A DNA stretch of 64,000 bases from Waterburya sp. (GTDB lineage: Bacteria; Cyanobacteriota; Cyanobacteriia; Cyanobacteriales; Xenococcaceae), in contig CBDCJV010000002.1 of NCBI GenBank assembly GCA_965217895.1, forward strand, positions 1,408,001 through 1,472,000, written 5' to 3'. Of this stretch, positions 1 through 64,000 are shown one piece after another; the first letter of the stretch is position 1; each line of letters opens with the position of its first letter. A program made the translations under genes and the position numbers. The notes beneath the pieces were generated by a model that worked only from the letters and a program-made list of their open reading frames with translations, did not search any database and had not been told where the DNA came from.

Positions 1-1007
1 TTAGGGTAGACGCTGTAGCTTCCATGCTTTACCTCAATTACTGCCGTGAAGATGGCGAATGGGTTGCTAACGATTACGGCGGTTGTGAAAATATTGAAGC
101 TGCTGACTTTTTACGTCAGGTCAACAGCTTATTGTTTAGTTATTTCCCTGGAGTACTCTCCATTGCTGAAGAATCCACCTCTTGGCCGATGGTATCTTGG
201 CCTACCTATACTGGTGGTTTAGGCTTCAACATGAAGTGGAACATGGGTTGGATGCACGATATGTTGGATTATTTCCACATGGATCCTTGGTTTCGCCAGT
301 TTCACCAAAACAATCTGACCTTTAGTATGTGGTATCACCACACTGAAAACTATATGCTGGCACTGTCTCACGATGAGATTGTCCACGGCAAAAGTAATAT
401 TATTGGCAAAATGCCAGGGGATGAATGGCAAAAGTTTGCTAACGTCCGTTGTCTATTTGGCTATATGTTTGCTCACCCAGGTAAGAAGACCATGTTCATG
501 AGCATGGAGTTTGGTCAATGGACTGAATGGCATGACTGGGTAGATCTAGACTGGGATTTACTACAGTACAGTTCTCATAAAGCCTTAAAACAATTCTTAA
601 GTGACCTCAATAGAATCTACAAGAGCGAACCCGCTTTATATAGTCTTGACTTTGAAGAAGAAGGTTTTAAATGGATCGACTGTAGCGATAATCGTCATAG
701 CGTCGTAGCATTTGTTCGTCGTGGCAAAGACAATAACGAGTTTGTAATTGCGGTGTGCAACTTTACTCCTCAACCCCATAGCCACTATCGTATTGGCGTT
801 CCTGAAAAAGGTTTTTATACCGAAATGTTGAACAGCGATGCTGGTAAGTATGGCGGTAGCAACATGGGTAACTATGGCGGTAAGTGGACTGATGACTGGT
901 CTTGTCATAACTATCCCTATTCTTTAGATGTTTGCTTGCCTCCTTTGGGTGTTTTGCTCTTTAAGCTAGATCGCCAGAAGACCCAAGCAGCTTTAAAAGG
1001 TAATTAA
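1..1007 (+). CDS. glgB: 1,4-alpha-glucan branching enzyme (5'-truncated by window edge)
   Basis: GH13 motifs (R)[34 protein letters not shown]. Confidence 0.97.
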
Positions 1008-1103
1008 GAGGTTGTTGGTTTGCTCCCCTCGCCCCCAGAATTGGTAAAGCTGCTTCATTCTTAATCACAGTCAGGTAAATTAAAGTAAAAGCTTAATTTA
1101 AGG

Positions 1104-1307
1104 TTTAATGACTATTTAAAACAAATCCCTGATGAGCGAACGGCAAGTGGTAGAAGGCATTCTCTGTGGCTAATTCTACTAATATGGGCATCGCAGTATA
1201 CTGATAATAGTAATGGTCAATGAATTGCAATCGATGGTAAAAGCTTAAAAAATACGGTAAATGACTGTTATGGAAAAGAGCAAAATTTTGTCATGATGGT
1301 TTCGGCA
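1104..1307 (+). pseudogene. ISAs1-family (H-repeat) transposase remnant, internally deleted
   Basis: One frame reads DYLKQIPDERTASGRRHSLWLILLI joined to WASQY..GQ*IAIDGKSLKNTV..EQNFVMMVSA. These resemble the N-terminal and IAIDGK motifs of ISAs1 transposases; in-frame TGA at 1221-1223. Confidence 0.8.
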
Positions 1308-1476
1308 ATAGGGAGAGTTTGAATTTTGTTGCTATTTTCATTTTCTCCCTACTTGCTCTCCATTCTCTCTCTGTTTTCTAGTCTCACCTTTTTGTTAGTC
1401 TAAACTACAGTGAAAATCGGGAAAGCGATAAATCACCATGAAATCTCCTAAGTCGGCTTTAGATTATCCTTGAGAG

Positions 1477-1512
1477 CTAAATCCGATTATCAAAATAAAT
1501 CGGATTTAGTAT
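1477..1512. repeat. Inverted repeat CTAAATCCGATT/AATCGGATTTAG, probably a collapsed MITE
   Basis: 12-bp arms with 9-nt spacer; the right arm recurs as a 16-bp exact reverse complement at 11851-11866. Confidence 0.65.
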
Positions 1513-1706
1513 AAAAGCATAGTCCAAGATATCAAGTCAGGTAGAAGATGGAGTTATCTAAATTCTCATCTCGGCAAAAAAGATACAGTTGCTTGAAGAG
1601 GCTGTAGAGTAGGAGTGTTCGGGTTATATTTGGGTTACCATTAGCTTGTAAACGCTACAGCCAAGTTAACTTAGATCTCTAAATCACTGTAGTATCTAAA
1701 AGAATA

Positions 1707-1778
1707 TGGGCGATACTGGATTTGAACCAGTGGCGTCCTGCTTGTAAGGCAGGCGCTCTACCGCTGAGCTAATCGCCC
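1707..1778 (-). tRNA. trnV: tRNA-Val(TAC)
   Basis: Reverse complement GGGCGATTAGCTCAGCGGTAGAGCGCCTGCCT-TAC-AAGCAGGACGCCACTGGTTCAAATCCAGTATCGCCCA folds as a cloverleaf; CCA not encoded. Confidence 0.97.
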
Positions 1779-2096
1779 TAGAACTTTTGATTTTGCACTT
1801 CGTTCGTTAGTATAGCAAGATTAAGGTTTTTTGTGCAAATAGAATGAACAGGCTTAATCTGTAACTCGTTTTTTTCAATCTGAAGCCATTCAATTTAACG
1901 AAGCCGCCGTTGCCGTTTTGGGTTTAGTCATAAATTAAGCAAGTGCTTTGCGCCATCTGCCTTACAACTTCTGCCTTCCAAGGAGCAAGCCTTGGTAATC
2001 TGTGGTGCAGATAGTTGGGTTGAGTATGCGTTTGCCCTGGCAAAATAATAGAATACAGATAACTTTTACTTAGCGTGTAGGCAGCAAGGCAAAACA

Positions 2097-2609
2097 ATGG
2101 ACGCTTTAAAATTACAAAATACTTTAAACCTCAATGACTCAAATTTGCCTTATCCAGACCCCATGCATCCAATTGTGGTTCACTTTGTAATAGCTATGGT
2201 ATTTATGGCTTTTTTCTGCGATGTCATTGGCTATTTTTTTGATCGACGACATTTGCACGAAGTAAGTTTCTGGAATCTGTTTGTTGCTACGGGGGCTATT
2301 TTCGTAGCAATTTTATTTGGTCAGTTTGAAGCAGGTTTGGCAACTCCCTATCCAGCAGCCCAGTCCGTATTAAATGTACACACATTAATTGGTTGGTCGC
2401 TGGCGGGAATTTTAGCTCTTATTACTGGTTGGCGATTCGTTATTCGCTATCGTAATCCTCTGAAAATTCCTTCTTATTATCTCGGTGCTGCTACATTTTT
2501 AATTATTATAGTAAGTCTCCAAGTATTTTTGGGAACTCAGCTAGTTTGGGAATATGGGCTTCACGTTAAGCCTGTCGTCGAAGCTATGAATCAAGGCATT
2601 TTGAAATGA
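2097..2609 (+). CDS. DUF2231-like membrane protein
   Basis: HPIVVHF motif, about 4 TM helices, LVWEYGLHV end; precedes the oxidase genes. Confidence 0.8.
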   Translation: MDALKLQNTLNLNDSNLPYPDPMHPIVVHFVIAMVFMAFFCDVIGYFFDRRHLHEVSFWNLFVATGAIFVAILFGQFEAGLATPYPAAQSVLNVHTLIGWSLAGILALITGWRFVIRYRNPLKIPSYYLGAATFLIIIVSLQVFLGTQLVWEYGLHVKPVVEAMNQGILK

Positions 2610-2612
2610 ATA

Positions 2613-3224
2613 ATGAATTCAGAACTTATCAACCAATTACAACAGTTAAGAATTGAACTAGGAGCCAACGGGCTACCCTACAAACTGCCCATACACCCAG
2701 TTTTGGTTCATTTTACTCTGGGTCTATTTATTATCGGCATTATTTTCGATCTGGCGGCAACTTTTTTTGCTTGGGAGAAACCGATTCTCAAATTTTTAGA
2801 TTTACCTGCCTTTCGTTCTGGCTTTTATACCGTGGGCTTTTATAACGTCACCGTAGCAGCCGCAATTAGTTTTTTCACCGTTACCGCAGGTTTTCTGGAA
2901 ATTATGCTGGCGCAACCGCCTCTTGATGCCAAAAGTGCTTGGGGATTAGGGGCAGGTACGACAATGATTCTACACGGTCTGGGAGGAGTTTTGCTGCTGT
3001 TTACCTTCGCAGCGATGGCGGTATGGCGAGGATTACAGCGTTATCGCTGGCGCAAAGATAAGTCAAGAGAAGTCGTCTGGTCTTATCTATTAATTGGCGT
3101 TGTTCTTTTGGGCGTTTTGTATGTTCACGGAACTTTAGGAGCGCATTTAGGCGGTGATTTTGGAATCCATAATACTGCTGGTAATTTATTAAAGGAAGGG
3201 TTAAATCCCAATGATTTACTATAA
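2613..3224 (+). CDS. DUF2231-like membrane protein (paralog)
   Basis: HPVLVHF motif, TM helices, LGAHLGGDFGIH. Confidence 0.8.
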   Translation: MNSELINQLQQLRIELGANGLPYKLPIHPVLVHFTLGLFIIGIIFDLAATFFAWEKPILKFLDLPAFRSGFYTVGFYNVTVAAAISFFTVTAGFLEIMLAQPPLDAKSAWGLGAGTTMILHGLGGVLLLFTFAAMAVWRGLQRYRWRKDKSREVVWSYLLIGVVLLGVLYVHGTLGAHLGGDFGIHNTAGNLLKEGLNPNDLL

Positions 3225-3282
3225 GAAGAGATTTAAATAAATATTTTCTAGCGTTAGATCTAATGAGCAAAATTAGAAGATT

Positions 3283-4212
3283 ATGACCAGAACTTTTGAA
3301 TATATTTTGATGGCAGTAGGAATGGTAATAATCATTGTGCTTAGCTACTGGCTAGGACAAGTATCTTACTCCTGGATGCCCGTTGAAGCCTCTACAGATG
3401 CCAAACACATTGACGATTTATTTAGCTTTCTTGTGACCATGGCATCGGTGATTTTTTTGGGAGTCATTGGCACGATAGTAAATTCGCTGATTTTTTATCG
3501 AGCTGAATCTGGTGACTACACCGAAGGACACGCCTACAGACACAACTGGAAACTAGAAGTTGTCTGGTTCGTAGTCCCCGCAGCCCTAGTAAGCTGGATT
3601 GTGATTTACAGCTTTAATATTTATGCTCGTATGGAAATAGCTGGTCCTACAGAGCTATTAGCAACTTCAAAACCAGAGTCAGAAGTAATCGAGCAACAGA
3701 AGAATAACGGGGAAGCGACAACCATCGGCGTGGTAGCCAAACAATGGGCTTGGGATTTCCACTATCCCAATAAAAACGTATCTCACGAACTGCATCTGCC
3801 AATTAACCAACGGGTTCGTTTGATTTTACAGTCAGAAGATGTGCTACACGGTTTTTATGTACCTGAATTTCGGATCAAGCAGGATATTATCCCTAGTCGA
3901 GAGATTCCCTTTCAATTTGTTCCCAGCCGTGTCGGTAAATATAAGCTGCATGATTCTCAGTTAAGCGGAACTTATTTCGCTATAAATGAAGCAAATGTGT
4001 ATGTGGATACGGTTGAAGATTACCAAAAGTGGCTGGCTCATGGGTCGAGCGATCGTTTAACCTCCTCTGAGTCGAACTCTGATTTTAATTTAGCAGCGAC
4101 CGAACACGCTCAACCACAAACAAGAGCTTTCAATAGTCATTATCCCACCGTTATTCCCGCTCAAAGTAGCCAGATTGCTTTGGAGAATAATTCTGCTGAA
4201 ATAACTAATTAA
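3283..4212 (+). CDS. ctaC: Heme-copper oxidase subunit II, CuA-less (ARTO type)
   Basis: KQWAWDFHY and EDVLHGFYVP present; CxExCGxxHxxM replaced by DSQLSGTYFAIN. Confidence 0.92.
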   Translation: MTRTFEYILMAVGMVIIIVLSYWLGQVSYSWMPVEASTDAKHIDDLFSFLVTMASVIFLGVIGTIVNSLIFYRAESGDYTEGHAYRHNWKLEVVWFVVPAALVSWIVIYSFNIYARMEIAGPTELLATSKPESEVIEQQKNNGEATTIGVVAKQWAWDFHYPNKNVSHELHLPINQRVRLILQSEDVLHGFYVPEFRIKQDIIPSREIPFQFVPSRVGKYKLHDSQLSGTYFAINEANVYVDTVEDYQKWLAHGSSDRLTSSESNSDFNLAATEHAQPQTRAFNSHYPTVIPAQSSQIALENNSAEITN

Positions 4213-4272
4213 GTAATAACTAATATCTAAAAGCTAATTTACGCTCGACAAAACCAATTTACCTCAAACCTT

Positions 4273-5940
4273 ATGACCAACAATCCTGCTCATGGCGTTA
4301 TCGTTCCCGAATCTGAGGGTACTTTAAGCGAATCAGAAAAAAACTGGAAACGTTACTTTAGCTTTAGCACCGACCATAAAGTTATTGGCGTTCAATATTT
4401 AGTGACTTCCTTTATTTTCTTTCTGCTCGCTGGCTTAATGTCAATGATCGTACGAGCAGAACTAATTACCCCCGCATCGGATCTAGTTGATCGCCCTTTG
4501 TATAATTCCTTATTTACTATGCACGGTACGGTAATGATTTTCTTGTGGATTATACCGTCGCTCACAGGTATATCCAATTATGTCATACCGTTGATGATTG
4601 GAGCTAAAGATATAGCGTTCCCTAAGTTAAATGCGATCGCTTTTTGGATAGTTCCACCTGCGGGGATACTTTTAATGTCAAGTTTTTTCCTACCAAGCGG
4701 TGCAGCACAGGCTGGCTGGTGGTCTTATCCTCCTTTAAGTATTCAAAATCCTTCAGGTAACTTACTCAATGGCGAACTGTTTTGGGTTCTGAGTATTTTT
4801 CTGTTGGGTGTTTCCTCAATTATGGCAGCAGTCAACTTTGTGGCAACAATTGTCTGGCTGCGTGCAGCGGGGATGTCTTATTTTCGGATGCCAATCTTTG
4901 TCTGGACGGTTTTAGCTGCCCAGTTGATGCAGTTGATTTATCTGCCTTCTCTGACGGGGGTAGCAATTATGTTGCTGGGGGATCTCACTCTTGGCACTAA
5001 CTTTTTTGTGCCAGATGTCCAGGGCGATCCCGTTCTTTACCAGCAGCTATTTTGGTTTTACTCTCACCCTACTGTTTATGTATGGGCATTGCCAGCATTT
5101 GGTCTTTTTTCGGAGATAATTCCCGCTTTTAGTCGCAACCCTCTATTTGGTTATCGCTCGGTGGCGATCGCTACGATTTGTTTTGTCCCCATGAGTGGTT
5201 TAGTCTGGGCGCATCATCTGTTTGCCAGCGGGACACCCGAATGGCTCAGAGTAGCCATGATGATTACTTCAGAGCTTCTGGCTATCCCTACAGGAATCAA
5301 AGTTTTTGCCTGGACGGCAACTATCTGGAAAGGTAAGCTTCACTTAGAAACGCCCATGCTATTTGCGATCGGCGGTGTGGTCATGTTTTTGTTTGCTGGT
5401 ATTACTGGAGTAATGCTGGGGGCGATGCCTTTTGACCTGCACGTAAACAACACCTATTTTGTTGTGGGACACTTTCACTACATCGTCTATAACACTATTA
5501 CTATGATACTGTTTGGCGCAATTTACTATTGGTTTCCCAAAATTTCTGGACGGATGTATTCTGAAGGTTGGGGTAAAGTCCATTTCTGGCTGACTTTCAT
5601 CGGTGCTAATCTCACTTTCTTTCCGATGCACCCGTTGGGCTTACAGGGTATGCTGCGTCGCATCTCTTCCTACGATCCACAATACGCAAGTTGGAATATC
5701 CTGGCTAGCTTGGGAGCATTTTTACTAGGAGTTTCCATACTGCCTTTTATTGCTAATATCGTCAGTTCTTGGCTACAGGGGGCAAAAGCAACTAAAAATC
5801 CTTGGTTAGCTACAGGACTGGAATGGACGGTTTCTTCTCCCCCTCCAGAAGAAAACTTTGATGAGATTCCTGTGGTAGACGAGCAGCCTTATGATTATGG
5901 TAAAGCCAAATATTCCGACCCTCGATTGGCTAATGAGTAA
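4273..5940 (+). CDS. ctaD: Heme-copper oxidase subunit I
   Basis: STDHKVIG, TMHG, FWFYSHPTVY, WAHH, GHFHY ligand motifs intact. Confidence 0.96.
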   Translation: MTNNPAHGVIVPESEGTLSESEKNWKRYFSFSTDHKVIGVQYLVTSFIFFLLAGLMSMIVRAELITPASDLVDRPLYNSLFTMHGTVMIFLWIIPSLTGISNYVIPLMIGAKDIAFPKLNAIAFWIVPPAGILLMSSFFLPSGAAQAGWWSYPPLSIQNPSGNLLNGELFWVLSIFLLGVSSIMAAVNFVATIVWLRAAGMSYFRMPIFVWTVLAAQLMQLIYLPSLTGVAIMLLGDLTLGTNFFVPDVQGDPVLYQQLFWFYSHPTVYVWALPAFGLFSEIIPAFSRNPLFGYRSVAIATICFVPMSGLVWAHHLFASGTPEWLRVAMMITSELLAIPTGIKVFAWTATIWKGKLHLETPMLFAIGGVVMFLFAGITGVMLGAMPFDLHVNNTYFVVGHFHYIVYNTITMILFGAIYYWFPKISGRMYSEGWGKVHFWLTFIGANLTFFPMHPLGLQGMLRRISSYDPQYASWNILASLGAFLLGVSILPFIANIVSSWLQGAKATKNPWLATGLEWTVSSPPPEENFDEIPVVDEQPYDYGKAKYSDPRLANE

Positions 5941-6155
5941 AAAGTAACGAGTAACGGCAATTAAGCTGCTACTCGTTTGATTCAATCTGAACTTATATCA
6001 GAAAAAAAGTTTAGCTCAATGATTGATGGAATAAATAGAATAATTCGGATACTAATTAGTACTATTAAAAAGCTTAAAGATAAATAATCATTACTCGTTA
6101 TTTCAAAATGCAAAAATTAACTTTCACCACCGTAAATTTTGCGCACCTGTAAACT

Positions 6156-6824
6156 ATGACAAATTCTACCCCTAATCCTCAAAGAATCCCCGATGAGAAT
6201 CCATTTCCTGATAAATTGCGAGAAATTTTACCTCGGTGGCTACAGCAATTTTTGCCTGCTGGCGGGGGAGATGAGCATCGGCAAGAGGATAAAACTCTCT
6301 TTGGCTTCGTAACTTTCTTAATTTCCGAAAGCTTTATTTTTCTCGGCTTTATCGTTAGCTCTATTGGCTTGCGCTTAACCGTTGACCCATGGATACCAAC
6401 TGGAGTTTCTGGTCCCGAGATATCTACCATGACAATTATTTCAACTGTTGTACTGCTTTCTAGTAGTATTGTGGTTTATTTTGCCGAACGCGCTCTTAAA
6501 AAAGCTAAAATATGGCAGTTTCGCTTACTGTGGCTGCTTACGGCAGTAATGGGAGCTTTCTTTCTTTATGCAGAGATTTCTGAATGGCTCGGTAATGATT
6601 TTGGTCCAGCAACGGGAATAATGGGATCGGCATACTATTTATTGACGGGTTTTCATGGACTGCACGTAACTGCTGGAATTATCTTACTAACCATCATGCT
6701 TCTGCGTTCTTTTATTCCTAATATTTATCGAGATGGTAACTATGGGGTAACGGCAATTTCTTGGTTCTGGCACTTTGTTGATGTACTTTGGATTTTCTTG
6801 TTTTCTCTAATTTATCTTTGGTAA
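6156..6824 (+). CDS. ctaE: Heme-copper oxidase subunit III
   Basis: LTGFHGLHV and WHFVDVLW motifs. Confidence 0.95.
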   Translation: MTNSTPNPQRIPDENPFPDKLREILPRWLQQFLPAGGGDEHRQEDKTLFGFVTFLISESFIFLGFIVSSIGLRLTVDPWIPTGVSGPEISTMTIISTVVLLSSSIVVYFAERALKKAKIWQFRLLWLLTAVMGAFFLYAEISEWLGNDFGPATGIMGSAYYLLTGFHGLHVTAGIILLTIMLLRSFIPNIYRDGNYGVTAISWFWHFVDVLWIFLFSLIYLW

Positions 6825-6880
6825 CAAATATAAAGAGTAGTTCGTGTGAGCTACTTTTATACTATTATATCTACCCCGCA

Positions 6881-6945
6881 TAAGTAGCTGTGTAAAATTG
6901 ATTTTCTAGTTGAGATTGAGGAAAGGTAAAGGTGAGCAGCACTTA
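6881..6945. mobile_element. Short MITE-like remnant
   Basis: Imperfect terminal inverted repeats TAAGTAGCTG / CAGCACTTA. Confidence 0.4.
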
Positions 6946-7038
6946 ATTTATTCTCAAGATCTAAGTTGTAAGAAACTGCCAGCTACATTGAACGTAGATC
7001 TAAAAATAGATACAATAGCGATCGCAACTGTTAATTAA

Positions 7039-7455
7039 TTATCGATCATCAATAGATTCTTTCTTAGCTGCGATCGCCAGTTGCACTTGAGGAATTTGTC
7101 GTAGCTGATCGATTACGTCTACTACCTGACCATGCTCTACGGTTTTATCAGCATTGATTATTACCGTAGCATTTGACTCTGTTTGAATCAGTTTCTCAAT
7201 CTCGGTTTTTAGCTGATTCAGTTGGGCGGGTTTACTATCTATGGTTAACTTGCCTTCCTTATCTAGACTTACGGTAATCTGTTTAGCCTTCTGGACTTCG
7301 GCAGTTTTAGCACCAGGCAGATTGACGGGTAAACCTTCAGAGCGAGTCAAATAGAGGCTAGAAACAATAAAAAATACCAAAATAGCGAAGATCACGTCGA
7401 TCATCGGCAGAATGTTGATTTTAGGTGGTAAATCTGGTTCTTCAGGTAAGCGCAT
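7039..7455 (-). CDS. exbD: Biopolymer transport protein ExbD/TolR
   Basis: INILPMIDVIFAILVFF; VIINADK motif. Confidence 0.93.
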   Translation of the reverse strand: MRLPEEPDLPPKINILPMIDVIFAILVFFIVSSLYLTRSEGLPVNLPGAKTAEVQKAKQITVSLDKEGKLTIDSKPAQLNQLKTEIEKLIQTESNATVIINADKTVEHGQVVDVIDQLRQIPQVQLAIAAKKESIDDR

Positions 7456-7517
7456 TGTTTAGATTGTTGTTAATTTGACATAAGATTTAGAGTGTTAGAA
7501 CTTTTAGCTCTCAGGCT

Positions 7518-8162
7518 CTATTTTCGATAGGCTTTTTGCTGTTCATATTTATCTAGGTGAATTAATTCTAATTGTCCCCCAACTTCTTGGATCACAGAGA
7601 TTTGCTGTAGATATAGCCCGCGGAAAATACTGGCAAAAAATAGTGTAGCGATCGCCACAATTAATCCTGCTGCGGTAGAAATCAAAGCTGTACCAATACC
7701 TCCTGTAACTCCTGCTGCCTGAGATGATTCTATATCACCTAATTTTAAAGAAGATAAAGAAGTGATTAGACCTAAAACCGTACCCAGCAAGCCTAATAAC
7801 GGCGCAACACCAATTACTGTTTCCAAGGAATTATTAAATCGCTTTAGGATTGGTATTTCTGCTTGAGCAGCACTTTCTAAGGCTAGCTTAAATTTTTCTG
7901 GTGTTGATCGCTCTAATGATAGAGCGACAGAAAAAATGCGGGCAATGGGCAAATTAAGGTGACGCTTAAGCATGATGCTAGCTGCTTGAGAATCTTCTTG
8001 ATATTGGTTGAGCAGTTGTTTGATTACATTGCTTTGCCCACGGGATATCTTCAGCCAAAAAAGCGATCGCTCTAAAATTATTGCCACAGAGTAGATTGAT
8101 AGTCCCAATAAGGGAATCATAACTACTCCACCGCTTTTAAAAAGCTGTAATATATTTTCCAT
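7518..8162 (-). CDS. exbB: MotA/TolQ/ExbB proton channel
   Basis: APLLGLLGTVLG; ALISTAAGLIVA. Confidence 0.93.
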   Translation of the reverse strand: MENILQLFKSGGVVMIPLLGLSIYSVAIILERSLFWLKISRGQSNVIKQLLNQYQEDSQAASIMLKRHLNLPIARIFSVALSLERSTPEKFKLALESAAQAEIPILKRFNNSLETVIGVAPLLGLLGTVLGLITSLSSLKLGDIESSQAAGVTGGIGTALISTAAGLIVAIATLFFASIFRGLYLQQISVIQEVGGQLELIHLDKYEQQKAYRK

Positions 8163-8184
8163 AAATTAAATCCCGTTTTAAGTC

Positions 8185-9273
8185 TTAATAGATATAAATG
8201 TTAAAGCTAAATTGAACTTCTAACGCCTCTAAAGGAAACTCAGGAGGCAAAGGAGCAAAAGGGGCAGAATTTTGGACTGCATCTAAAGATTCTCGATCTA
8301 CTTTTTCTGAGCCTGAAGTTTGGGTTACCCTGAGTCCTGTAATTTGACCATTTTTTTCAATGTTAAAGCTTAGATAAGTAGTATATTCTTCCGCTCTCTG
8401 AGAGGGATTCCAATTGCTCTTTACTCGCCGTTTAACCTCGGCAAAATAATCACTCAAGTCGATATCCTTGAGAGCATTTAACTGAGAAGGATTGAGAACA
8501 TCTTTATAAGCTAAGGCTTCTGGGCTAAAAAACGCATCTCCTCCACCATTAGCAAGAGTTCTTTTATAATCTCCACCCAATAAACTAGAGGCACTATTAC
8601 TTGGAACTGCCTCTGAACCCGATTTGGGAACGGTTTGGGATGGTTCTTTGGATGGTAAACTGGTGGCGACAGAAGTTTCTGGTTCTGATTTGGCTTCAGG
8701 TTTTGGCTGTGAGCTTGCTTCAGGTGTAGATTGGGTGGCTGGTTTGGAAGTTGAGACAGCATCTGGCTTTGATAATAGTGGCTGATTATTCTTAGGTAAT
8801 TTAGTTAATTTGGGTTCTGGTTGTGCTTGTGGTTCTGGTTTGGGAGGTGTGACTGGTTTAGATTCGGGTTTAGGAGGTGATGCTATTTGGGGAGCAGGAG
8901 CAGGTTCTTTCAAGGGAGTTGATGCTGGAGTACGGGCTGTGTCATCACCAATTTCTCGATCGCTAGAAGTTTTCTTTGGCTCAACTTTTTTTTCGGCAAC
9001 GGAATTTTCTGCTGCTCTTTTTTGCGTTTCTGGTGGTGGTTCTTTGCTAGATTCTTCGGGAGGAACAACCACAAATTCAATGGGTTTACTGTCTTCAGGT
9101 TTATCTTTGGCGATAGGATGAAGGCGTTGATAAACACTAAAAATAATCAAGCCTAAACCATGAATTAGTACAGAAGCTAAAATAAACAACAAAAGTTGTT
9201 GACGACTCAAACCAGAATAACTTTTGACTGGAGTTTCCTGATTGTCTCGATTTGCTGGTTTCACCTCTACCAT
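8185..9273 (-). CDS. tonB: TonB-family energy transducer
   Basis: N-terminal TM with SxxxH, Pro/Lys/Glu-rich linker, C-terminal TonB/TolA domain. Confidence 0.85.
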   Translation of the reverse strand: MVEVKPANRDNQETPVKSYSGLSRQQLLLFILASVLIHGLGLIIFSVYQRLHPIAKDKPEDSKPIEFVVVPPEESSKEPPPETQKRAAENSVAEKKVEPKKTSSDREIGDDTARTPASTPLKEPAPAPQIASPPKPESKPVTPPKPEPQAQPEPKLTKLPKNNQPLLSKPDAVSTSKPATQSTPEASSQPKPEAKSEPETSVATSLPSKEPSQTVPKSGSEAVPSNSASSLLGGDYKRTLANGGGDAFFSPEALAYKDVLNPSQLNALKDIDLSDYFAEVKRRVKSNWNPSQRAEEYTTYLSFNIEKNGQITGLRVTQTSGSEKVDRESLDAVQNSAPFAPLPPEFPLEALEVQFSFNIYIY

Positions 9274-9645
9274 TATTTAAAATCGCCTCTTATCAACCAA
9301 ATAATTTACTGGGTAATTTTACTTGCATTTAACCCTAACAAATTTAACTTAATGGTTGAGCAGGTTTTAATTATATAGTCATTTAAAATAGAAACCATAC
9401 GAAAAGGGAAAACTTTTATAAGTATCTCAAACTCCTCTGACCTCTAAACAGCCAATCATGAAGAAATTAATTGAAATGACTATATCTACCTCTAGTAAGA
9501 TTTAATACCGCTGTTTAATTCGGTAGTATTTATAAGAGCTAGACGACTGGTCTACTAGCGGCTTTAGATATTCCCATCAGTTAGGCAATAAGCAGGCTAG
9601 GAAAACAGAGCAATTAATTTTAAATTAACAAAATAAAGAGCAATT

Positions 9646-10383
9646 ATGTCTGAGATCCAAAACAAAGTAGTTATCATCACAGGAGCAAGTAGTGGACTAG
9701 GGGAAGCTACTGCTCGTCGGCTAGCCAAAAATGGAGCTAAATTGATGCTAGCTGCCAGACGAGAAGACCGCCTTAAAGAGTTGGTAGCAGATATCGCCAA
9801 AGACGGTGGTACTGCCAAATATCAGGTAACAGACGTTAGCGATCGCTCTCAAGTAGAAGCTTTGGTCAAAGCAACCCAACAGGCTTATGAACGGATTGAC
9901 GTTTTAGTTAATAATGCAGGTTTGATGCCCCTATCACCTTTAGCTGCAACTAAGGTAGATGAGTGGGAAAAAATGGTAGATGTAAACATCAAAGGAGTAC
10001 TGTACGGCATTGCTGCGGTAATGCCGATCATGCAGCAGCAAAAATCTGGTCATATAATTAACCTCTCTTCTGTAGCAGGACACAAAGTATTTCCTGGAGG
10101 AACAGTCTACTGTGCTACTAAGTTTGCTGTTAAAGCGATCTCCGAAGGAATCCGACTAGAATCAAATGGTGAAGTTCGTTCAACCAATATTTCTCCTGGG
10201 GCGGTAGATACAGAGTTAACCAACACTATTTCCCACGATGAGACAGCAAAAAACGTCAATCAACTCTACGGAGTAGCTATTGATGCCGATGCGATCGCTC
10301 GTGCCATTGTCTATGCTATCGAACAACCAGGGGATGTAGATATTAACGAAATGATTATCCGTCCTACCAAGCAAGAACTATAG
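9646..10383 (+). CDS. SDR family oxidoreductase
   Basis: TGASSGLG, NNAG, YCATK. Confidence 0.93.
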   Translation: MSEIQNKVVIITGASSGLGEATARRLAKNGAKLMLAARREDRLKELVADIAKDGGTAKYQVTDVSDRSQVEALVKATQQAYERIDVLVNNAGLMPLSPLAATKVDEWEKMVDVNIKGVLYGIAAVMPIMQQQKSGHIINLSSVAGHKVFPGGTVYCATKFAVKAISEGIRLESNGEVRSTNISPGAVDTELTNTISHDETAKNVNQLYGVAIDADAIARAIVYAIEQPGDVDINEMIIRPTKQEL

Positions 10384-10478
10384 AAACAAGTTATCGCAAT
10401 ACGTTAATCGGTTAAAAAAAATTTAATTGCTCGTAAGTAACCAAGGGGTATCCTCCGCAGGGAGTAACAAGTAATAAG

Positions 10479-10545
10479 TAACTGATATTACGCAGCATGG
10501 GGTCATGGAGTAGTGAGTAAGGAGTATAGAAGATAGGGTCGATCT
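10479..10545 (+). repeat. Partial copy of the CTGATATTACGCA-ended MITE
   Basis: TAACTGATATTACGCAGCATGGGGTCATGGAGT is the reverse complement of the end of the 37840-38025 element and its flank. Confidence 0.8.
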
Positions 10546-10659
10546 TTGGAGTGGTGGAGTGATGGAGATAGAAGAGTAGGATGCAACTTCTCTAGAATAA
10601 GCAGCGTCTGAGAAATTGTTAATATCAAAGTTATTCAGATTTAGCTTATATTTCTATTT

Positions 10660-11082
10660 ATGTTTCCTATTTTGTTTCTGCGTAGTCGATGGCGAAGATT
10701 GATTAGCGCGACGTTATTTACCGTTATAGCTTTTACCTTTATCCCTTCATCATTACAGGCGCAATCTCCTAAGCCAGGAGCAATTACCCTCAAGTCAGAT
10801 GTTCAAGAATCTGATTCCCAAACGGGTATCATTACTGCTAGAGGTAATGTTCAAATTGATTATCCAGCCCGCCAAATTCAGGCTACTGCTGCTCAGGCAC
10901 AATATTTTAGTCGTGAACGTCGCTTGATTTTGACGGGAAATGTTTATGTGATTCAAGATGGGAACAGTATGCGAGCCGAAAGCATGACCTATTTAATCGA
11001 TGAAGGTCGCTTTGTTGCTACCCCCAAAAGCGATCGCCAAGTAGAATCAACCTATATTATTACCAACCCCAGTGATAATTGA
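10660..11082 (+). CDS. lptA: LptA/OstA family LPS transport protein
   Basis: Signal peptide; ITARGNVQIDYPARQIQATA; LILTGNVYV; adjacent to lptB. Confidence 0.88.
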   Translation: MFPILFLRSRWRRLISATLFTVIAFTFIPSSLQAQSPKPGAITLKSDVQESDSQTGIITARGNVQIDYPARQIQATAAQAQYFSRERRLILTGNVYVIQDGNSMRAESMTYLIDEGRFVATPKSDRQVESTYIITNPSDN

Positions 11083-11092
11083 TAATTGATAA

Positions 11093-11839
11093 TTGATAAT
11101 TGAAAAGCCTGTGGCACTAATTTTAGAGAATATCCATAAATCTTATGGCAAAAGATATATAGTTAACCGCGTCAATCTTCGGGTGTCCCCAGGAGAAGTT
11201 GTCGGACTACTTGGCCCTAACGGTGCAGGAAAAACTACCACTTTTTACATAGCTACAGGCTTAGTCAAGCCCGACGAGGGAACAGTCAAGTTAAATGAGC
11301 GTAATATAACCACTTTGGCACTCCACAAACGGGCGCGTTTGGGTATAGGATATCTAACTCAACAGGCAAGTATTTTCCGCAATCTCAGCGTTCGGGATAA
11401 TATTTTACTGGTTTTAGAACAAACAGGAATTCCTCGTCCCGCTCGCCCGATTCGTTTAGCACAATTAATGAGAGAGTTTCGCTTAGAAAGAGTAGCCAAT
11501 ACTTTAGGATCTCTGGTTTCGGGTGGAGAGAGAAGACGGACAGAATTAGCCAGAGCTTTAGCAGCAGGGTTAGACGGTCCTAAATATTTGTTATTAGATG
11601 AACCTTTTGCCGGAATCGATCCGATTGCGGTGGCGGAGATACAGGACATTATTGCTCAATTGCGCGATCGCCAAATTGGTATCTTAATTACCGACCATAA
11701 TTTTCGGGAAACTTTAGCCATCACTGACCGCGCCTATGTAATGCGAGATGGTCAAATTTTAGCCTCTGGTGCAGCAGAAGAACTGTATAACAATCCCTTA
11801 GTCAAACAATATTATCTGGGAGATAAGTTTCAAAAATAG
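11093..11839 (+). CDS. lptB: LPS export ABC ATPase
   Basis: GPNGAGKT, SGGERRR, LLDEPFAGIDP, ITDHN. Confidence 0.95.
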   Translation: MIIEKPVALILENIHKSYGKRYIVNRVNLRVSPGEVVGLLGPNGAGKTTTFYIATGLVKPDEGTVKLNERNITTLALHKRARLGIGYLTQQASIFRNLSVRDNILLVLEQTGIPRPARPIRLAQLMREFRLERVANTLGSLVSGGERRRTELARALAAGLDGPKYLLLDEPFAGIDPIAVAEIQDIIAQLRDRQIGILITDHNFRETLAITDRAYVMRDGQILASGAAEELYNNPLVKQYYLGDKFQK

Positions 11840-11883
11840 ACCTAATACTAATACTAAATCCGATTTGAACAGAACATTTTAAG

Positions 11884-11926
11884 TAACAGTTAGGACAGTT
11901 AAGCAGTTAGAACAGTTAGAGCAGTT
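11884..11926 (+). repeat. Imperfect 9-bp tandem repeat, about 5 copies of ..CAGTTA..
   Basis: aacagttaggacagttaagcagttagaacagttagagcagttg. Confidence 0.7.
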
Positions 11927-12237
11927 GAAAAGCCTAATTTACCGTTGATTATCTTCAACTCAGGAAGGGCTTCGATAGCTGTTTTTCGTTAATAATTAAA
12001 TTTTGTCCGAACTATTATTAAGGTGATTTAATTTATCTAATCTGAGTTCGGTTTTAGACTCAGGAACGGTCACATCTATCATCTATACTTTACTTTGTTA
12101 AAATAAGGTATTCTGTAGCTCTAATTAAAGAATTTTTTCTCGTTCTTCATTCAGCAACTCTTTTTATCCTAATATTTTGTCCAATAAAAACAGAAGTTTT
12201 CCATGAGTTGACAAAAGACGCATTTTTGGATCTGAAA

Positions 12238-12390
12238 TTGACTGCTCACCGCCCTAAAAGGAATCGGTGATTCTAGTTCTTAGTAATTAGTTGTTAGTAG
12301 TCAATTTGCTACTAAAGACTAGCCAAGGGGTACTCCCCGCAGGGACTCAATCGTGCTAAAGCACGGGGTTTTAAACCCATCTATTAAATG
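12238..12390 (-). mobile_element. Non-autonomous IS200/IS605-type mini-element
   Basis: Minus strand TTAT|catttaatagatgggtttaaaaccccgtg...gaatcaccgattccttttagggcggtgagcagTCAA; both ends shared with 43008-43206. Confidence 0.8.
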
Positions 12391-12513
12391 ATAAAAGTGA
12401 TTGATCGCGACCGCGTGAATATGCTACTTGCATCCTCAAAAAGTCGCTTAAATGCGAGAGTGTGCCTTTCTGTCGGTGAAACAGCCCACTAAAATCCATA
12501 GTTTAAACTTTTT

Positions 12514-12981
12514 ATGCCCTTGTCAAACATGAGGAAAGCTAAACAATCATTAACTATTGGTTGGCGAGAAATTCTATCGTTGCCAGCGTTGAATGTTGCT
12601 CGCGTCAAAGCCAAAATTGATACAGGAGCGCGCACTTCTGCTCTGCACGCTTTTAATTGCCAGGAATTTAAACTAGAAGATAAGTCAATGATTCGCTTTG
12701 AGATTCATCCTGTGCAGCGTAATAATAAAAAAACTATACTGGCTGAGGCGCAATTATTAGAATATCGCCAAGTACGCAGTTCGGGAGGTCACGCGCAAAC
12801 TAGACCCGTCATTCTTACGGATGTCAGACTAGGTGAACAACAATGGCAAATAGAGCTAACTTTAACCAACCGTGACGTGATGGGATTTCGGATGCTGCTA
12901 GGTAGACAAGCTGTACGCGATCGCTTTTTAGTCAATCCTGGTAAATCCTATTTACAAAGTGACAACCACGAACATTCATAA
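12514..12981 (+). CDS. RimK-associated putative ATP-dependent zinc/aspartic protease
   Basis: IGWRE, AKIDTGARTSALHA, MLLGR. Confidence 0.9.
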   Translation: MPLSNMRKAKQSLTIGWREILSLPALNVARVKAKIDTGARTSALHAFNCQEFKLEDKSMIRFEIHPVQRNNKKTILAEAQLLEYRQVRSSGGHAQTRPVILTDVRLGEQQWQIELTLTNRDVMGFRMLLGRQAVRDRFLVNPGKSYLQSDNHEHS

Positions 12982-13001
12982 TTTAATAAAAAAACAAGCA
13001 A

Positions 13002-13907
13002 ATGAAAATTGCTATTTTGTCTCAAGATGGTTCTTTATACTCCACTAGAAGATTAAGAGAGGCTGGCGAAGAACAAGGACACCAAATGCGGATCATTCCC
13101 TATTTGCGTTGCTATATGAATATTACATCTAGTCGTCCTAGCATTATTTTTAACGGCAATCCTTTAGAAAATTTTGATGCCATCATTCCTCGTATTGGTG
13201 CATCAAGAACCTTTTACGGTACTGCTGTAGTCAGACAATTTGAAGTTATGGGAGTCTTTAGCTGCAACGAATCCCAGGCAATCTCCCGCAGTCGTGACAA
13301 GCTGCGCTGTTTGCAAATTCTTGCCAGGGAAGGGATTGGACTACCTATAACTGGTTTTGCCCATGCAACCCAAGACATTGATGGTCTGATCGAAACAGTA
13401 GGAGGCGCACCATTAGTAATCAAACTTTTGGAAGGAACTCAAGGAATTGGGGTAGTCTTAGCCGAAACCTATCAGGCTGCTAAGTCTGTGATTGAAGCTT
13501 TTAGAGGCTTAGATGCCAATATTTTAGTCCAAGAATATATTAAAGAAGCGGGAGGGGCGGATCTACGTTGCTTTGTAATTGGTGGCAAAGTGATTGCAGC
13601 TATGAAACGTCAGGGGGTAAAAGGCGAATTTCGCTCTAATCTCCACCGAGGCGGAAAAGCAGAAAAGATACAGCTTTCTAAAGAGGAGGAAACAACGGCA
13701 CTTAGGGCAGCTAAAGCCATGGGTTTAAATGTCGCTGGGGTTGACTTACTCCGCTCAAATCATGGACCTGTACTGATGGAGGTAAATTCTTCTCCTGGTT
13801 TAGAAGGAATTGAAAAGGCTACAGGTATAGATGTGGCGGGGGAAGTGATTAAATACATTGTGCAAAATGCAGCTAATGCAGACACCAAAGATAATATTAA
13901 ATACTAA
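13002..13907 (+). CDS. rimK: Ribosomal protein S6-L-glutamate ligase
   Basis: ATP-grasp; [28 protein letters not shown]. Confidence 0.96.
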
Positions 13908-13913
13908 TAGTGT

Positions 13914-14279
13914 TTAAGTTAAATCAAAGCAGCTAAGGGCAGCAACTATTTTAGGGGCTGTACCTTCTGTCCAGTTTCCCTCGCAACGGCGATCGCCATG
14001 AAGAATTATTCTCAAGGTATAACTGTGGGGATATCCTTCTACTTCTAGCCACAGGCGATCGCTTTGCGCTTCGCAACTAATTCTTTCTTCGTCCATCAAC
14101 TCAGCTTCCATTTCTCTCATGGTATTAACTAGCTGAGTTAATAAACTATAAAAATCATTTAATTCGGCTTTAGTAAGCTCAATTGCCCAACTGTCTGCAC
14201 CTAATAAACCTTGATATTTTGAACCATGAGGATGCCAGCCAACACGCCAACCATCCCCTCTTTTCATAAAGCGTGACAA
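13914..14279 (-). CDS. DUF1818-like conserved cyanobacterial protein
   Basis: GWRVGW..WAIELT..ELMDEERI..LWLEVEG. Confidence 0.75.
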   Translation of the reverse strand: MSRFMKRGDGWRVGWHPHGSKYQGLLGADSWAIELTKAELNDFYSLLTQLVNTMREMEAELMDEERISCEAQSDRLWLEVEGYPHSYTLRIILHGDRRCEGNWTEGTAPKIVAALSCFDLT

Positions 14280-14332
14280 TGTTTTTTGCTTTTAGTTTAA
14301 TCTGAACCAGAAATTGAGAACTAGCAATTTAC

Positions 14333-14572
14333 TTAGTCACCAATAATTTCTGGCTGAGTTAATTCGTCTGACATTTCGATAATGGCGCGAATTACAGGTT
14401 TCATAGTTGGATCGTCAAAATTTTCAAGTTCTTCATAACGACGGCGTTTAGCGCGATTTGCTACCTGGACAGTGATACGGTAGCGATTAGAAGCAGCACT
14501 AACTAGTTCTTCAGAACGATACATGATTTGAGAGGAGTTAAAAGAACTTTTTCTTTGCATTGATATAGACAT
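14333..14572 (-). CDS. rpoZ: RNA polymerase omega subunit
   Basis: [33 protein letters not shown]. Confidence 0.95.
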
Positions 14573-14645
14573 CCTTTGTATGAATATTTGTATTCTAACA
14601 AAGGATGATCTTTAATATTTTTGGTGGTCCTAAAAAGGTCTAATC

Positions 14646-15630
14646 TCAGATCAGATCGCTAGATTCGATTGGATTGAATCCTGGTTCTACATTTTCTAAT
14701 ATCGCTAATTCAGTTTCGCCTAGATTTAACGTATTATCATTAGTGTTAAAGTTCAATGATTCGAGAGAAGATATACCCAACTCAACACTTGAAAGTTGAA
14801 TCCTATCACCTTCTGCGGAATTAAAGTCAGTAATGTTGTCTATACCACCAAAACGACAGCAAAAATATCAGCACCACCATTGCCAGTTAGAGTGTTGTTA
14901 CCGTCTCTACCAGTCAAGATGTCATTGTTGTTTCCACCAGTCAGACTATCGTCTCCAGCACCGCCATCAGTCACCATGGCAACGTTGCCCAAACTAGCAT
15001 CGAGAAGATCGTTACCGTCTTCACCATTAAAGACAATTTGTTGAACGTCAGTACCAGTTAAATTTTGAACCGTGAGGATGTCGTCACCGCCAGAACTATT
15101 GACTTCAAACCGCTCAACGTTATCTTCGTTTAAAACAAAGTTACCTAAATTGAGTCTTTCAAACTCAACGCGATCGCCGTTGGCTCTTAACTCAAAGTTA
15201 TATCAAGTTCGGATAATTGCTTTAATACAATATGTATCCATGAAATAATTAAAACTGGGTCTAAAAAACTTGCTATCTGCACACGCTGGAGCGTGTCGCC
15301 ATCGCGAAGCGATGTCGGCGTTCTCCAGAACGCGCTACTTGCTACTTGCTACTTTACCTACCTAAATTTAACTCTTCATCCGAACCTAATCTTATCTCCA
15401 TCTTCTAAAGCACCGTTGACTTGGCTAACGTCATTGCCAGCATCACCTTCGATGATGTCGCTCCCGTCACCATTAGCCCAAATAAAGCGATCGTCTCCTT
15501 CACCGCCAGTTAGAATATCATTACCCTTATTGCCGACAACGGTATCGTTACCTGCACCACCACTAAGGGTGTCATTTTCATCAGTCCCACCAATTACATT
15601 ATTAGTATTATCGTCTATTTGATCGTTCAT
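14646..15630 (-). pseudogene. RTX/hemolysin-type Ca-binding repeat protein, disrupted
   Basis: GGxGxD repeats on both sides of a MITE (..LEDGD|NFELRANGDR..); second frameshift near 14850 before GGIDNITDFNSAEGDRIQL. Confidence 0.88.
15201..15391. mobile_element. 191-bp MITE with TTA target duplication
   Basis: TIRs TATCAAGTTCGGAT / rc GATTAGGTTCGGAT; TTA at 15198-15200 and 15392-15394; removing it restores the RTX frame. Confidence 0.85.
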
Positions 15631-15975
15631 AAAAAAGTTATCTCCGAATTATTTTTACAAGTTTATGTATTTGAAAAAACGCAGATATTCAACCAAACTA
15701 TTTAGCATAAATAGCTACAGGTAAAGATATAAAAGCATTAGAAAGCAAAGAGAATTGATGATTTTCTTTAAATCCGCTATTGCTCATAAACCAGTACTTT
15801 CTTTTATAATCTAAACTTCAGAGTTAAGCTTGTCATAACTTCTATGTCTGTAGTGTTAAAAACTATATGTTAGATATTAAAGGAAATCTAAGATAGCAAC
15901 ATCCAACAAAAGTCTCGAATTATCTAAACTAAAGAAATAGAAACTCTCTAACTTTCGCTTACTTCTCAAGTACCT

Positions 15976-18900
15976 TTGCCTAAGACAAAAGTCTTTACTT
16001 TCAATCCGTACCCCTACCTTTCTACCTTTATGTCTAACTTAACCCCAGAACAACAAGCAGCAGCTTATGCACCCTGTAGCGTGGTAATTACTGCGGGGGC
16101 GGGTACGGGAAAGGTACATATGTTGGCAGAGCGATATCTTTATTATCTGCGGTCGAGAAACTTATCACCTTTGGAGATAGTTGCAGTCACCTTTACCGAG
16201 AAGGCTGCGACAGAATTGCGATCGCGCATCCGAACCCTAGTCAGTCAACAATTACCTCAACGTTTAGATTTATTAGCCGAATTAGAAGCTGCTCAAATAA
16301 GTACTATTCATGCTCTTTCAGCCCGTGTCTGTCAAGAACACTTTCAGGTAATTAATATCCCAGCAGATTTTCAGGTACTAAATGATTTAGAAGGACAGGT
16401 CTGGTCAAAAGATGCTTTACAAAATGCTTTAACTCAATTACCTCCAGAGATTTTTCAAGCAATTCCCTACTCTTTGTTGCAGGATGTATTAAATAAACTT
16501 TTAGACGATCCTTACACGGCTGATAAGGCTTTGAGACAGGGTATCCAAGATTGGTCACAGCTAATTGTAGATGCTCGAACTAAAGCTGTAAAAATAATTG
16601 TTGGCGATCGCTCATGGCAAGAAACTCAAACTGCGCTAAAACAGCATCGGGGAAAAGAAGGGGACAAGCTAGAGGTAATTCGTCAGTCTGTTATCGAAGC
16701 GATGGAAAATCTCGAAGAAAAAGAAAATATTAATGCTGCCATTGAAACTATTGACAAAGTTAATCTAAGAGTCGGCAGTCAAAAGAATTGGCAGGGTGAT
16801 GATCTAAAGACAGTTAAAGAAGCATTAAGAATTCTTCGAGAGTGTGTTAAAAAAGTCATTAATCAAGGTTTACTAAATTTAGCCTTAAGCAATGCTGATG
16901 AACAATTGAAGCTAATGCTTCCTGCTTTGAGCGAAGCCTATCAAGAAGTTACAAGTTATTTAAGTCGCCTTAAGCTGCAAAAGAAAGTACTTACCTTTAG
17001 CGATCTAGAAATATATGCGTTACGAGCTTTAGAGCATATTCAGGTACAGGACTATTATCACCAACGTTGGCAGGTATTCCTAGTAGATGAGTTTCAGGAT
17101 ACAAACCCGACTCAGGCAGAGTTACTTACTACCCTAACAGCAGAAGCTAAGTTAACTATAGTCGGAGATATCAAACAGTCAATTTATGGCTTTCGACGGG
17201 CAGATATTGGCGTTTTTCAACAGTTTCGCGATCGCATTTTAGCCAACAATGGTAAGGAAATTATTCTCAGCACTAGCTTTCGCACTCATCAAGCTTTGAT
17301 TAACAGTTTTAATCAAATTTTTGCGCTTTTACTGGCAGAAAATCATCAGGATTTAAATGCCTATCGTCAGGAAACTCCGATTCAAAGTGAAGGAGAAAAC
17401 TATAACTATCTGCAAGTATTGACTATTGGCGATCCATTCTTGAAGCAGTCGCTCATGGGGGAAACCCCCAAGACCGCGCTGCTTCGCTTCTATCAGGAGG
17501 GAGAAGAAAAACCACCCAAGCTGAATAAGTCTCAACGTCAGCGAGTCGAGGCATATTGTTTGGCAGAAAGAATCAAGCAGATGCTAGACAATAAAACTCC
17601 CGTCTTTGATAAGCAAACTAGACAGACTCGCCCTATTCAACCAAAAGATATTGCTATTCTGACTCGTACTTGGCAACCTCTAGAAATTTATAGTGAAGCT
17701 CTATCTTCTATGGGGATTGCCGTTGCCCCAGCAGGAGGAGGAAATTTATTAGCTACTAGAGAAGCCAAAGACGCTAGCGCAATATCATCCTTTGGGTTAG
17801 CCAAAGGATGATATTGCTTTGGTGGCAGTGTTGCGAAGTCCCTTTTTTCCTACGAGCGATCGCCTTTTATTTCAAATCCGCAATTCGTTTACAAGAGCCG
17901 ATCTCGACAGTTTTTGGTGGGATGAATTACCAGCATTTGAGCATTCTGAATTAGAACATCCTGTAAAAATATTGCAGCAGTTATTAAAGTGTCGTCAGTC
18001 GGAAACACCGTCTCGTATTTTGCAGATATGCGATCGCCTAACGGGATACACGGCAGTAATTGCTAACCTTGCTGGAGGTCAACGCAGACTAGCAGACTGG
18101 CAGGGTTTTCAGCAGCTAGTTAAAGATTTAGAACAGGGTACTTACGATTTATTTGGGGTAGTACGTCGCCTTAAACGTTTATACGATCGAGAAGTGGCAG
18201 TATCTCGTCCAGTACTTGCAGCAACAAATGCTGTTTCTTTGATGACTATTTTTGCCTCCAAGGGTTTAGAGTGGTCTTTGGTTATAGTTGCTGACTTGAG
18301 TAAAGAACGTCCTAAGTTTTCGCCCAATGTTTATTTTGATGCTCAATTGGGAGTAGCGGTTAAAAGTAAGGATGCTCAAGGAGAGATGCAAAAACCAGTG
18401 CTGTATAGCTGGCTAGCATATCTACAAGAACAAAAAGATAGAGAAGAAGCAGTTAGAGTATTATACGTGGCACTAACTAGAGCCAGAGATTATTTGATTC
18501 TTAGTGCTGCCGAACCCTATAAAGGAGAATTAAATCGCCTTCAGCCTGGCTTAACGGCTGCGTCTATTTCCACTCTCACCATTCCCTATACCGATGGTAA
18601 AGCTTTACCTCCTTTGCCTCAAACCCCGCCTATTGCCAAACATTTGCCATCTTTATTGCTCAATTCTGTTGGTTCAGGATTATCAGAACTGACTGTGACG
18701 GCATTAACTGACTATGCAAGATGTCCTCAACGGTTTAAGCTTCGTCTCATTGATGGACATCCAGGTTTAGGAGAAGGACTGGCTTACGGAATGCAAATCG
18801 GTACTTTGGTTCACAAAGCCTTAGAGAATAATATTACCCAGGCTCAAGCTTTATTACCCTTTGCCGAGGGAGATTGGTCACAAGATGTATTTGAGCAGGC

Positions 18901-19318
18901 GATCGCCCTAGCGCAAAGATTCTTTCAATTGCCTATATATCAGCACTTTCGTCATACCGCAGTTGCCAAGGAACAGCAAATTAGTTTGCAGCTAGGAAAG
19001 CTAACCTTTAACGGTGTAGTCGATCTCGTAGGTGATAACTGGGTACTAGACTACAAAAGCGATCGCGCTATGCACCCAGCCGATCATCGTTTTCAACTTT
19101 GGGTCTATGCCCAAGCCCTAAAACACCCTAACGCACATATAGTCTATCTACGTCACGATCGTATCCATAGCTTTACTAAAGATGATCTGGCGGCGATCGC
19201 CCCACAGGCAAACAATTTGGCACAACAAATTTATCAGGGGAACTATACCGCTACTCCGACTTTAGAAAAATGCGCTTTCTGTCCTTATCTCGCCTTCTGC
19301 GACGATGCCATGATCTAG
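15976..19318 (+). pseudogene. AddA/UvrD-like helicase with C-terminal PD-(D/E)XK nuclease, frameshifted into ORFs 15976-17811 and 17819-19318
   Basis: AGAGTGK, VTFTEKAA, VDEFQD, VGDIKQSIYGFR; then LMTIFASKGLE, LYVALTRA, GVVDL..LDYKS and Cys cluster; probable start ATG 16030. Confidence 0.85.
17435..17485. repeat. 51-bp small dispersed repeat inserted in-frame in a HIP1 site
   Basis: GCGATC[cattcttgaagcagtcgctcatgggggaaacccccaagaccgcgctgcttc]GC; hairpin arms GAAGCAG/CTGCTTC and GGGG-GAAA-CCCC. Confidence 0.8.
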
Positions 19319-19333
19319 TAGGGGCGATTCGCT

Positions 19334-19546
19334 CTAGGCTTCGTCGTATGCTTCTATATCCAATAGATGAACATAGGGTTCAGCTAATTCTTCTCTCTGA
19401 AAGGCGATCGCCCGAAGTAAATGCCAATCTTCTAAAGCCGCAAAAGGAGTATCATATTCATCTTGCTCTAAACGGCTAGCAATGGTCGCCACATCTTCTT
19501 CGGTCATTTTAACGATGTTTTGCTTGATCAACCTTAAAGTAGTCAT
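19334..19546 (-). CDS. DUF2555-like small conserved cyanobacterial protein
   Basis: RLEQDEY..PF..LEDWHLLRAIAFQR..EPYVHLLD. Confidence 0.75.
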   Translation of the reverse strand: MTTLRLIKQNIVKMTEEDVATIASRLEQDEYDTPFAALEDWHLLRAIAFQREELAEPYVHLLDIEAYDEA

Positions 19547-19727
19547 TAGCTATACTTCCTAATTAAAGTTAAAAACCTGAGTCGCTTTAATAAGAAAATT
19601 CTAACCTAATTCGCTCCTACTTTATTATTGATGAAATAAATATTCTCATCCCAATTTCGGCGCGATACAACATTGAGTTCAGGTTTGCTATTAGTGAGTT
19701 ATTCTGGTATTTTTCTTACTGGATCTT

Positions 19728-21113
19728 ATGGCTTCAGAAAAGTTTAGGTATCAGCTACGCCAAGAAGCAAGGCAATGGCAAGAGGAAGGTTTAATTAGTC
19801 CAGATGTATATGAACAATTAGCGACTCGTTATCGTTTGCAAGAGTTAGATTCGGCTTCGCGCGATCGCTTTATTGTTATTGTCTTGGGACTAGGCTTTAT
19901 TCTTCTGGGTTTAGGAATCATTACTTTTGTGGCTGCTAACTGGCAAGCATGGTCTAGACCAATTAAGGTCTTATTGCTGCTGAGTTTATTTATCGGTACT
20001 AACTGGGCAGGATTTTATCTATGGAGATCGCCTGATAAGCGCAAATCGCGTCTAGGACAAGGATTGTTACTGCTTGCTGCTTTAAGCTTGGGGGCAAATC
20101 TAGGCTTAATGTCTCAGATGTTTCATCAGACTGGCGCAGCCTATACCTTGTATCTAATTTGGGGTTTGGGAGTCTGGACGATGGCTTTTGGTTTGAGATT
20201 GACCTCATTGGGGTTAACGGCGGTTATCTTGATGGCGATCGCCTACTGCTTAGGAATCTTCCAAGATACGATTTGGAATAGGGCAGATTTGGGATTAGTC
20301 ATGGAGCAAATGTCCCTAATTATCGCCTTCCTTTTCATTCCTTTAGCTTATTATTGTCGCTCTCGTTGGATTTTTGGTCTAAGTTTAGTTTTAGTGGTTT
20401 CAGCTTTGGGAATAAATTTAGCACACTACTTAGATATCGCCGATCTATCTAATAAAAGCTTTCTTCCTGCCTTCTTATTTGTTCTTCCTCCAGGTTTACT
20501 CTGGAGTTATCGCGATAATTTACTATTTTCTAATTTAGATCTTAATTTTGATTCGATCAATCGTAAGCTGGCGGTTTTTTATTTAGGCACTCTATTTTAT
20601 CTGTGTTCATTTAACTTCTGGGATGACAATTTCGATTCCGATCGATCTGGTAAATTCATCGATTTTGTTCCTTGGTCATCGTTAATTGCACCAGCTATCT
20701 TTACTATTTTTGGCATTTGGGCTTGGTGGCAATTAGGAGTTAGAAGGACTAGCAATTTACCTTGGAGACTCGATCGCAACTCCACTTATGTTGGTGTAAC
20801 TTTAATATTTTTATTTGGCTTGATTTGGTTTAATCTCGCCGTAAGTCCATTGGGTATAGCGGGAACAATAATCTTTAACCTGCTGCTATTTTCCGTAGCG
20901 ATAATCTTGATTAGTCAGTCAGTGAAGGAAGGACAAAGATTTAACTTTTGGCTAGGAATAATTTTACTGATTCTGCAAATTTTCTCACGGATGTTTGAAT
21001 ATAACACCGATCTAATTTTAAAGGCGATCGCTCTCTTTATCTGCGGTATTGCTGCAATTTTAGCTGGGCTATGGTTTGAGCGTTATTTAAGTAATCTAAA
21101 TTCTTCAACTTAA
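19728..21113 (+). CDS. DUF2157 membrane protein
   Basis: WQEEGLIS, FVAANW, multi-TM; paired with a GDYXXLXY gene. Confidence 0.85.
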   Translation: MASEKFRYQLRQEARQWQEEGLISPDVYEQLATRYRLQELDSASRDRFIVIVLGLGFILLGLGIITFVAANWQAWSRPIKVLLLLSLFIGTNWAGFYLWRSPDKRKSRLGQGLLLLAALSLGANLGLMSQMFHQTGAAYTLYLIWGLGVWTMAFGLRLTSLGLTAVILMAIAYCLGIFQDTIWNRADLGLVMEQMSLIIAFLFIPLAYYCRSRWIFGLSLVLVVSALGINLAHYLDIADLSNKSFLPAFLFVLPPGLLWSYRDNLLFSNLDLNFDSINRKLAVFYLGTLFYLCSFNFWDDNFDSDRSGKFIDFVPWSSLIAPAIFTIFGIWAWWQLGVRRTSNLPWRLDRNSTYVGVTLIFLFGLIWFNLAVSPLGIAGTIIFNLLLFSVAIILISQSVKEGQRFNFWLGIILLILQIFSRMFEYNTDLILKAIALFICGIAAILAGLWFERYLSNLNSST

Positions 21114-21118
21114 TTATT

Positions 21119-21706
21119 ATGAACACTTCTAGAATATCTAATTTCCCTTGGTGGCGATTTCTCTTACCTTTCGGTTTGCAGTTGGGGATAATTTTGCTTG
21201 TCCCTGCCAAAAGTGCCTATACTTATAATTTTGGCAAACAAGCTGTGGTACAAACCATGCCTGTAGATCCCTATGATTTACTGCGGGGATATTCTCAAAC
21301 TCTCAGTTATGACATATCTCGTACTTCGGATTTAAAACAGTTTTTTGGAGGGGACGATTTAGCTGAAGGCGAAATTTTTTATTTAATTCTCGAACCAAAT
21401 ATTGCAGAAGTCAAACTATCACCTTCTCCCTCAAAAATAATTAGAGTAGCTAAAAATTTACCGCAAGATCTAAGTGCAAATCAAGTTGCTCTCAAAGGAA
21501 AAGTTAAGCAATACGGTCAAGTAAGCTATGGTTTGGAAACTTACTATATGCCAGAAAGCCAAAGAAAGAAAATTAATCAAGAAATTAGAGAATTGGAGCG
21601 TGACTCTCAAGGTAAAAGACCATTTGTAGTCGAGATAAAGGTCGATCGCTGGGGAAATTCTGTCCCCGTTAGTCTTTGGATAGGCAAGAAAAACTACAAA
21701 TTTTAA
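21119..21706 (+). CDS. GDYXXLXY domain protein
   Basis: PVDPYDLLRGYSQTLSY; YGLETYYMPE. Confidence 0.85.
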   Translation: MNTSRISNFPWWRFLLPFGLQLGIILLVPAKSAYTYNFGKQAVVQTMPVDPYDLLRGYSQTLSYDISRTSDLKQFFGGDDLAEGEIFYLILEPNIAEVKLSPSPSKIIRVAKNLPQDLSANQVALKGKVKQYGQVSYGLETYYMPESQRKKINQEIRELERDSQGKRPFVVEIKVDRWGNSVPVSLWIGKKNYKF

Positions 21707-22372
21707 GTATGAAGTAGCTTGAAATTACTCAAAATTCCAACCATTGCTTAACTTGGGCAGTTGCTTTATTAATTCTAAGAATAGCGATCGCCCTATGACA
21801 AAATCCTAAAGCTACAAGTTATAATAATCAAGTATTGAAAAACAGCCTCTCTCCTCAGAAGCAAGGGACAATGAATATCTAAATCCAGCCATTAAGCATT
21901 GAATAACCTGCAAAACCTCATAGTCACTTCAAAGACAGCAGATTAGGTATAGGTGTCATTTTGGCAACCACCACAAAGTTTATTTGACTACGGTGATTTG
22001 CGCGATCGCGCAAATCTCAATAATGGCCGATCGACTAAGTAAACTTTATCTTTATGCCAATTATTAAAACAAACAAATGCTTAGGATGCTTGCTGTAAAG
22101 TTCGGTCATTACCTACGAACTATAGTAATTTCTGACACTACCGCAGTAGAGATATATCTTATCATTAATTAACAATTGGCATTATAATAAGCATCGTTGC
22201 CATCAGCAATTAGCTTGGCTGCGTAAACTTATTTTAGACGGTTGAAATCCAAACCTTAAGTAGTTAGATCTACAACAAACAATTACCTCATTCAAGAGCA
22301 TATAAACGATGATTACCCTTTGGGTAAACTACGCAAATGTGAGGTTCGTAATAAACAAGTATATAGACAAAA

Positions 22373-24457
22373 ATGAAAGACCTTACTCGATATCGGAACA
22401 TAGGCATCTTCGCTCACGTAGATGCTGGCAAAACAACAACCACTGAAAGAATCCTCAAGCTTACTGGTAAAACCCACAAAATCGGCGAGGTGCATGAAGG
22501 AGAAGCAACAACTGACTTCATGGATCAGGAAAAAGAACGTGGCATTACGATTCAGTCTGCTGCTACAAGTTGTTTTTGGAAAGATCACCAGCTAAACATA
22601 ATTGACACTCCTGGTCACGTTGACTTCACTATCGAGGTTTATCGTTCTCTCAAAGTTTTAGATGGCGGGATTGGTGTGTTCTGTGCTTCGGGTGGGGTCG
22701 AACCTCAGTCTGAAACTAACTGGCGTTATGCTAACGATTCAAAAGTAGCCAGAATTATTTACGTCAATAAACTAGATCGTACTGGTGGTGACTTTTATAG
22801 CGTAGTTAAGCAGGTAAAAGAAATCTTAGCTGCGACTCCTTTAGTAATGGTTTTACCTATTGGTATTGAAGGTAATTTTAAAGGAGTAGTCGATCTACTA
22901 ACTCGCAAAGCTTGGGTATGGGATGAATCTGGAGATCCAGATAAATATGAAATCCAAGATGTTCCTGCGGATATGGTTGACGATGTGGAAACCTATCGCG
23001 AACAGCTAGTCGAAATTGCCATTGAGCAAGATGATGAATTAATGGAGAAGTATTTAGAAGGGGAAGAAGTTTCGGTTGACGAACTCAAAGCCTGTATTCG
23101 TAAAGGAACTCGCGAATTAGCTTTCTTCCCTACTTACTGTGGTTCTTCTTTTAAAAACAAAGGAGTACAGTTAGTCTTGGATGCTGTGGTGGACTATCTA
23201 CCAAACCCCATGGAAGTTAAACCTCAACCAGAGGTTGACCTAGAAGGTAACGAAACAGGTGAATATGCGATTGTCGATCCCCAAGAGCCTTTGCGGGCTT
23301 TGGCATTCAAAATTATGGACGACCGTTATGGTGCGTTAACCTTTACTCGGATTTATTCTGGGACATTAAATAAAGGTGAATCTGTTTTAAATACGGCTAC
23401 AGGTAAAACTGAGCGTGTAGGTCGGATGGTAGAGATGCACGCAAACTCTCGCGAAGAAATTGATACTGCTCAAGCAGGAGATATTATTGCCATTGTCGGC
23501 TTGAAAAGTATCCAGACTGGACATACTCTGTGCGATCCTAAAGATCCTGCAACTTTAGAACCAATGGTTTTCCCCGACCCAGTAATCTCTATCTCTGTAA
23601 CTCCCAAAAACAAAGGTGCTTCTGAAAAGTTAGGAATGGCATTGGGTAAAATGGTTCAAGAAGATCCATCTTTCTATGTGGAAACTGACCAAGAAAGTGG
23701 TGAGGTGATCATCAAAGGTATGGGTGAACTTCACCTAGACATTAAGGTAGATATCCTCAAACGCACTCACGGTGTTGAAGTCGAAGTTGGTAAGCCTCAA
23801 GTTGCTTATCGCGAATCTATCACTAAAATCGTTCAAGATAGCTATACTCACAAGAAACAGTCTGGTGGTTCTGGTCAGTTTGGTAAAATTGACTATACTA
23901 TCGAGCCTGGCGAAACTGGTTCGGGCTTTGAGTTTGAATCTAAAGTTACTGGTGGTAACGTCCCCAGAGAATTTTGGCCAGCAGTCGAAAAAGGCTTTGC
24001 TAGCAGTATCGAAAAAGGTGTCTTGGCTGGATTCCCTTGTGTAGATTTAAAAATTACTCTCAATGATGGTTCTTTCCATCCTGTAGACTCTAGCGCGATC
24101 GCTTTTGAAATTGCAGCAAAATCTGGTTATCGTCAAACTTTACCCAAAGCGGGCCCCCAAATTCTTGAGCCTATTATGAACGTGGACGTATTTACTCCTG
24201 ATGACCACATGGGAGATGTGATTGGCGATCTTAACCGTCGTCGAGGCATGATTAAGTCACAAAATTCTACTCCTATGGGTGTTCGCATCAAAGCAGACGT
24301 ACCTTTGAGTGAAATGTTTGGCTACATTGGTGACTTGCGTACCATGACTTCTGGACGTGGACAATTCTCCATGGAATTCAATCATTACTCACCTTGTCCT
24401 AAGAATGTTGCCGAGGAAGTTATTGCTGAGGCGAAAGAACGCCAAGCTGCTAAGTAG
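22373..24457 (+). CDS. fusA: Elongation factor G (stand-alone paralog)
   Basis: [24 protein letters not shown]; no rpsL/rpsG/tuf neighbours. Confidence 0.96.
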
Positions 24458-24510
24458 TTTAAGCGTTGCTGATTTTAGGTAATGGCTACGAAATATTACT
24501 GTTGGCAGCC

Positions 24511-24557
24511 CTAATAGTTCGACAGTTCCTCCGTTGTAGGAACTGTCGAACTATTAG
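24511..24557. terminator. Perfect 20-bp-arm hairpin between convergent fusA and rplI
   Basis: CTAATAGTTCGACAGTTCCT-ccgttgt-AGGAACTGTCGAACTATTAG; no clear U-tract, so it may be repeat-derived. Confidence 0.5.
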
Positions 24558-24727
24558 CTATCAGCTTTTGAGTAACTGTTATTAACAGACATGGCAAACC
24601 TTACGCATTCACAAACATCAGGAGCTGCTCCTCAAGAAACTTAGCAAAAAAGCTGAGTTTCTCAGTCTTGAACTCGCCCCTAAATCAACACTTACTCCTG
24701 ACGTTTCTTAAAAGTTAGTAGCTAAAA

Positions 24728-25186
24728 CTATAAAGGTATGACTTGGAAATCTACTGTGGCACTAACTTCAGGATGTAGTTTAACTTCTGCTTGATAGTCG
24801 CCTGTAGAACTTACGTCTGGAACTTCAATACCACGGCGGTCTACCTCAATGCCAGCTTGTTCTTTAATAATGTCAGCTATCTCTTGACTAGTAACACTAC
24901 CAAAGATAGCGTTTTGTTCTCCAACTTGTTTACGAATAGTCAACTTACCAATAGTTTTAAAAGCAACTTTTTTGTTTTCTGCTGCTTGTTTTTCTGCTAG
25001 TTTCTGTTGTCTTTCTTTTTCTCTTCTAAATTCAACTTGCTTAACAATTCCTTTGGTAGCCAAGCTAGCCAAACCTTGAGGAATGAGATAATTTCGAGCG
25101 AAACCAGGAGCGACATCTACTAAGTCGCCATTACTGCCTAATTTGCTAACGCTTTGATTTAAAATTACGGATACGCGCTTTGCCAT
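24728..25186 (-). CDS. rplI: 50S ribosomal protein L9
   Basis: VDVAPGFARNYLIPQG; IFGSVT; VKLHPEV. Confidence 0.97.
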   Translation of the reverse strand: MAKRVSVILNQSVSKLGSNGDLVDVAPGFARNYLIPQGLASLATKGIVKQVEFRREKERQQKLAEKQAAENKKVAFKTIGKLTIRKQVGEQNAIFGSVTSQEIADIIKEQAGIEVDRRGIEVPDVSSTGDYQAEVKLHPEVSATVDFQVIPL

Positions 25187-25363
25187 TTCTTACTTAAATT
25201 CTCCTATATTCAGTTATGTTTTGCTGTGGCGATTTAATTGTTGCACCTGCTGAACTTTTTATTATATCAGTCAGGTCAGCAGATGGGAGTTAGATTTAAT
25301 AGTCAGCAGCTAATAATAATTGTTATAGTTCAAATCAACATTTTGTAGGCTACCAGAGAAGAA

Positions 25364-25798
25364 ATGGCGAATCTAAAAGGAGAATGTTTGTGTGGCAAAA
25401 TTTACTATGAGTATAATGGCGCAACAGGAAACTTAGTTCATTGTCATTGCTCTAAATGCCGTAAATGGCATGGTGCAGCATTTAGAAGCCGTATGGTAGT
25501 CAAGGAAAATGGCTATAAAATAATTCAAGGACAAGAATATTTGGCTCAATACCAGGCTACCTCCAACATAATAAAAACCTTCTGCAAAAACTGTGGTTCA
25601 AGCTTGGCAACGATTTATCCCTTGCGAGACAATTTACTGGGCTTACCCATTGCTGGCTGTGAAGGAGAATTTGACCAATATCAAGAGTTTCATATTTTTA
25701 CAGGCTCAAAAGCTAAATGGTGGAAGATTACTGATAGCTTTCCTCAATATGAAACTATACCTGATGATAAACAAATAATTCACTGCATCAACGATTAA
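25364..25798 (+). CDS. GFA (glutathione-dependent formaldehyde-activating/CENP-V) family protein
   Basis: GECLCG, CHCSKCRK, FCKNCGS. Confidence 0.9.
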   Translation: MANLKGECLCGKIYYEYNGATGNLVHCHCSKCRKWHGAAFRSRMVVKENGYKIIQGQEYLAQYQATSNIIKTFCKNCGSSLATIYPLRDNLLGLPIAGCEGEFDQYQEFHIFTGSKAKWWKITDSFPQYETIPDDKQIIHCIND

Positions 25799-25913
25799 AG
25801 TAATCTAAATTTGTTTTGTTTAAACTCTAAACTAGCATTCAGAAACCTTTTAGAAACTGCTGCAATTCTGCCGTTAAGGTATGGTGTGGAATTAAAGCGG
25901 AGAAAGTAAGTAA

Positions 25914-26351
25914 GTGCCTCAAGTCACAGATTACTCCGCCCTAAACGGACGGAGCCTGCTGTGACCGTTGGTCAAAATATATGGATTACGAGAAAATATA
26001 AAGCCTAAGCGTTTTGCTTTATCTGATGCAATTCAGGCTGGGTTAACTGAAGCCATCGGCACACCAGAAACAAAAAGATTTCAGCGATTTATCATTCTAG
26101 AACCAGAAAACTTTATCTTTCCCAGCGATCGCACCAATGACTATACAATTATAGAAATTAGTATGTTCGATGGGCGTTCGGTAGAAAGCAAAAAAAACTT
26201 AATTCGTCTTCTCTATCAAAAAATATCTCAAACTGTTGAAATTAATCCTCAGGATTTAGAAATTACTATTTTTGAAACTCCAAAAGCCAACTGGGGAATT
26301 CGGGGAATATCAGGAGATGAACTAAATCTAAATTACAAGATAGATGTTTAA
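25914..26351 (+). pseudogene. Tautomerase-superfamily protein, 5' end interrupted by a 48-bp insert
   Basis: Without the insert reads GTG-PQVKIYGL..; insert adds in-frame TGA at 25962; DGRSVESKK and ETPKANWGIRG motifs. Confidence 0.8.
25923..25974 (+). mobile_element. 48-bp GTCA-bounded mini-element, copy 1
   Basis: GTCA at 25923 and 25971; 1 mismatch to the inverted copy at 56124-56175. Confidence 0.9.
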
Positions 26352-26421
26352 ACACTAGAAATCTAATTAATGCTTAAGGTCAGGATCTCTGCCGTAAAAC
26401 AACGGGAATCCTGAGCTTTGG

Positions 26422-27195
26422 TCAAAATTGATCTTTCATGCCCCGAATACGACCAAATACTCTTGCTGGTTCTTTCATTTTGGCAGTAGTTTGTAAGGCT
26501 GCACTATCCCAACGTAAAAAAGGATTGGTTTGCTTTTCCACACCTAATAAGGATGGAACAGTAGCGATTCCTTGGCTACGAGCCTGTTGTACCTCTTGAT
26601 ATCTGCTGTGTAAATTTAAATTATCTCGATCTACGCTTAGAGCAAATTTTAAATTGTTAAGAGTATATTCATGAGCGCACCACACGCGAGTATTATCAGG
26701 AAGCTGGCGCAATTTACCAATCGAATCAACCATTTGAGCAGGAGTTCCTTCAAACAATCTGCCACATCCACCTGCAAAAATTGTATCACCACAGAACAAT
26801 TCTCCTGTTTGGTCTGGGGTTGCAGGCGGAAAGTAATAGGCAATATGACCAGAGGTATGACCAGGCACGAAAAATACCTGACCTATTCTATTAGCAAACT
26901 CTACAGTATCTCCCTCTTTTAGAAATACCTGCTGGTGGGGAATTCTACCTTTATCCTCAGCACCACCATAAACACAAAGATCGGGAAAATGCTTAATCAA
27001 TTTATTGTTGCCACCCACATGATCCCAATGATGATGGGTATTGAAAATAGTGATTAGTTGAGCATCAATGGTTGCTAAATAGTCCAATACAGGATCGGCT
27101 ACTGCGGGATCTACTACCGCAGCAGTTTTTTGCCAAGGATCGTACAAGACAAAGATATAGTTATCTGCTAAAGCAGGAATACGCTTGATTTCCAT
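26422..27195 (-). CDS. gloB: Hydroxyacylglutathione hydrolase (glyoxalase II)
   Basis: THHHWDHVGG, GHTSGH, CGDT, CAHEYT, TNPFLR. Confidence 0.95.
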   Translation of the reverse strand: MEIKRIPALADNYIFVLYDPWQKTAAVVDPAVADPVLDYLATIDAQLITIFNTHHHWDHVGGNNKLIKHFPDLCVYGGAEDKGRIPHQQVFLKEGDTVEFANRIGQVFFVPGHTSGHIAYYFPPATPDQTGELFCGDTIFAGGCGRLFEGTPAQMVDSIGKLRQLPDNTRVWCAHEYTLNNLKFALSVDRDNLNLHSRYQEVQQARSQGIATVPSLLGVEKQTNPFLRWDSAALQTTAKMKEPARVFGRIRGMKDQF

Positions 27196-27350
27196 GTTGA
27201 GAATGTTTTATGAGGATTAGACTCTCGACGTTTTGAGTAACTATATTTCATCATATTAGATAAATACTCGGTTATCTTAGTACAGATAATAATTCTGAGT
27301 TATAAGGTTTTGTTATTAATAATGAATAATGTGCAAAATTCAAATAAGTT

Positions 27351-29417
27351 ATGTTTAATAACTCAACTAATAAATTTTTGTTTGACCTGACTAAAAAAAA
27401 GCCTATCTATTTTTTTTCATCATTTTTTCTAAGTATAATTAGTGCTTTATTGAATATAATAGTAACTTTTTGCTTGATTCCTGTATTAATTATCATTTTA
27501 GACGGAGAACAGCAAAATATTAAAATTGAGCAATCAAATATACTTGACTATTTTTTTGCTTCATTTAATAAGTTAACAGGAGAATATAGACTAGAAATTA
27601 TTATTGCCTTGATGTTTGTAGTAATTGTTTTTAAAAATTGCGCCACATATTTAAATTCTCTAGTAAATATTAAACATATCAGGCATTTAGTCTATCAAAT
27701 GAAAAGCCAAGGCTATAGTTTGCTAGCTAGAGTTAATTTAAATTATTATCAAAATAATAAAACAGAAGATATATTACTTAAGTTAAATCGAGAGATAGAG
27801 AAAGCGGCGATCGCTATTAAAATCTGTCAAAATATATTAGCTATTTCAAGTATTATTATTATTCTGACTATTTTTCTTCTATTTATATCTTGGCAGTTAA
27901 CTTTTATCTGTATATTTGTTTTAGGGTTAATTGCTTTAATCAATCAATTTATTGTTACCACTGCTCAAAGATTGGCAACAATATTATCTCAAAAGTCTAA
28001 AACTTATAATCGCAAATCGGTAGAATTTTTAACAGGGATTCGCTCAATTAAAACTGTTGGCAATGAAACTAGAGAATATCAATCGATAACTCAACTAATT
28101 AAGGACAAAGATCAGGCGCAATTAAATACCCTGGCAGCCTCAGCAATAATCAGCCCTATAAATGAAATTTTAGGTATGATGATGATTGCAGCTTTACTAA
28201 TTGTAGTTCCCTACTTATATGGTCAGTCAATCCACAACCTAGCATTGACTTTTTTAACTTATTTAGTAGTTTTATGCAGATTGCTACCTTTTTTTGGTCA
28301 ACTAAACAATGCTCGTACTCAATTTTATAATAATATTGCCAGTGCAAAAACAGTTGCCAATTTCTTAAAAGAAACTGATAAGCCTATGCTTAAATCAGGA
28401 ACGATTAAGTTTGTAGAATTAAGTTCTGGTATGGAGTTTCAAAAGGTGACTTTTGCCTATCCTAATCATGCGCAAATAATTCTCGACAAAGTTGATTTGT
28501 GGATTCCTAAAGGGCAAACGATCGCTTTAGTTGGTTCTTCGGAAATAGGCAAATTAATAATTACCGAACTATTACCAAGATTTCATGAGCCAATAGATGG
28601 TCAAATTTTAATTGATGGTAAAAATATTGTCGAATATGATATTACAAGCTTGAGAAAAGCGATTGCCATAATTAATAGTAATACATTTTTGTTTAATGAT
28701 TCCCTAGCATATAATATTACCTACGGTTTGAAAGATATTAGCGAATCAGACATTATTAATGCTATTAAAAAAGCCAATCTTTATGAATTTGTTAGCCAAT
28801 TACCAGATGGCTTAAATACAAAAATTGGAGTAACCAGTGTCTTACTTACTGAAGGACAAAAACAAAGATTGGCTATAGCTAGAGCTATATTACATGATGC
28901 AAAAATTCTAATTCTTGATGAATCTAGTCTGGGGATAGATATTTTTGAAGATTTCTTAGTTCAAGATACAATTAAAGAGTTGTGTTGCGATCGCACAACT
29001 TTAATTATTGCTCAAAGGTTAACTACTATTCAACAAGCCGATCGAATAATTGTTTTAAATAAAGGTCGAGTAATTGAAGTTGGTACCCATGCAGAATTAC
29101 TTCGTCAGGGAGATTTTTATAATCGTTGGTATTCAATGCAGTTCAAAACCAATAATCAGTCTCGTCAACTAAAATTGGCTCAGAAAATTGCTCAAAAATT
29201 AGCTAGTCAAACTAAGAGTAATCTTTCTGCTGAAATTCGTCATAATTTTGATTCACTTCTAAGCTATATGCAGTTGTTTAACGAAGAAATTTTTCAAGAC
29301 GATTTAGAACAGGAAAAAATTCTGGATGAATCATATCAATCGGCTAAAGATATGTTGACTAACCTCAAAGAATATGAACGTAAAATTTCTCGTGACCCCG
29401 ATCATCCAAATTTATAA
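27351..29417 (+). CDS. ABC exporter (TMD+NBD) with degenerate motifs and a helical C-terminal extension
   Basis: About 6 TM; Walker A GSSEIGKL, signature LTEGQKQR, ILDES, IAQRL. Confidence 0.85.
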   Translation: MFNNSTNKFLFDLTKKKPIYFFSSFFLSIISALLNIIVTFCLIPVLIIILDGEQQNIKIEQSNILDYFFASFNKLTGEYRLEIIIALMFVVIVFKNCATYLNSLVNIKHIRHLVYQMKSQGYSLLARVNLNYYQNNKTEDILLKLNREIEKAAIAIKICQNILAISSIIIILTIFLLFISWQLTFICIFVLGLIALINQFIVTTAQRLATILSQKSKTYNRKSVEFLTGIRSIKTVGNETREYQSITQLIKDKDQAQLNTLAASAIISPINEILGMMMIAALLIVVPYLYGQSIHNLALTFLTYLVVLCRLLPFFGQLNNARTQFYNNIASAKTVANFLKETDKPMLKSGTIKFVELSSGMEFQKVTFAYPNHAQIILDKVDLWIPKGQTIALVGSSEIGKLIITELLPRFHEPIDGQILIDGKNIVEYDITSLRKAIAIINSNTFLFNDSLAYNITYGLKDISESDIINAIKKANLYEFVSQLPDGLNTKIGVTSVLLTEGQKQRLAIARAILHDAKILILDESSLGIDIFEDFLVQDTIKELCCDRTTLIIAQRLTTIQQADRIIVLNKGRVIEVGTHAELLRQGDFYNRWYSMQFKTNNQSRQLKLAQKIAQKLASQTKSNLSAEIRHNFDSLLSYMQLFNEEIFQDDLEQEKILDESYQSAKDMLTNLKEYERKISRDPDHPNL

Positions 29418-29421
29418 ATAG

Positions 29422-29913
29422 TTAATTGGTGATTTTTGCTAGTTTGTGCAAGGCACTATCGCTAACGCGACAAGTACGCCAGTCGGGTAATATTTTTGCT
29501 CCCATACTTTCATAAAAAGCGATCGCACTTTGATTCCAGTCTAAAACATTCCACTCCAGTCGCCCTGCATCTCTTTCTACCGCCAGCTTACCTAAATAAG
29601 ATAACATTGCCTTTGCCATTCCTCGACGACGATAATCTGGTAACACAAATAAGTCTTCAAGGTAAATGCCTGGTTTGGTTAAAAACGTCGAATAATTAGC
29701 GAAAAACAAAGCAAAGCCGACTATTTTATGTTCACACTCAGCTACAATAGCCTCAGCATTAACTCGACTACCAAATAAGTCCGACTGTAAATCTTTGGCT
29801 GTCCCCGTAACCTGATGAAGGAGTTGCTCATATTCTGCTAATGCTTGAATCAAGCTAAAAATATCTGATACATCGTCAGCAACAGCCTGACGGATTTTAA
29901 ATTCTGAAGTCAT
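29422..29913 (-). CDS. GNAT N-acetyltransferase
   Basis: YLEDLFV..RRRGMA; VLDWNQSAIAFY. Confidence 0.92.
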   Translation of the reverse strand: MTSEFKIRQAVADDVSDIFSLIQALAEYEQLLHQVTGTAKDLQSDLFGSRVNAEAIVAECEHKIVGFALFFANYSTFLTKPGIYLEDLFVLPDYRRRGMAKAMLSYLGKLAVERDAGRLEWNVLDWNQSAIAFYESMGAKILPDWRTCRVSDSALHKLAKITN

Positions 29914-29985
29914 GTTAAATAGTTAAGCAGAACAATATTGATAGTATTATTATCTAGCAAAGCTTAAAATCCTTATTACTTTAAA

Positions 29986-30420
29986 ATGATCACAATTGTT
30001 AAGCATAGAAGAACAGGAACTGAGTACATTTTATTGGGAATAAATGGGGAAGTTGATAAAGTTAATCCGTCTCGTTTTATCAGTGAACTGTTCGCCCAAG
30101 AAAAATCCAAATCTGAGGTATCCTGTTCAGCAACGGTTTGTGATGTTCAAGGAAATATTTTCTTGGCTTATATTGACGATTTGACTGTTGTGGAAATAGA
30201 CGGCAATAAGCCAGCAGAACTACTGCCAGAACCCACTTCTAAGTCAGTAGACAATGATGTATATCAACAGCAAACAGATGATTTTGATGATGAAGATTTA
30301 GAAGCAGAAAACATTGATAACCTTGAAAATACATCGACAGAAGCCCCCATATCTTCTACCTATAGCCAAAGTTCATCTCAACAAAGCGATCTTGATAATG
30401 ACGATGATGATTGGATCTAA
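29986..30420 (+). CDS. Hypothetical protein with acidic tail
   Basis: 144-aa ORF; IVKHRRTG..YILLG and VVEIDG. Confidence 0.7.
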   Translation: MITIVKHRRTGTEYILLGINGEVDKVNPSRFISELFAQEKSKSEVSCSATVCDVQGNIFLAYIDDLTVVEIDGNKPAELLPEPTSKSVDNDVYQQQTDDFDDEDLEAENIDNLENTSTEAPISSTYSQSSSQQSDLDNDDDDWI

Positions 30421-30440
30421 AGTTGGCTAGTAGCTTTTCG

Positions 30441-30653
30441 CTACAAAAGAATTTCGTTCATAAGTTGTTCGGGGGTAACTGGTTGACATTCACTCTTAAC
30501 AAATTCTTGTTCTGATTCGCGAACGTCACGAATCAAATCTGTTCTTTTTTGCTCTCTAAGACGATTTTGTAAAATACGAATTAACTCTTCTCGATCTTCA
30601 AAGGGAAGTTGTTCGACTGCTTCTAAAATATCTGCAAAGCTTATTTGTCTCAT
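30441..30653 (-). CDS. Small antitoxin-like protein, no adjacent toxin
   Basis: ILEAVEQLPFEDREEL..TPEQLMNEIL pattern resembles antitoxin-like small proteins. Confidence 0.5.
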   Translation of the reverse strand: MRQISFADILEAVEQLPFEDREELIRILQNRLREQKRTDLIRDVRESEQEFVKSECQPVTPEQLMNEILL

Positions 30654-30797
30654 GATGCTTATTTCTGTGATTTTTAATTAATTAAAGAACACTTGAAAAC
30701 AATCAATTTCATCAAACATGAGCGATCGCTCTAAAATTAGAGTTCTATCAATTCTGACGCTCTTAGCAATTTGTGGGTTTATTTATGCCCAATACCA

Positions 30798-31625
30798 CTA
30801 ACTGAGATTTAAAAATCTCTCTAACGCTTGAACCATTGTGGGAGGCCAGCGACGAATGTTTTTAATCCATTCTAGATCTTGATAGCGGTTATCCAGACCC
30901 ACTGCTGCAACCCAATTACTTTCGGCTTCTCCCTGCTGCCCTTCTACCCACAAAGCAGCAGCTAGGGCTGCACGCATATCAGAATACATCGGATACTTGC
31001 GAACTAAGTTACGCATATTGCGAATAGCTTCAGGGCGATCGCCTATTTGATACATAACAAGAGAAGCATTACCCCGCGCCATGGGAAAAGTAGGCGCAAG
31101 ATCGGCAGCTTCTTGATAATCTTCCAAGGCATTTTTCCACTTTTGTTGACCTGCTTCGGCATTTCCCCTATTATTTAACGCTACTGGATCTTGAGGACTA
31201 ATTTTTAGGACATGATTGTAATCAGCGATCGCTCGATCCCAAAGTCTTTTTCCTTCGTAGGCAATACCCCGATTGAGATAAGCATCAGGATATTCAGGGG
31301 CAATTTTAATAGAACGATCAAAGTCAGCGATCGCTTCAGTAAGCTTGTACTGACCGATGCGGACATTACCCCGATTACTCCACACAGCAGGGTTATCAGG
31401 AAATTTGTCAATTAATTCTGTCCAGTAAATTTCTGATAGAGCAAAATCCCCTTTCTCCGCAGCACGAATTGCTTTTTTGGCAATTTTCTCTCCCTGATTT
31501 ATTTGTTGAGCAGTAAAATTAGCACTCTGATTGCCTACAGCCACAGCAACCTTAGTAAAACCACTCCCAATCCAAAAAGAAAATATTAAAAATAAACTTA
31601 TTAACCAACGGCTCATTATAACCAC
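30798..31625 (-). CDS. Tetratricopeptide repeat protein
   Basis: Repeated NRG..A..D TPR units; signal-like N-terminus. Confidence 0.9.
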   Translation of the reverse strand: MVIMSRWLISLFLIFSFWIGSGFTKVAVAVGNQSANFTAQQINQGEKIAKKAIRAAEKGDFALSEIYWTELIDKFPDNPAVWSNRGNVRIGQYKLTEAIADFDRSIKIAPEYPDAYLNRGIAYEGKRLWDRAIADYNHVLKISPQDPVALNNRGNAEAGQQKWKNALEDYQEAADLAPTFPMARGNASLVMYQIGDRPEAIRNMRNLVRKYPMYSDMRAALAAALWVEGQQGEAESNWVAAVGLDNRYQDLEWIKNIRRWPPTMVQALERFLNLS

Positions 31626-31832
31626 ACTGTTTTAAGACTTTATACCTAAAGATAATGATACTGGGATCGTCAAGTAAAAGCGATCGAAAATTCTGCATCC
31701 AGAGAATTTTAAAAAGCAGATCTAATAATTAGAGCTTATGAATTAAGTTCAGTTTTCCTGAGATACATAAGATTTGTCTACAATTAGAATGTTTGCCAAT
31801 TTTAATTTTTAGCAACTTATTATTTATCTCTA

Positions 31833-32834
31833 ATGACTTTGATTCGTATCCCTCAATCGTGGGAAATATCAGAAAACCAAATTACGCCTCCCAGACTTTA
31901 TTACAATCGGCGTGGCTTTATTAAAACTCTTATTGGTGCAGGTATTGGTGCTAGCCTTTTGCCTTTAGCAGGATGCCAATCTAGTTTAGGTATAGGCAAG
32001 TCTGCATCTGAAGTTGCCCTCGAAAAAAGCCTCAATCAACCAGAAATAAAATCATTTACTAAGAATCCCGATTTTGCCAAAGTCGATCGACCAATAGCTG
32101 AACAAAAAGTTGCGGGACAATATAATAATTTCTACGAGTTTGGTGGTACAAAGAAGATTTGGCTAGACGCTCAAAAGCTGCCTACAGAAAACTGGAAAGT
32201 TGAGGTTGCAGGACTTGTTAAAAATCCTCGCACCTATGACATTGATGAGCTAAAACAAAAGTTTCCCCTAGAAGAGAGGGTATACAGATTTCGCTGTGTA
32301 GAGGCTTGGTCTATGGTTTTGCCTTGGATAGGATTTCCGATGAAAGCTTTATTGCAAGATGTTGAACCGACTTCAAAAGCCAAGTACGTGCGTTTTACAT
32401 CTTTTTATGATCCTGAGATAACTAAAGGACCAGGATTTCATCTTGGCTCTTTACCTTGGCCATATACAGAAGGTTTAAAAGTCGAAGAAATGGCAAATGA
32501 CCTTGCTTTTTTTGCCGTGGGTATTTATGGTCATGATTTGCCCAAGCAGCATGGCGCACCATTACGGATGGTTACTCCTTGGAAATATGGTTTTAAAGGT
32601 GCAAAATCCATAGTCAAAATTGAATTTGTGGAGGATCAGCCAGCTACTTACTGGAATACCCTCGATCCCAATGAGTATAAGTTTGAAGCCAATGTAAATC
32701 CTAGCGTGCCTCACCCTCGCTGGTCACAGGCGACAGAGAAATTTATTAGCACTGGTCCTGGTCTATCTTGGGAAATTAAGGAGACTCTTCCCTACAATGG
32801 TTACGGAGAATATGTAGGCAATTTGTATACTTAG
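31833..32834 (+). CDS. msrP: Protein-methionine-sulfoxide reductase catalytic subunit
   Basis: Tat RRGF, YNNFYEF, RFRCVEAWSM, PWKYGFK, HPRWSQATE. Confidence 0.95.
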   Translation: MTLIRIPQSWEISENQITPPRLYYNRRGFIKTLIGAGIGASLLPLAGCQSSLGIGKSASEVALEKSLNQPEIKSFTKNPDFAKVDRPIAEQKVAGQYNNFYEFGGTKKIWLDAQKLPTENWKVEVAGLVKNPRTYDIDELKQKFPLEERVYRFRCVEAWSMVLPWIGFPMKALLQDVEPTSKAKYVRFTSFYDPEITKGPGFHLGSLPWPYTEGLKVEEMANDLAFFAVGIYGHDLPKQHGAPLRMVTPWKYGFKGAKSIVKIEFVEDQPATYWNTLDPNEYKFEANVNPSVPHPRWSQATEKFISTGPGLSWEIKETLPYNGYGEYVGNLYT

Positions 32835-32844
32835 AAATTTTGTT

Positions 32845-32959
32845 TATAGCAGTCGAAGCAAAAGTTAAAACGTTAAACAACTATCTCGCACAAAGCGGGG
32901 TCTTGAAAAAGGCACAGAGAGATCATAAAGATGTCCTAATCTAAAGCTCGATTGCTATA
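32845..32959. mobile_element. MITE with TATAGC termini
   Basis: TATAGCAGTCGA / TCGATTGCTATA terminal inverted repeats. Confidence 0.7.
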
Positions 32960-33121
32960 AGTGATAATTAATTAAACTCTTGTAGCATCTGGCAATTTTT
33001 TAATCCGTTTCGCTAAAGATCCAGAAAAAGCAATTATCTACGGCTTAATGAAAAAATTAATTTCTACTTTTAGTTTAGAGTTGAGTATCTCGGCGATCGC
33101 CTTCAATAGCTTTGATAGCAA

Positions 33122-33280
33122 TTATTTCTTGGCAATAATCCAGACTGCATGAATTATTCCAGGAAAATAACCTAGCAAAGTTAAAAGAACATTAATCCAA
33201 AAGTCTTTACCTAAACCAACCTGTAAAAAGACTCCTAGCGGTGGCAAGATAATAGCGATGAGGATGCGAATTAAATCCAT
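33122..33280 (-). CDS. YqaE/Pmp3 family small membrane protein (52 aa; absent from the ORF track)
   Basis: MDLIRILIAIILPPLGVFLQVGLGKDFWINVLLTLLGYFPGIIHAVWIIAKK; GGAG upstream. Confidence 0.93.
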   Translation of the reverse strand: MDLIRILIAIILPPLGVFLQVGLGKDFWINVLLTLLGYFPGIIHAVWIIAKK

Positions 33281-33423
33281 GTTGGTATCTCCATCAAAAT
33301 GATATTTATATCTTAACCATTAGCGGTAACTAAGTAGATAATCGAAATAAATCACTATACTTGACTTGAAGTTTGGCAGAGATATTTTACCGCTTCGTTA
33401 ATAGCTATATATTGAAAGCAAGA

Positions 33424-34665
33424 ATGAGAACATCAATTTCTACTTTATGTGTGGGATTAAGTATCAGCCTAATCGCCTCTTGGGGACAAATTGCCAATGC
33501 CAATCCCCTGCAGCCTGTGCCGTTGGATAAGCTCAAATTTGTTGGCTTAGATAGTAAATTAGGCAATACTGTTGATTCAGAAAAAAAAATTATTCATTGC
33601 TGGCAGACCAATCTTAACTGTCTTGCTAAACCCAAAACAAAGGAAAATATTGGTTCAAATCAATCTCAACGTCAGGCTTTAGTAGAGGCAGTAGATCACA
33701 GTCTTTATTATTTAAGTACTCCTAAAGCTGTTCAAAGCTATCGTCAGTATGCTAATACTACATTTAGTTTAGAGCATACAAAGCGATCGCTTTCTCGATT
33801 TAAAGAACTTTTATTAACTACCGAATCTCCCGCAGCTTTAGAAAAGGCAGTCAAGCAGGAATTTACTTTTTATCAATCTGTAGGCAACGATCGCCTTGGT
33901 AAGGTTGACTTTACAGGCTACTTTGAACCTACCTATACTGCCAGCCGAATTCGTACTGCTGAGTATCGCTACCCTCTATACCGTCAGCCTGCTAGTTTTA
34001 AGAGTTGGTCAACCCCTCATCCTACCCGCGCCCAGCTAGAGGGAAAAGACGGTTTAGGCAGCAGCAAAAGCGTTTTAAAGGGTCAAGAGCTAGTGTGGTT
34101 GAGCGATCGCCTAGAGGCTTTTTTAGTTCAGGTACAGGGATCTGCTAGGCTCAAAATGACCGATGGTACAACTATGAGCGTTGGTTACGACGGCACAACC
34201 AATTATCCCTACGTGAGTGTAGGTGGAGAATTAGTTAAAGATGGAGTGTTTGATAAGGACGAATTAAGCCTGCCCAAGCTACTAGATTATTTTACTGCTA
34301 ACCCCAGTCAGCTAGATGAATATCTACCTCGTAATAATCGCTTTGTCTTCTTTAAAGAAACCGATGGCAAACCGCCTACTGGTAGTTTAGGTGTTCCCGT
34401 TACAGGCGATCGCTCTATTGCTACAGACAAATCGATTATGCCTCCAGGAGCATTGGCTTTGATTGTTGCGCCCATTCCCGATCTAGATACGGGCAAGATT
34501 GATACTAGGGTAGTCAGTCGCTATGTACTGGATCAAGATACGGGTAGTGCGATTAAAGGTGCGGGCAGAGTCGATATTTTCTTGGGTAGTGGTGAAGTTG
34601 CCGGCAAAAGAGCAGGATTGTTAAATGGAAGCGGTAGTCTGTTTTATTTACTGCTAAAAGAATAG
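33424..34665 (+). CDS. mltA: Murein transglycosylase A
   Basis: FTGYFEP, VQVQGSARL, QDTGSAIKGAGRVDIFLG; ATG 33424 preferred over TTG 33373. Confidence 0.92.
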   Translation: MRTSISTLCVGLSISLIASWGQIANANPLQPVPLDKLKFVGLDSKLGNTVDSEKKIIHCWQTNLNCLAKPKTKENIGSNQSQRQALVEAVDHSLYYLSTPKAVQSYRQYANTTFSLEHTKRSLSRFKELLLTTESPAALEKAVKQEFTFYQSVGNDRLGKVDFTGYFEPTYTASRIRTAEYRYPLYRQPASFKSWSTPHPTRAQLEGKDGLGSSKSVLKGQELVWLSDRLEAFLVQVQGSARLKMTDGTTMSVGYDGTTNYPYVSVGGELVKDGVFDKDELSLPKLLDYFTANPSQLDEYLPRNNRFVFFKETDGKPPTGSLGVPVTGDRSIATDKSIMPPGALALIVAPIPDLDTGKIDTRVVSRYVLDQDTGSAIKGAGRVDIFLGSGEVAGKRAGLLNGSGSLFYLLLKE

Positions 34666-34741
34666 GCTTTTTGTCAAGTCCACCCCTACAAGACGATAAA
34701 GATAGTTATTAATAAATAAATAGCAAGCAATTAATTAAACC

Positions 34742-35608
34742 ATGTCTATTACAAGCTACGGGGAACATCGTTTCATTAAAACTAACGGCATCCAACTACA
34801 CTATGTCAACAAAGGAGAAGGAAAGCTGATGCTGATGCTCCATGGATTTCCTGAATTTTGGTATTCGTGGCGACATCAAATTACAGAATTTGCCCAGGAC
34901 TATCATACCGTTGCCGTTGACCTGCGGGGTTACAACGATAGCGACAAACCAGAGAAATTAGAGGCTTATGAAATGTCTGAGTTGATAGAAGACGTTAAAG
35001 GCATTATCAGCGGTTTGGGCTATGAAGATTGTATTTTAGTTGCCCATGATTGGGGTGGAGCGATCGCCTGGAATTTTGCCTATGCTTATCCTGAGATGAT
35101 CGAAAAGCTAATTGTTCTTAATATTCCTCACCCAGCTAAATTCGCCTCTGGTTTGCAAACTCCTCAACAGCTACTCAAAAGCTGGTATGTTTTCTGGTTT
35201 CAAATACCTTGGCTACCAGAATTTATTTTACAGTTAAATGACTATCAGGCGATCGCTGATACATTTACTAAGATGGCGATCGATAAAACAGCCTTTAGTC
35301 TAGCAGATCTTCAGGCCTATAAAGACGCTGCTGCTAAACCTGGCGCACTCACCGCCATGATTAACTATTATCGCTGTATTTTTCAATCTTTGTTTAAAAA
35401 AGACCGCCCTCAATGGCGAGTTTTAGACGTTCCTACTTTAACCATTTGGGGCGAGAATGATACTGCATTAGGGAAAGAATTAACCTATGGCACAGAAGCC
35501 TATGTCAGAGATTGGCAGATTAAATATATTCCTAACTGTAGTCATTGGGTGCAACAAGAACAACCAGGGTTAGTTAATAGCTATATACGCGAATTTTTGA
35601 ATAGTTAA
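34742..35608 (+). CDS. Alpha/beta hydrolase, epoxide hydrolase-like
   Basis: HGFPE, AHDWGG, SHWVQQE. Confidence 0.92.
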   Translation: MSITSYGEHRFIKTNGIQLHYVNKGEGKLMLMLHGFPEFWYSWRHQITEFAQDYHTVAVDLRGYNDSDKPEKLEAYEMSELIEDVKGIISGLGYEDCILVAHDWGGAIAWNFAYAYPEMIEKLIVLNIPHPAKFASGLQTPQQLLKSWYVFWFQIPWLPEFILQLNDYQAIADTFTKMAIDKTAFSLADLQAYKDAAAKPGALTAMINYYRCIFQSLFKKDRPQWRVLDVPTLTIWGENDTALGKELTYGTEAYVRDWQIKYIPNCSHWVQQEQPGLVNSYIREFLNS

Positions 35609-35658
35609 AGTAAAGTTTGTCTGGGGCAAACAATTGTTTGTCCTGATTTATATTTACA

Positions 35659-36432
35659 CTAGTTATCAAAGTTACCTTCCCCTAAAAATTCTCGAATTTC
35701 CTTATCTCGCAATAAACAACTATTACTGATTTGAGAACAGTTTTCAAGTTCGTTAGCTTCAGACAATACCGCTGCAACCAAAGATTTACTTTCAGATTCC
35801 GACTTTCTTAGCTGCTTTACTTGTTGTTCTAAAGATTCAATGCGATCGACTAGAGTACGTATAACTGCTGCTTCAGAATCTGGTAAATTTCCATGTTCTA
35901 GAGGATCTACCTTGACCCCAGAGCGATAGACTATTCGTCCTGGAATACCAACTACGGTGCAGTTAGAGGGAACATCTTGTAGAACTACCGAACCCGCGCC
36001 GATACGGACGTTATTGCCAACTTGAATGTTACCTAATACTTTTGCGCCACCACCCACCACGACATTTTCTCCCAAAGTAGGGTGACGTTTGCCTAATTCT
36101 TTACCTGTTCCTCCTAGAGTGACCCCTTGATAAATCAAAGAGTAATCACCAACAATCGCCGTTTCCCCAATCACAACTCCCATGCCGTGGTCAATAAAAA
36201 CTCCTTTACCAATTTGCGCCCCTGGATGAATCTCTATCCCCGTTAAAAAGCGAGCAAGATGAGAAATAAACCGAGGCAAGAAAGGAATGCCAATTTTACA
36301 TAACCAATGAGCAAAGCGATGGAAAAAAAGAGCTTGTAAACCTGGATAACATACTAAAACCTCAAGCCAATTGCGGGCTGCGGGGTCGCGTTCAAATATG
36401 ATGCGAAAGTCAGCAATTAGTGAGGCAAGCAT
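35659..36432 (-). CDS. cysE: Serine O-acetyltransferase
   Basis: [27 protein letters not shown]. Confidence 0.96.
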
Positions 36433-36645
36433 CAGGTATCGTCCTTATATTGACTAAATGTTTGATAGTAACCAGACTATTTTATCGTTTTCGAGCCATT
36501 TGTGAACTCTATAAATGGTCGTAAAAACCACCTTACAATAATGAGTAATCAGTCTACAGTCCAAAAGCCATAAAGTTAACCTGAGTTCGGGATAAGCTAA
36601 ATCCTGTCACCAACCACAGCAGTTAGACTAAATGCGTAACGTCAG

Positions 36646-37812
36646 TTAATAGGTTCGACCACGCCATTTTGTCGGCTTTTTTAAGGAAGATAAAAATATC
36701 CGCACTACAGCAAAGGGATCGGCAAAAGGAGATAGCCAAAAGAAGAAAGACGAACCAGAATAGGAAGGTGCGATCGCCATCGACATTCCCCAGCGCATTA
36801 AAACTAAGAAAGCGTTCATGCTAAGTAAGGCAATAACAACGGGATAATTAATGCCTGAGCTTAGAAGATATAAGCTCAGAAATAGCATTGGTAAAGGTAA
36901 AGCCTGTACAAAGAAGAGAAACAACACATCACCCCATATCTGAGCATTTGAGGCCGCGTCTTTGAGGTCGAGCGATCGCCCCCATTCATTCCAGGTTTCT
37001 TTTGCACCTTCGTACATCTTGACCTTAATCACTTTTGAGCCATCAAAAAAGCCTACTTTATAACCCGCAGCAGCAATATTTCTGGCTAAGGTCACATCAT
37101 CACAAAAAGAGCCAGCAGCAGTTGTATAGCCATCTAGTTTTGCTAAAACTGAACGACGACATAAAAAACACTGTCCATTTGCCATGACTCTACTAGAGCT
37201 AGCTGCATCTACTCCAGCAGAATCAAAGCGATACAACAAAGTCATTAGTAAGGCAGGCTGTAATAACCATTCTCCCCTGTATTGCAGCACAAATTGCGGT
37301 GCTAAAGATACCATATCGTAGCCTTCAGCTTCAGCAACATTAAGCAAGCTAGGGATTAAACCAGGTTGAGGTTGAGTATCTGCATCTATGCCTAAAAACC
37401 ATTCACTGTGGCGCGAAGTGTGTAAATAGCCTGTGTGTAAAGCCCAAGGACGACCTACCCAGCCAGTCGGTAAAGGATGGTCAGTAATTAGCCGAAATCG
37501 AGGATCGTTTTTCCCTTCTGCTTTAACTAGATCCTGAGTGCCATCCTGGGAATTGCTATCAACTACAATGATTTCTCGAAGTTCATAAGTTTGGAGAGTC
37601 AAACCTTCCAAACAAGGAGTAATGCGTTCGGCTTCATTGAGCGTAGGCACAACAACGCTTACTTTACCGATTAGGTTAGAGTTAGCCAACTGAGGTAGTA
37701 AAGGCGAGCGCCTTCTGGCACCCTTGAATAAGCGAGATAATAAAATTGTCGTGCCTACTATTTGAGATAATAAAGTTACAAAGATCAATATATACAAAAG
37801 CTCAGAATCCAC
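36646..37812 (-). CDS. cruG: Carotenoid 2'-O-glycosyltransferase (GT2)
   Basis: GWVGRPWAL, IDAD, MANGQC, WGRSLDLKDA; downstream of cruF. Confidence 0.9.
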   Translation of the reverse strand: MDSELLYILIFVTLLSQIVGTTILLSRLFKGARRRSPLLPQLANSNLIGKVSVVVPTLNEAERITPCLEGLTLQTYELREIIVVDSNSQDGTQDLVKAEGKNDPRFRLITDHPLPTGWVGRPWALHTGYLHTSRHSEWFLGIDADTQPQPGLIPSLLNVAEAEGYDMVSLAPQFVLQYRGEWLLQPALLMTLLYRFDSAGVDAASSSRVMANGQCFLCRRSVLAKLDGYTTAAGSFCDDVTLARNIAAAGYKVGFFDGSKVIKVKMYEGAKETWNEWGRSLDLKDAASNAQIWGDVLFLFFVQALPLPMLFLSLYLLSSGINYPVVIALLSMNAFLVLMRWGMSMAIAPSYSGSSFFFWLSPFADPFAVVRIFLSSLKKPTKWRGRTY

Positions 37813-37839
37813 TCGTTACCTACTCGTTGACATTGGTTA

Positions 37840-38025
37840 TTGATGTTACGCATTTATCGATCTGTGAAGACTGGGTAGTAGGGTAATTGGGGTAGTGGGG
37901 TGTTTGGGGTAATGAGGTATTTGTGGTGGTGATGTGTTTGAGGTAATTACTCCTCTATCGACCCCTCCCCTACTCCTCTATACTTCTTGCTCACCACTCC
38001 ATGACCCCATGCTGCGTAATATCAG
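37840..38025. mobile_element. MITE between cruF and cruG
   Basis: Ends TGATGTTACGCA / TGCGTAATATCAG; G-rich then C-rich interior; related ends at 10482 and 36629-36645. Confidence 0.75.
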
Positions 38026-38910
38026 TTAGTTATTAGTTGCTAGTGCATTGTCGGCAGAAACTGCCGAGGGGTTGGTTGCTATCCCATATAAAATCATCAG
38101 AGGCAAGATACCCAAGACAAACCCTAGTAGTACGGGTACATAAAATCCTGCGGCCAAACTCAAAACCGCGGCAAAAGTGAAATTGGCTAAGTAAATTGCC
38201 AGAGGCAACTTGAGATCGTTGTAGGGCAAAGTAAAAGGTTTTACTCTCCAAAGCAAGGTAGCCACCGTCATAAAAATAATTCCTGTACCCATCCAGCCTG
38301 CAAAGTTCTGATAGGGCATCCCAAAAAATGCCCCTGGTTGATCCCATACCCAAAAAGGAATTGGTGCTTGACTCATGGCAGGATCGAGGACAAAATCCCA
38401 GGAGGTAAGGCATAAGGCACCGCAAATAATTGCTCCCAACTGGCAGATCCAGTTTTTAATATTTAATCTGCTTAAACCAGCTAAGGCAATAATGTAAGCA
38501 CTAAAACCCAAATAAAACCAAGACAAGGGAATGGTAAACGGCACCAACCCCGCAATTTTATAGCCTAAACCGCTAAGATAACGATATTCGCCAAAAGGAA
38601 AGCCTGTACTAGTACCTAAAAGCTCGCTGCCTAATGATAAAGCGATCGCCGGAATCATAAAGCTTAACCAATGCCAGACTCCCAAAGTGCGATAAGCATA
38701 AAGAGCAACGGCAGCCGTAGCAAGCACCATATAGGCTACACCGCCACCAGCCATAGACCAGCCAAAAATTGTCAGACCCCATTCAAACTCGCCTAACTTT
38801 GCCAAAAAATCAGGATTGGGCAACACTAAAATAATTCCTGCCAAACCAAAAGCCATCGCCAAAATATGACTAACTAATAAATAATTTTCGGTACTGGATA
38901 CTCGCTTCAT
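38026..38910 (-). CDS. cruF: Carotenoid 1'-hydroxylase/hydratase
   Basis: ELLGTSTGFPFG.Y.Y, WDFVLDPAM, GMPYQNFAGW. Confidence 0.9.
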   Translation of the reverse strand: MKRVSSTENYLLVSHILAMAFGLAGIILVLPNPDFLAKLGEFEWGLTIFGWSMAGGGVAYMVLATAAVALYAYRTLGVWHWLSFMIPAIALSLGSELLGTSTGFPFGEYRYLSGLGYKIAGLVPFTIPLSWFYLGFSAYIIALAGLSRLNIKNWICQLGAIICGALCLTSWDFVLDPAMSQAPIPFWVWDQPGAFFGMPYQNFAGWMGTGIIFMTVATLLWRVKPFTLPYNDLKLPLAIYLANFTFAAVLSLAAGFYVPVLLGFVLGILPLMILYGIATNPSAVSADNALATNN

Positions 38911-39167
38911 AGGTGAAAAAATTGTTTTATAAAAATTAACTTCCTCAATTAGTCTACAAATATCTAAAAAAGAATGTAGGGTAACGACGGCAAATCATGC
39001 TTAATTAACGCTAATTTTAGGTTAAGACAATTTTTATTAAAGGGTTGATGTAGCTAAAAACATCAACCGACTAATAGTATTAACCCGAACTCAGGTTAAG
39101 TACAACTTTTTTTGTTAATCTTTAGTTTTAGAGAAATTAAATTCTTTTTAATCTAAAGTTAACTTAA

Positions 39168-40469
39168 ATGAAAAACGCTGTCATATTTGAACAAAAGCTG
39201 GCTTCTGTGGCAGAAAATTCCGAAGAACCTGCATTTTTAACCAAAGATACCTTATTTTGGCTGCAAAACGGTCAAAAGCAACAGTTGGCTCTTCAAGACG
39301 TGGTGGGTGTTTCTTTAGTTGAGCAAGAACAAATAGATTTTCCCTGTATATTAGTTCATGCCTATCCTTTAGCTAAAAGACAGCCAAGAGTATTGCGTGA
39401 ATACTGTTTTGCTTGTCCAAATTTGAAAGTGCGATCGCAATGGCACAGGGCAATTATTAATACACTAAGAGGAAAGCCTGTCGATGCCATCCTTAAACCC
39501 CGACATTTACAGGTTGTTATTAACCCCAGCAGCGGTAAGAACAAAGCGACTCAGATATTTGAGCAGGTACGTCCTCTTTTTGACAAGAGCAATCTAGAAT
39601 ATACCGTTACCAAAACCCGTAGTGCAGCAGATACCAAAAACTTAGTTCACAACCTAAACTTGTCAAATACAGACGGACTAGTTATTGTCGGAGGAGACGG
39701 CACAATTCATGATGCGATCGCAGGTTTGATGAGTCGTTCAGATTGGGAAACGGCAATTAAACTGCCTTTAGGCATCATTCCTGGAGGCACGGGCAATGGC
39801 TTTTGTAAAACTCTATTGGAATTATCTCAAGAAGCTTACCATCCCTTAAACGCTGCTTTTTTAATTGCTAAAGGTAGGCAGCAAAGCTTCGATCTGGCTA
39901 CAGTCAAGCAAAATGGCAAAGAATACTATAGCTTTCTGTCTCTAGCCTGGGGTTTGATTAGCGATGCTGATATTGAGTCGGAAAAGCTGAAGTTTTTAGG
40001 ATCTCTAAGGTTTGATGTATATGCCTTGATACTGATTGATTTATTACGCACCTATAAAGGTAGATTTTCCTTTATTCCCCATCCAGAATGTAATATTCCC
40101 GCCAACAAAAATATCTCTAGCCAAGGAGAATGGCGCGTAATTGAAGCTGATTTTATTTTTCTTTGGGCAATGAATGTGCCTTGGGCAGCCGAGGATATGA
40201 ACGTTACTCCCCATGCCCAGTTAAACGACGGGGCGATGGACGTGCTAATTATGCGACAAGGAACATCCCGCCTGGAATTACTCAAAGCCTTGTTGCGCTG
40301 CGGTAAAGGTCAACATTTAAATTTACCCCATATGGAATACTACAAGGTTAGTGCTTTTCGGCTTGAGCCTTTAACTGACAAAGGTATCTTAGTAGTGGAT
40401 GGTGAAGTTGTAGACTACTCACCCATAGAAATGAAGATTGTTTCTAATTTAGCATACGTTAATTGTTGA
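39168..40469 (+). CDS. Sphingosine kinase-like (DAGK family) lipid kinase with N-terminal extension
   Basis: INPSSG, GGDGTIHD, IPGGTGNG, WGLISDADIESE, VDGE. Confidence 0.88.
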   Translation: MKNAVIFEQKLASVAENSEEPAFLTKDTLFWLQNGQKQQLALQDVVGVSLVEQEQIDFPCILVHAYPLAKRQPRVLREYCFACPNLKVRSQWHRAIINTLRGKPVDAILKPRHLQVVINPSSGKNKATQIFEQVRPLFDKSNLEYTVTKTRSAADTKNLVHNLNLSNTDGLVIVGGDGTIHDAIAGLMSRSDWETAIKLPLGIIPGGTGNGFCKTLLELSQEAYHPLNAAFLIAKGRQQSFDLATVKQNGKEYYSFLSLAWGLISDADIESEKLKFLGSLRFDVYALILIDLLRTYKGRFSFIPHPECNIPANKNISSQGEWRVIEADFIFLWAMNVPWAAEDMNVTPHAQLNDGAMDVLIMRQGTSRLELLKALLRCGKGQHLNLPHMEYYKVSAFRLEPLTDKGILVVDGEVVDYSPIEMKIVSNLAYVNC

Positions 40470-40487
40470 ACTACATTAAAGTTAAAA

Positions 40488-40587
40488 TAGACTTCTTGCG
40501 CAAATCGTCATTAACTACCTTACTAAGAGGTAAAAGGGGAAAGGGGAAAGGGAAAAGTATTAATCTATTATTCATGCAAGAGGTCTA
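40488..40587. mobile_element. MITE with TAGAC(C/T)TCTTGC termini
   Basis: TAGACTTCTTGC / GCAAGAGGTCTA; interior AAAGGGG repeats. Confidence 0.7.
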
Positions 40588-40701
40588 ATAAAGGCGATCG
40601 CTTACAAAAATTAGAAAAACTCTTGCTCTATAAGTTGCCTTGCTACACCTGGCAAAAAAAGTATTGATTTATTAATCTGCCTCAAAAATAATGAATAACT
40701 A

Positions 40702-42126
40702 ATGAATAATTCAACTGCTCCCACTGTCATTGTCGGCGGAGGCTTCGTCGGACTCTTTACGGCTTTACATTTGAGTCATCGTCGTTACTCTGAGCCGATA
40801 GTTCTGATCGATTCTCAAGAACGCTTTGTTTTTAAACCTTTGCTGTATGAGTATCTAACGGGAGAGATGCAGGACGGACAAGTCTTGCCTCGCTACGAAG
40901 AATTATTAGCAGGTAGTAAAGTCGCTTTCATTCAAGACAAGGTTACTAATATCGATCTAGAGCAGCGTCGAGTAGGATTAGCTTCAGGATTGCATTATGA
41001 CTACCGTTATCTCGTCTTAGGGATAGGCAGTACTCAAGGTTATTTTGATACTAAGGGAGCAAAAGAAAATGCTTTTCCCTTTCGGACACAGGAAGATGCA
41101 ATTAAGTTAGAGAGACATTTAAGGGAGTGTTTACAAAGAGCTTGCCAAACCGAAGATCCTCAAGAGCGTTGGAGCTTATTAACTTTTGCCGTAGTAGGGG
41201 CAGGCCCTTCAGGGGTAGAAATGGCAGCAACCTTAGCTGACCTGTTGCCCATTTGGTATGCTAAATTGGGGGGCAATATTCAAGACATCCGTATTTTTAT
41301 AGTCAATCACGGAGCAGAAATTTTATCAGGTGATGTTAACCTTCGTCTGCAAGAAACCGCTCTCAAAGCTTTGAAAAGCCGTACTGTGCCAGTTGAATTA
41401 ATGCTGGGGGTAAAAGTCACCGCGGTAAATTCGATAGGTTTATATTATCAGGCAAAAGACCAAGACGAAGTAGAAACACTAGTAGCTAAAACTACAGTTT
41501 GGACGGCAGGTACGGCGAATAATCCTCTAATTGAATCTTTAACGCCGATCAAAGCCGAAAACAAAGATAAGCATGGTTCTCCTTTGGTAACTCCTACTTT
41601 ACAGTTACCAGATTTTCCTGAAGTATTTGCAGCAGGAGACTGTGCGATAGTTAAAGAACATCCGTTTCCTCCTGTAGCTCAAATTGCCTATCAGCAGGGC
41701 GAGGGAATTGCGCGTAATATTATGGCGATGTCTCAAGGTGAAGAACCTCATCCAGTCAATGCCACCATGCGAGGAACGCTGATGAAGTTGGGACTCGATA
41801 ACGGAGTTGCCAACCTATTTGACAAAATGCAGGTCACAGGCAAGCCAGGAGATTTGATTCGCAACGGGACTTATTTAGAAATGCTGCCTACTCCCGTGCA
41901 TAACTTCAAAACAACTACAAGTTGGCTCACTGACGAAATCTTTCATCGTCACCATTCACCAAAACCAATTGTGACCCCTAGAAAATCTCAGCTACAGCGA
42001 GCTACAGCTTGGATTGGCGGATCGATTGCCGCGATCGCCGTAATCACTGGTTCAATAGCAGTATGGCAAATAACTCAGCCTCCGTCTCAGCAACAGTTCA
42101 CTCAAAAGCAAAATATAATCAATTGA
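40702..42126 (+). CDS. Type II NAD(P)H dehydrogenase-like FAD oxidoreductase with C-terminal TM anchor
   Basis: GGGFVG, FKPLLYE, GAGPSGVE, FAAGD, AQIAYQQ. Confidence 0.9.
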   Translation: MNNSTAPTVIVGGGFVGLFTALHLSHRRYSEPIVLIDSQERFVFKPLLYEYLTGEMQDGQVLPRYEELLAGSKVAFIQDKVTNIDLEQRRVGLASGLHYDYRYLVLGIGSTQGYFDTKGAKENAFPFRTQEDAIKLERHLRECLQRACQTEDPQERWSLLTFAVVGAGPSGVEMAATLADLLPIWYAKLGGNIQDIRIFIVNHGAEILSGDVNLRLQETALKALKSRTVPVELMLGVKVTAVNSIGLYYQAKDQDEVETLVAKTTVWTAGTANNPLIESLTPIKAENKDKHGSPLVTPTLQLPDFPEVFAAGDCAIVKEHPFPPVAQIAYQQGEGIARNIMAMSQGEEPHPVNATMRGTLMKLGLDNGVANLFDKMQVTGKPGDLIRNGTYLEMLPTPVHNFKTTTSWLTDEIFHRHHSPKPIVTPRKSQLQRATAWIGGSIAAIAVITGSIAVWQITQPPSQQQFTQKQNIIN

Positions 42127-42204
42127 CTAAAATAACGTCTTTTCAATTACAATCACAATTGGCGATCGCTCAAATAGAACAGCCCCAACGATCGCCACAA
42201 GATT
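42031..42204 (+). repeat. About 174-bp direct repeat, copy 1 (copy 2 at 43367-43539)
   Basis: Colinear diverged duplicates, both starting at GCGATCGC. Confidence 0.92.
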
Positions 42205-42209
42205 TTTTC

Positions 42210-42436
42210 ACGTTAGCACCATAAATTTTGTCTGTTCGATCATTCTTTACAATGCTCCTTTTCGCGCTTCTTGTAATAACTCGGTGTAGCTTTTTAATTT
42301 TCTACCAACAAGATTGTTGAAGCTAGCCATAATATCTTTACCAACGTGCTTAGCGCAAATAGTACTATTCTGCACTAACCCAAAATGTTTAATGATTTCT
42401 TTTCCAGTTACTCCTTCTAGAGTAGTGATAATCATG
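42210..42436 (-). pseudogene. YbjQ/UPF0145 family fragment
   Basis: MIITTLEGVTGKEI..AKHVGKDIMA..LKSYTELLQEAR, then a stop; C-terminal part missing. Confidence 0.8.
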
Positions 42437-42616
42437 CCACTATTCTTAGATAAACCCTGACAAGAAGACGTTGATGTCACGATTATATTAATATCTGCTT
42501 ATATTTTTGAGCGATTTTATCTTATAGAGTTCCCTAAAATAAGTAAATAATTAATAGTATGGGAAAAGAACAATCCGATGAATTGCACTTTTCCCTATAG
42601 TCATCAAAACAGTTAG

Positions 42617-43221
42617 CTATAAAACATCACAATCTGGGTCAAAGCTAGTCTGAGTATTGATAGTACTAGGTATTACTTGGTTTTGAATTACAACCTGACT
42701 AGGATCGGATGTGGTTGTAATTGTGTCAAGTGTAGTTGTTGTTGTGCTTTCGCTACCTGTACCAAATACGCCCAGCCACAATCCATCGGCATATTCGACA
42801 TCGACTAAATCATATCCTTCGTCCCATCGACCTTGAATTGCCCATGTAAATTCATCAATGCCACCGCCAGTTGAGTAAGCACTGAAGCCAGGATTATCGC
42901 CAAAAGTTCCAAACCACAATCCATCGGCATATTCGACATCGACTAAATCATATCCTTCGTCCCATCGACCTTGAATTGCCCATGTAAATTCATCAATGCT
43001 ACCGCCACTCACCGCCCTAAAAGGAACAGTGATTCTAGGGATTAGGGATTGGGAATTAGGGATTAGGGATTAGGGATTAATAAGGCGCGTTTTTTGTGTG
43101 AAGATTCATACAAAAAAGCCGCCGTCGGCTACGTAGAAATTTCCGTACCCAGTCCCCCAGCCCCAATCGTCATAAATGACGGGGCTTTAAACCCATTTAT
43201 TAAATGGTAAGAAGATGTCAT
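42617..43221 (-). pseudogene. Tandem-repeat protein (2 x 46-aa units), start separated by an IS605-type insert
   Basis: ATG 43221 (MTSSY), insert, then GGSIDEFTWAIQGRWDEGYDLVDVEYADGLW; 86 nt identical at a 138-bp period. Confidence 0.72.
43008..43206 (-). mobile_element. Non-autonomous IS200/IS605-type mini-element
   Basis: TTAC|catttaataaatgggtttaaagccccgtcatttatgacg...gaatcactgttccttttagggcggtgag; GGGATTA heptamer array inside. Confidence 0.8.
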
Positions 43222-43366
43222 TATTATGTTTGATAATTTGTATTATATTATAAGTGTCAGGTTACAAAATCATATAGTTTTAGCAATTTAACAATTTAAG
43301 TTTTAAATCATATTATCGATAGTTGTTGATAGATCGCGATCGCTAATAAAGCTTTTGTAGAGTATA

Positions 43367-43539
43367 GCGATCGCCGTAATTACTGGTTTAATAGCAGTAT
43401 GGCAAATAACTCAGCCTTCGCCTCAGCAACAGTCCACTCAAAAGCAAAGTGCGATCGATTAACTAAATGATGTTTTCTCAATTACAATCACAATTGACGA
43501 TCGCTCAGGTAGAACAGCCTCAACGATCGCAGCAAGATT
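43367..43539 (+). repeat. About 173-bp direct repeat, copy 2
   Basis: See 42031-42204. Confidence 0.92.
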
Positions 43540-43703
43540 CTCTGATTGATTATGGGGCGGAACATCTAATCGATTTTGGCGTTGTTTTGATTGTCTTCAC
43601 GCTCATAATCATTGTTGGCATGATTAGCAAGCAAACGGCAAAAGCACTGCTTTTTGCTTTGGCGTTGTCTACTTTTTTAATTATTATTCTGTGGAATATA
43701 TAG
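43467..43703 (+). CDS. Small 2-TM membrane protein
   Basis: Two hydrophobic segments; its 5' part is duplicated in repeat copy 1. Confidence 0.65.
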   Translation: MMFSQLQSQLTIAQVEQPQRSQQDSLIDYGAEHLIDFGVVLIVFTLIIIVGMISKQTAKALLFALALSTFLIIILWNI

Positions 43704-43774
43704 TTTTTTTATGACATAACTAAAGGGTGAGGAATTTTTTAACAAGTTAAGTATAGTCAGTCATAATCATCTAA

Positions 43775-45124
43775 ATGATTAGTCCAGAATATTATTTCAT
43801 CAGTGACCTTCACATTGGTGGTGAGGGAAATTTAACAGTTTGTGATTTTGAAACCGAATTGATTGATTTTTTGCAGCTTTTAGAAGGCAAAACCAATTCT
43901 ACCGAGTTAATTATCGTCGGTGATGCCTTTAGCTTTTGGGAGATGACGCGCACTTCACCCACAGAAAAATTAGAAATTATTATTGAGCAGCATCCGAGAT
44001 TGTTCGAGCAGTTTAAACGCACAGGTGAAAGCATCAAAATTACTCTGCTGCCAGGAAATCATGACTACGAACTCGCCTGTCATGCTGAATTTAAACAAAC
44101 GCTTCAAGCGTACAACATCAATTTAGAAGCCAAAGAAGCTATTACTCGCCAGATACAGGGAAAAACCATCTGGCTCGAACATGGCAATCAGCACGATAGC
44201 TTTAATCGAATTGCTGATTTCGGCAATCCTTATGTTACACCTATTGGTTACTATATTGTCAGTCAAATTGTCGATGGGTTAGTAGAAAGGTCACGTCTCG
44301 GTAAATATCGCTGGCTCAAAGATATTGAATCAGTATATCCCAATGAGCAAATTCCCTACTGGTTTTTTTCTAACTATTTTTACAAAGAAATGAGCCTTTG
44401 GTTGCGCTGGATTTTGTTACCTTTTTTGCTATTGCTCAGCGTCAGTGCTTTTATATTAATTAGTGCTGTCTTAGAACGAGCAGGAATTGTTAGCAGTGGC
44501 TTCTTTTCCAAACCCTGGCTAGCATTTTTGCACAATTTTGGGTTTGCAGGCAAAGCTTTGGATTTTACAGTAAACCTAGTTTTATTTATCGATACGCTAT
44601 TTCTAGGAAGCTTAATTTTAGTATTAATTCCTTTATTATTTGTGTTTAGAGATATTAAAAAAACTTTGCGTCGATATGGCTATAAAGGTAAAAAAGGTTT
44701 AAAGATTCACAAACAAAGTTACTATCTTCAAGCTGCACAGCAGGTTTTTGAAAAAGACAAAAATGTTTTTGCTTTTGTCTACGGACATACTCACCAACCT
44801 TCGTTAACTAAGATAGACGATAAAGACCCTGATTCAGGCGATCGCTATGTCCTCAATACTGGTAGCTGGCTCAAAAAACTAAAGCGAATTTCTTCTATTT
44901 TTCGTTTTCTGCCAGCAGTTTACTATCCTTCTTTTCAACTGAATTATTTTAAGATTTTTGTTAACAATAACCAAATTGAAATTCTTTATGAGTGCATACC
45001 CAAACAGGTTGAGTCTGGTTTAACGCCTTTGGAAAAGCTAGCAATAATCGGTCGAAAAAAACAAAAACCAATTTCAATTGCGCCAAGAACTATTATTCAA
45101 CAGTCTGAACGCAGCAAAATTTAG
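43775..45124 (+). CDS. Metallophosphoesterase with inserted TM segments
   Basis: ISDLH, VGD, GNHD, EHG, GHTH, NTGSW. Confidence 0.9.
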   Translation: MISPEYYFISDLHIGGEGNLTVCDFETELIDFLQLLEGKTNSTELIIVGDAFSFWEMTRTSPTEKLEIIIEQHPRLFEQFKRTGESIKITLLPGNHDYELACHAEFKQTLQAYNINLEAKEAITRQIQGKTIWLEHGNQHDSFNRIADFGNPYVTPIGYYIVSQIVDGLVERSRLGKYRWLKDIESVYPNEQIPYWFFSNYFYKEMSLWLRWILLPFLLLLSVSAFILISAVLERAGIVSSGFFSKPWLAFLHNFGFAGKALDFTVNLVLFIDTLFLGSLILVLIPLLFVFRDIKKTLRRYGYKGKKGLKIHKQSYYLQAAQQVFEKDKNVFAFVYGHTHQPSLTKIDDKDPDSGDRYVLNTGSWLKKLKRISSIFRFLPAVYYPSFQLNYFKIFVNNNQIEILYECIPKQVESGLTPLEKLAIIGRKKQKPISIAPRTIIQQSERSKI

Positions 45125-45145
45125 CTCATCTTAAAATTTAAAAAT

Positions 45146-46159
45146 TCAAATAGAAGGAATGTTAATCTTTAATTTTAGTGCAGGATTGTTTTCCCAGCGA
45201 TCGGCTACGTGGGCGTAAATACAGGTAGTTCGGGGATCGCTATGTCCTAATAAATCCTGTACTTGGCGCAGTTCTGCTCCCGATCGCAGTGCTAATGTAC
45301 CAGCCGTATGTCTGAGGCTATGGGCAGAAACCGTTCTCCCAGGAGTATGCTTAAGACAAGCTTGCTCTAGATATTTATCAACTACTAATCTAATACCGCG
45401 ACGGGAGATCCTATTACCAATGGAATTTGTACCTGTGGCAATAAATAATGGTCTAGTAGGCTTTAACACTTCTCCTCTTACTTCTCGTTGATGCAGATAA
45501 TCAACCAAAAGATCGGCAATATCAGGCGTAAGCGGAACAACGCGAATGCTTCTTTTACCTTCTACTCTAATGCCCAGGTTTCCTCCCTGTCTAACCAAGC
45601 TGGCAATATCAGCACGGTGAAGTTCAACAGTGCGAGGTCCTTCTAAAGCCATAATTGCTAACATGGCTTTATCCCTAGCAGATTTTAGAGTGCCATCATT
45701 AGGAATAATACCTAAAAGGCTTTCTACTTCTGTTTGCTCTAAATAAGTAATTTTCTCGGCTGGATCGCGTTTTTCTCGTGGTGGTTTAACTCCCGTGGCA
45801 GGATTAAAAGAAATTAAGCCTTTTTCTACCCCAGCCTGATAAAAACGGCGCACTACGGCAAGCTTTAAAGCAATAGTGGCTGGTTTATATTCCCTTTGCT
45901 TAATCATCCAGTGACGATACTTTTTAATGTCGTCTTTTGTTACCATTACTGGATTTAACTGACGGCGATCGCACCAATTTAAAAACTGCTGTAGCTGCCG
46001 AGTGTATGTCTTAAGGGTATCTGTAGAGGCATCCCCCGCACTCACGTCTATATCCAAAAATTCAGCAAAAACTACTAAGAGGTTATTGGTGGTAACGAGG
46101 CTCAATTGGCTTGGATTAGTAGTAGCTAGCATTAGTTTGATGCGCCTAATTTGGCACAA
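45146..46159 (-). CDS. Tyrosine recombinase/integrase (XerC-like with N-terminal SAM-like domain)
   Basis: GPRTVE, EGK, HSLRH, LLGH, IYAH catalytic set intact; likely start 46132. Confidence 0.93.
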   Translation of the reverse strand: MCQIRRIKLMLATTNPSQLSLVTTNNLLVVFAEFLDIDVSAGDASTDTLKTYTRQLQQFLNWCDRRQLNPVMVTKDDIKKYRHWMIKQREYKPATIALKLAVVRRFYQAGVEKGLISFNPATGVKPPREKRDPAEKITYLEQTEVESLLGIIPNDGTLKSARDKAMLAIMALEGPRTVELHRADIASLVRQGGNLGIRVEGKRSIRVVPLTPDIADLLVDYLHQREVRGEVLKPTRPLFIATGTNSIGNRISRRGIRLVVDKYLEQACLKHTPGRTVSAHSLRHTAGTLALRSGAELRQVQDLLGHSDPRTTCIYAHVADRWENNPALKLKINIPSI

Positions 46160-46253
46160 TCATAACATAGCCATTTGATTTGGCTAGATATTGGGCATCA
46201 GCGTCCAAAAAATAAAGTAATGAACTCAAATCAACAAAAACAAGCTAAAAAGC

Positions 46254-46296
46254 TTACCATCGCTTTGGGTTTAAAGCCTCGCCGTGAACGGCGACT
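46254..46296 (+). mobile_element. Isolated IS200/IS605-type left end
   Basis: TTAC|catcgctttgggtttaaagcctcgccgtgaacggcga matches the layout of the 12390 and 43206 ends. Confidence 0.6.
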
Positions 46297-46336
46297 TGCT
46301 CGTAGTTATTAGATTTATTAGATTGCTGGTAAATTA

Positions 46337-47488
46337 TTAAACACCTACTTGAGCCAAAATACTTTGAGCTAGTTCTTTCAAGTATTTCTCTCTGGCTACC
46401 ATAGCTGGACTAGGTTCAAGCCCCAATGCGCCCAACATATCTCGCCAGCGATATGCCCAATCATGCTTAAGTAAAGAGTTAGCAACGTTAGTGCGACTAA
46501 TTCGCTCTAGTCTTTCAGGTTGAGCATCCAGTTCAGCAATTGTCTCAACCACGTCCGTACCCGAAAAATCCACTTTAATAATGGCATCTTCCCAATCAAA
46601 ATAATGAGGGAAAGCATCTCCTCCTGGCGGCATACCTATCATTACTGTTCCCGCTGCTGCACCTTCAAAAAAGCGGTAGCCGATTTCCTGAGTTCCTCCA
46701 GTTTCTGCTGCCTCATTAAACTTAGCGTAGTTAGTAATGTTATAACGGCTTCTTTGAAATAAACCAGCTAACAAAAGGCGATGTTCTCTAGGGTTGCCAA
46801 TTTCTAGCTTACCTTTGACAGTATCGTAATAATAGAAGAAATTGTCTTCTTCTGCTTTTTTGATCAAAGCGTCGTGGATAATAGGCGATCGCCTGCCTAC
46901 ATAAGATACGTCAATTGAACGTTGAGGAGGATCGGGATAGGGAGAAAATCTTAGAGTATCAACTGCTGGCGGGATATAAGTTACAGGAGGTTCAATTAAT
47001 TTGCTCAAGCCTTCAAGACACCGAGTTACTCCTAAAAACACATGATCGAAACTTGACCAAGGCTCTTTAAATAATCGCCAGTTTTGTAAATCAGGTTCCC
47101 ACATTTCAGCAATAAAACAGGCTGTGCGACGACATTTATCCTGCCATCCTTTGATAGATTCTAATAAGTGCATTTGCCAAGGATTATCTAGTATGGCAAA
47201 TAGTAAGTCGTATTCACGATCTAAAGTTAACTCTTCTGGAAAAGGGGCAACTTTAGCAGCGAAACTATTAGAAAAACCTGCATATTTTGCTGTACGGTAT
47301 ATTTTTCTGGCAAAGTCAGACTCCCCTTTGGGTTCATACAATTGAGCAGACTCTAAATCTTTTAGTAAATCTTCAAACTCATAGATACAGCAATTTGCTG
47401 CTTGAAATCGGTATCCGCGGACAGAAACAACTAGAATACGAGGTGATTCTAACTTATCTGTATTTACAGAAGAAGAACTAATTGACAT
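46337..47488 (-). CDS. Glycosyltransferase (CgeB/GT-B-like)
   Basis: DVSYVGRR; RFFEGAAAG; HDWAYRW. Confidence 0.8.
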   Translation of the reverse strand: MSISSSSVNTDKLESPRILVVSVRGYRFQAANCCIYEFEDLLKDLESAQLYEPKGESDFARKIYRTAKYAGFSNSFAAKVAPFPEELTLDREYDLLFAILDNPWQMHLLESIKGWQDKCRRTACFIAEMWEPDLQNWRLFKEPWSSFDHVFLGVTRCLEGLSKLIEPPVTYIPPAVDTLRFSPYPDPPQRSIDVSYVGRRSPIIHDALIKKAEEDNFFYYYDTVKGKLEIGNPREHRLLLAGLFQRSRYNITNYAKFNEAAETGGTQEIGYRFFEGAAAGTVMIGMPPGGDAFPHYFDWEDAIIKVDFSGTDVVETIAELDAQPERLERISRTNVANSLLKHDWAYRWRDMLGALGLEPSPAMVAREKYLKELAQSILAQVGV

Positions 47489-47724
47489 AGATAAATCTCA
47501 ATAGTAAATAATTAAAAATAAGGGAGATTGAAATCTAATTACGTTGCACATTACTAATTAATGCACCAAGCAATCTTTGGCTACTTAATCTAAATGAAGC
47601 CGTAGCACAATACCGTGATTTTTAGCTTGATTATGAATTAAGAATAAATAATTGACAATAATAATTTAGATCTATTTTAACCGAACTTTTCTTGATGTCA
47701 TTCTAGCAATTGACCACTACCGAA

Positions 47725-48873
47725 TTATTGAGCTAACTTTGTCAAACTAGCATTTTGATAATAGTGAGCCAGAATCCGATGATAATCAACTCCTTGTTTA
47801 GCTAAATAGTAAGCACCCCATTGACTTAAGCCTAATCCATGACCAAAACCGCGACCTCTAACTAGAAGATTATTTCCTTCGGCCGAGATTCTAAATAAAG
47901 TACTGCGAAGATCTAAGGCTGCACGCAAATCCTTACCACTTACATCTGTAGTACCGCGATCGCCCGTAACTTTCATGGTAATTATCCGACCATGAGGAGT
48001 CATTTTTTCGGGCTGTAAGCCTTTTATGTTGCCCACGCTAGCAACTAAAGTTTGAATTTTGCTTACAGGAACTGTTTCTTGCCATTGAAATACAGGAGAC
48101 TGCTGATCGTAATCTACTACTCCTCGAAGATAGGGTAAAGGAGAACTCCAAACGTCCTCCACGTTTTCGGTGTATCCGCCAGAAGAAGAATGAAAAGCGG
48201 CTAAAATAACCTTGTTGTGGTAAGTCATAATCTGACCATGAGTATCGTCAACTGCCTCATGGGTTGTCGTATATTCGGTATCTAAACCCTTATATACTTG
48301 AGTGCCAACGGTTGTGTCTAGATCGTAGATACTATTAGCCTCTGTATTGCGTTTATATAAAGCATAGGAACGAGCAGCAACCGCCTGAGCTTTTAAAGCT
48401 TCAATAGGCCAACTAGAAACCGCTTCTGCCCCTACTACACTATATAGATACTGTTCCAAATCAACGTAATTGATTGCGGTTAAGCTATCTCCCTGACGAA
48501 TTATATGAGTTCGTCCCCGATACCAGCGATCGCCAATCCAAACATAACCATTGTCTTGAGGTTCAATAATTAATTCCTCTCCATTGACGCGGTTATTAAT
48601 TGTGATCCCATTACCCTGTGGTTGAGCAGCCAAAGAAGACATCGGATTTAGCTGACCAATCTGTTTCCCTGTGCCATCTTTAACAATAGCCTCTGTAGAA
48701 CTGCCGACTTTAAGGCTATCAACTTCTTTTTGAACTGCTACTCTTAACTCCAATGCCTGAGCAGGTAAGACAAATAAAAGCCAAACCAGCCCAGAAAATA
48801 GCCAGAATTGTTGACGAGGGAAAAATACAGATTTAACAATAAAATTTATGGATTTTAGATTTTGCAATATCAT
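47725..48873 (-). CDS. SpoIID/LytB domain peptidoglycan hydrolase
   Basis: EALKAQAVAARSYA; GFGHGLGLSQWGA. Confidence 0.93.
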   Translation of the reverse strand: MILQNLKSINFIVKSVFFPRQQFWLFSGLVWLLFVLPAQALELRVAVQKEVDSLKVGSSTEAIVKDGTGKQIGQLNPMSSLAAQPQGNGITINNRVNGEELIIEPQDNGYVWIGDRWYRGRTHIIRQGDSLTAINYVDLEQYLYSVVGAEAVSSWPIEALKAQAVAARSYALYKRNTEANSIYDLDTTVGTQVYKGLDTEYTTTHEAVDDTHGQIMTYHNKVILAAFHSSSGGYTENVEDVWSSPLPYLRGVVDYDQQSPVFQWQETVPVSKIQTLVASVGNIKGLQPEKMTPHGRIITMKVTGDRGTTDVSGKDLRAALDLRSTLFRISAEGNNLLVRGRGFGHGLGLSQWGAYYLAKQGVDYHRILAHYYQNASLTKLAQ

Positions 48874-49430
48874 TCTCTCGATAGTTACTTTTTGATAAAA
48901 AGATTGCCTTCAATATATTGCTGTATTTTATAGACTATGACAATAAAGATTTCGACAAGATTTTTTAGATAGTGCTTTGTGGCAACTTTACAGCGAAGCC
49001 ATATTAACTTCTTTTAAGCTTCTTTTGGAAAACGTTGCTTTAGATCATTTTGACTCTTCTCAACTTAGCTTTAAGATGGGTAAGCCCCGATCTAATAACC
49101 CGTTTTCTAAAACTCAATCTAGTCTTTGTTAACTTTTATAGCAGGAAAAGCGATCGCAATATGGAGTTAGCTTTTTTTGCTAATGGTAATAATAAAGATC
49201 GTTAACTATTTTAAAACCAAAGTAATTTACCTGATATTCATCTCCGCTTCATCTGTAAATCATTGTGTTTATCAATTTACAGTCTTTAATCGATACAACT
49301 ATATTGGGTAAGTAATAGTATAAATGGCGACAAGTGTAGACGGTGATCAATTCTTTTTATCTAACCCGAACTACTTCGCTTAAATATTAAATAAATATTT
49401 TTGGTTTTATATATCAAAGCTTTCCCTAAT

Positions 49431-49807
49431 ATGAAAAATAGAGAGTTTTATAAACTTTTAAAAAAAATAAATTAAATACTAATTCTGGTTTTACTCTAAC
49501 TGAATTACTGGTTGGCTTATTTATGAGCATCTTTGTAATAGGTACATTGGGCTTTAGTTTAGTAACCGTGTTAAGCACTACTCAAAGTGAAGATTCTAAA
49601 GTAAAAGCCAGAACAGAAAACTCTCGCGCTTTGGATTCTATCTCTGATGAGGTTAGACAAGCTAAAACAGTTGCAACGAATCCTACTGGTGCTGGTAAGA
49701 CTTTCGATCTTACTACTGAAACTGTAGTTTTAGTACTAGATATTCCGAAAAGAAGATCGACTCAAAACATATACTCTCAAGGCAATGCTGAAACAATTAG
49801 GGATTAG
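49431..49807 (+). pseudogene. Prepilin-type N-terminal methylation protein, frameshifted and truncated
   Basis: NSG-FTLTELLVGLFMSIFVIG; upstream ATG 49431 out of frame across the A8 tract at 49460-49467. Confidence 0.78.
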
Positions 49808-49944
49808 AGAAGATGAGATCTGAAGATAATAATGCGAAAAATCGTTTTTTCCCTGCTGCTTTAACTTCAGATCTAGATGATGGTGGATATATTGCTAAGT
49901 CGGCTAAAGGTCAGACACTCTGTTAAAATCATGTCAAGATTATA

Positions 49945-50063
49945 GTCACAGATTACTTCGTCTAGCCCACGCTCATAAATACCTGGGGAAACCCCTGCAA
50001 GGGAATGCTTTTTGATATCGAACCCTTTAGGATGTCTTTTCGCGCTGCTGTGACTGTCGATCG
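49945..50063 (+). mobile_element. Expanded, diverged copy of the GTCA-bounded element
   Basis: GTCACAGATTACT...CTGCTGTGAC ends conserved; longer interior. Confidence 0.7.
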
Positions 50064-50190
50064 AGTTGAACAACCAGTTAAATCATCAATTGATTATTTA
50101 GTTGCATTTAATTACATCATCGAAGTTCTTAATAAAGCGTCGAACTTACAACACGATACAAACTCAGTAGGAAAATAAGTTTCCTCTATA

Positions 50191-50877
50191 TTGAACAATC
50201 CTCAAAACAATTGCATACTATCAGCATTACCAGAAAGAGAATATCAGCGTTTTAGTGATTGTCTTGAACCAGTTAAACTCACTTTAAATGAAATTTTGTT
50301 GCAACCCAATCAGCAAAGTGAATTATTATATTTCCCCACTCAAGGAATTGTATCTTTAGTTTCAGTAATAGACGGTAATTCAACCACAGAAATTGGGTTA
50401 ATGGGTCGAGAAGGAATAGTGGGAATAATACCATTCTTAGGCAAAGGAGTATCTCATAGCCAATCTATCGTTCAATCTCCAGGATGGGCAATGGGAGTTG
50501 AGGCAGACGCACTGCAAGCAGAATACGATCGCGGTGAAATGCTACAAAAACTACTGCTACGCTACACCTTGAAACTGTTCAATCAGGTAAGCCAATGTTC
50601 TGCCTGTAATAATCACCATACTGTCCAGCAGCGAACTGCTCGCTGGTTGTTGATGCTTGACGATCGCAGTGATCGAGAAACACTATTCATGACTCACCAA
50701 CTGCTTGCCAAGATGTTGGGAGTCAGACGTACTGGAGTTACCGAAGTCGCCAAGGAATTTCAGCGACAGGGAATTATTGACTACCACCGAGGAAAAATTA
50801 AAATTCTAGATCGCCAAGCATTAGAAACAGTTGCTTGTGAGTGCTATCAAGTTCTCAAAGATTGGTCTTCTATTTGA
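50191..50877 (+). CDS. Crp/Fnr family transcriptional regulator
   Basis: GREGIVG; RTARWLL; HTH LAKMLGVRRTGVT. Confidence 0.92.
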   Translation: MNNPQNNCILSALPEREYQRFSDCLEPVKLTLNEILLQPNQQSELLYFPTQGIVSLVSVIDGNSTTEIGLMGREGIVGIIPFLGKGVSHSQSIVQSPGWAMGVEADALQAEYDRGEMLQKLLLRYTLKLFNQVSQCSACNNHHTVQQRTARWLLMLDDRSDRETLFMTHQLLAKMLGVRRTGVTEVAKEFQRQGIIDYHRGKIKILDRQALETVACECYQVLKDWSSI

Positions 50878-50926
50878 GGCGTTGCTGATTTTAGATCGAT
50901 AACTATTAAAAATTATTGACTAATTG

Positions 50927-50969
50927 TGTCCGCTAGAGGACATAAATAATTTTGATTTATTAGTATTCT
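50927..50969 (+). promoter_or_regulatory. Candidate Crp-family operator plus -10 box
   Basis: TGTCCGCTAGAGGACA near-palindrome; 22 nt from the GTCC..GGAC core to TATTCT. Confidence 0.5.
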
Positions 50970-51078
50970 TAATATAGTGCAATTGATCTTAAGATCTCGT
51001 ATCAATAATCTCTAGGTTATTGAAGCTGAAATTTTGAGCAGTATTGTATTTAGATTTTAATAAATAAATATACTTAAA

Positions 51079-51801
51079 GTGTGTTTACACAATATACAAG
51101 ATAAACCAATCAATCGGCTTCTAGCTGCTTTGCCTCAAGAAGATTATCAACGCCTTCATCCTGATTTAGAATTTGTAGAGCTTCCTCAGCATCAAGTGCT
51201 TTTTCATGCTGGAGAACACTATCAATATGCTTACTTTCCTTCCCACTCGATTGTTTCTAGCGTTGCGATCATGGAAAATGGTTCTACCACAGAAATTGGA
51301 GTTATTGGTAATGAGGGCATGGTGGGATTGCCCATTGTCTTAGAAACTAGCTATACAAATTCTACTGCGATCGTTCAGGTGGGTGGCGATGGTTATCGAA
51401 TTACTGCCCAACGACTACAAAAAGAGTTAAACCGCCAAGGAGCTTTTAAAAAACTGCTAATGCGCTATATTCAAGCTCGAATAATTCAGCTTGGTCAAAC
51501 CGCTGCTTGTAATCGCTATCATAATCTCGAACAGCGATTTGCGCGTTGGTTGCTATCGGTACGAGACAGTATCCAAAAAGATGAATATCAGCTAACTCAA
51601 GAATTTATCTCGCAAATGTTAGGAGTGCGCCGTACTGGAGTTACCGAAGTAGCCAGCAAATTTCAAGAAGCAGGAATAATTCACTATAAACGTGGCTTGA
51701 TAAAGATTGACTCTAAAGAGAAGCTAGAGGCTGCTACCTGCGAATGTTATTGGCTGATTGCCAGAGAATATTCTCGGTTACTCGATTCACTCTCTCTCTA
51801 A
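51079..51801 (+). CDS. Crp/Fnr family transcriptional regulator (paralog)
   Basis: NRLLAALP; GNEGMVG; ISQMLGVRRTGVT. Confidence 0.93.
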   Translation: MCLHNIQDKPINRLLAALPQEDYQRLHPDLEFVELPQHQVLFHAGEHYQYAYFPSHSIVSSVAIMENGSTTEIGVIGNEGMVGLPIVLETSYTNSTAIVQVGGDGYRITAQRLQKELNRQGAFKKLLMRYIQARIIQLGQTAACNRYHNLEQRFARWLLSVRDSIQKDEYQLTQEFISQMLGVRRTGVTEVASKFQEAGIIHYKRGLIKIDSKEKLEAATCECYWLIAREYSRLLDSLSL

Positions 51802-51907
51802 CTTTAGGGTTAATCAGAATAGGCGATCGATCGCCTACTTATTATCTATCTTGACTAAAAATGACCAAACTATTAGAAATGGCGATCTCAAAACTACGGG
51901 AAGTGCG

Positions 51908-51934
51908 ATCGCTATGATATGTAAAGCGATCGCC
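51908..51934 (+). repeat. 27-bp HIP1-containing direct repeat (second copy 52508-52534)
   Basis: ATCGCTAT(G/A)ATATGTAAAGCGATCGCC, 600 bp apart, flanking hicAB. Confidence 0.85.
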
Positions 51935-52019
51935 TAAAATTAAGTCAAGAGAAATATAAGTTTTAAAATAGTAATTAAAAGAGATTAGAACCAAGAACAA
52001 TGGAAGCGATCGCTTTAAT

Positions 52020-52238
52020 CTAAGAAGACACGGCAAATTTTCTTACTTCAGGTAATGCTTCACCTTCTTCTAAAGCAGATTCAATTAATAACTCCAATAC
52101 CTCTTCCGCGTTTTTTAGTGCTTCGGCATAAGTATCGCCATGAGTATGGCAAAATTCGCCCCATTCTGGAAGACTAGCTATAAAACAATTATCTTCGTCC
52201 GACCATTGAATAATAACGGTGTAGTTTGGATTTTTCAT
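52020..52238 (-). CDS. hicB: HicB family antitoxin
   Basis: WSDED..LPE..HTHGDTYAEAL. Confidence 0.92.
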   Translation of the reverse strand: MKNPNYTVIIQWSDEDNCFIASLPEWGEFCHTHGDTYAEALKNAEEVLELLIESALEEGEALPEVRKFAVSS

Positions 52239-52244
52239 AAACTA

Positions 52245-52448
52245 TTACTTTATGTCTTTTAATCTTTTCAAAGCTTTCTCTACGTCTTTTTCTTGATACG
52301 GCTTCGCATCACTTCCATCTTTCCCAGATAACACTATTTTTCCCGATAATAAAAGATGCGACCATTTTGTATGACTTCCTTTCCCATTGCTTTCTTTAAA
52401 TCCTGCTTTACGCAATATGTTTTTTAATTCTCTAACTTTTTTGGGCAT
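52245..52448 (-). CDS. hicA: HicA family toxin
   Basis: LRKAGF..GKGSH..SGKDG.DAKPYQ. Confidence 0.92.
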   Translation of the reverse strand: MPKKVRELKNILRKAGFKESNGKGSHTKWSHLLLSGKIVLSGKDGSDAKPYQEKDVEKALKRLKDIK

Positions 52449-52747
52449 TTAGCAGATAGAACTTATTTTTTTATTTTAATAGCGCTCGGTCGGCTATGGG
52501 TCGCGTAATCGCTATAATATGTAAAGCGATCGCCACCACATATAATACTAAAAGTGGATTGGATTATAAATTCAATTGTTAGTTAAATATCTGCTTATCA
52601 ACGGTTTGTTCTAGCTCTGGGAATGAAAGTAAAAATATTTAAGATTTGACCTGTGCGCGAGATAATTATTTATAGTCTTAACCTTCACTTCGACTGCTAT
52701 ACCAATGATTTTATCTGTTGTGGAGTAGGAGTTATGGATAAATATTT

Positions 52748-54475
52748 ATGATTAAACAACTATTTACTGTTAGACCTGGATTATCTCATAAATATTCTCG
52801 TTTCTGTTTAGCGATCGCCATTTTCTTTTCTCTTATTTATAGCTTAATGGCGTTGCAACAGGCTTTTAGCAGTTCCTATATTGTGCAGGATGATGCTAGA
52901 CAGCACGTATTTTGGATGCGTCGCTGGCTAGATCCAGAGTTATTTCCTAATGATTTGATTGCTAATTATTTTCAATCCGTTGCCCCGTTAGGCTATAAAC
53001 TAACCTATGCCATACCAGCAGCTTTTAAAATCGATCCTATAGTTACCAGCAAAATACTACCCAGCATTCTAGGAGTAATAACCACATATTATTGTTTTTC
53101 GCTAACTATGGAGCTACTACCAATTCCTTTTACAGGGTTTGTAGCTACTCTCTTGCTCAATCAAAATCTTTGGCTACAGGATGGCTTGATCTCTGGTACG
53201 CCTAAAGCTTTTGCTATTCCTTTATTATTGGCTTTTTTATATTATTATTTACGGCAATCTTTATCAGGAACAAGTCTTACGATTTTACTTTTAGGATTGT
53301 TTTATCCTTCTTTTGTATTTATCTGTTCGGGATTATTGATTAGCAAATTATGGCAGTTAAAATCTAGTTTTTTCAGTTATAAACCACAGCTATCAAAAGG
53401 CTTTTTATTTTGTTTTGTAGGTTTATTAGTAGCTTTTCTGGTGCTACTTCCCTACGTTATTGCCACTTCCGAATTTGCGCCTACAATTACCGTAGCTCAG
53501 GCTCATAGTCTTCCTGATTTTGCTCCAGGAGGACGTTCGGCTTTTTTCAACGATCGCAACCCCTTTGACTTTTGGATTGGTGGCAGTCGTAGCGGTTTAA
53601 GGCTTTCTTCTGCTTTTATGCCACCTTTAACTTATTTTGCCATCTTATTACCACTTATTCTAAAATTTAAGCAAGCTTTTTCTTTGGGGCAAAAAGTCAC
53701 TGCCAAGCTTAGAATTTTAACTGATTTAATCTTAGTTTCTTTAGTAATGTTTGGCATTGCTCACTTGCTATTGTTTAAACTACATTTACCCAGTCGCTAT
53801 ACTCAAAATTCCTTGAGAATAGTTGTGGCGATCGCAGCAAGCATTAGCCTGACAATTATTACTCATTTTTTATTTAAAGTAATTTTCAATCGTCTAGTTC
53901 AAACTCCTTTTTATCAAAGGTTATTAGCTCGACTAATCCTTTTCTTTTTAGGTATGTTGCTAGTAATTTATCCTCACCTTACTAACAACTTTGTTTGGAC
54001 ACAATATGTGCAGGGAAATGCAGTTGAGCTATACGAGTTTTTGCAGCAGCAGCCAAAGGATATCATGGTTGCTTCTCTCTCTTCTGAAGCGGACAATTTA
54101 CCTACCTTTGCTCAACGTTCAATTTTGGTAAGTCAAGAATACGCTATCCCTTATCACGCAGGCTATTATTTTCCCTTTCGGCAAAAGGTTATAGATTTAA
54201 TTAATGCCAGCTACAGTAGCGATCTTGCAGTAGTTAAACAGTTTATCCGCCAATACAAAATTGATTTCTGGCTACTCGAAGCAAATAGTTTTACACCAGA
54301 ATATATAGCCAACAATTCTTGGCTGCAACAACACCAACCCGCTGCCCAAAATGCGATCGTCTTTCTAAAACAAGGCAATACACCCGCATTACAAGCCTAT
54401 CAGGATAGCTGTTTAGTTCTCAAAACCCAGCAATTTGAGTTAATTTCTACTCAATGTATTTTGTCTGCAATTTGA
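52748..54475 (+). CDS. Multi-pass membrane protein, possibly a GT-C glycosyltransferase
   Basis: QDDARQH after the first TM, many TM helices, LHLPSRY. Confidence 0.55.
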   Translation: MIKQLFTVRPGLSHKYSRFCLAIAIFFSLIYSLMALQQAFSSSYIVQDDARQHVFWMRRWLDPELFPNDLIANYFQSVAPLGYKLTYAIPAAFKIDPIVTSKILPSILGVITTYYCFSLTMELLPIPFTGFVATLLLNQNLWLQDGLISGTPKAFAIPLLLAFLYYYLRQSLSGTSLTILLLGLFYPSFVFICSGLLISKLWQLKSSFFSYKPQLSKGFLFCFVGLLVAFLVLLPYVIATSEFAPTITVAQAHSLPDFAPGGRSAFFNDRNPFDFWIGGSRSGLRLSSAFMPPLTYFAILLPLILKFKQAFSLGQKVTAKLRILTDLILVSLVMFGIAHLLLFKLHLPSRYTQNSLRIVVAIAASISLTIITHFLFKVIFNRLVQTPFYQRLLARLILFFLGMLLVIYPHLTNNFVWTQYVQGNAVELYEFLQQQPKDIMVASLSSEADNLPTFAQRSILVSQEYAIPYHAGYYFPFRQKVIDLINASYSSDLAVVKQFIRQYKIDFWLLEANSFTPEYIANNSWLQQHQPAAQNAIVFLKQGNTPALQAYQDSCLVLKTQQFELISTQCILSAI

Positions 54476-54517
54476 TTAAACACTAATAAATAGTTACTCT
54501 ATTTACGCCCACCTCTA

Positions 54518-55288
54518 CTAGTGCCGATTAATCATGGTTGCGCTGGATTGATCTGTAGCTAACACCAATACTTCACTCATATTGACGTTTGCTGGACGAG
54601 TGGCACAGAAAACCACAATTTCAGCAATATCATTAGGAGTCAGAGGATTCATTCCTTGGTATACTTTCTTGGCTTTCTCTGTATCTCCTCGAAACCGCAC
54701 CATGCTAAAATCGGTTTCTACCGTACCAGGATCGACGGAACTTACTCGAATGGGAGTTCCCAATAAATCCATCTTCAAGCCTTCTGATAAAGCTCTAACT
54801 GCTGCTTTGGTAGCACAATAAACATTGCCTCCAGGATAGGTTTGATGTCCTGCAATTGAGCCTATATTAATAATATGTCCTCGGTTTTGTTCCACCATTT
54901 TTGGTAAAAGCGATCGCGTTACGTATAATAGACCTTTGAGGTTAGTATCGATCATCTCTTCCCAGTTTTGAATATCTCCTGACTGAAGCTTTTCTAAACC
55001 ACGGCTCAATCCTGCATTATTGACTAAAATATCGACGTTACACCAAGGTTCGGGCAAAGATGCAAAAGCTGTTTTTACCGCATTGCGATCGCTGACATCT
55101 ACTTCTAATAAATGAATCCGAACATCGTAATCTGCTTTTATTTCGGTTGCTACTGCTTCGAGCTTTTCTTTCCTACGTGCAGCCAAAATTAACGATGCAC
55201 CTTCTTTGGCAAACTCTTTGGCACAAGCTGCGCCAATACCACTACTTGCCCCCGTAATTACAACTATTTGCTCTTGAATTGAAACCAT
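54518..55288 (-). CDS. SDR oxidoreductase (YdfG-like)
   Basis: TGASSGIG, NNAG, YPGGNVYCATK, VETDFS.VRF. Confidence 0.92.
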   Translation of the reverse strand: MVSIQEQIVVITGASSGIGAACAKEFAKEGASLILAARRKEKLEAVATEIKADYDVRIHLLEVDVSDRNAVKTAFASLPEPWCNVDILVNNAGLSRGLEKLQSGDIQNWEEMIDTNLKGLLYVTRSLLPKMVEQNRGHIINIGSIAGHQTYPGGNVYCATKAAVRALSEGLKMDLLGTPIRVSSVDPGTVETDFSMVRFRGDTEKAKKVYQGMNPLTPNDIAEIVVFCATRPANVNMSEVLVLATDQSSATMINRH

Positions 55289-55482
55289 ATTTGTTATTTA
55301 TCTAAAAATGCAGCATCTTTTAGAGTATATTTTTTTGGAGGATTAATAACAAACCAAAGCGAAAAAGCTGCGCCAGTGCTGCGAAAAGCCAGCTAACTAG
55401 TATTAGCTTGTAATCAAAAACACTATTTACTGAAGTTGTCCAATGTCATACTAATTTAATTAAATTTGCCATTAGATTAACC

Positions 55483-55824
55483 ATGCTCAAATCCATCGTG
55501 CTGTTAGCTATTTCCAATATCTTTATGTGTTTTGCATGGTATGAACATTTAAAAGATTTCAAAACCTCTCCTCTGTGGGTAGCTATTGGGGTTAGCTGGT
55601 CGATCGCTTTCTTGGAATATTGTTTTCAAGTTCCTGCTAATCGTTTGGGTAATCAATACTTTAGTTTGCCACAGCTCAAGGTTTTACAAGAAGTTATTAC
55701 CATGATAGTGTTTGCAGGATTTAGCGTCAGCTATATGAAAGTCCCCGTGACTCGTAACTATTTCTTCGCTGCGATGCTACTTGCAGGGGCTGCATATCTC
55801 ATCTTTAGCGAGACAAAAGCGTAA
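55483..55824 (+). CDS. DMT family (DUF486-like) small membrane protein
   Basis: SNIFM.FAWY, EYCFQVPANR, QLKVLQEVI. Confidence 0.85.
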   Translation: MLKSIVLLAISNIFMCFAWYEHLKDFKTSPLWVAIGVSWSIAFLEYCFQVPANRLGNQYFSLPQLKVLQEVITMIVFAGFSVSYMKVPVTRNYFFAAMLLAGAAYLIFSETKA

Positions 55825-56123
55825 TCACTAAACTACTTGCACCGAATCATAATGAACTAGCTTCTCCTTAAGATATAAGGTTCAAGAGCAAAAAAGTTAA
55901 TCTTGTAACAATTTCGTCTTTGATTCCATCTCAAATATCCCCCAAAACTTGAGAGTTATGATAGTCATTAGTTTATTTGTCTCGTTGTATGTAGACTTTA
56001 AAAACCAGACTGTCATTAAAAATTCATTTCTTTGTCACAGGAAAGCCATAACCTTTATGTAAGTTATACATTGTCAGTCCTACATATGATTTCACTCATA
56101 AGCTCCTTCAGGCTTTTTAGGAC

Positions 56124-56175
56124 TGACCAACGGTCACAGCAGGCTCCGTTCGTTTAGGGCGGAGTAATCTGTGAC
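56124..56175 (-). mobile_element. 48-bp GTCA-bounded mini-element, copy 2
   Basis: Reverse complement of 25923-25974 with 1 mismatch. Confidence 0.9.
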
Positions 56176-56272
56176 TTTACTATTTTATTTAGTTTATAAT
56201 GCGGATTTTCTAAGTGCGATCGCCATTATCAAGACGCATCTACTCTACAGAGTGCGGGTAATTTGATAACAC

Positions 56273-57586
56273 TTATTTTTCTGCATGAACATAATCTACA
56301 AAGTAAAACTTAGGTTGCAGCCAATACCTCAGCCAACTCCAAACACCTAAACCTGATAGAGCAATAATCATTAGCGGTAAACCAAAGCTATTCCTAAGCT
56401 CATCATTCATTACCGCCACCGAAGAAATAGTCAGGACAAAATTAATAATTAGAATGACTTGCAGGCGTTGAATATTTTTTAGAGCTTGGCGACAGCTACT
56501 ACAGTGTTGAGTATGTTGGCTGTAGCGATCTAATAGCTTGTTGCGATCAATATTGATAGGCGCAACAGCAGTTGTTTCTAATTCTACCTGCTGCCAAGGC
56601 AAATTCCCCTGGCAATAGCGATCGAACCAGCGACGAAACTCAATTACTAAACGATCTGCGCTGGTGGGTAGTTTATATGCTTCTTGCCAACTACCACGCT
56701 GTTGTAATAAATGCTCTTGTAAACTTAAGAGAATCATATCCCCATCTAGGACTGGATTGCGTACCTTAATGTGTTCCCACCAGCGAGGTGTGAGACGCTG
56801 AATGTTTTGAGCAAAATTGCGGCTAAATTGGGCAACGATTCGAGATTTACCAGGAGCAACAGGGATAGAGTAAGTAATTAAACCTATCTGCTTTTCTGCA
56901 CCAAAAGATATAGCATATTCCAAGCGACAGGGTGGTTCAAAAGTAATAGTAGTTTTAAAAGGTGTACCTGTAGTTGCTTCAATTAAATCTGATCTAGACT
57001 GAGTAATTGTGAGGGGTAAGGGTTTAGCATTTTCCCTATTTCCCTGCACCCCATGATGAGCAAACGGTACATGACTAGGATCGGCAACGTTTTCAACTAA
57101 AGTTTGCCAATCGTATGCTAAATCGCGCACAAAAGAAGACCAGACGAAGCCTTTCTCAGCGTCGATCTGAGGAGATAAGGGTAATGGAGTCTTAGCTGCA
57201 ATATCTGGCGATTCGGCATCCATCCATACCCATAATAAATCATTAGCTTGGCACGCAGGAAAAACAGTAGCGCATAGTTGTTTATTATCGATTACTTGCT
57301 GATTATCCGCTTGAGGTATGCGAGTACAGTTTCCCTGATTATCAAATTGCCAACCATGATAGCTACACATGATACTCCCCGTATCTTCGTCTATTTTGCC
57401 CTCGCTAAGAGGTGCTAGCCGATGAGGACAGCGATCTAAAAATACTTGATAACTATCAGCATTTTGAGGTTTCCAGATAACTAGTTGAGTTTCTAATACA
57501 GTTACTGTAGTTGGTACTTGGGGATTTAAATCTTCAATGGGAGAAAGAGGATACCATTGTTGCCAAAAATTAAACTCTGTTTTCAT
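56273..57586 (-). CDS. Rieske non-heme iron oxygenase (pheophorbide a oxygenase/Tic55-like)
   Basis: CPHR..CSYHGW; ENVADPSHVPFAH; HTQHCSSC. Confidence 0.9.
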   Translation of the reverse strand: MKTEFNFWQQWYPLSPIEDLNPQVPTTVTVLETQLVIWKPQNADSYQVFLDRCPHRLAPLSEGKIDEDTGSIMCSYHGWQFDNQGNCTRIPQADNQQVIDNKQLCATVFPACQANDLLWVWMDAESPDIAAKTPLPLSPQIDAEKGFVWSSFVRDLAYDWQTLVENVADPSHVPFAHHGVQGNRENAKPLPLTITQSRSDLIEATTGTPFKTTITFEPPCRLEYAISFGAEKQIGLITYSIPVAPGKSRIVAQFSRNFAQNIQRLTPRWWEHIKVRNPVLDGDMILLSLQEHLLQQRGSWQEAYKLPTSADRLVIEFRRWFDRYCQGNLPWQQVELETTAVAPINIDRNKLLDRYSQHTQHCSSCRQALKNIQRLQVILIINFVLTISSVAVMNDELRNSFGLPLMIIALSGLGVWSWLRYWLQPKFYFVDYVHAEK

Positions 57587-57614
57587 TTATCAATTACCAT
57601 TTACCATTAAACAA

Positions 57615-60569
57615 TTACTTTGCTTCCATCCAATTTTTTCCTGCACTGATATCTACTGCGAGAGGAATACTAAGCTTTACAGCATCTTCCATCGTTGACT
57701 TAATTATTGGCTGTAGTTCTGACCATTCTTCGGGGGGTACTTCTAAAACTAGTTCGTCATGTACCTGAAGCAATAACCGCGCCTGATAATCTTGCAGAAT
57801 GCGATCGAGTTCGATCATAGCAATTTTGATGATATCTGCACTTGAACCTTGAATCGGCGAGTTAGCTGCTGCGCGTAAGGTTTGCACATCGATATAGCTC
57901 ATGTTGAGGCTGTCGAGAGCGATCGCATCTGGCGAAATTCCTTTTAATTCTTTAAGGCGATCGCTAATTAAATTGATATAGCGTCTTCTACCTAAAATAG
58001 TATTAACATAGCCCAAAGAAATAGCTTGTTTTTTTACGCCTTCTAAGTATTTAAATACCTGGGCATATTCCTGACGGTATTTATCAATAAACTGTTTGCC
58101 TATTTCGACTTTAAAACCTGACTCTCTTGAGAATCTTTGCGCTCCCATGCCGTAGATAACGCCAAAGTTAATTATCTTACCTAAACGTCTTTCTTCTGAG
58201 GTGATCTTATCTTTTTCAAATAATAGTTTAGCAGTGACGCTATGGACATCTCGATTCTGACGGTAGGCATCAATTAACACTGGCTCTTGACTAAGGTGAG
58301 CTAAAATTCTTAACTCTATTTGCGAATAATCTGCTGCTACTAAAAGCCAACCCTCTTGAGGAATAAAAGCCTGGCGAATTTGGCGGGAAAATTCAGTGCG
58401 AATAGGAATATTTTGCAGATTGGGATTAGAAGAAGATAATCTGCCTGTAGCAACTACCGTTTGATTAAAGTCACTGTGTAACCTGTGGGTAGACTTTCTG
58501 ACTAAAGTAGGTAAAGCATCAACGTAGGTAGATTTTAGTTTTGCTAAAGTTCGATATTCCAGCATATTGTCAATTACAGGATGGTCGCCCTTGAGTTTTT
58601 CAAGTACTGCTTGATTAGTGGAATAACCTGTTTTAGTTTTACGCGATTTTTTGCGGTCTAGCTCTAGCTTATCAAACAAAATTACGCTTAACTGTTTGGG
58701 AGAACCTAAGTTAAATTCTTCTCCCGCTGCTTGATAAGTTTCTTGTTCAAGTTTTTGCAGATCTCGATCTAGTTTTTGAGCAAACTTATGCAGATATTTA
58801 GTATCTAAATTTATTCCCGTATTTTCCATCTTTGCTAATACAGGCTCTAATGGTTGCTCTACTTCCAATAGCAATTTATTGAGTTCAGGACAATTAGCTA
58901 ATTCTGCCTTCAGCTTACCCACTAAATAATAGGTAGCATAACAATCTAGTCCGCAATAATCTGCTACAACTTCGATATCCAAGTCAGCAATAGTTTTGCC
59001 TTTAGGTATACCTAAATCTTTATAGCTTTTAGCAGCAATTTCTAATCCGTAACGCTCGGATAAATCTCCTAGGTTATGAGTCATTTCGGGATTGATTACA
59101 TAACTAGCAAGCATAGTATCAAAAACTACTCCTGCCAAGTTAATTCCTTGATGATGTAAAACTTGGCGATCAAATTTAGCATTTTGCAGAGCTTTAGGAT
59201 ATTTATCACTTTCTAAGATTGGCTTTAAAGCAGACAAAACTAATTCTTTATTTAACTGATTTCCTGCTGTATGAGATAGGGGAATATAGGCAATATCTGT
59301 GTCTTTATCTCCCCAACAGCAGCCAATACCAACTAAGTTTGCCAAATGAGTTTCTAAGGAAGTAGTTTCGGTATCCCAGGCAATAGGTTTTTCAGGATCA
59401 CTATGTTTTTTTAAAGTCTCAACTAACTGTTTTAATTTTACTTCCGTATCAATAATTTGAGTGTTTAGCTGCGGTTTAAATAGCTCTACATCTTCTATCT
59501 CTAGATCATTTTCAATCTCAGACTTATCGGCAAACAAAGATAGTTGACCATTATTATCTAAAGTTTGTTTCTTTATTTGAGGCTGAACTTCAATGGCTTC
59601 TATTTCTGCTTCACCACCAAGTTTTAGCTGTAATTTATTTAAATTATCAATAACTTTCTTTAGCTCTAGTTCTTTGAGTTTAGGTAATACAAGATTTGAA
59701 TCAAAACCAACCAACTTACAGTTATTCAAATCTACTTCAATAGGAGAGTTCAAATGTATTTGTGCCATAAATTGAGAGTGAATTGCATCTTCTTTTCCTG
59801 TTGCTAATTTATTTCTAGTTGCTCCTTTAATTTTATCTATATTGTCATAAACTTCCTCTAGAGTTGGATACTCACTTAAAAGTTTGACTGCCGTTTTCTC
59901 ACCAATTCCCTTAACCCCAGGAATACAGTCAGACTTGTCACCACAAAGAGCTTTAAAATCTACAATTTGTTCGGGTGTAACTCCCATCTTCTCAATTACC
60001 ATCCCTCGATCAAACTCAGTGTAACTATGAGCCGTTTTCTTAAAGGTTTGGTTGTGCAAATATAAAACGCTAATTGCACGCTCATCATCCACTAACTGAA
60101 ACAAATCACGATCGCCACTAACAATTTTGACCCGATACCCTTCTGCACTTGCTCTAGTGGCAATTGTACCTAATACATCATCTGCTTCGTATCCTGGTGC
60201 TGTGGTAATGGTGAGATTAAATGCAGTTAATAGCTCCTGTAAATTTAAGATATCAGGGATAAAGTCTGCTGGAGTTTCTAAGCGATCGCTTTTGTAGTTT
60301 ACATCAGCTTCATGGCGAAATGTGGGCTGCGCTAAGTCAAAGGCGATCGCCATAAATTGCGGAGATTCTGTTTCTAATACCTGCAATAAAGAATTAATAA
60401 ATCCAAAACAAATGCTGGTGGGAATTCCCGTTGAAGTCATCAAAGGACCCCGCCGAGAATTACTCAGAGCATAATAAGCACGAAAGGCTAAAGAGTGACC
60501 ATCGATCAGAATTAATAGAGGTTTTGTATTATTTGAAGTGGCAGAACTAGTTACAACAGCAGAGGACAT
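57615..60569 (-). CDS. polA: DNA polymerase I
   Basis: IDGHSLAFR, EADD, DTET, DYSQIELR, INFGVIYG, QVHDE. Confidence 0.97.
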   Translation of the reverse strand: MSSAVVTSSATSNNTKPLLILIDGHSLAFRAYYALSNSRRGPLMTSTGIPTSICFGFINSLLQVLETESPQFMAIAFDLAQPTFRHEADVNYKSDRLETPADFIPDILNLQELLTAFNLTITTAPGYEADDVLGTIATRASAEGYRVKIVSGDRDLFQLVDDERAISVLYLHNQTFKKTAHSYTEFDRGMVIEKMGVTPEQIVDFKALCGDKSDCIPGVKGIGEKTAVKLLSEYPTLEEVYDNIDKIKGATRNKLATGKEDAIHSQFMAQIHLNSPIEVDLNNCKLVGFDSNLVLPKLKELELKKVIDNLNKLQLKLGGEAEIEAIEVQPQIKKQTLDNNGQLSLFADKSEIENDLEIEDVELFKPQLNTQIIDTEVKLKQLVETLKKHSDPEKPIAWDTETTSLETHLANLVGIGCCWGDKDTDIAYIPLSHTAGNQLNKELVLSALKPILESDKYPKALQNAKFDRQVLHHQGINLAGVVFDTMLASYVINPEMTHNLGDLSERYGLEIAAKSYKDLGIPKGKTIADLDIEVVADYCGLDCYATYYLVGKLKAELANCPELNKLLLEVEQPLEPVLAKMENTGINLDTKYLHKFAQKLDRDLQKLEQETYQAAGEEFNLGSPKQLSVILFDKLELDRKKSRKTKTGYSTNQAVLEKLKGDHPVIDNMLEYRTLAKLKSTYVDALPTLVRKSTHRLHSDFNQTVVATGRLSSSNPNLQNIPIRTEFSRQIRQAFIPQEGWLLVAADYSQIELRILAHLSQEPVLIDAYRQNRDVHSVTAKLLFEKDKITSEERRLGKIINFGVIYGMGAQRFSRESGFKVEIGKQFIDKYRQEYAQVFKYLEGVKKQAISLGYVNTILGRRRYINLISDRLKELKGISPDAIALDSLNMSYIDVQTLRAAANSPIQGSSADIIKIAMIELDRILQDYQARLLLQVHDELVLEVPPEEWSELQPIIKSTMEDAVKLSIPLAVDISAGKNWMEAK

Positions 60570-61020
60570 AATGTTTATGTTTATTTAGCGAAGAAAGTGA
60601 ATCAAAATTAAGACAATGTTGCAGTTTTTTGAATACTGTAAACATTGGTAAACACATCTTGTTCTAGACAATTAATGATGTTAGGTTATGGACAGGTACA
60701 AAGAAGCACACCAATCTTCTTTTCAAGGCAGATTCTAGCAAGTACCTCCCGCTAAGAATCTACACGATAACTTTCAATTAGATCTTAGGTAAATTATAGG
60801 TGAATTGTTTATAGTTATTATGCCGTTCTATCAGGGCAAATAGCAGAATGAAAATTCACACTCTTGACCAGAATTGGTTTTTATCAAGTCTAACCATTAA
60901 CATTAGTTATTGTGCAATATTGTATAACTCTAGTTAGATATTTTTGAACACTACACTATTAAATTTAACTCGACAAAATACTTCATTGGGAAGTCTGACT
61001 AAATTTGCTAAAAGACATGA

Positions 61021-61176
61021 GAGAGGATATTTTTAAAGGCTATTTCATGATGTAATAATGTCTTTAAAGTTAAACATAAGGAGGTTTATCCGACGCTAGC
61101 CATATCCTCTCCACCCATCTAATTTATCAGAAACAATAATTGCGTCTTATGGCTATAGGTGTCATAAGCGTTTTTT
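61021..61176 (+). ncRNA. Candidate structured sRNA or mini-ORF transcript
   Basis: Closing stem GAGAGGATAT/ATATCCTCTC, inner hairpins, terminator-like stem plus T6. Confidence 0.35.
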
Positions 61177-61276
61177 AGTATGTATAGCATTACGCATTAA
61201 AATTAGGACATTTTATAGAAACCAGGAAAAAAACTCTCCATTTCTCTCTGAGGTAAAACTGCTCTAACTGCCTCAA

Positions 61277-62782
61277 CTACCCCAAACCGATGCGACCAGC
61301 TAGGCTAGCACTTAGAGGAATCAAAGTCGTCAACATTAAAAACAAGGACAATAAAGCCCAAGCTGCTCTGCTATCATCAGGTTCAGTTAATTCATTTTGA
61401 ACAGGACGTTCCAAGTCTCGTTGTAAGAACAAAATCAACACTGCCCAATAGAGAGGAATTGGATTAACAGGGTTAAATAAAGCCACAATTCCCAAGATGA
61501 TCAAAGTTGCTAAAGTAGTTCTTCGAGCCGTTTTGCGTCCATAAATTGCATGAACGATTCTACCTCCATCTAATTTACCTGCGGGTAAAAGATTGAGTGC
61601 AGTAATGACCAATCCCAACCAACCAATAACAACCAAAGGGTTTATATCAACTACTGCTGACTCTAAAGCCGAACCCAAAATCACTTTTGCCAAAGTGCCA
61701 ACTAAAATAGATGCTCGAAAGAACTCTGTTGGTAGCTGAAACATACTGCCATCATGAGAGAAAGTCAAACCAGAAACTAATAACAGCAAAGAAATTATGC
61801 CTGCTGTAGCTGGGCCTGCAAAAGAAATATCAAACAATGCAGTGCGGTTAGGCAACAATGACTCAAAGCGCGTAATTGCCCCAAAAGAACCAATTTGCCA
61901 ACTAGGTAAAAAGAAAGGAATACTCAAGCGAACACTATAGCGGTCAGCAATTACTCTATGACCGATTTCGTGAGCAATTAAAATAGCCCACAATCCTAAA
62001 CTAAGAGGAATAGCTTCACCATAACGTCCAAAGTCACTAAATAAATCAAATCCCTGTAATAAACTAGCTGCTTCTAGGCTGGTCAAAATTGTGCCGATAA
62101 ACAAAATTAAAGCTAGGTTTTTTTGAGCCAGCGTTGTAGTTTGAGGATCGTTTATCTTGGGTAGGATTACTACCACAGGTTTTTCTTCAGGACTTTCAAC
62201 CAAAAATAAACGATACTTATCATCAAAAGATTGCTCTAGCTTTTGATTCATCTTGAAGTAGACAGTATCTGCTTCCCCGCGCAGATTTCCTTTGAAAATT
62301 GCTCCGTCTTGATAGGGTATTGTTTCTGTAGCAAAAAAAGTGTCGATGCCGAAAATGCCTTTTAATTCTGCCAAATCTTGATCGGGAATAGGCGATATTT
62401 CTGGCTCTGTGTTTTGCTCAATTTTTTTAAGGTCAGAAGATGGAATTATTTTGGCTGAGACTTGTGCTTCTCGTTTAATTCTCTCGGCTGCCTTTTGCTG
62501 TAGTAAAGCTTCTTGCCCTTCTGCTCTTAGTTGCTTTCCTAACCAGATATAAACAGCAATTGAGGCAATTAGCAAAAATAAAATGCCAACTAAGTTAATG
62601 TATATGCCGACAGCAAACAGACCAAAAAATAGTAGCCACGGACCCATCAAAACGATTGACTGTAGCCACGCCAGCATTCCTAATCTGCCATAGGCTTTTG
62701 ATTTGTTGTACCCCCAAATAAGTATGGCAAGAACTGCTGCAATAGGTATAAAAGTGGTAATAGATTCTGATCCGTTTAACAT
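61277..62782 (-). CDS. Site-2 protease (M50) family protein
   Basis: AHEIGH, FAGP, NLLPAGKLDGG. Confidence 0.93.
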   Translation of the reverse strand: MLNGSESITTFIPIAAVLAILIWGYNKSKAYGRLGMLAWLQSIVLMGPWLLFFGLFAVGIYINLVGILFLLIASIAVYIWLGKQLRAEGQEALLQQKAAERIKREAQVSAKIIPSSDLKKIEQNTEPEISPIPDQDLAELKGIFGIDTFFATETIPYQDGAIFKGNLRGEADTVYFKMNQKLEQSFDDKYRLFLVESPEEKPVVVILPKINDPQTTTLAQKNLALILFIGTILTSLEAASLLQGFDLFSDFGRYGEAIPLSLGLWAILIAHEIGHRVIADRYSVRLSIPFFLPSWQIGSFGAITRFESLLPNRTALFDISFAGPATAGIISLLLLVSGLTFSHDGSMFQLPTEFFRASILVGTLAKVILGSALESAVVDINPLVVIGWLGLVITALNLLPAGKLDGGRIVHAIYGRKTARRTTLATLIILGIVALFNPVNPIPLYWAVLILFLQRDLERPVQNELTEPDDSRAAWALLSLFLMLTTLIPLSASLAGRIGLG

Positions 62783-62903
62783 TATTTATTTTAAGATTGT
62801 TTTAATTAAGTAGGTTCAATTAACCATCAAAAATAGCTCTGTATGCTGTAGTTGATATTTAGTTGTTAATGGTTTTTAATTATTTTATTATCTCAGACTA
62901 AGT

Positions 62904-63776
62904 CTATACTCTATATCTGTTCAAAACTTTGGTAATAATTGCAAATACTTCTTCAGGGGCTTCAATCATGGCTAAGTGTCCACAGTTAGGAATTTCAAAT
63001 ACGTTGCTATCTTCTGAGGTAAATAATTGATGAAAGCTAGCTAGGTGATTGACATACTTGATTTCCATCACCCGATCTTTTTCTCCTGCAATAAAATATA
63101 CAGGCTGTTTTAAACGAGAAACTAGTTGAGGCAATAAATGAACCTCAGTTTCGGTAGTGGATTCTAAAAGCGCACCCAAAGCTGCTTTTTCGTCGGCTTG
63201 AATAAAATCAATAATTCTTTGCCGACCCCACTTCAATTTTAGAGGACGAGCCACCATCATTCTAGAGAACAAAACATTCAATAAAGGAACATTACGTAAC
63301 CAACCAGGACGAAACTTAACCAGTTGCTGACCCACATTACGAAAACGTTCAAATTCTTCTTTAAGATAAATTCCTCCTCCCGCATTAAGACAAATAACGC
63401 CCTCAACCACTTGAGGATATATATCCGCAGACCAAAGAGCAACGCTTCCTCCTAAAGAGTGACCGATGACCCATGCCTGTTTAATTTCCAGATTTTCTAG
63501 CAAATATTTTAAATCTTGGGCATAAGCACTAAGACTATAGTGATTATTGAAAGTGTTTGAACTTGTTGACACTGTGGTGGCAATAGATTCACCAAAACCT
63601 CTGGCATCATAGATTAAACACTGATATTCAGATTTTAATAGTTCTACTATGGGTTGCCAGTAGTGACGGCTTAAAAGCCAGCCATGAACAAAAACTAAAA
63701 TAGGTTGTTTGAGATTGTCAACAGGAGCAGTTAACTCATAGACATGAGGTGTTCCCAATATATTTATGGATGGCAT
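62904..63776 (-). CDS. Alpha/beta hydrolase
   Basis: HGWLLS, GHSLGG, CGHLAM. Confidence 0.9.
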   Translation of the reverse strand: MPSINILGTPHVYELTAPVDNLKQPILVFVHGWLLSRHYWQPIVELLKSEYQCLIYDARGFGESIATTVSTSSNTFNNHYSLSAYAQDLKYLLENLEIKQAWVIGHSLGGSVALWSADIYPQVVEGVICLNAGGGIYLKEEFERFRNVGQQLVKFRPGWLRNVPLLNVLFSRMMVARPLKLKWGRQRIIDFIQADEKAALGALLESTTETEVHLLPQLVSRLKQPVYFIAGEKDRVMEIKYVNHLASFHQLFTSEDSNVFEIPNCGHLAMIEAPEEVFAIITKVLNRYRV

Positions 63777-64000
63777 CTTTTTATCGTATCATCACATTTT
63801 CAACAAATCCTAACTCTACTATTGTGTCAATTTTGACCAATGATCGCAGGAACGCAACGGTCGGTTAATTCCTTCGTCCCCTTTAAAGCTTTCAGTAAGC
63901 AGGCTTTGCCGTATCTTGGTCAGCGTATATAGGCAAGTGCGCCTTTTTCTCACCTCTGTCGGCGACGCGATTCGCAAACAAAGGATTTGTCCGCATATAA

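Follow-up and report, generated by a model that had tools for sequence, protein, structure and literature searches.

In the window, a stretch of 64,000 nucleotides from Waterburya sp., a tautomerase-superfamily gene is interrupted by a gene-less mobile hairpin element of 48 bp. The element belongs to a family with defined boundaries, a defined target, a conserved fold and an inner hairpin of the IS200/IS605 type, it inserts without target duplication, and at this locus it brings an in-frame stop. We consider it probable that the insertion is a knock-out by a hairpin that was moved in trans, as single-stranded DNA, by a Y1 (HUH) transposase. The family is beyond chance: it recurs in the genome, it folds, and the predicted empty site exists. 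The features are collected in Table 1; G000 denotes the genome that holds the window, and further G-, L- and X-numbers denote genomes, loci and sequencing runs, respectively.

Table 1. Features of the interrupted gene and of the inserted element (window positions)
Feature	Positions	Strand	Basis
Interrupted tautomerase-superfamily gene (two beta-alpha-beta type; close to Alr4568 and HI1388.1)	25914..26351	+	frame, Pfam, orthologs, PDB matches
Frame of 16 codons, starting at the native GTG and closed by the TGA of the element	25914..25964	+	frame reading
Gene-less mobile hairpin element, 48 bp	25923..25970	- (active strand inferred)	family copies, G023 empty allele, discordant filled/empty pairs
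Outer 7-bp stem (25923-25929 with 25959-25965), joining both ends	25923..25965	.	fold and covariation
Element-borne terminal TGAC, resembling but not being a target duplication	25923..25926	-	covaries with inner GTNN
Inner 21-nt imperfect hairpin, 8 pairs including T-G	25934..25954	-	matches IS200/IS605 right-end hairpins
CAGG, adjoining the inner hairpin on its 5' side, putative guide tetramer of the IS608 type	25955..25958	-	fits T-G-x-C, partial covariation
Possible TTG-started 127-aa frame without Pro-1 and Gln-2	25968..26351	+	GGAG 25951-25954 inside stem
Target tetramer TGAC (GTCA on +); element lies 3' of TGAC on the minus strand	25971..25974	-	empty sites
Second copy of the 48-bp element	56128..56175	+	one base different, intergenic

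The tautomerase frame matches Pfam Tautomerase_2 (PF14552, E=1.8e-25), and its body matches PDB entries 4LKB, 9C4L, 1MWW and 7TVK over the full length (E values of 1e-38 to 1e-25). The native start is a GTG at 25914-25916, and two GTCA tetramers (25923-25926 and 25971-25974) lie 48 bp apart. As the preliminary description had it, removal of these 48 bp gives V(M)-P-Q-V-K-I-Y-G, that is, M-P-Q-V-K-I-Y-G from the GTG start, in a frame that stays open up to the stop at 26351. The insert, itself in frame, carries a TGA (25962-25964), followed by a TTG (25968-25970) with a GGAG upstream (25951-25954), again as described; this GGAG is 13 nt away from the TTG and is paired in a predicted RNA stem. 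The in-frame TGA severs the Pro codon from the tautomerase body, so that the frame as it stands has no full-length chain with an N-terminal Pro-1, and what is read from the native start in this closed frame is a 16-residue peptide. A search of the insertion site found no terminator, and promoter-like matches were at chance level. The earlier suggestion had been that the gene is either killed or yields a Pro-less product; the former is likely. Restart at the TTG by re-initiation is possible, and its product would miss two residues that even Pro-less orthologs retain. Since this TTG is made up of fixed terminal bases found in every copy of the element, it is not evidence of design. The insertion is likely a plain knock-out of a dispensable gene, with a presumed loss of function. 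As the superfamily does include proteins without Pro-1 (346 of 11,395, described as uncharacterised in PMC5818174), the interrupted gene may have kept some residual function.

The tautomerase gene was present in 16 of the 41 genomes searched; within the genus, this query did not recover it from 10 of 24 genomes, some of which are incomplete. Among the 14 orthologs with a readable N terminus, nine start with M-P-Q, three with M-V-Q and one each with M-T-Q and M-L-Q; Pro-1 is thus replaced by V, T or L in five of them while the M-X-Q register is kept. The catalytic Pro-1 invoked in the preliminary description therefore stands for the majority but is not invariant. None of these 14 orthologs begins at the TTG position, and none holds the 48 bp. 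An exact empty allele, ATG CCT CAA GTC AAA ATA (M-P-Q-V-K), was found in genome G023, whose native ATG is a GTG in the window copy. Because this genome, with its exact empty site, differs from the window at only 4 of 56 codons (one silent and three not; about 2% diverged), the insertion is recent, in agreement with what had been proposed, and the same insertion was not seen in a second strain. The gene is broken by four other events in relatives: the G023 copy is split, the G019 copy is missing its 5' part, the G008 copy carries a stop-bearing insert and the G005 copy is frameshifted. The insert in the G008 ortholog (L012, about 1650-1690) is a different one, of 24 bp with two hairpins at a HIP1 site, and the G023 gene is split at this same HIP1 site. 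Judged from these alignments, the gene is dispensable in the group, in a lineage that is already losing it.

A two-end search of G000 returned 29 full-length copies of the element, 16 of 48 bp and 13 of 57 to 243 bp, the latter enlarged by nested hairpins; the copy length is divisible by three in 28 of the 29. Nine copies ride inside copies of a repeat of roughly 190 bp. Two element-free copies of that repeat were noted (G000:C2:3903510-3903680 and 3295740-3296080), one of which is an exact empty site, while the other is 2 bases shorter and may represent an imprecise loss. The second copy in the window has a small membrane-protein gene on one side and, downstream, a gene of 437 aa. With the full-length pattern, matches were obtained in 36 of 61 genomes of the bacterial family and in 3 of 301 genomes sampled from the phylum, of which one does not belong to the family; the reversed control had no match. 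The pattern of a 45-bp sister matched 31 of the 61, and sister subfamilies span 44 to 48 bp. Among the matches listed, the named holders are mostly Pleurocapsa, Hyella, Waterburya and Xenococcaceae-type records, and no RNA holder of the element is listed; a search of Rfam gave one chance-level match only (E=0.21). A head-to-tail dimer of the 45-bp sister (L240:1590-1690, G011:C694) fits insertion behind the element's own end. No orientation bias relative to flanking genes was found (23 versus 27). A lagging-strand bias is a feature of IS200/IS605-type elements; no replication-strand bias was seen here (11 of 20 independent copies), with the origin guessed from a weak GC skew. The literature searched, with the Nostoc SDR sequences outside the comparison, yielded no description of this 48-bp element.

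The insert had been presented as GTCA-bounded. Both tetramers are present but they are not duplicates, 25971-25974 being the target and 25923-25926 the element's own end. When 27 copies from four relatives were compared with G000, both flanks were located there for 13 of them and 14 could not be placed; the 13 sites comprised six with a clean single TGAC, five that were diverged and two that were filled. Among 37 further loci, two sites have unlike ends (L217/L226 and L229), and there a filled TAAC...TGAC corresponds to TAAC alone in G000; a third such site was diverged. Conversely, one copy in G000 reads TGAT on its left and TGAC on its right, and four of the five genomes searched show TGAT alone at this site, the fifth being without spanning sequence. 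Since the discordant ends differ at tetramer positions 2 and 4, the element must be pasted exactly 3' of the target together with its own TGAC. A target-site duplication was rejected, as the empty allele keeps one tetramer only at three discordant sites. Furthermore, the terminal TGAC covaries with the element's inner GTNN and not with the target. The context in 63 distinct flank pairs is Y-TGAC-T: the target is preceded by T or C in 60 and followed by T in 56, C in 5, A in 2 and G in none, hence by a pyrimidine in 61. The target rule is T-N-A-C on one strand, mostly TGAC, without duplication.

With regard to the fold, a 66-nt stretch folds better than all of 200 shuffles on either strand (z of -3.2 and -4.2). 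In 32 distinct aligned copies, chosen by us from 40, pairing in the two stems reaches 98.8%, two-sided changes number 26 as compared to 9.4 in shuffles, and slid controls pair at 50% or less, although the patterns used for collecting the copies already presuppose the stems and the covariation test is therefore partly circular. The T-G pair of the inner hairpin is kept on the minus-type strand in all 32 copies, and the closing pair of this hairpin is G-C in 24 and C-G in 8. In the outer stem, three of the seven pairs show changes on both sides, and one of the pairs is G-C in 17 copies and C-G in 15. A variant with a seemingly locally inverted guide region and two side-by-side hairpins was seen at L294 and at seven metagenome loci and occupies many sites.

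The inner hairpin shares 20 of 21 bases with the right-end hairpin of a tnpB element (L180: GAAT, hairpin, TCAA) and is close to that of an IS200 tnpA element (L183: GATA, hairpin, TCAT; NF033573, E=1e-39). Another gene-less repeat that ends in this hairpin, preceded by GAAT and followed by TCAA, occurs in a different cyanobacterial family (L186, L197, L198 and L206 in G120 and G139). Because the inner hairpin matches IS200/IS605 right ends, the 48-bp element likely moves like a single-hairpin PATE; from its sequence features it appears to behave like a peel-and-paste element, and we count it as a candidate PATE. Insertion 3' of a tetramer without duplication is the IS200/IS605 signature in the available text of PMC4810608. 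IS608 needs two hairpins on a dimer (PMC3201880), and Haloquadratum has 52-bp terminal-only PATEs with a single palindrome that may be mobile, according to the sections of PMC3119063 on these elements. The 48-bp element has one hairpin, and a two-ended derivation is without a parent in 55 metagenome loci and 182 element loci: no parent tnpA/tnpB element was found at any of the 55 metagenome right ends or the 182 element-holding loci, and the stretches listed from genome contigs (at least 102) and from hairpin searches of the order and genus contained minis only. Three copies that neighbour tnpA/tnpB (L194, L272 and L360) were considered as having their parents there and rejected, being insertions into or beside unrelated IS605 elements; the sister at L272:1501-1546 lies inside the left-end hairpin of a tnpB element, and that at L194:1485-1529 lies inside a tnpB coding sequence.

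The tetramer at the foot of the inner hairpin, CAGG, resembles a guide. In IS608-type guides, the fourth base pairs with target position 4. The first two guide bases cross-pair with cut-site positions 2 and 1, and purines are disfavoured after the cut (PMC3201880 and PMC5934647 for the former and PMC5934647 for the latter, in the portions available). By the cross-pairing rule, CAGG predicts T-G-x-C, and L180, L183 and the IS605 left end in L360 obey the rule too, the L360 element having the target TGAC and the guide CAAG. In the 45-bp sisters, C stands at target position 2 in 14 of 52 elements with G-first guides (8 genomes) as compared to 2 of 51 with C-first guides (Fisher p=0.002, which is overstated as kin are not independent). 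This tally was made by hand from 103 of 120 rows, after nine reverse reads of the 48-bp family, three odd variants and five other guides had been dropped. G-first guides are nevertheless still mostly on TGAC, with G at position 2 in 29 of 52. A CCGT variant in the guide position (5 of 150 family rows listed and 8 of 55 metagenome loci) breaks the IS608 rule and is still at T-N-A-C/T targets. The right-end tetramer varies under the same guide (TGAC, TCAC, GGAC, CGAC and GCAC), and the right ends GGAC, CGAC, GCAC and TCAC track the inner stem rather than the guide. Straight pairing of the inner GTNN was also tried as an aiming rule and rejected: at position 1, none of 20 GTCC/GTTC elements has the predicted G and all have T, and at position 2 the fit is weak, GTG-type elements with C-first guides being mostly on G.

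Our working model is that the minus strand would fold and that the transposase would bind the single hairpin and make two cuts, one behind the target tetramer and one behind the TGAC that the element carries. With its ends held together by the outer stem, the element could close as a 48-nt dumbbell circle and the donor could reseal exactly; a further T-N-A-C would then receive the circle on its 3' side. In the tautomerase gene the element was inserted 3' of the TGAC in codon 4, likely disabling a gene that was already in decay. A Y1 TnpA acting in trans is, on balance, the probable mover; in G000 it would have been supplied by an IS200/IS605 element that has since been lost. No full-score IS200/IS605 TnpA was found in G000, G020, G017, G003 or G043, of which G000 and G020 are complete. 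G023 and G019 hold TnpA (7 and 3 matches, respectively) and G000 keeps a tnpB-only element, without matching ends, for which reason a TnpA was plausibly present until recently.

The same knock-out could be the work of a different mover, in that a hairpin of IS200/IS605 descent is now moved by another enzyme, either a host protein or a divergent HUH protein. It would read the fold and the conserved AC/GT at the stem base, and is perhaps the mover of the cyanobacterial small dispersed repeats. An enzyme other than canonical TnpA is suggested by the finding that the genomes richest in the element are without TnpA: TnpA above the cut-off is absent in five of eight genomes with 8 or more copies as compared to 8 of the 53 others (p=0.008, confounded by clade), and over the 61 genomes the element count and the TnpA count have a Spearman coefficient of -0.01. 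Identical copies at lineage-specific sites in genomes without a full-score TnpA point the same way, as do the mobile variant that lacks a guide, the strict outer stem with C-GAA-G or C-AAC-G junction loops foreign to known IS608 ends, and the further small hairpins that nest within the element. However, no candidate for such an enzyme was found. The sole intact Y1-like gene in G000 (G000:C2:3519192-3521277, L323) is RAYT-like; its neighbour is a broken paralog, and its coding sequence contains a GTAG palindrome. A second RAYT in G000 is frameshifted (G000:C2:2354797-2355325, L046). The RAYT-like gene was rejected as the mobiliser: it comes with GTAG palindromes of its own, and its occurrence does not follow that of the element, the search having missed it in G023 and detected it in element-free genomes. 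Moreover, none of the RAYT-like genes inspected has the element beside it, those genes carrying other palindromes. The TnpA matches in G023 and G019, the tnpB-only element in G000 and the covariation of the first guide base with the target also speak against another enzyme, which we hold to be possible but distinctly the weaker proposal. Equally tentative is the idea that the 44- to 48-nt elements as a class might be self-closing single-hairpin DNA, in which one strand folds until its two ends meet and leaves as a dumbbell circle with a three-base loop, to be pasted at T-N-A-C by an enzyme other than canonical TnpA. A movement as double-stranded DNA, be it site-specific recombination with a short core (IS110 or tyrosine recombinase) or a DDE transposase that makes a 4-bp duplication, would account for TGAC on both sides at most filled sites and for a base preference on both sides of the cut. 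It is largely refuted by the discordant sites, where the empty allele follows one side in full and so leaves neither a shared core nor a duplication, by the absence of terminal inverted repeats and by the one-strand T-G pair in 32 of 32 copies, and we give it next to no credence. The ends of the 48-bp element are not inverted copies of one another and no transposase gene lies within it; with neither terminal inverted repeats nor target duplication, its identity as a (DDE) MITE was rejected.

The preliminary description had gone on to propose that precise excision makes the insertion a reversible switch, and one may extend this to a maintained on/off switch or to a useful Pro-less isoform made from the TTG. 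Clean removal does restore the gene exactly and the remainder of the tautomerase frame is still open; a ribosome ending at the TGA (25962-25964) would sit 3 nt from the TTG and could re-initiate, and Pro-less proteins are known both in the superfamily (the 346 of 11,395 given in the available text of PMC5818174) and in 5 of 14 orthologs. On the other hand, sequencing runs X1 and X2 (one sample, possibly the source) show the filled allele and no joint that skips the 48 bp, a weak check given that these are contigs and contigs drop rare variants. Other strains that span the site (X3 and X11) are empty, which leaves the site filled in one sample only; runs X6, X7 and X13 are without coverage of the tautomerase gene and X9 covers the gene body only. 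There is no mobilising TnpA in G000, the gene is irreversibly broken in four relatives, the native ATG is now a GTG, the GGAG is sequestered in addition to being 13 nt away, and natural Pro-less orthologs retain two residues that are absent from the TTG product. A maintained switch or useful isoform is thus very improbable, and the switch of the preliminary description is not supported. Reversion as such is possible, as exact excision is expected of such an element and slippage at the stem base, from one TGAC to the other, could also remove it, but on the hairpin-insertion reading that we favour, any excision would happen seldom and without regulation.

Taken by itself, the locus is an ordinary insertional knock-out, and the element matters more. 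One of the six frames of the 48-mer is free of stops, and five other G000 copies lie inside open frames of 390 to 715 codons (G000:C2:373970, 1689878, 3081722, 4466476 and 4759749; L400-L404), all in the stop-free frame and in the same orientation as the tautomerase copy. These copies are 48 to 144 bp long and add 16 to 48 residues. Three of the five open frames have Pfam domains downstream of the insert, and in two of the five the insert may precede the true start. The element thus shows a route to protein insertions, in which copies in open frames add residues, while the tautomerase copy met a closed frame. If the self-closing single-hairpin class is real, few mobile elements that follow a defined target rule would be as small, and the class would offer an entry to the long-open question of what moves the small repeats of cyanobacteria. 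With exact ends, a target rule and natural variants in hand, a short oligonucleotide assay can address whether a Y1 transposase makes do with a single hairpin or a different enzyme does the work.

As to known systems, the interrupted protein matches tautomerases like Alr4568 and HI1388.1 over the full length, and the window copy differs in being interrupted at codon 4. The Nostoc repeats SDR1-8 of Elhai et al. (2008) are reportedly mobile hairpins of 21 to 27 nt with a fixed target, nesting and in-frame insertions into genes. Compared by description only, the 48-bp element is like them in being a tiny cyanobacterial mobile hairpin, and it differs in being longer (48 nt as against 21 to 27 nt), in its IS200/IS605-type hairpin and in its TGAC target. 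With REP/REPIN-RAYT systems, as far as the available text of PMC8266576 and PMC3116915 describes them, it shares short palindromes, one hairpin for the 5' and 3' cuts and a target cut at C|T; unlike them, it has no GTAG motif, occurs as singlets rather than doublets and does not flank any of the RAYT-like genes inspected. The likeness to IS608 ends (PMC3201880 and PMC5934647, in the portions available) extends to insertion 3' of a tetramer, an element-borne right tetramer, a preference for a pyrimidine after the cut and an imperfect hairpin with a T-rich tip and a guide-like tetramer at its foot. The 48-bp element differs from these ends in using one hairpin for both ends, in its loose target position 2, in a right tetramer that is not fixed by the guide and in having one mobile variant that is guide-less. 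The terminal-only PATEs of Haloquadratum (HqIRS46 and ISHwa23 core deletions, 52 bp), as portrayed in the sections of PMC3119063 on them, are similar in being about 50 bp long with one IS605-type palindrome, in having no inverted repeats and no target duplication, and in their strain-specific insertions. Set against these PATEs, the element of the window is one for which no full-length parent was found, with an extra covarying outer stem round the hairpin, sister subfamilies of 44 to 48 bp and nested growth to 243 bp in steps of three.
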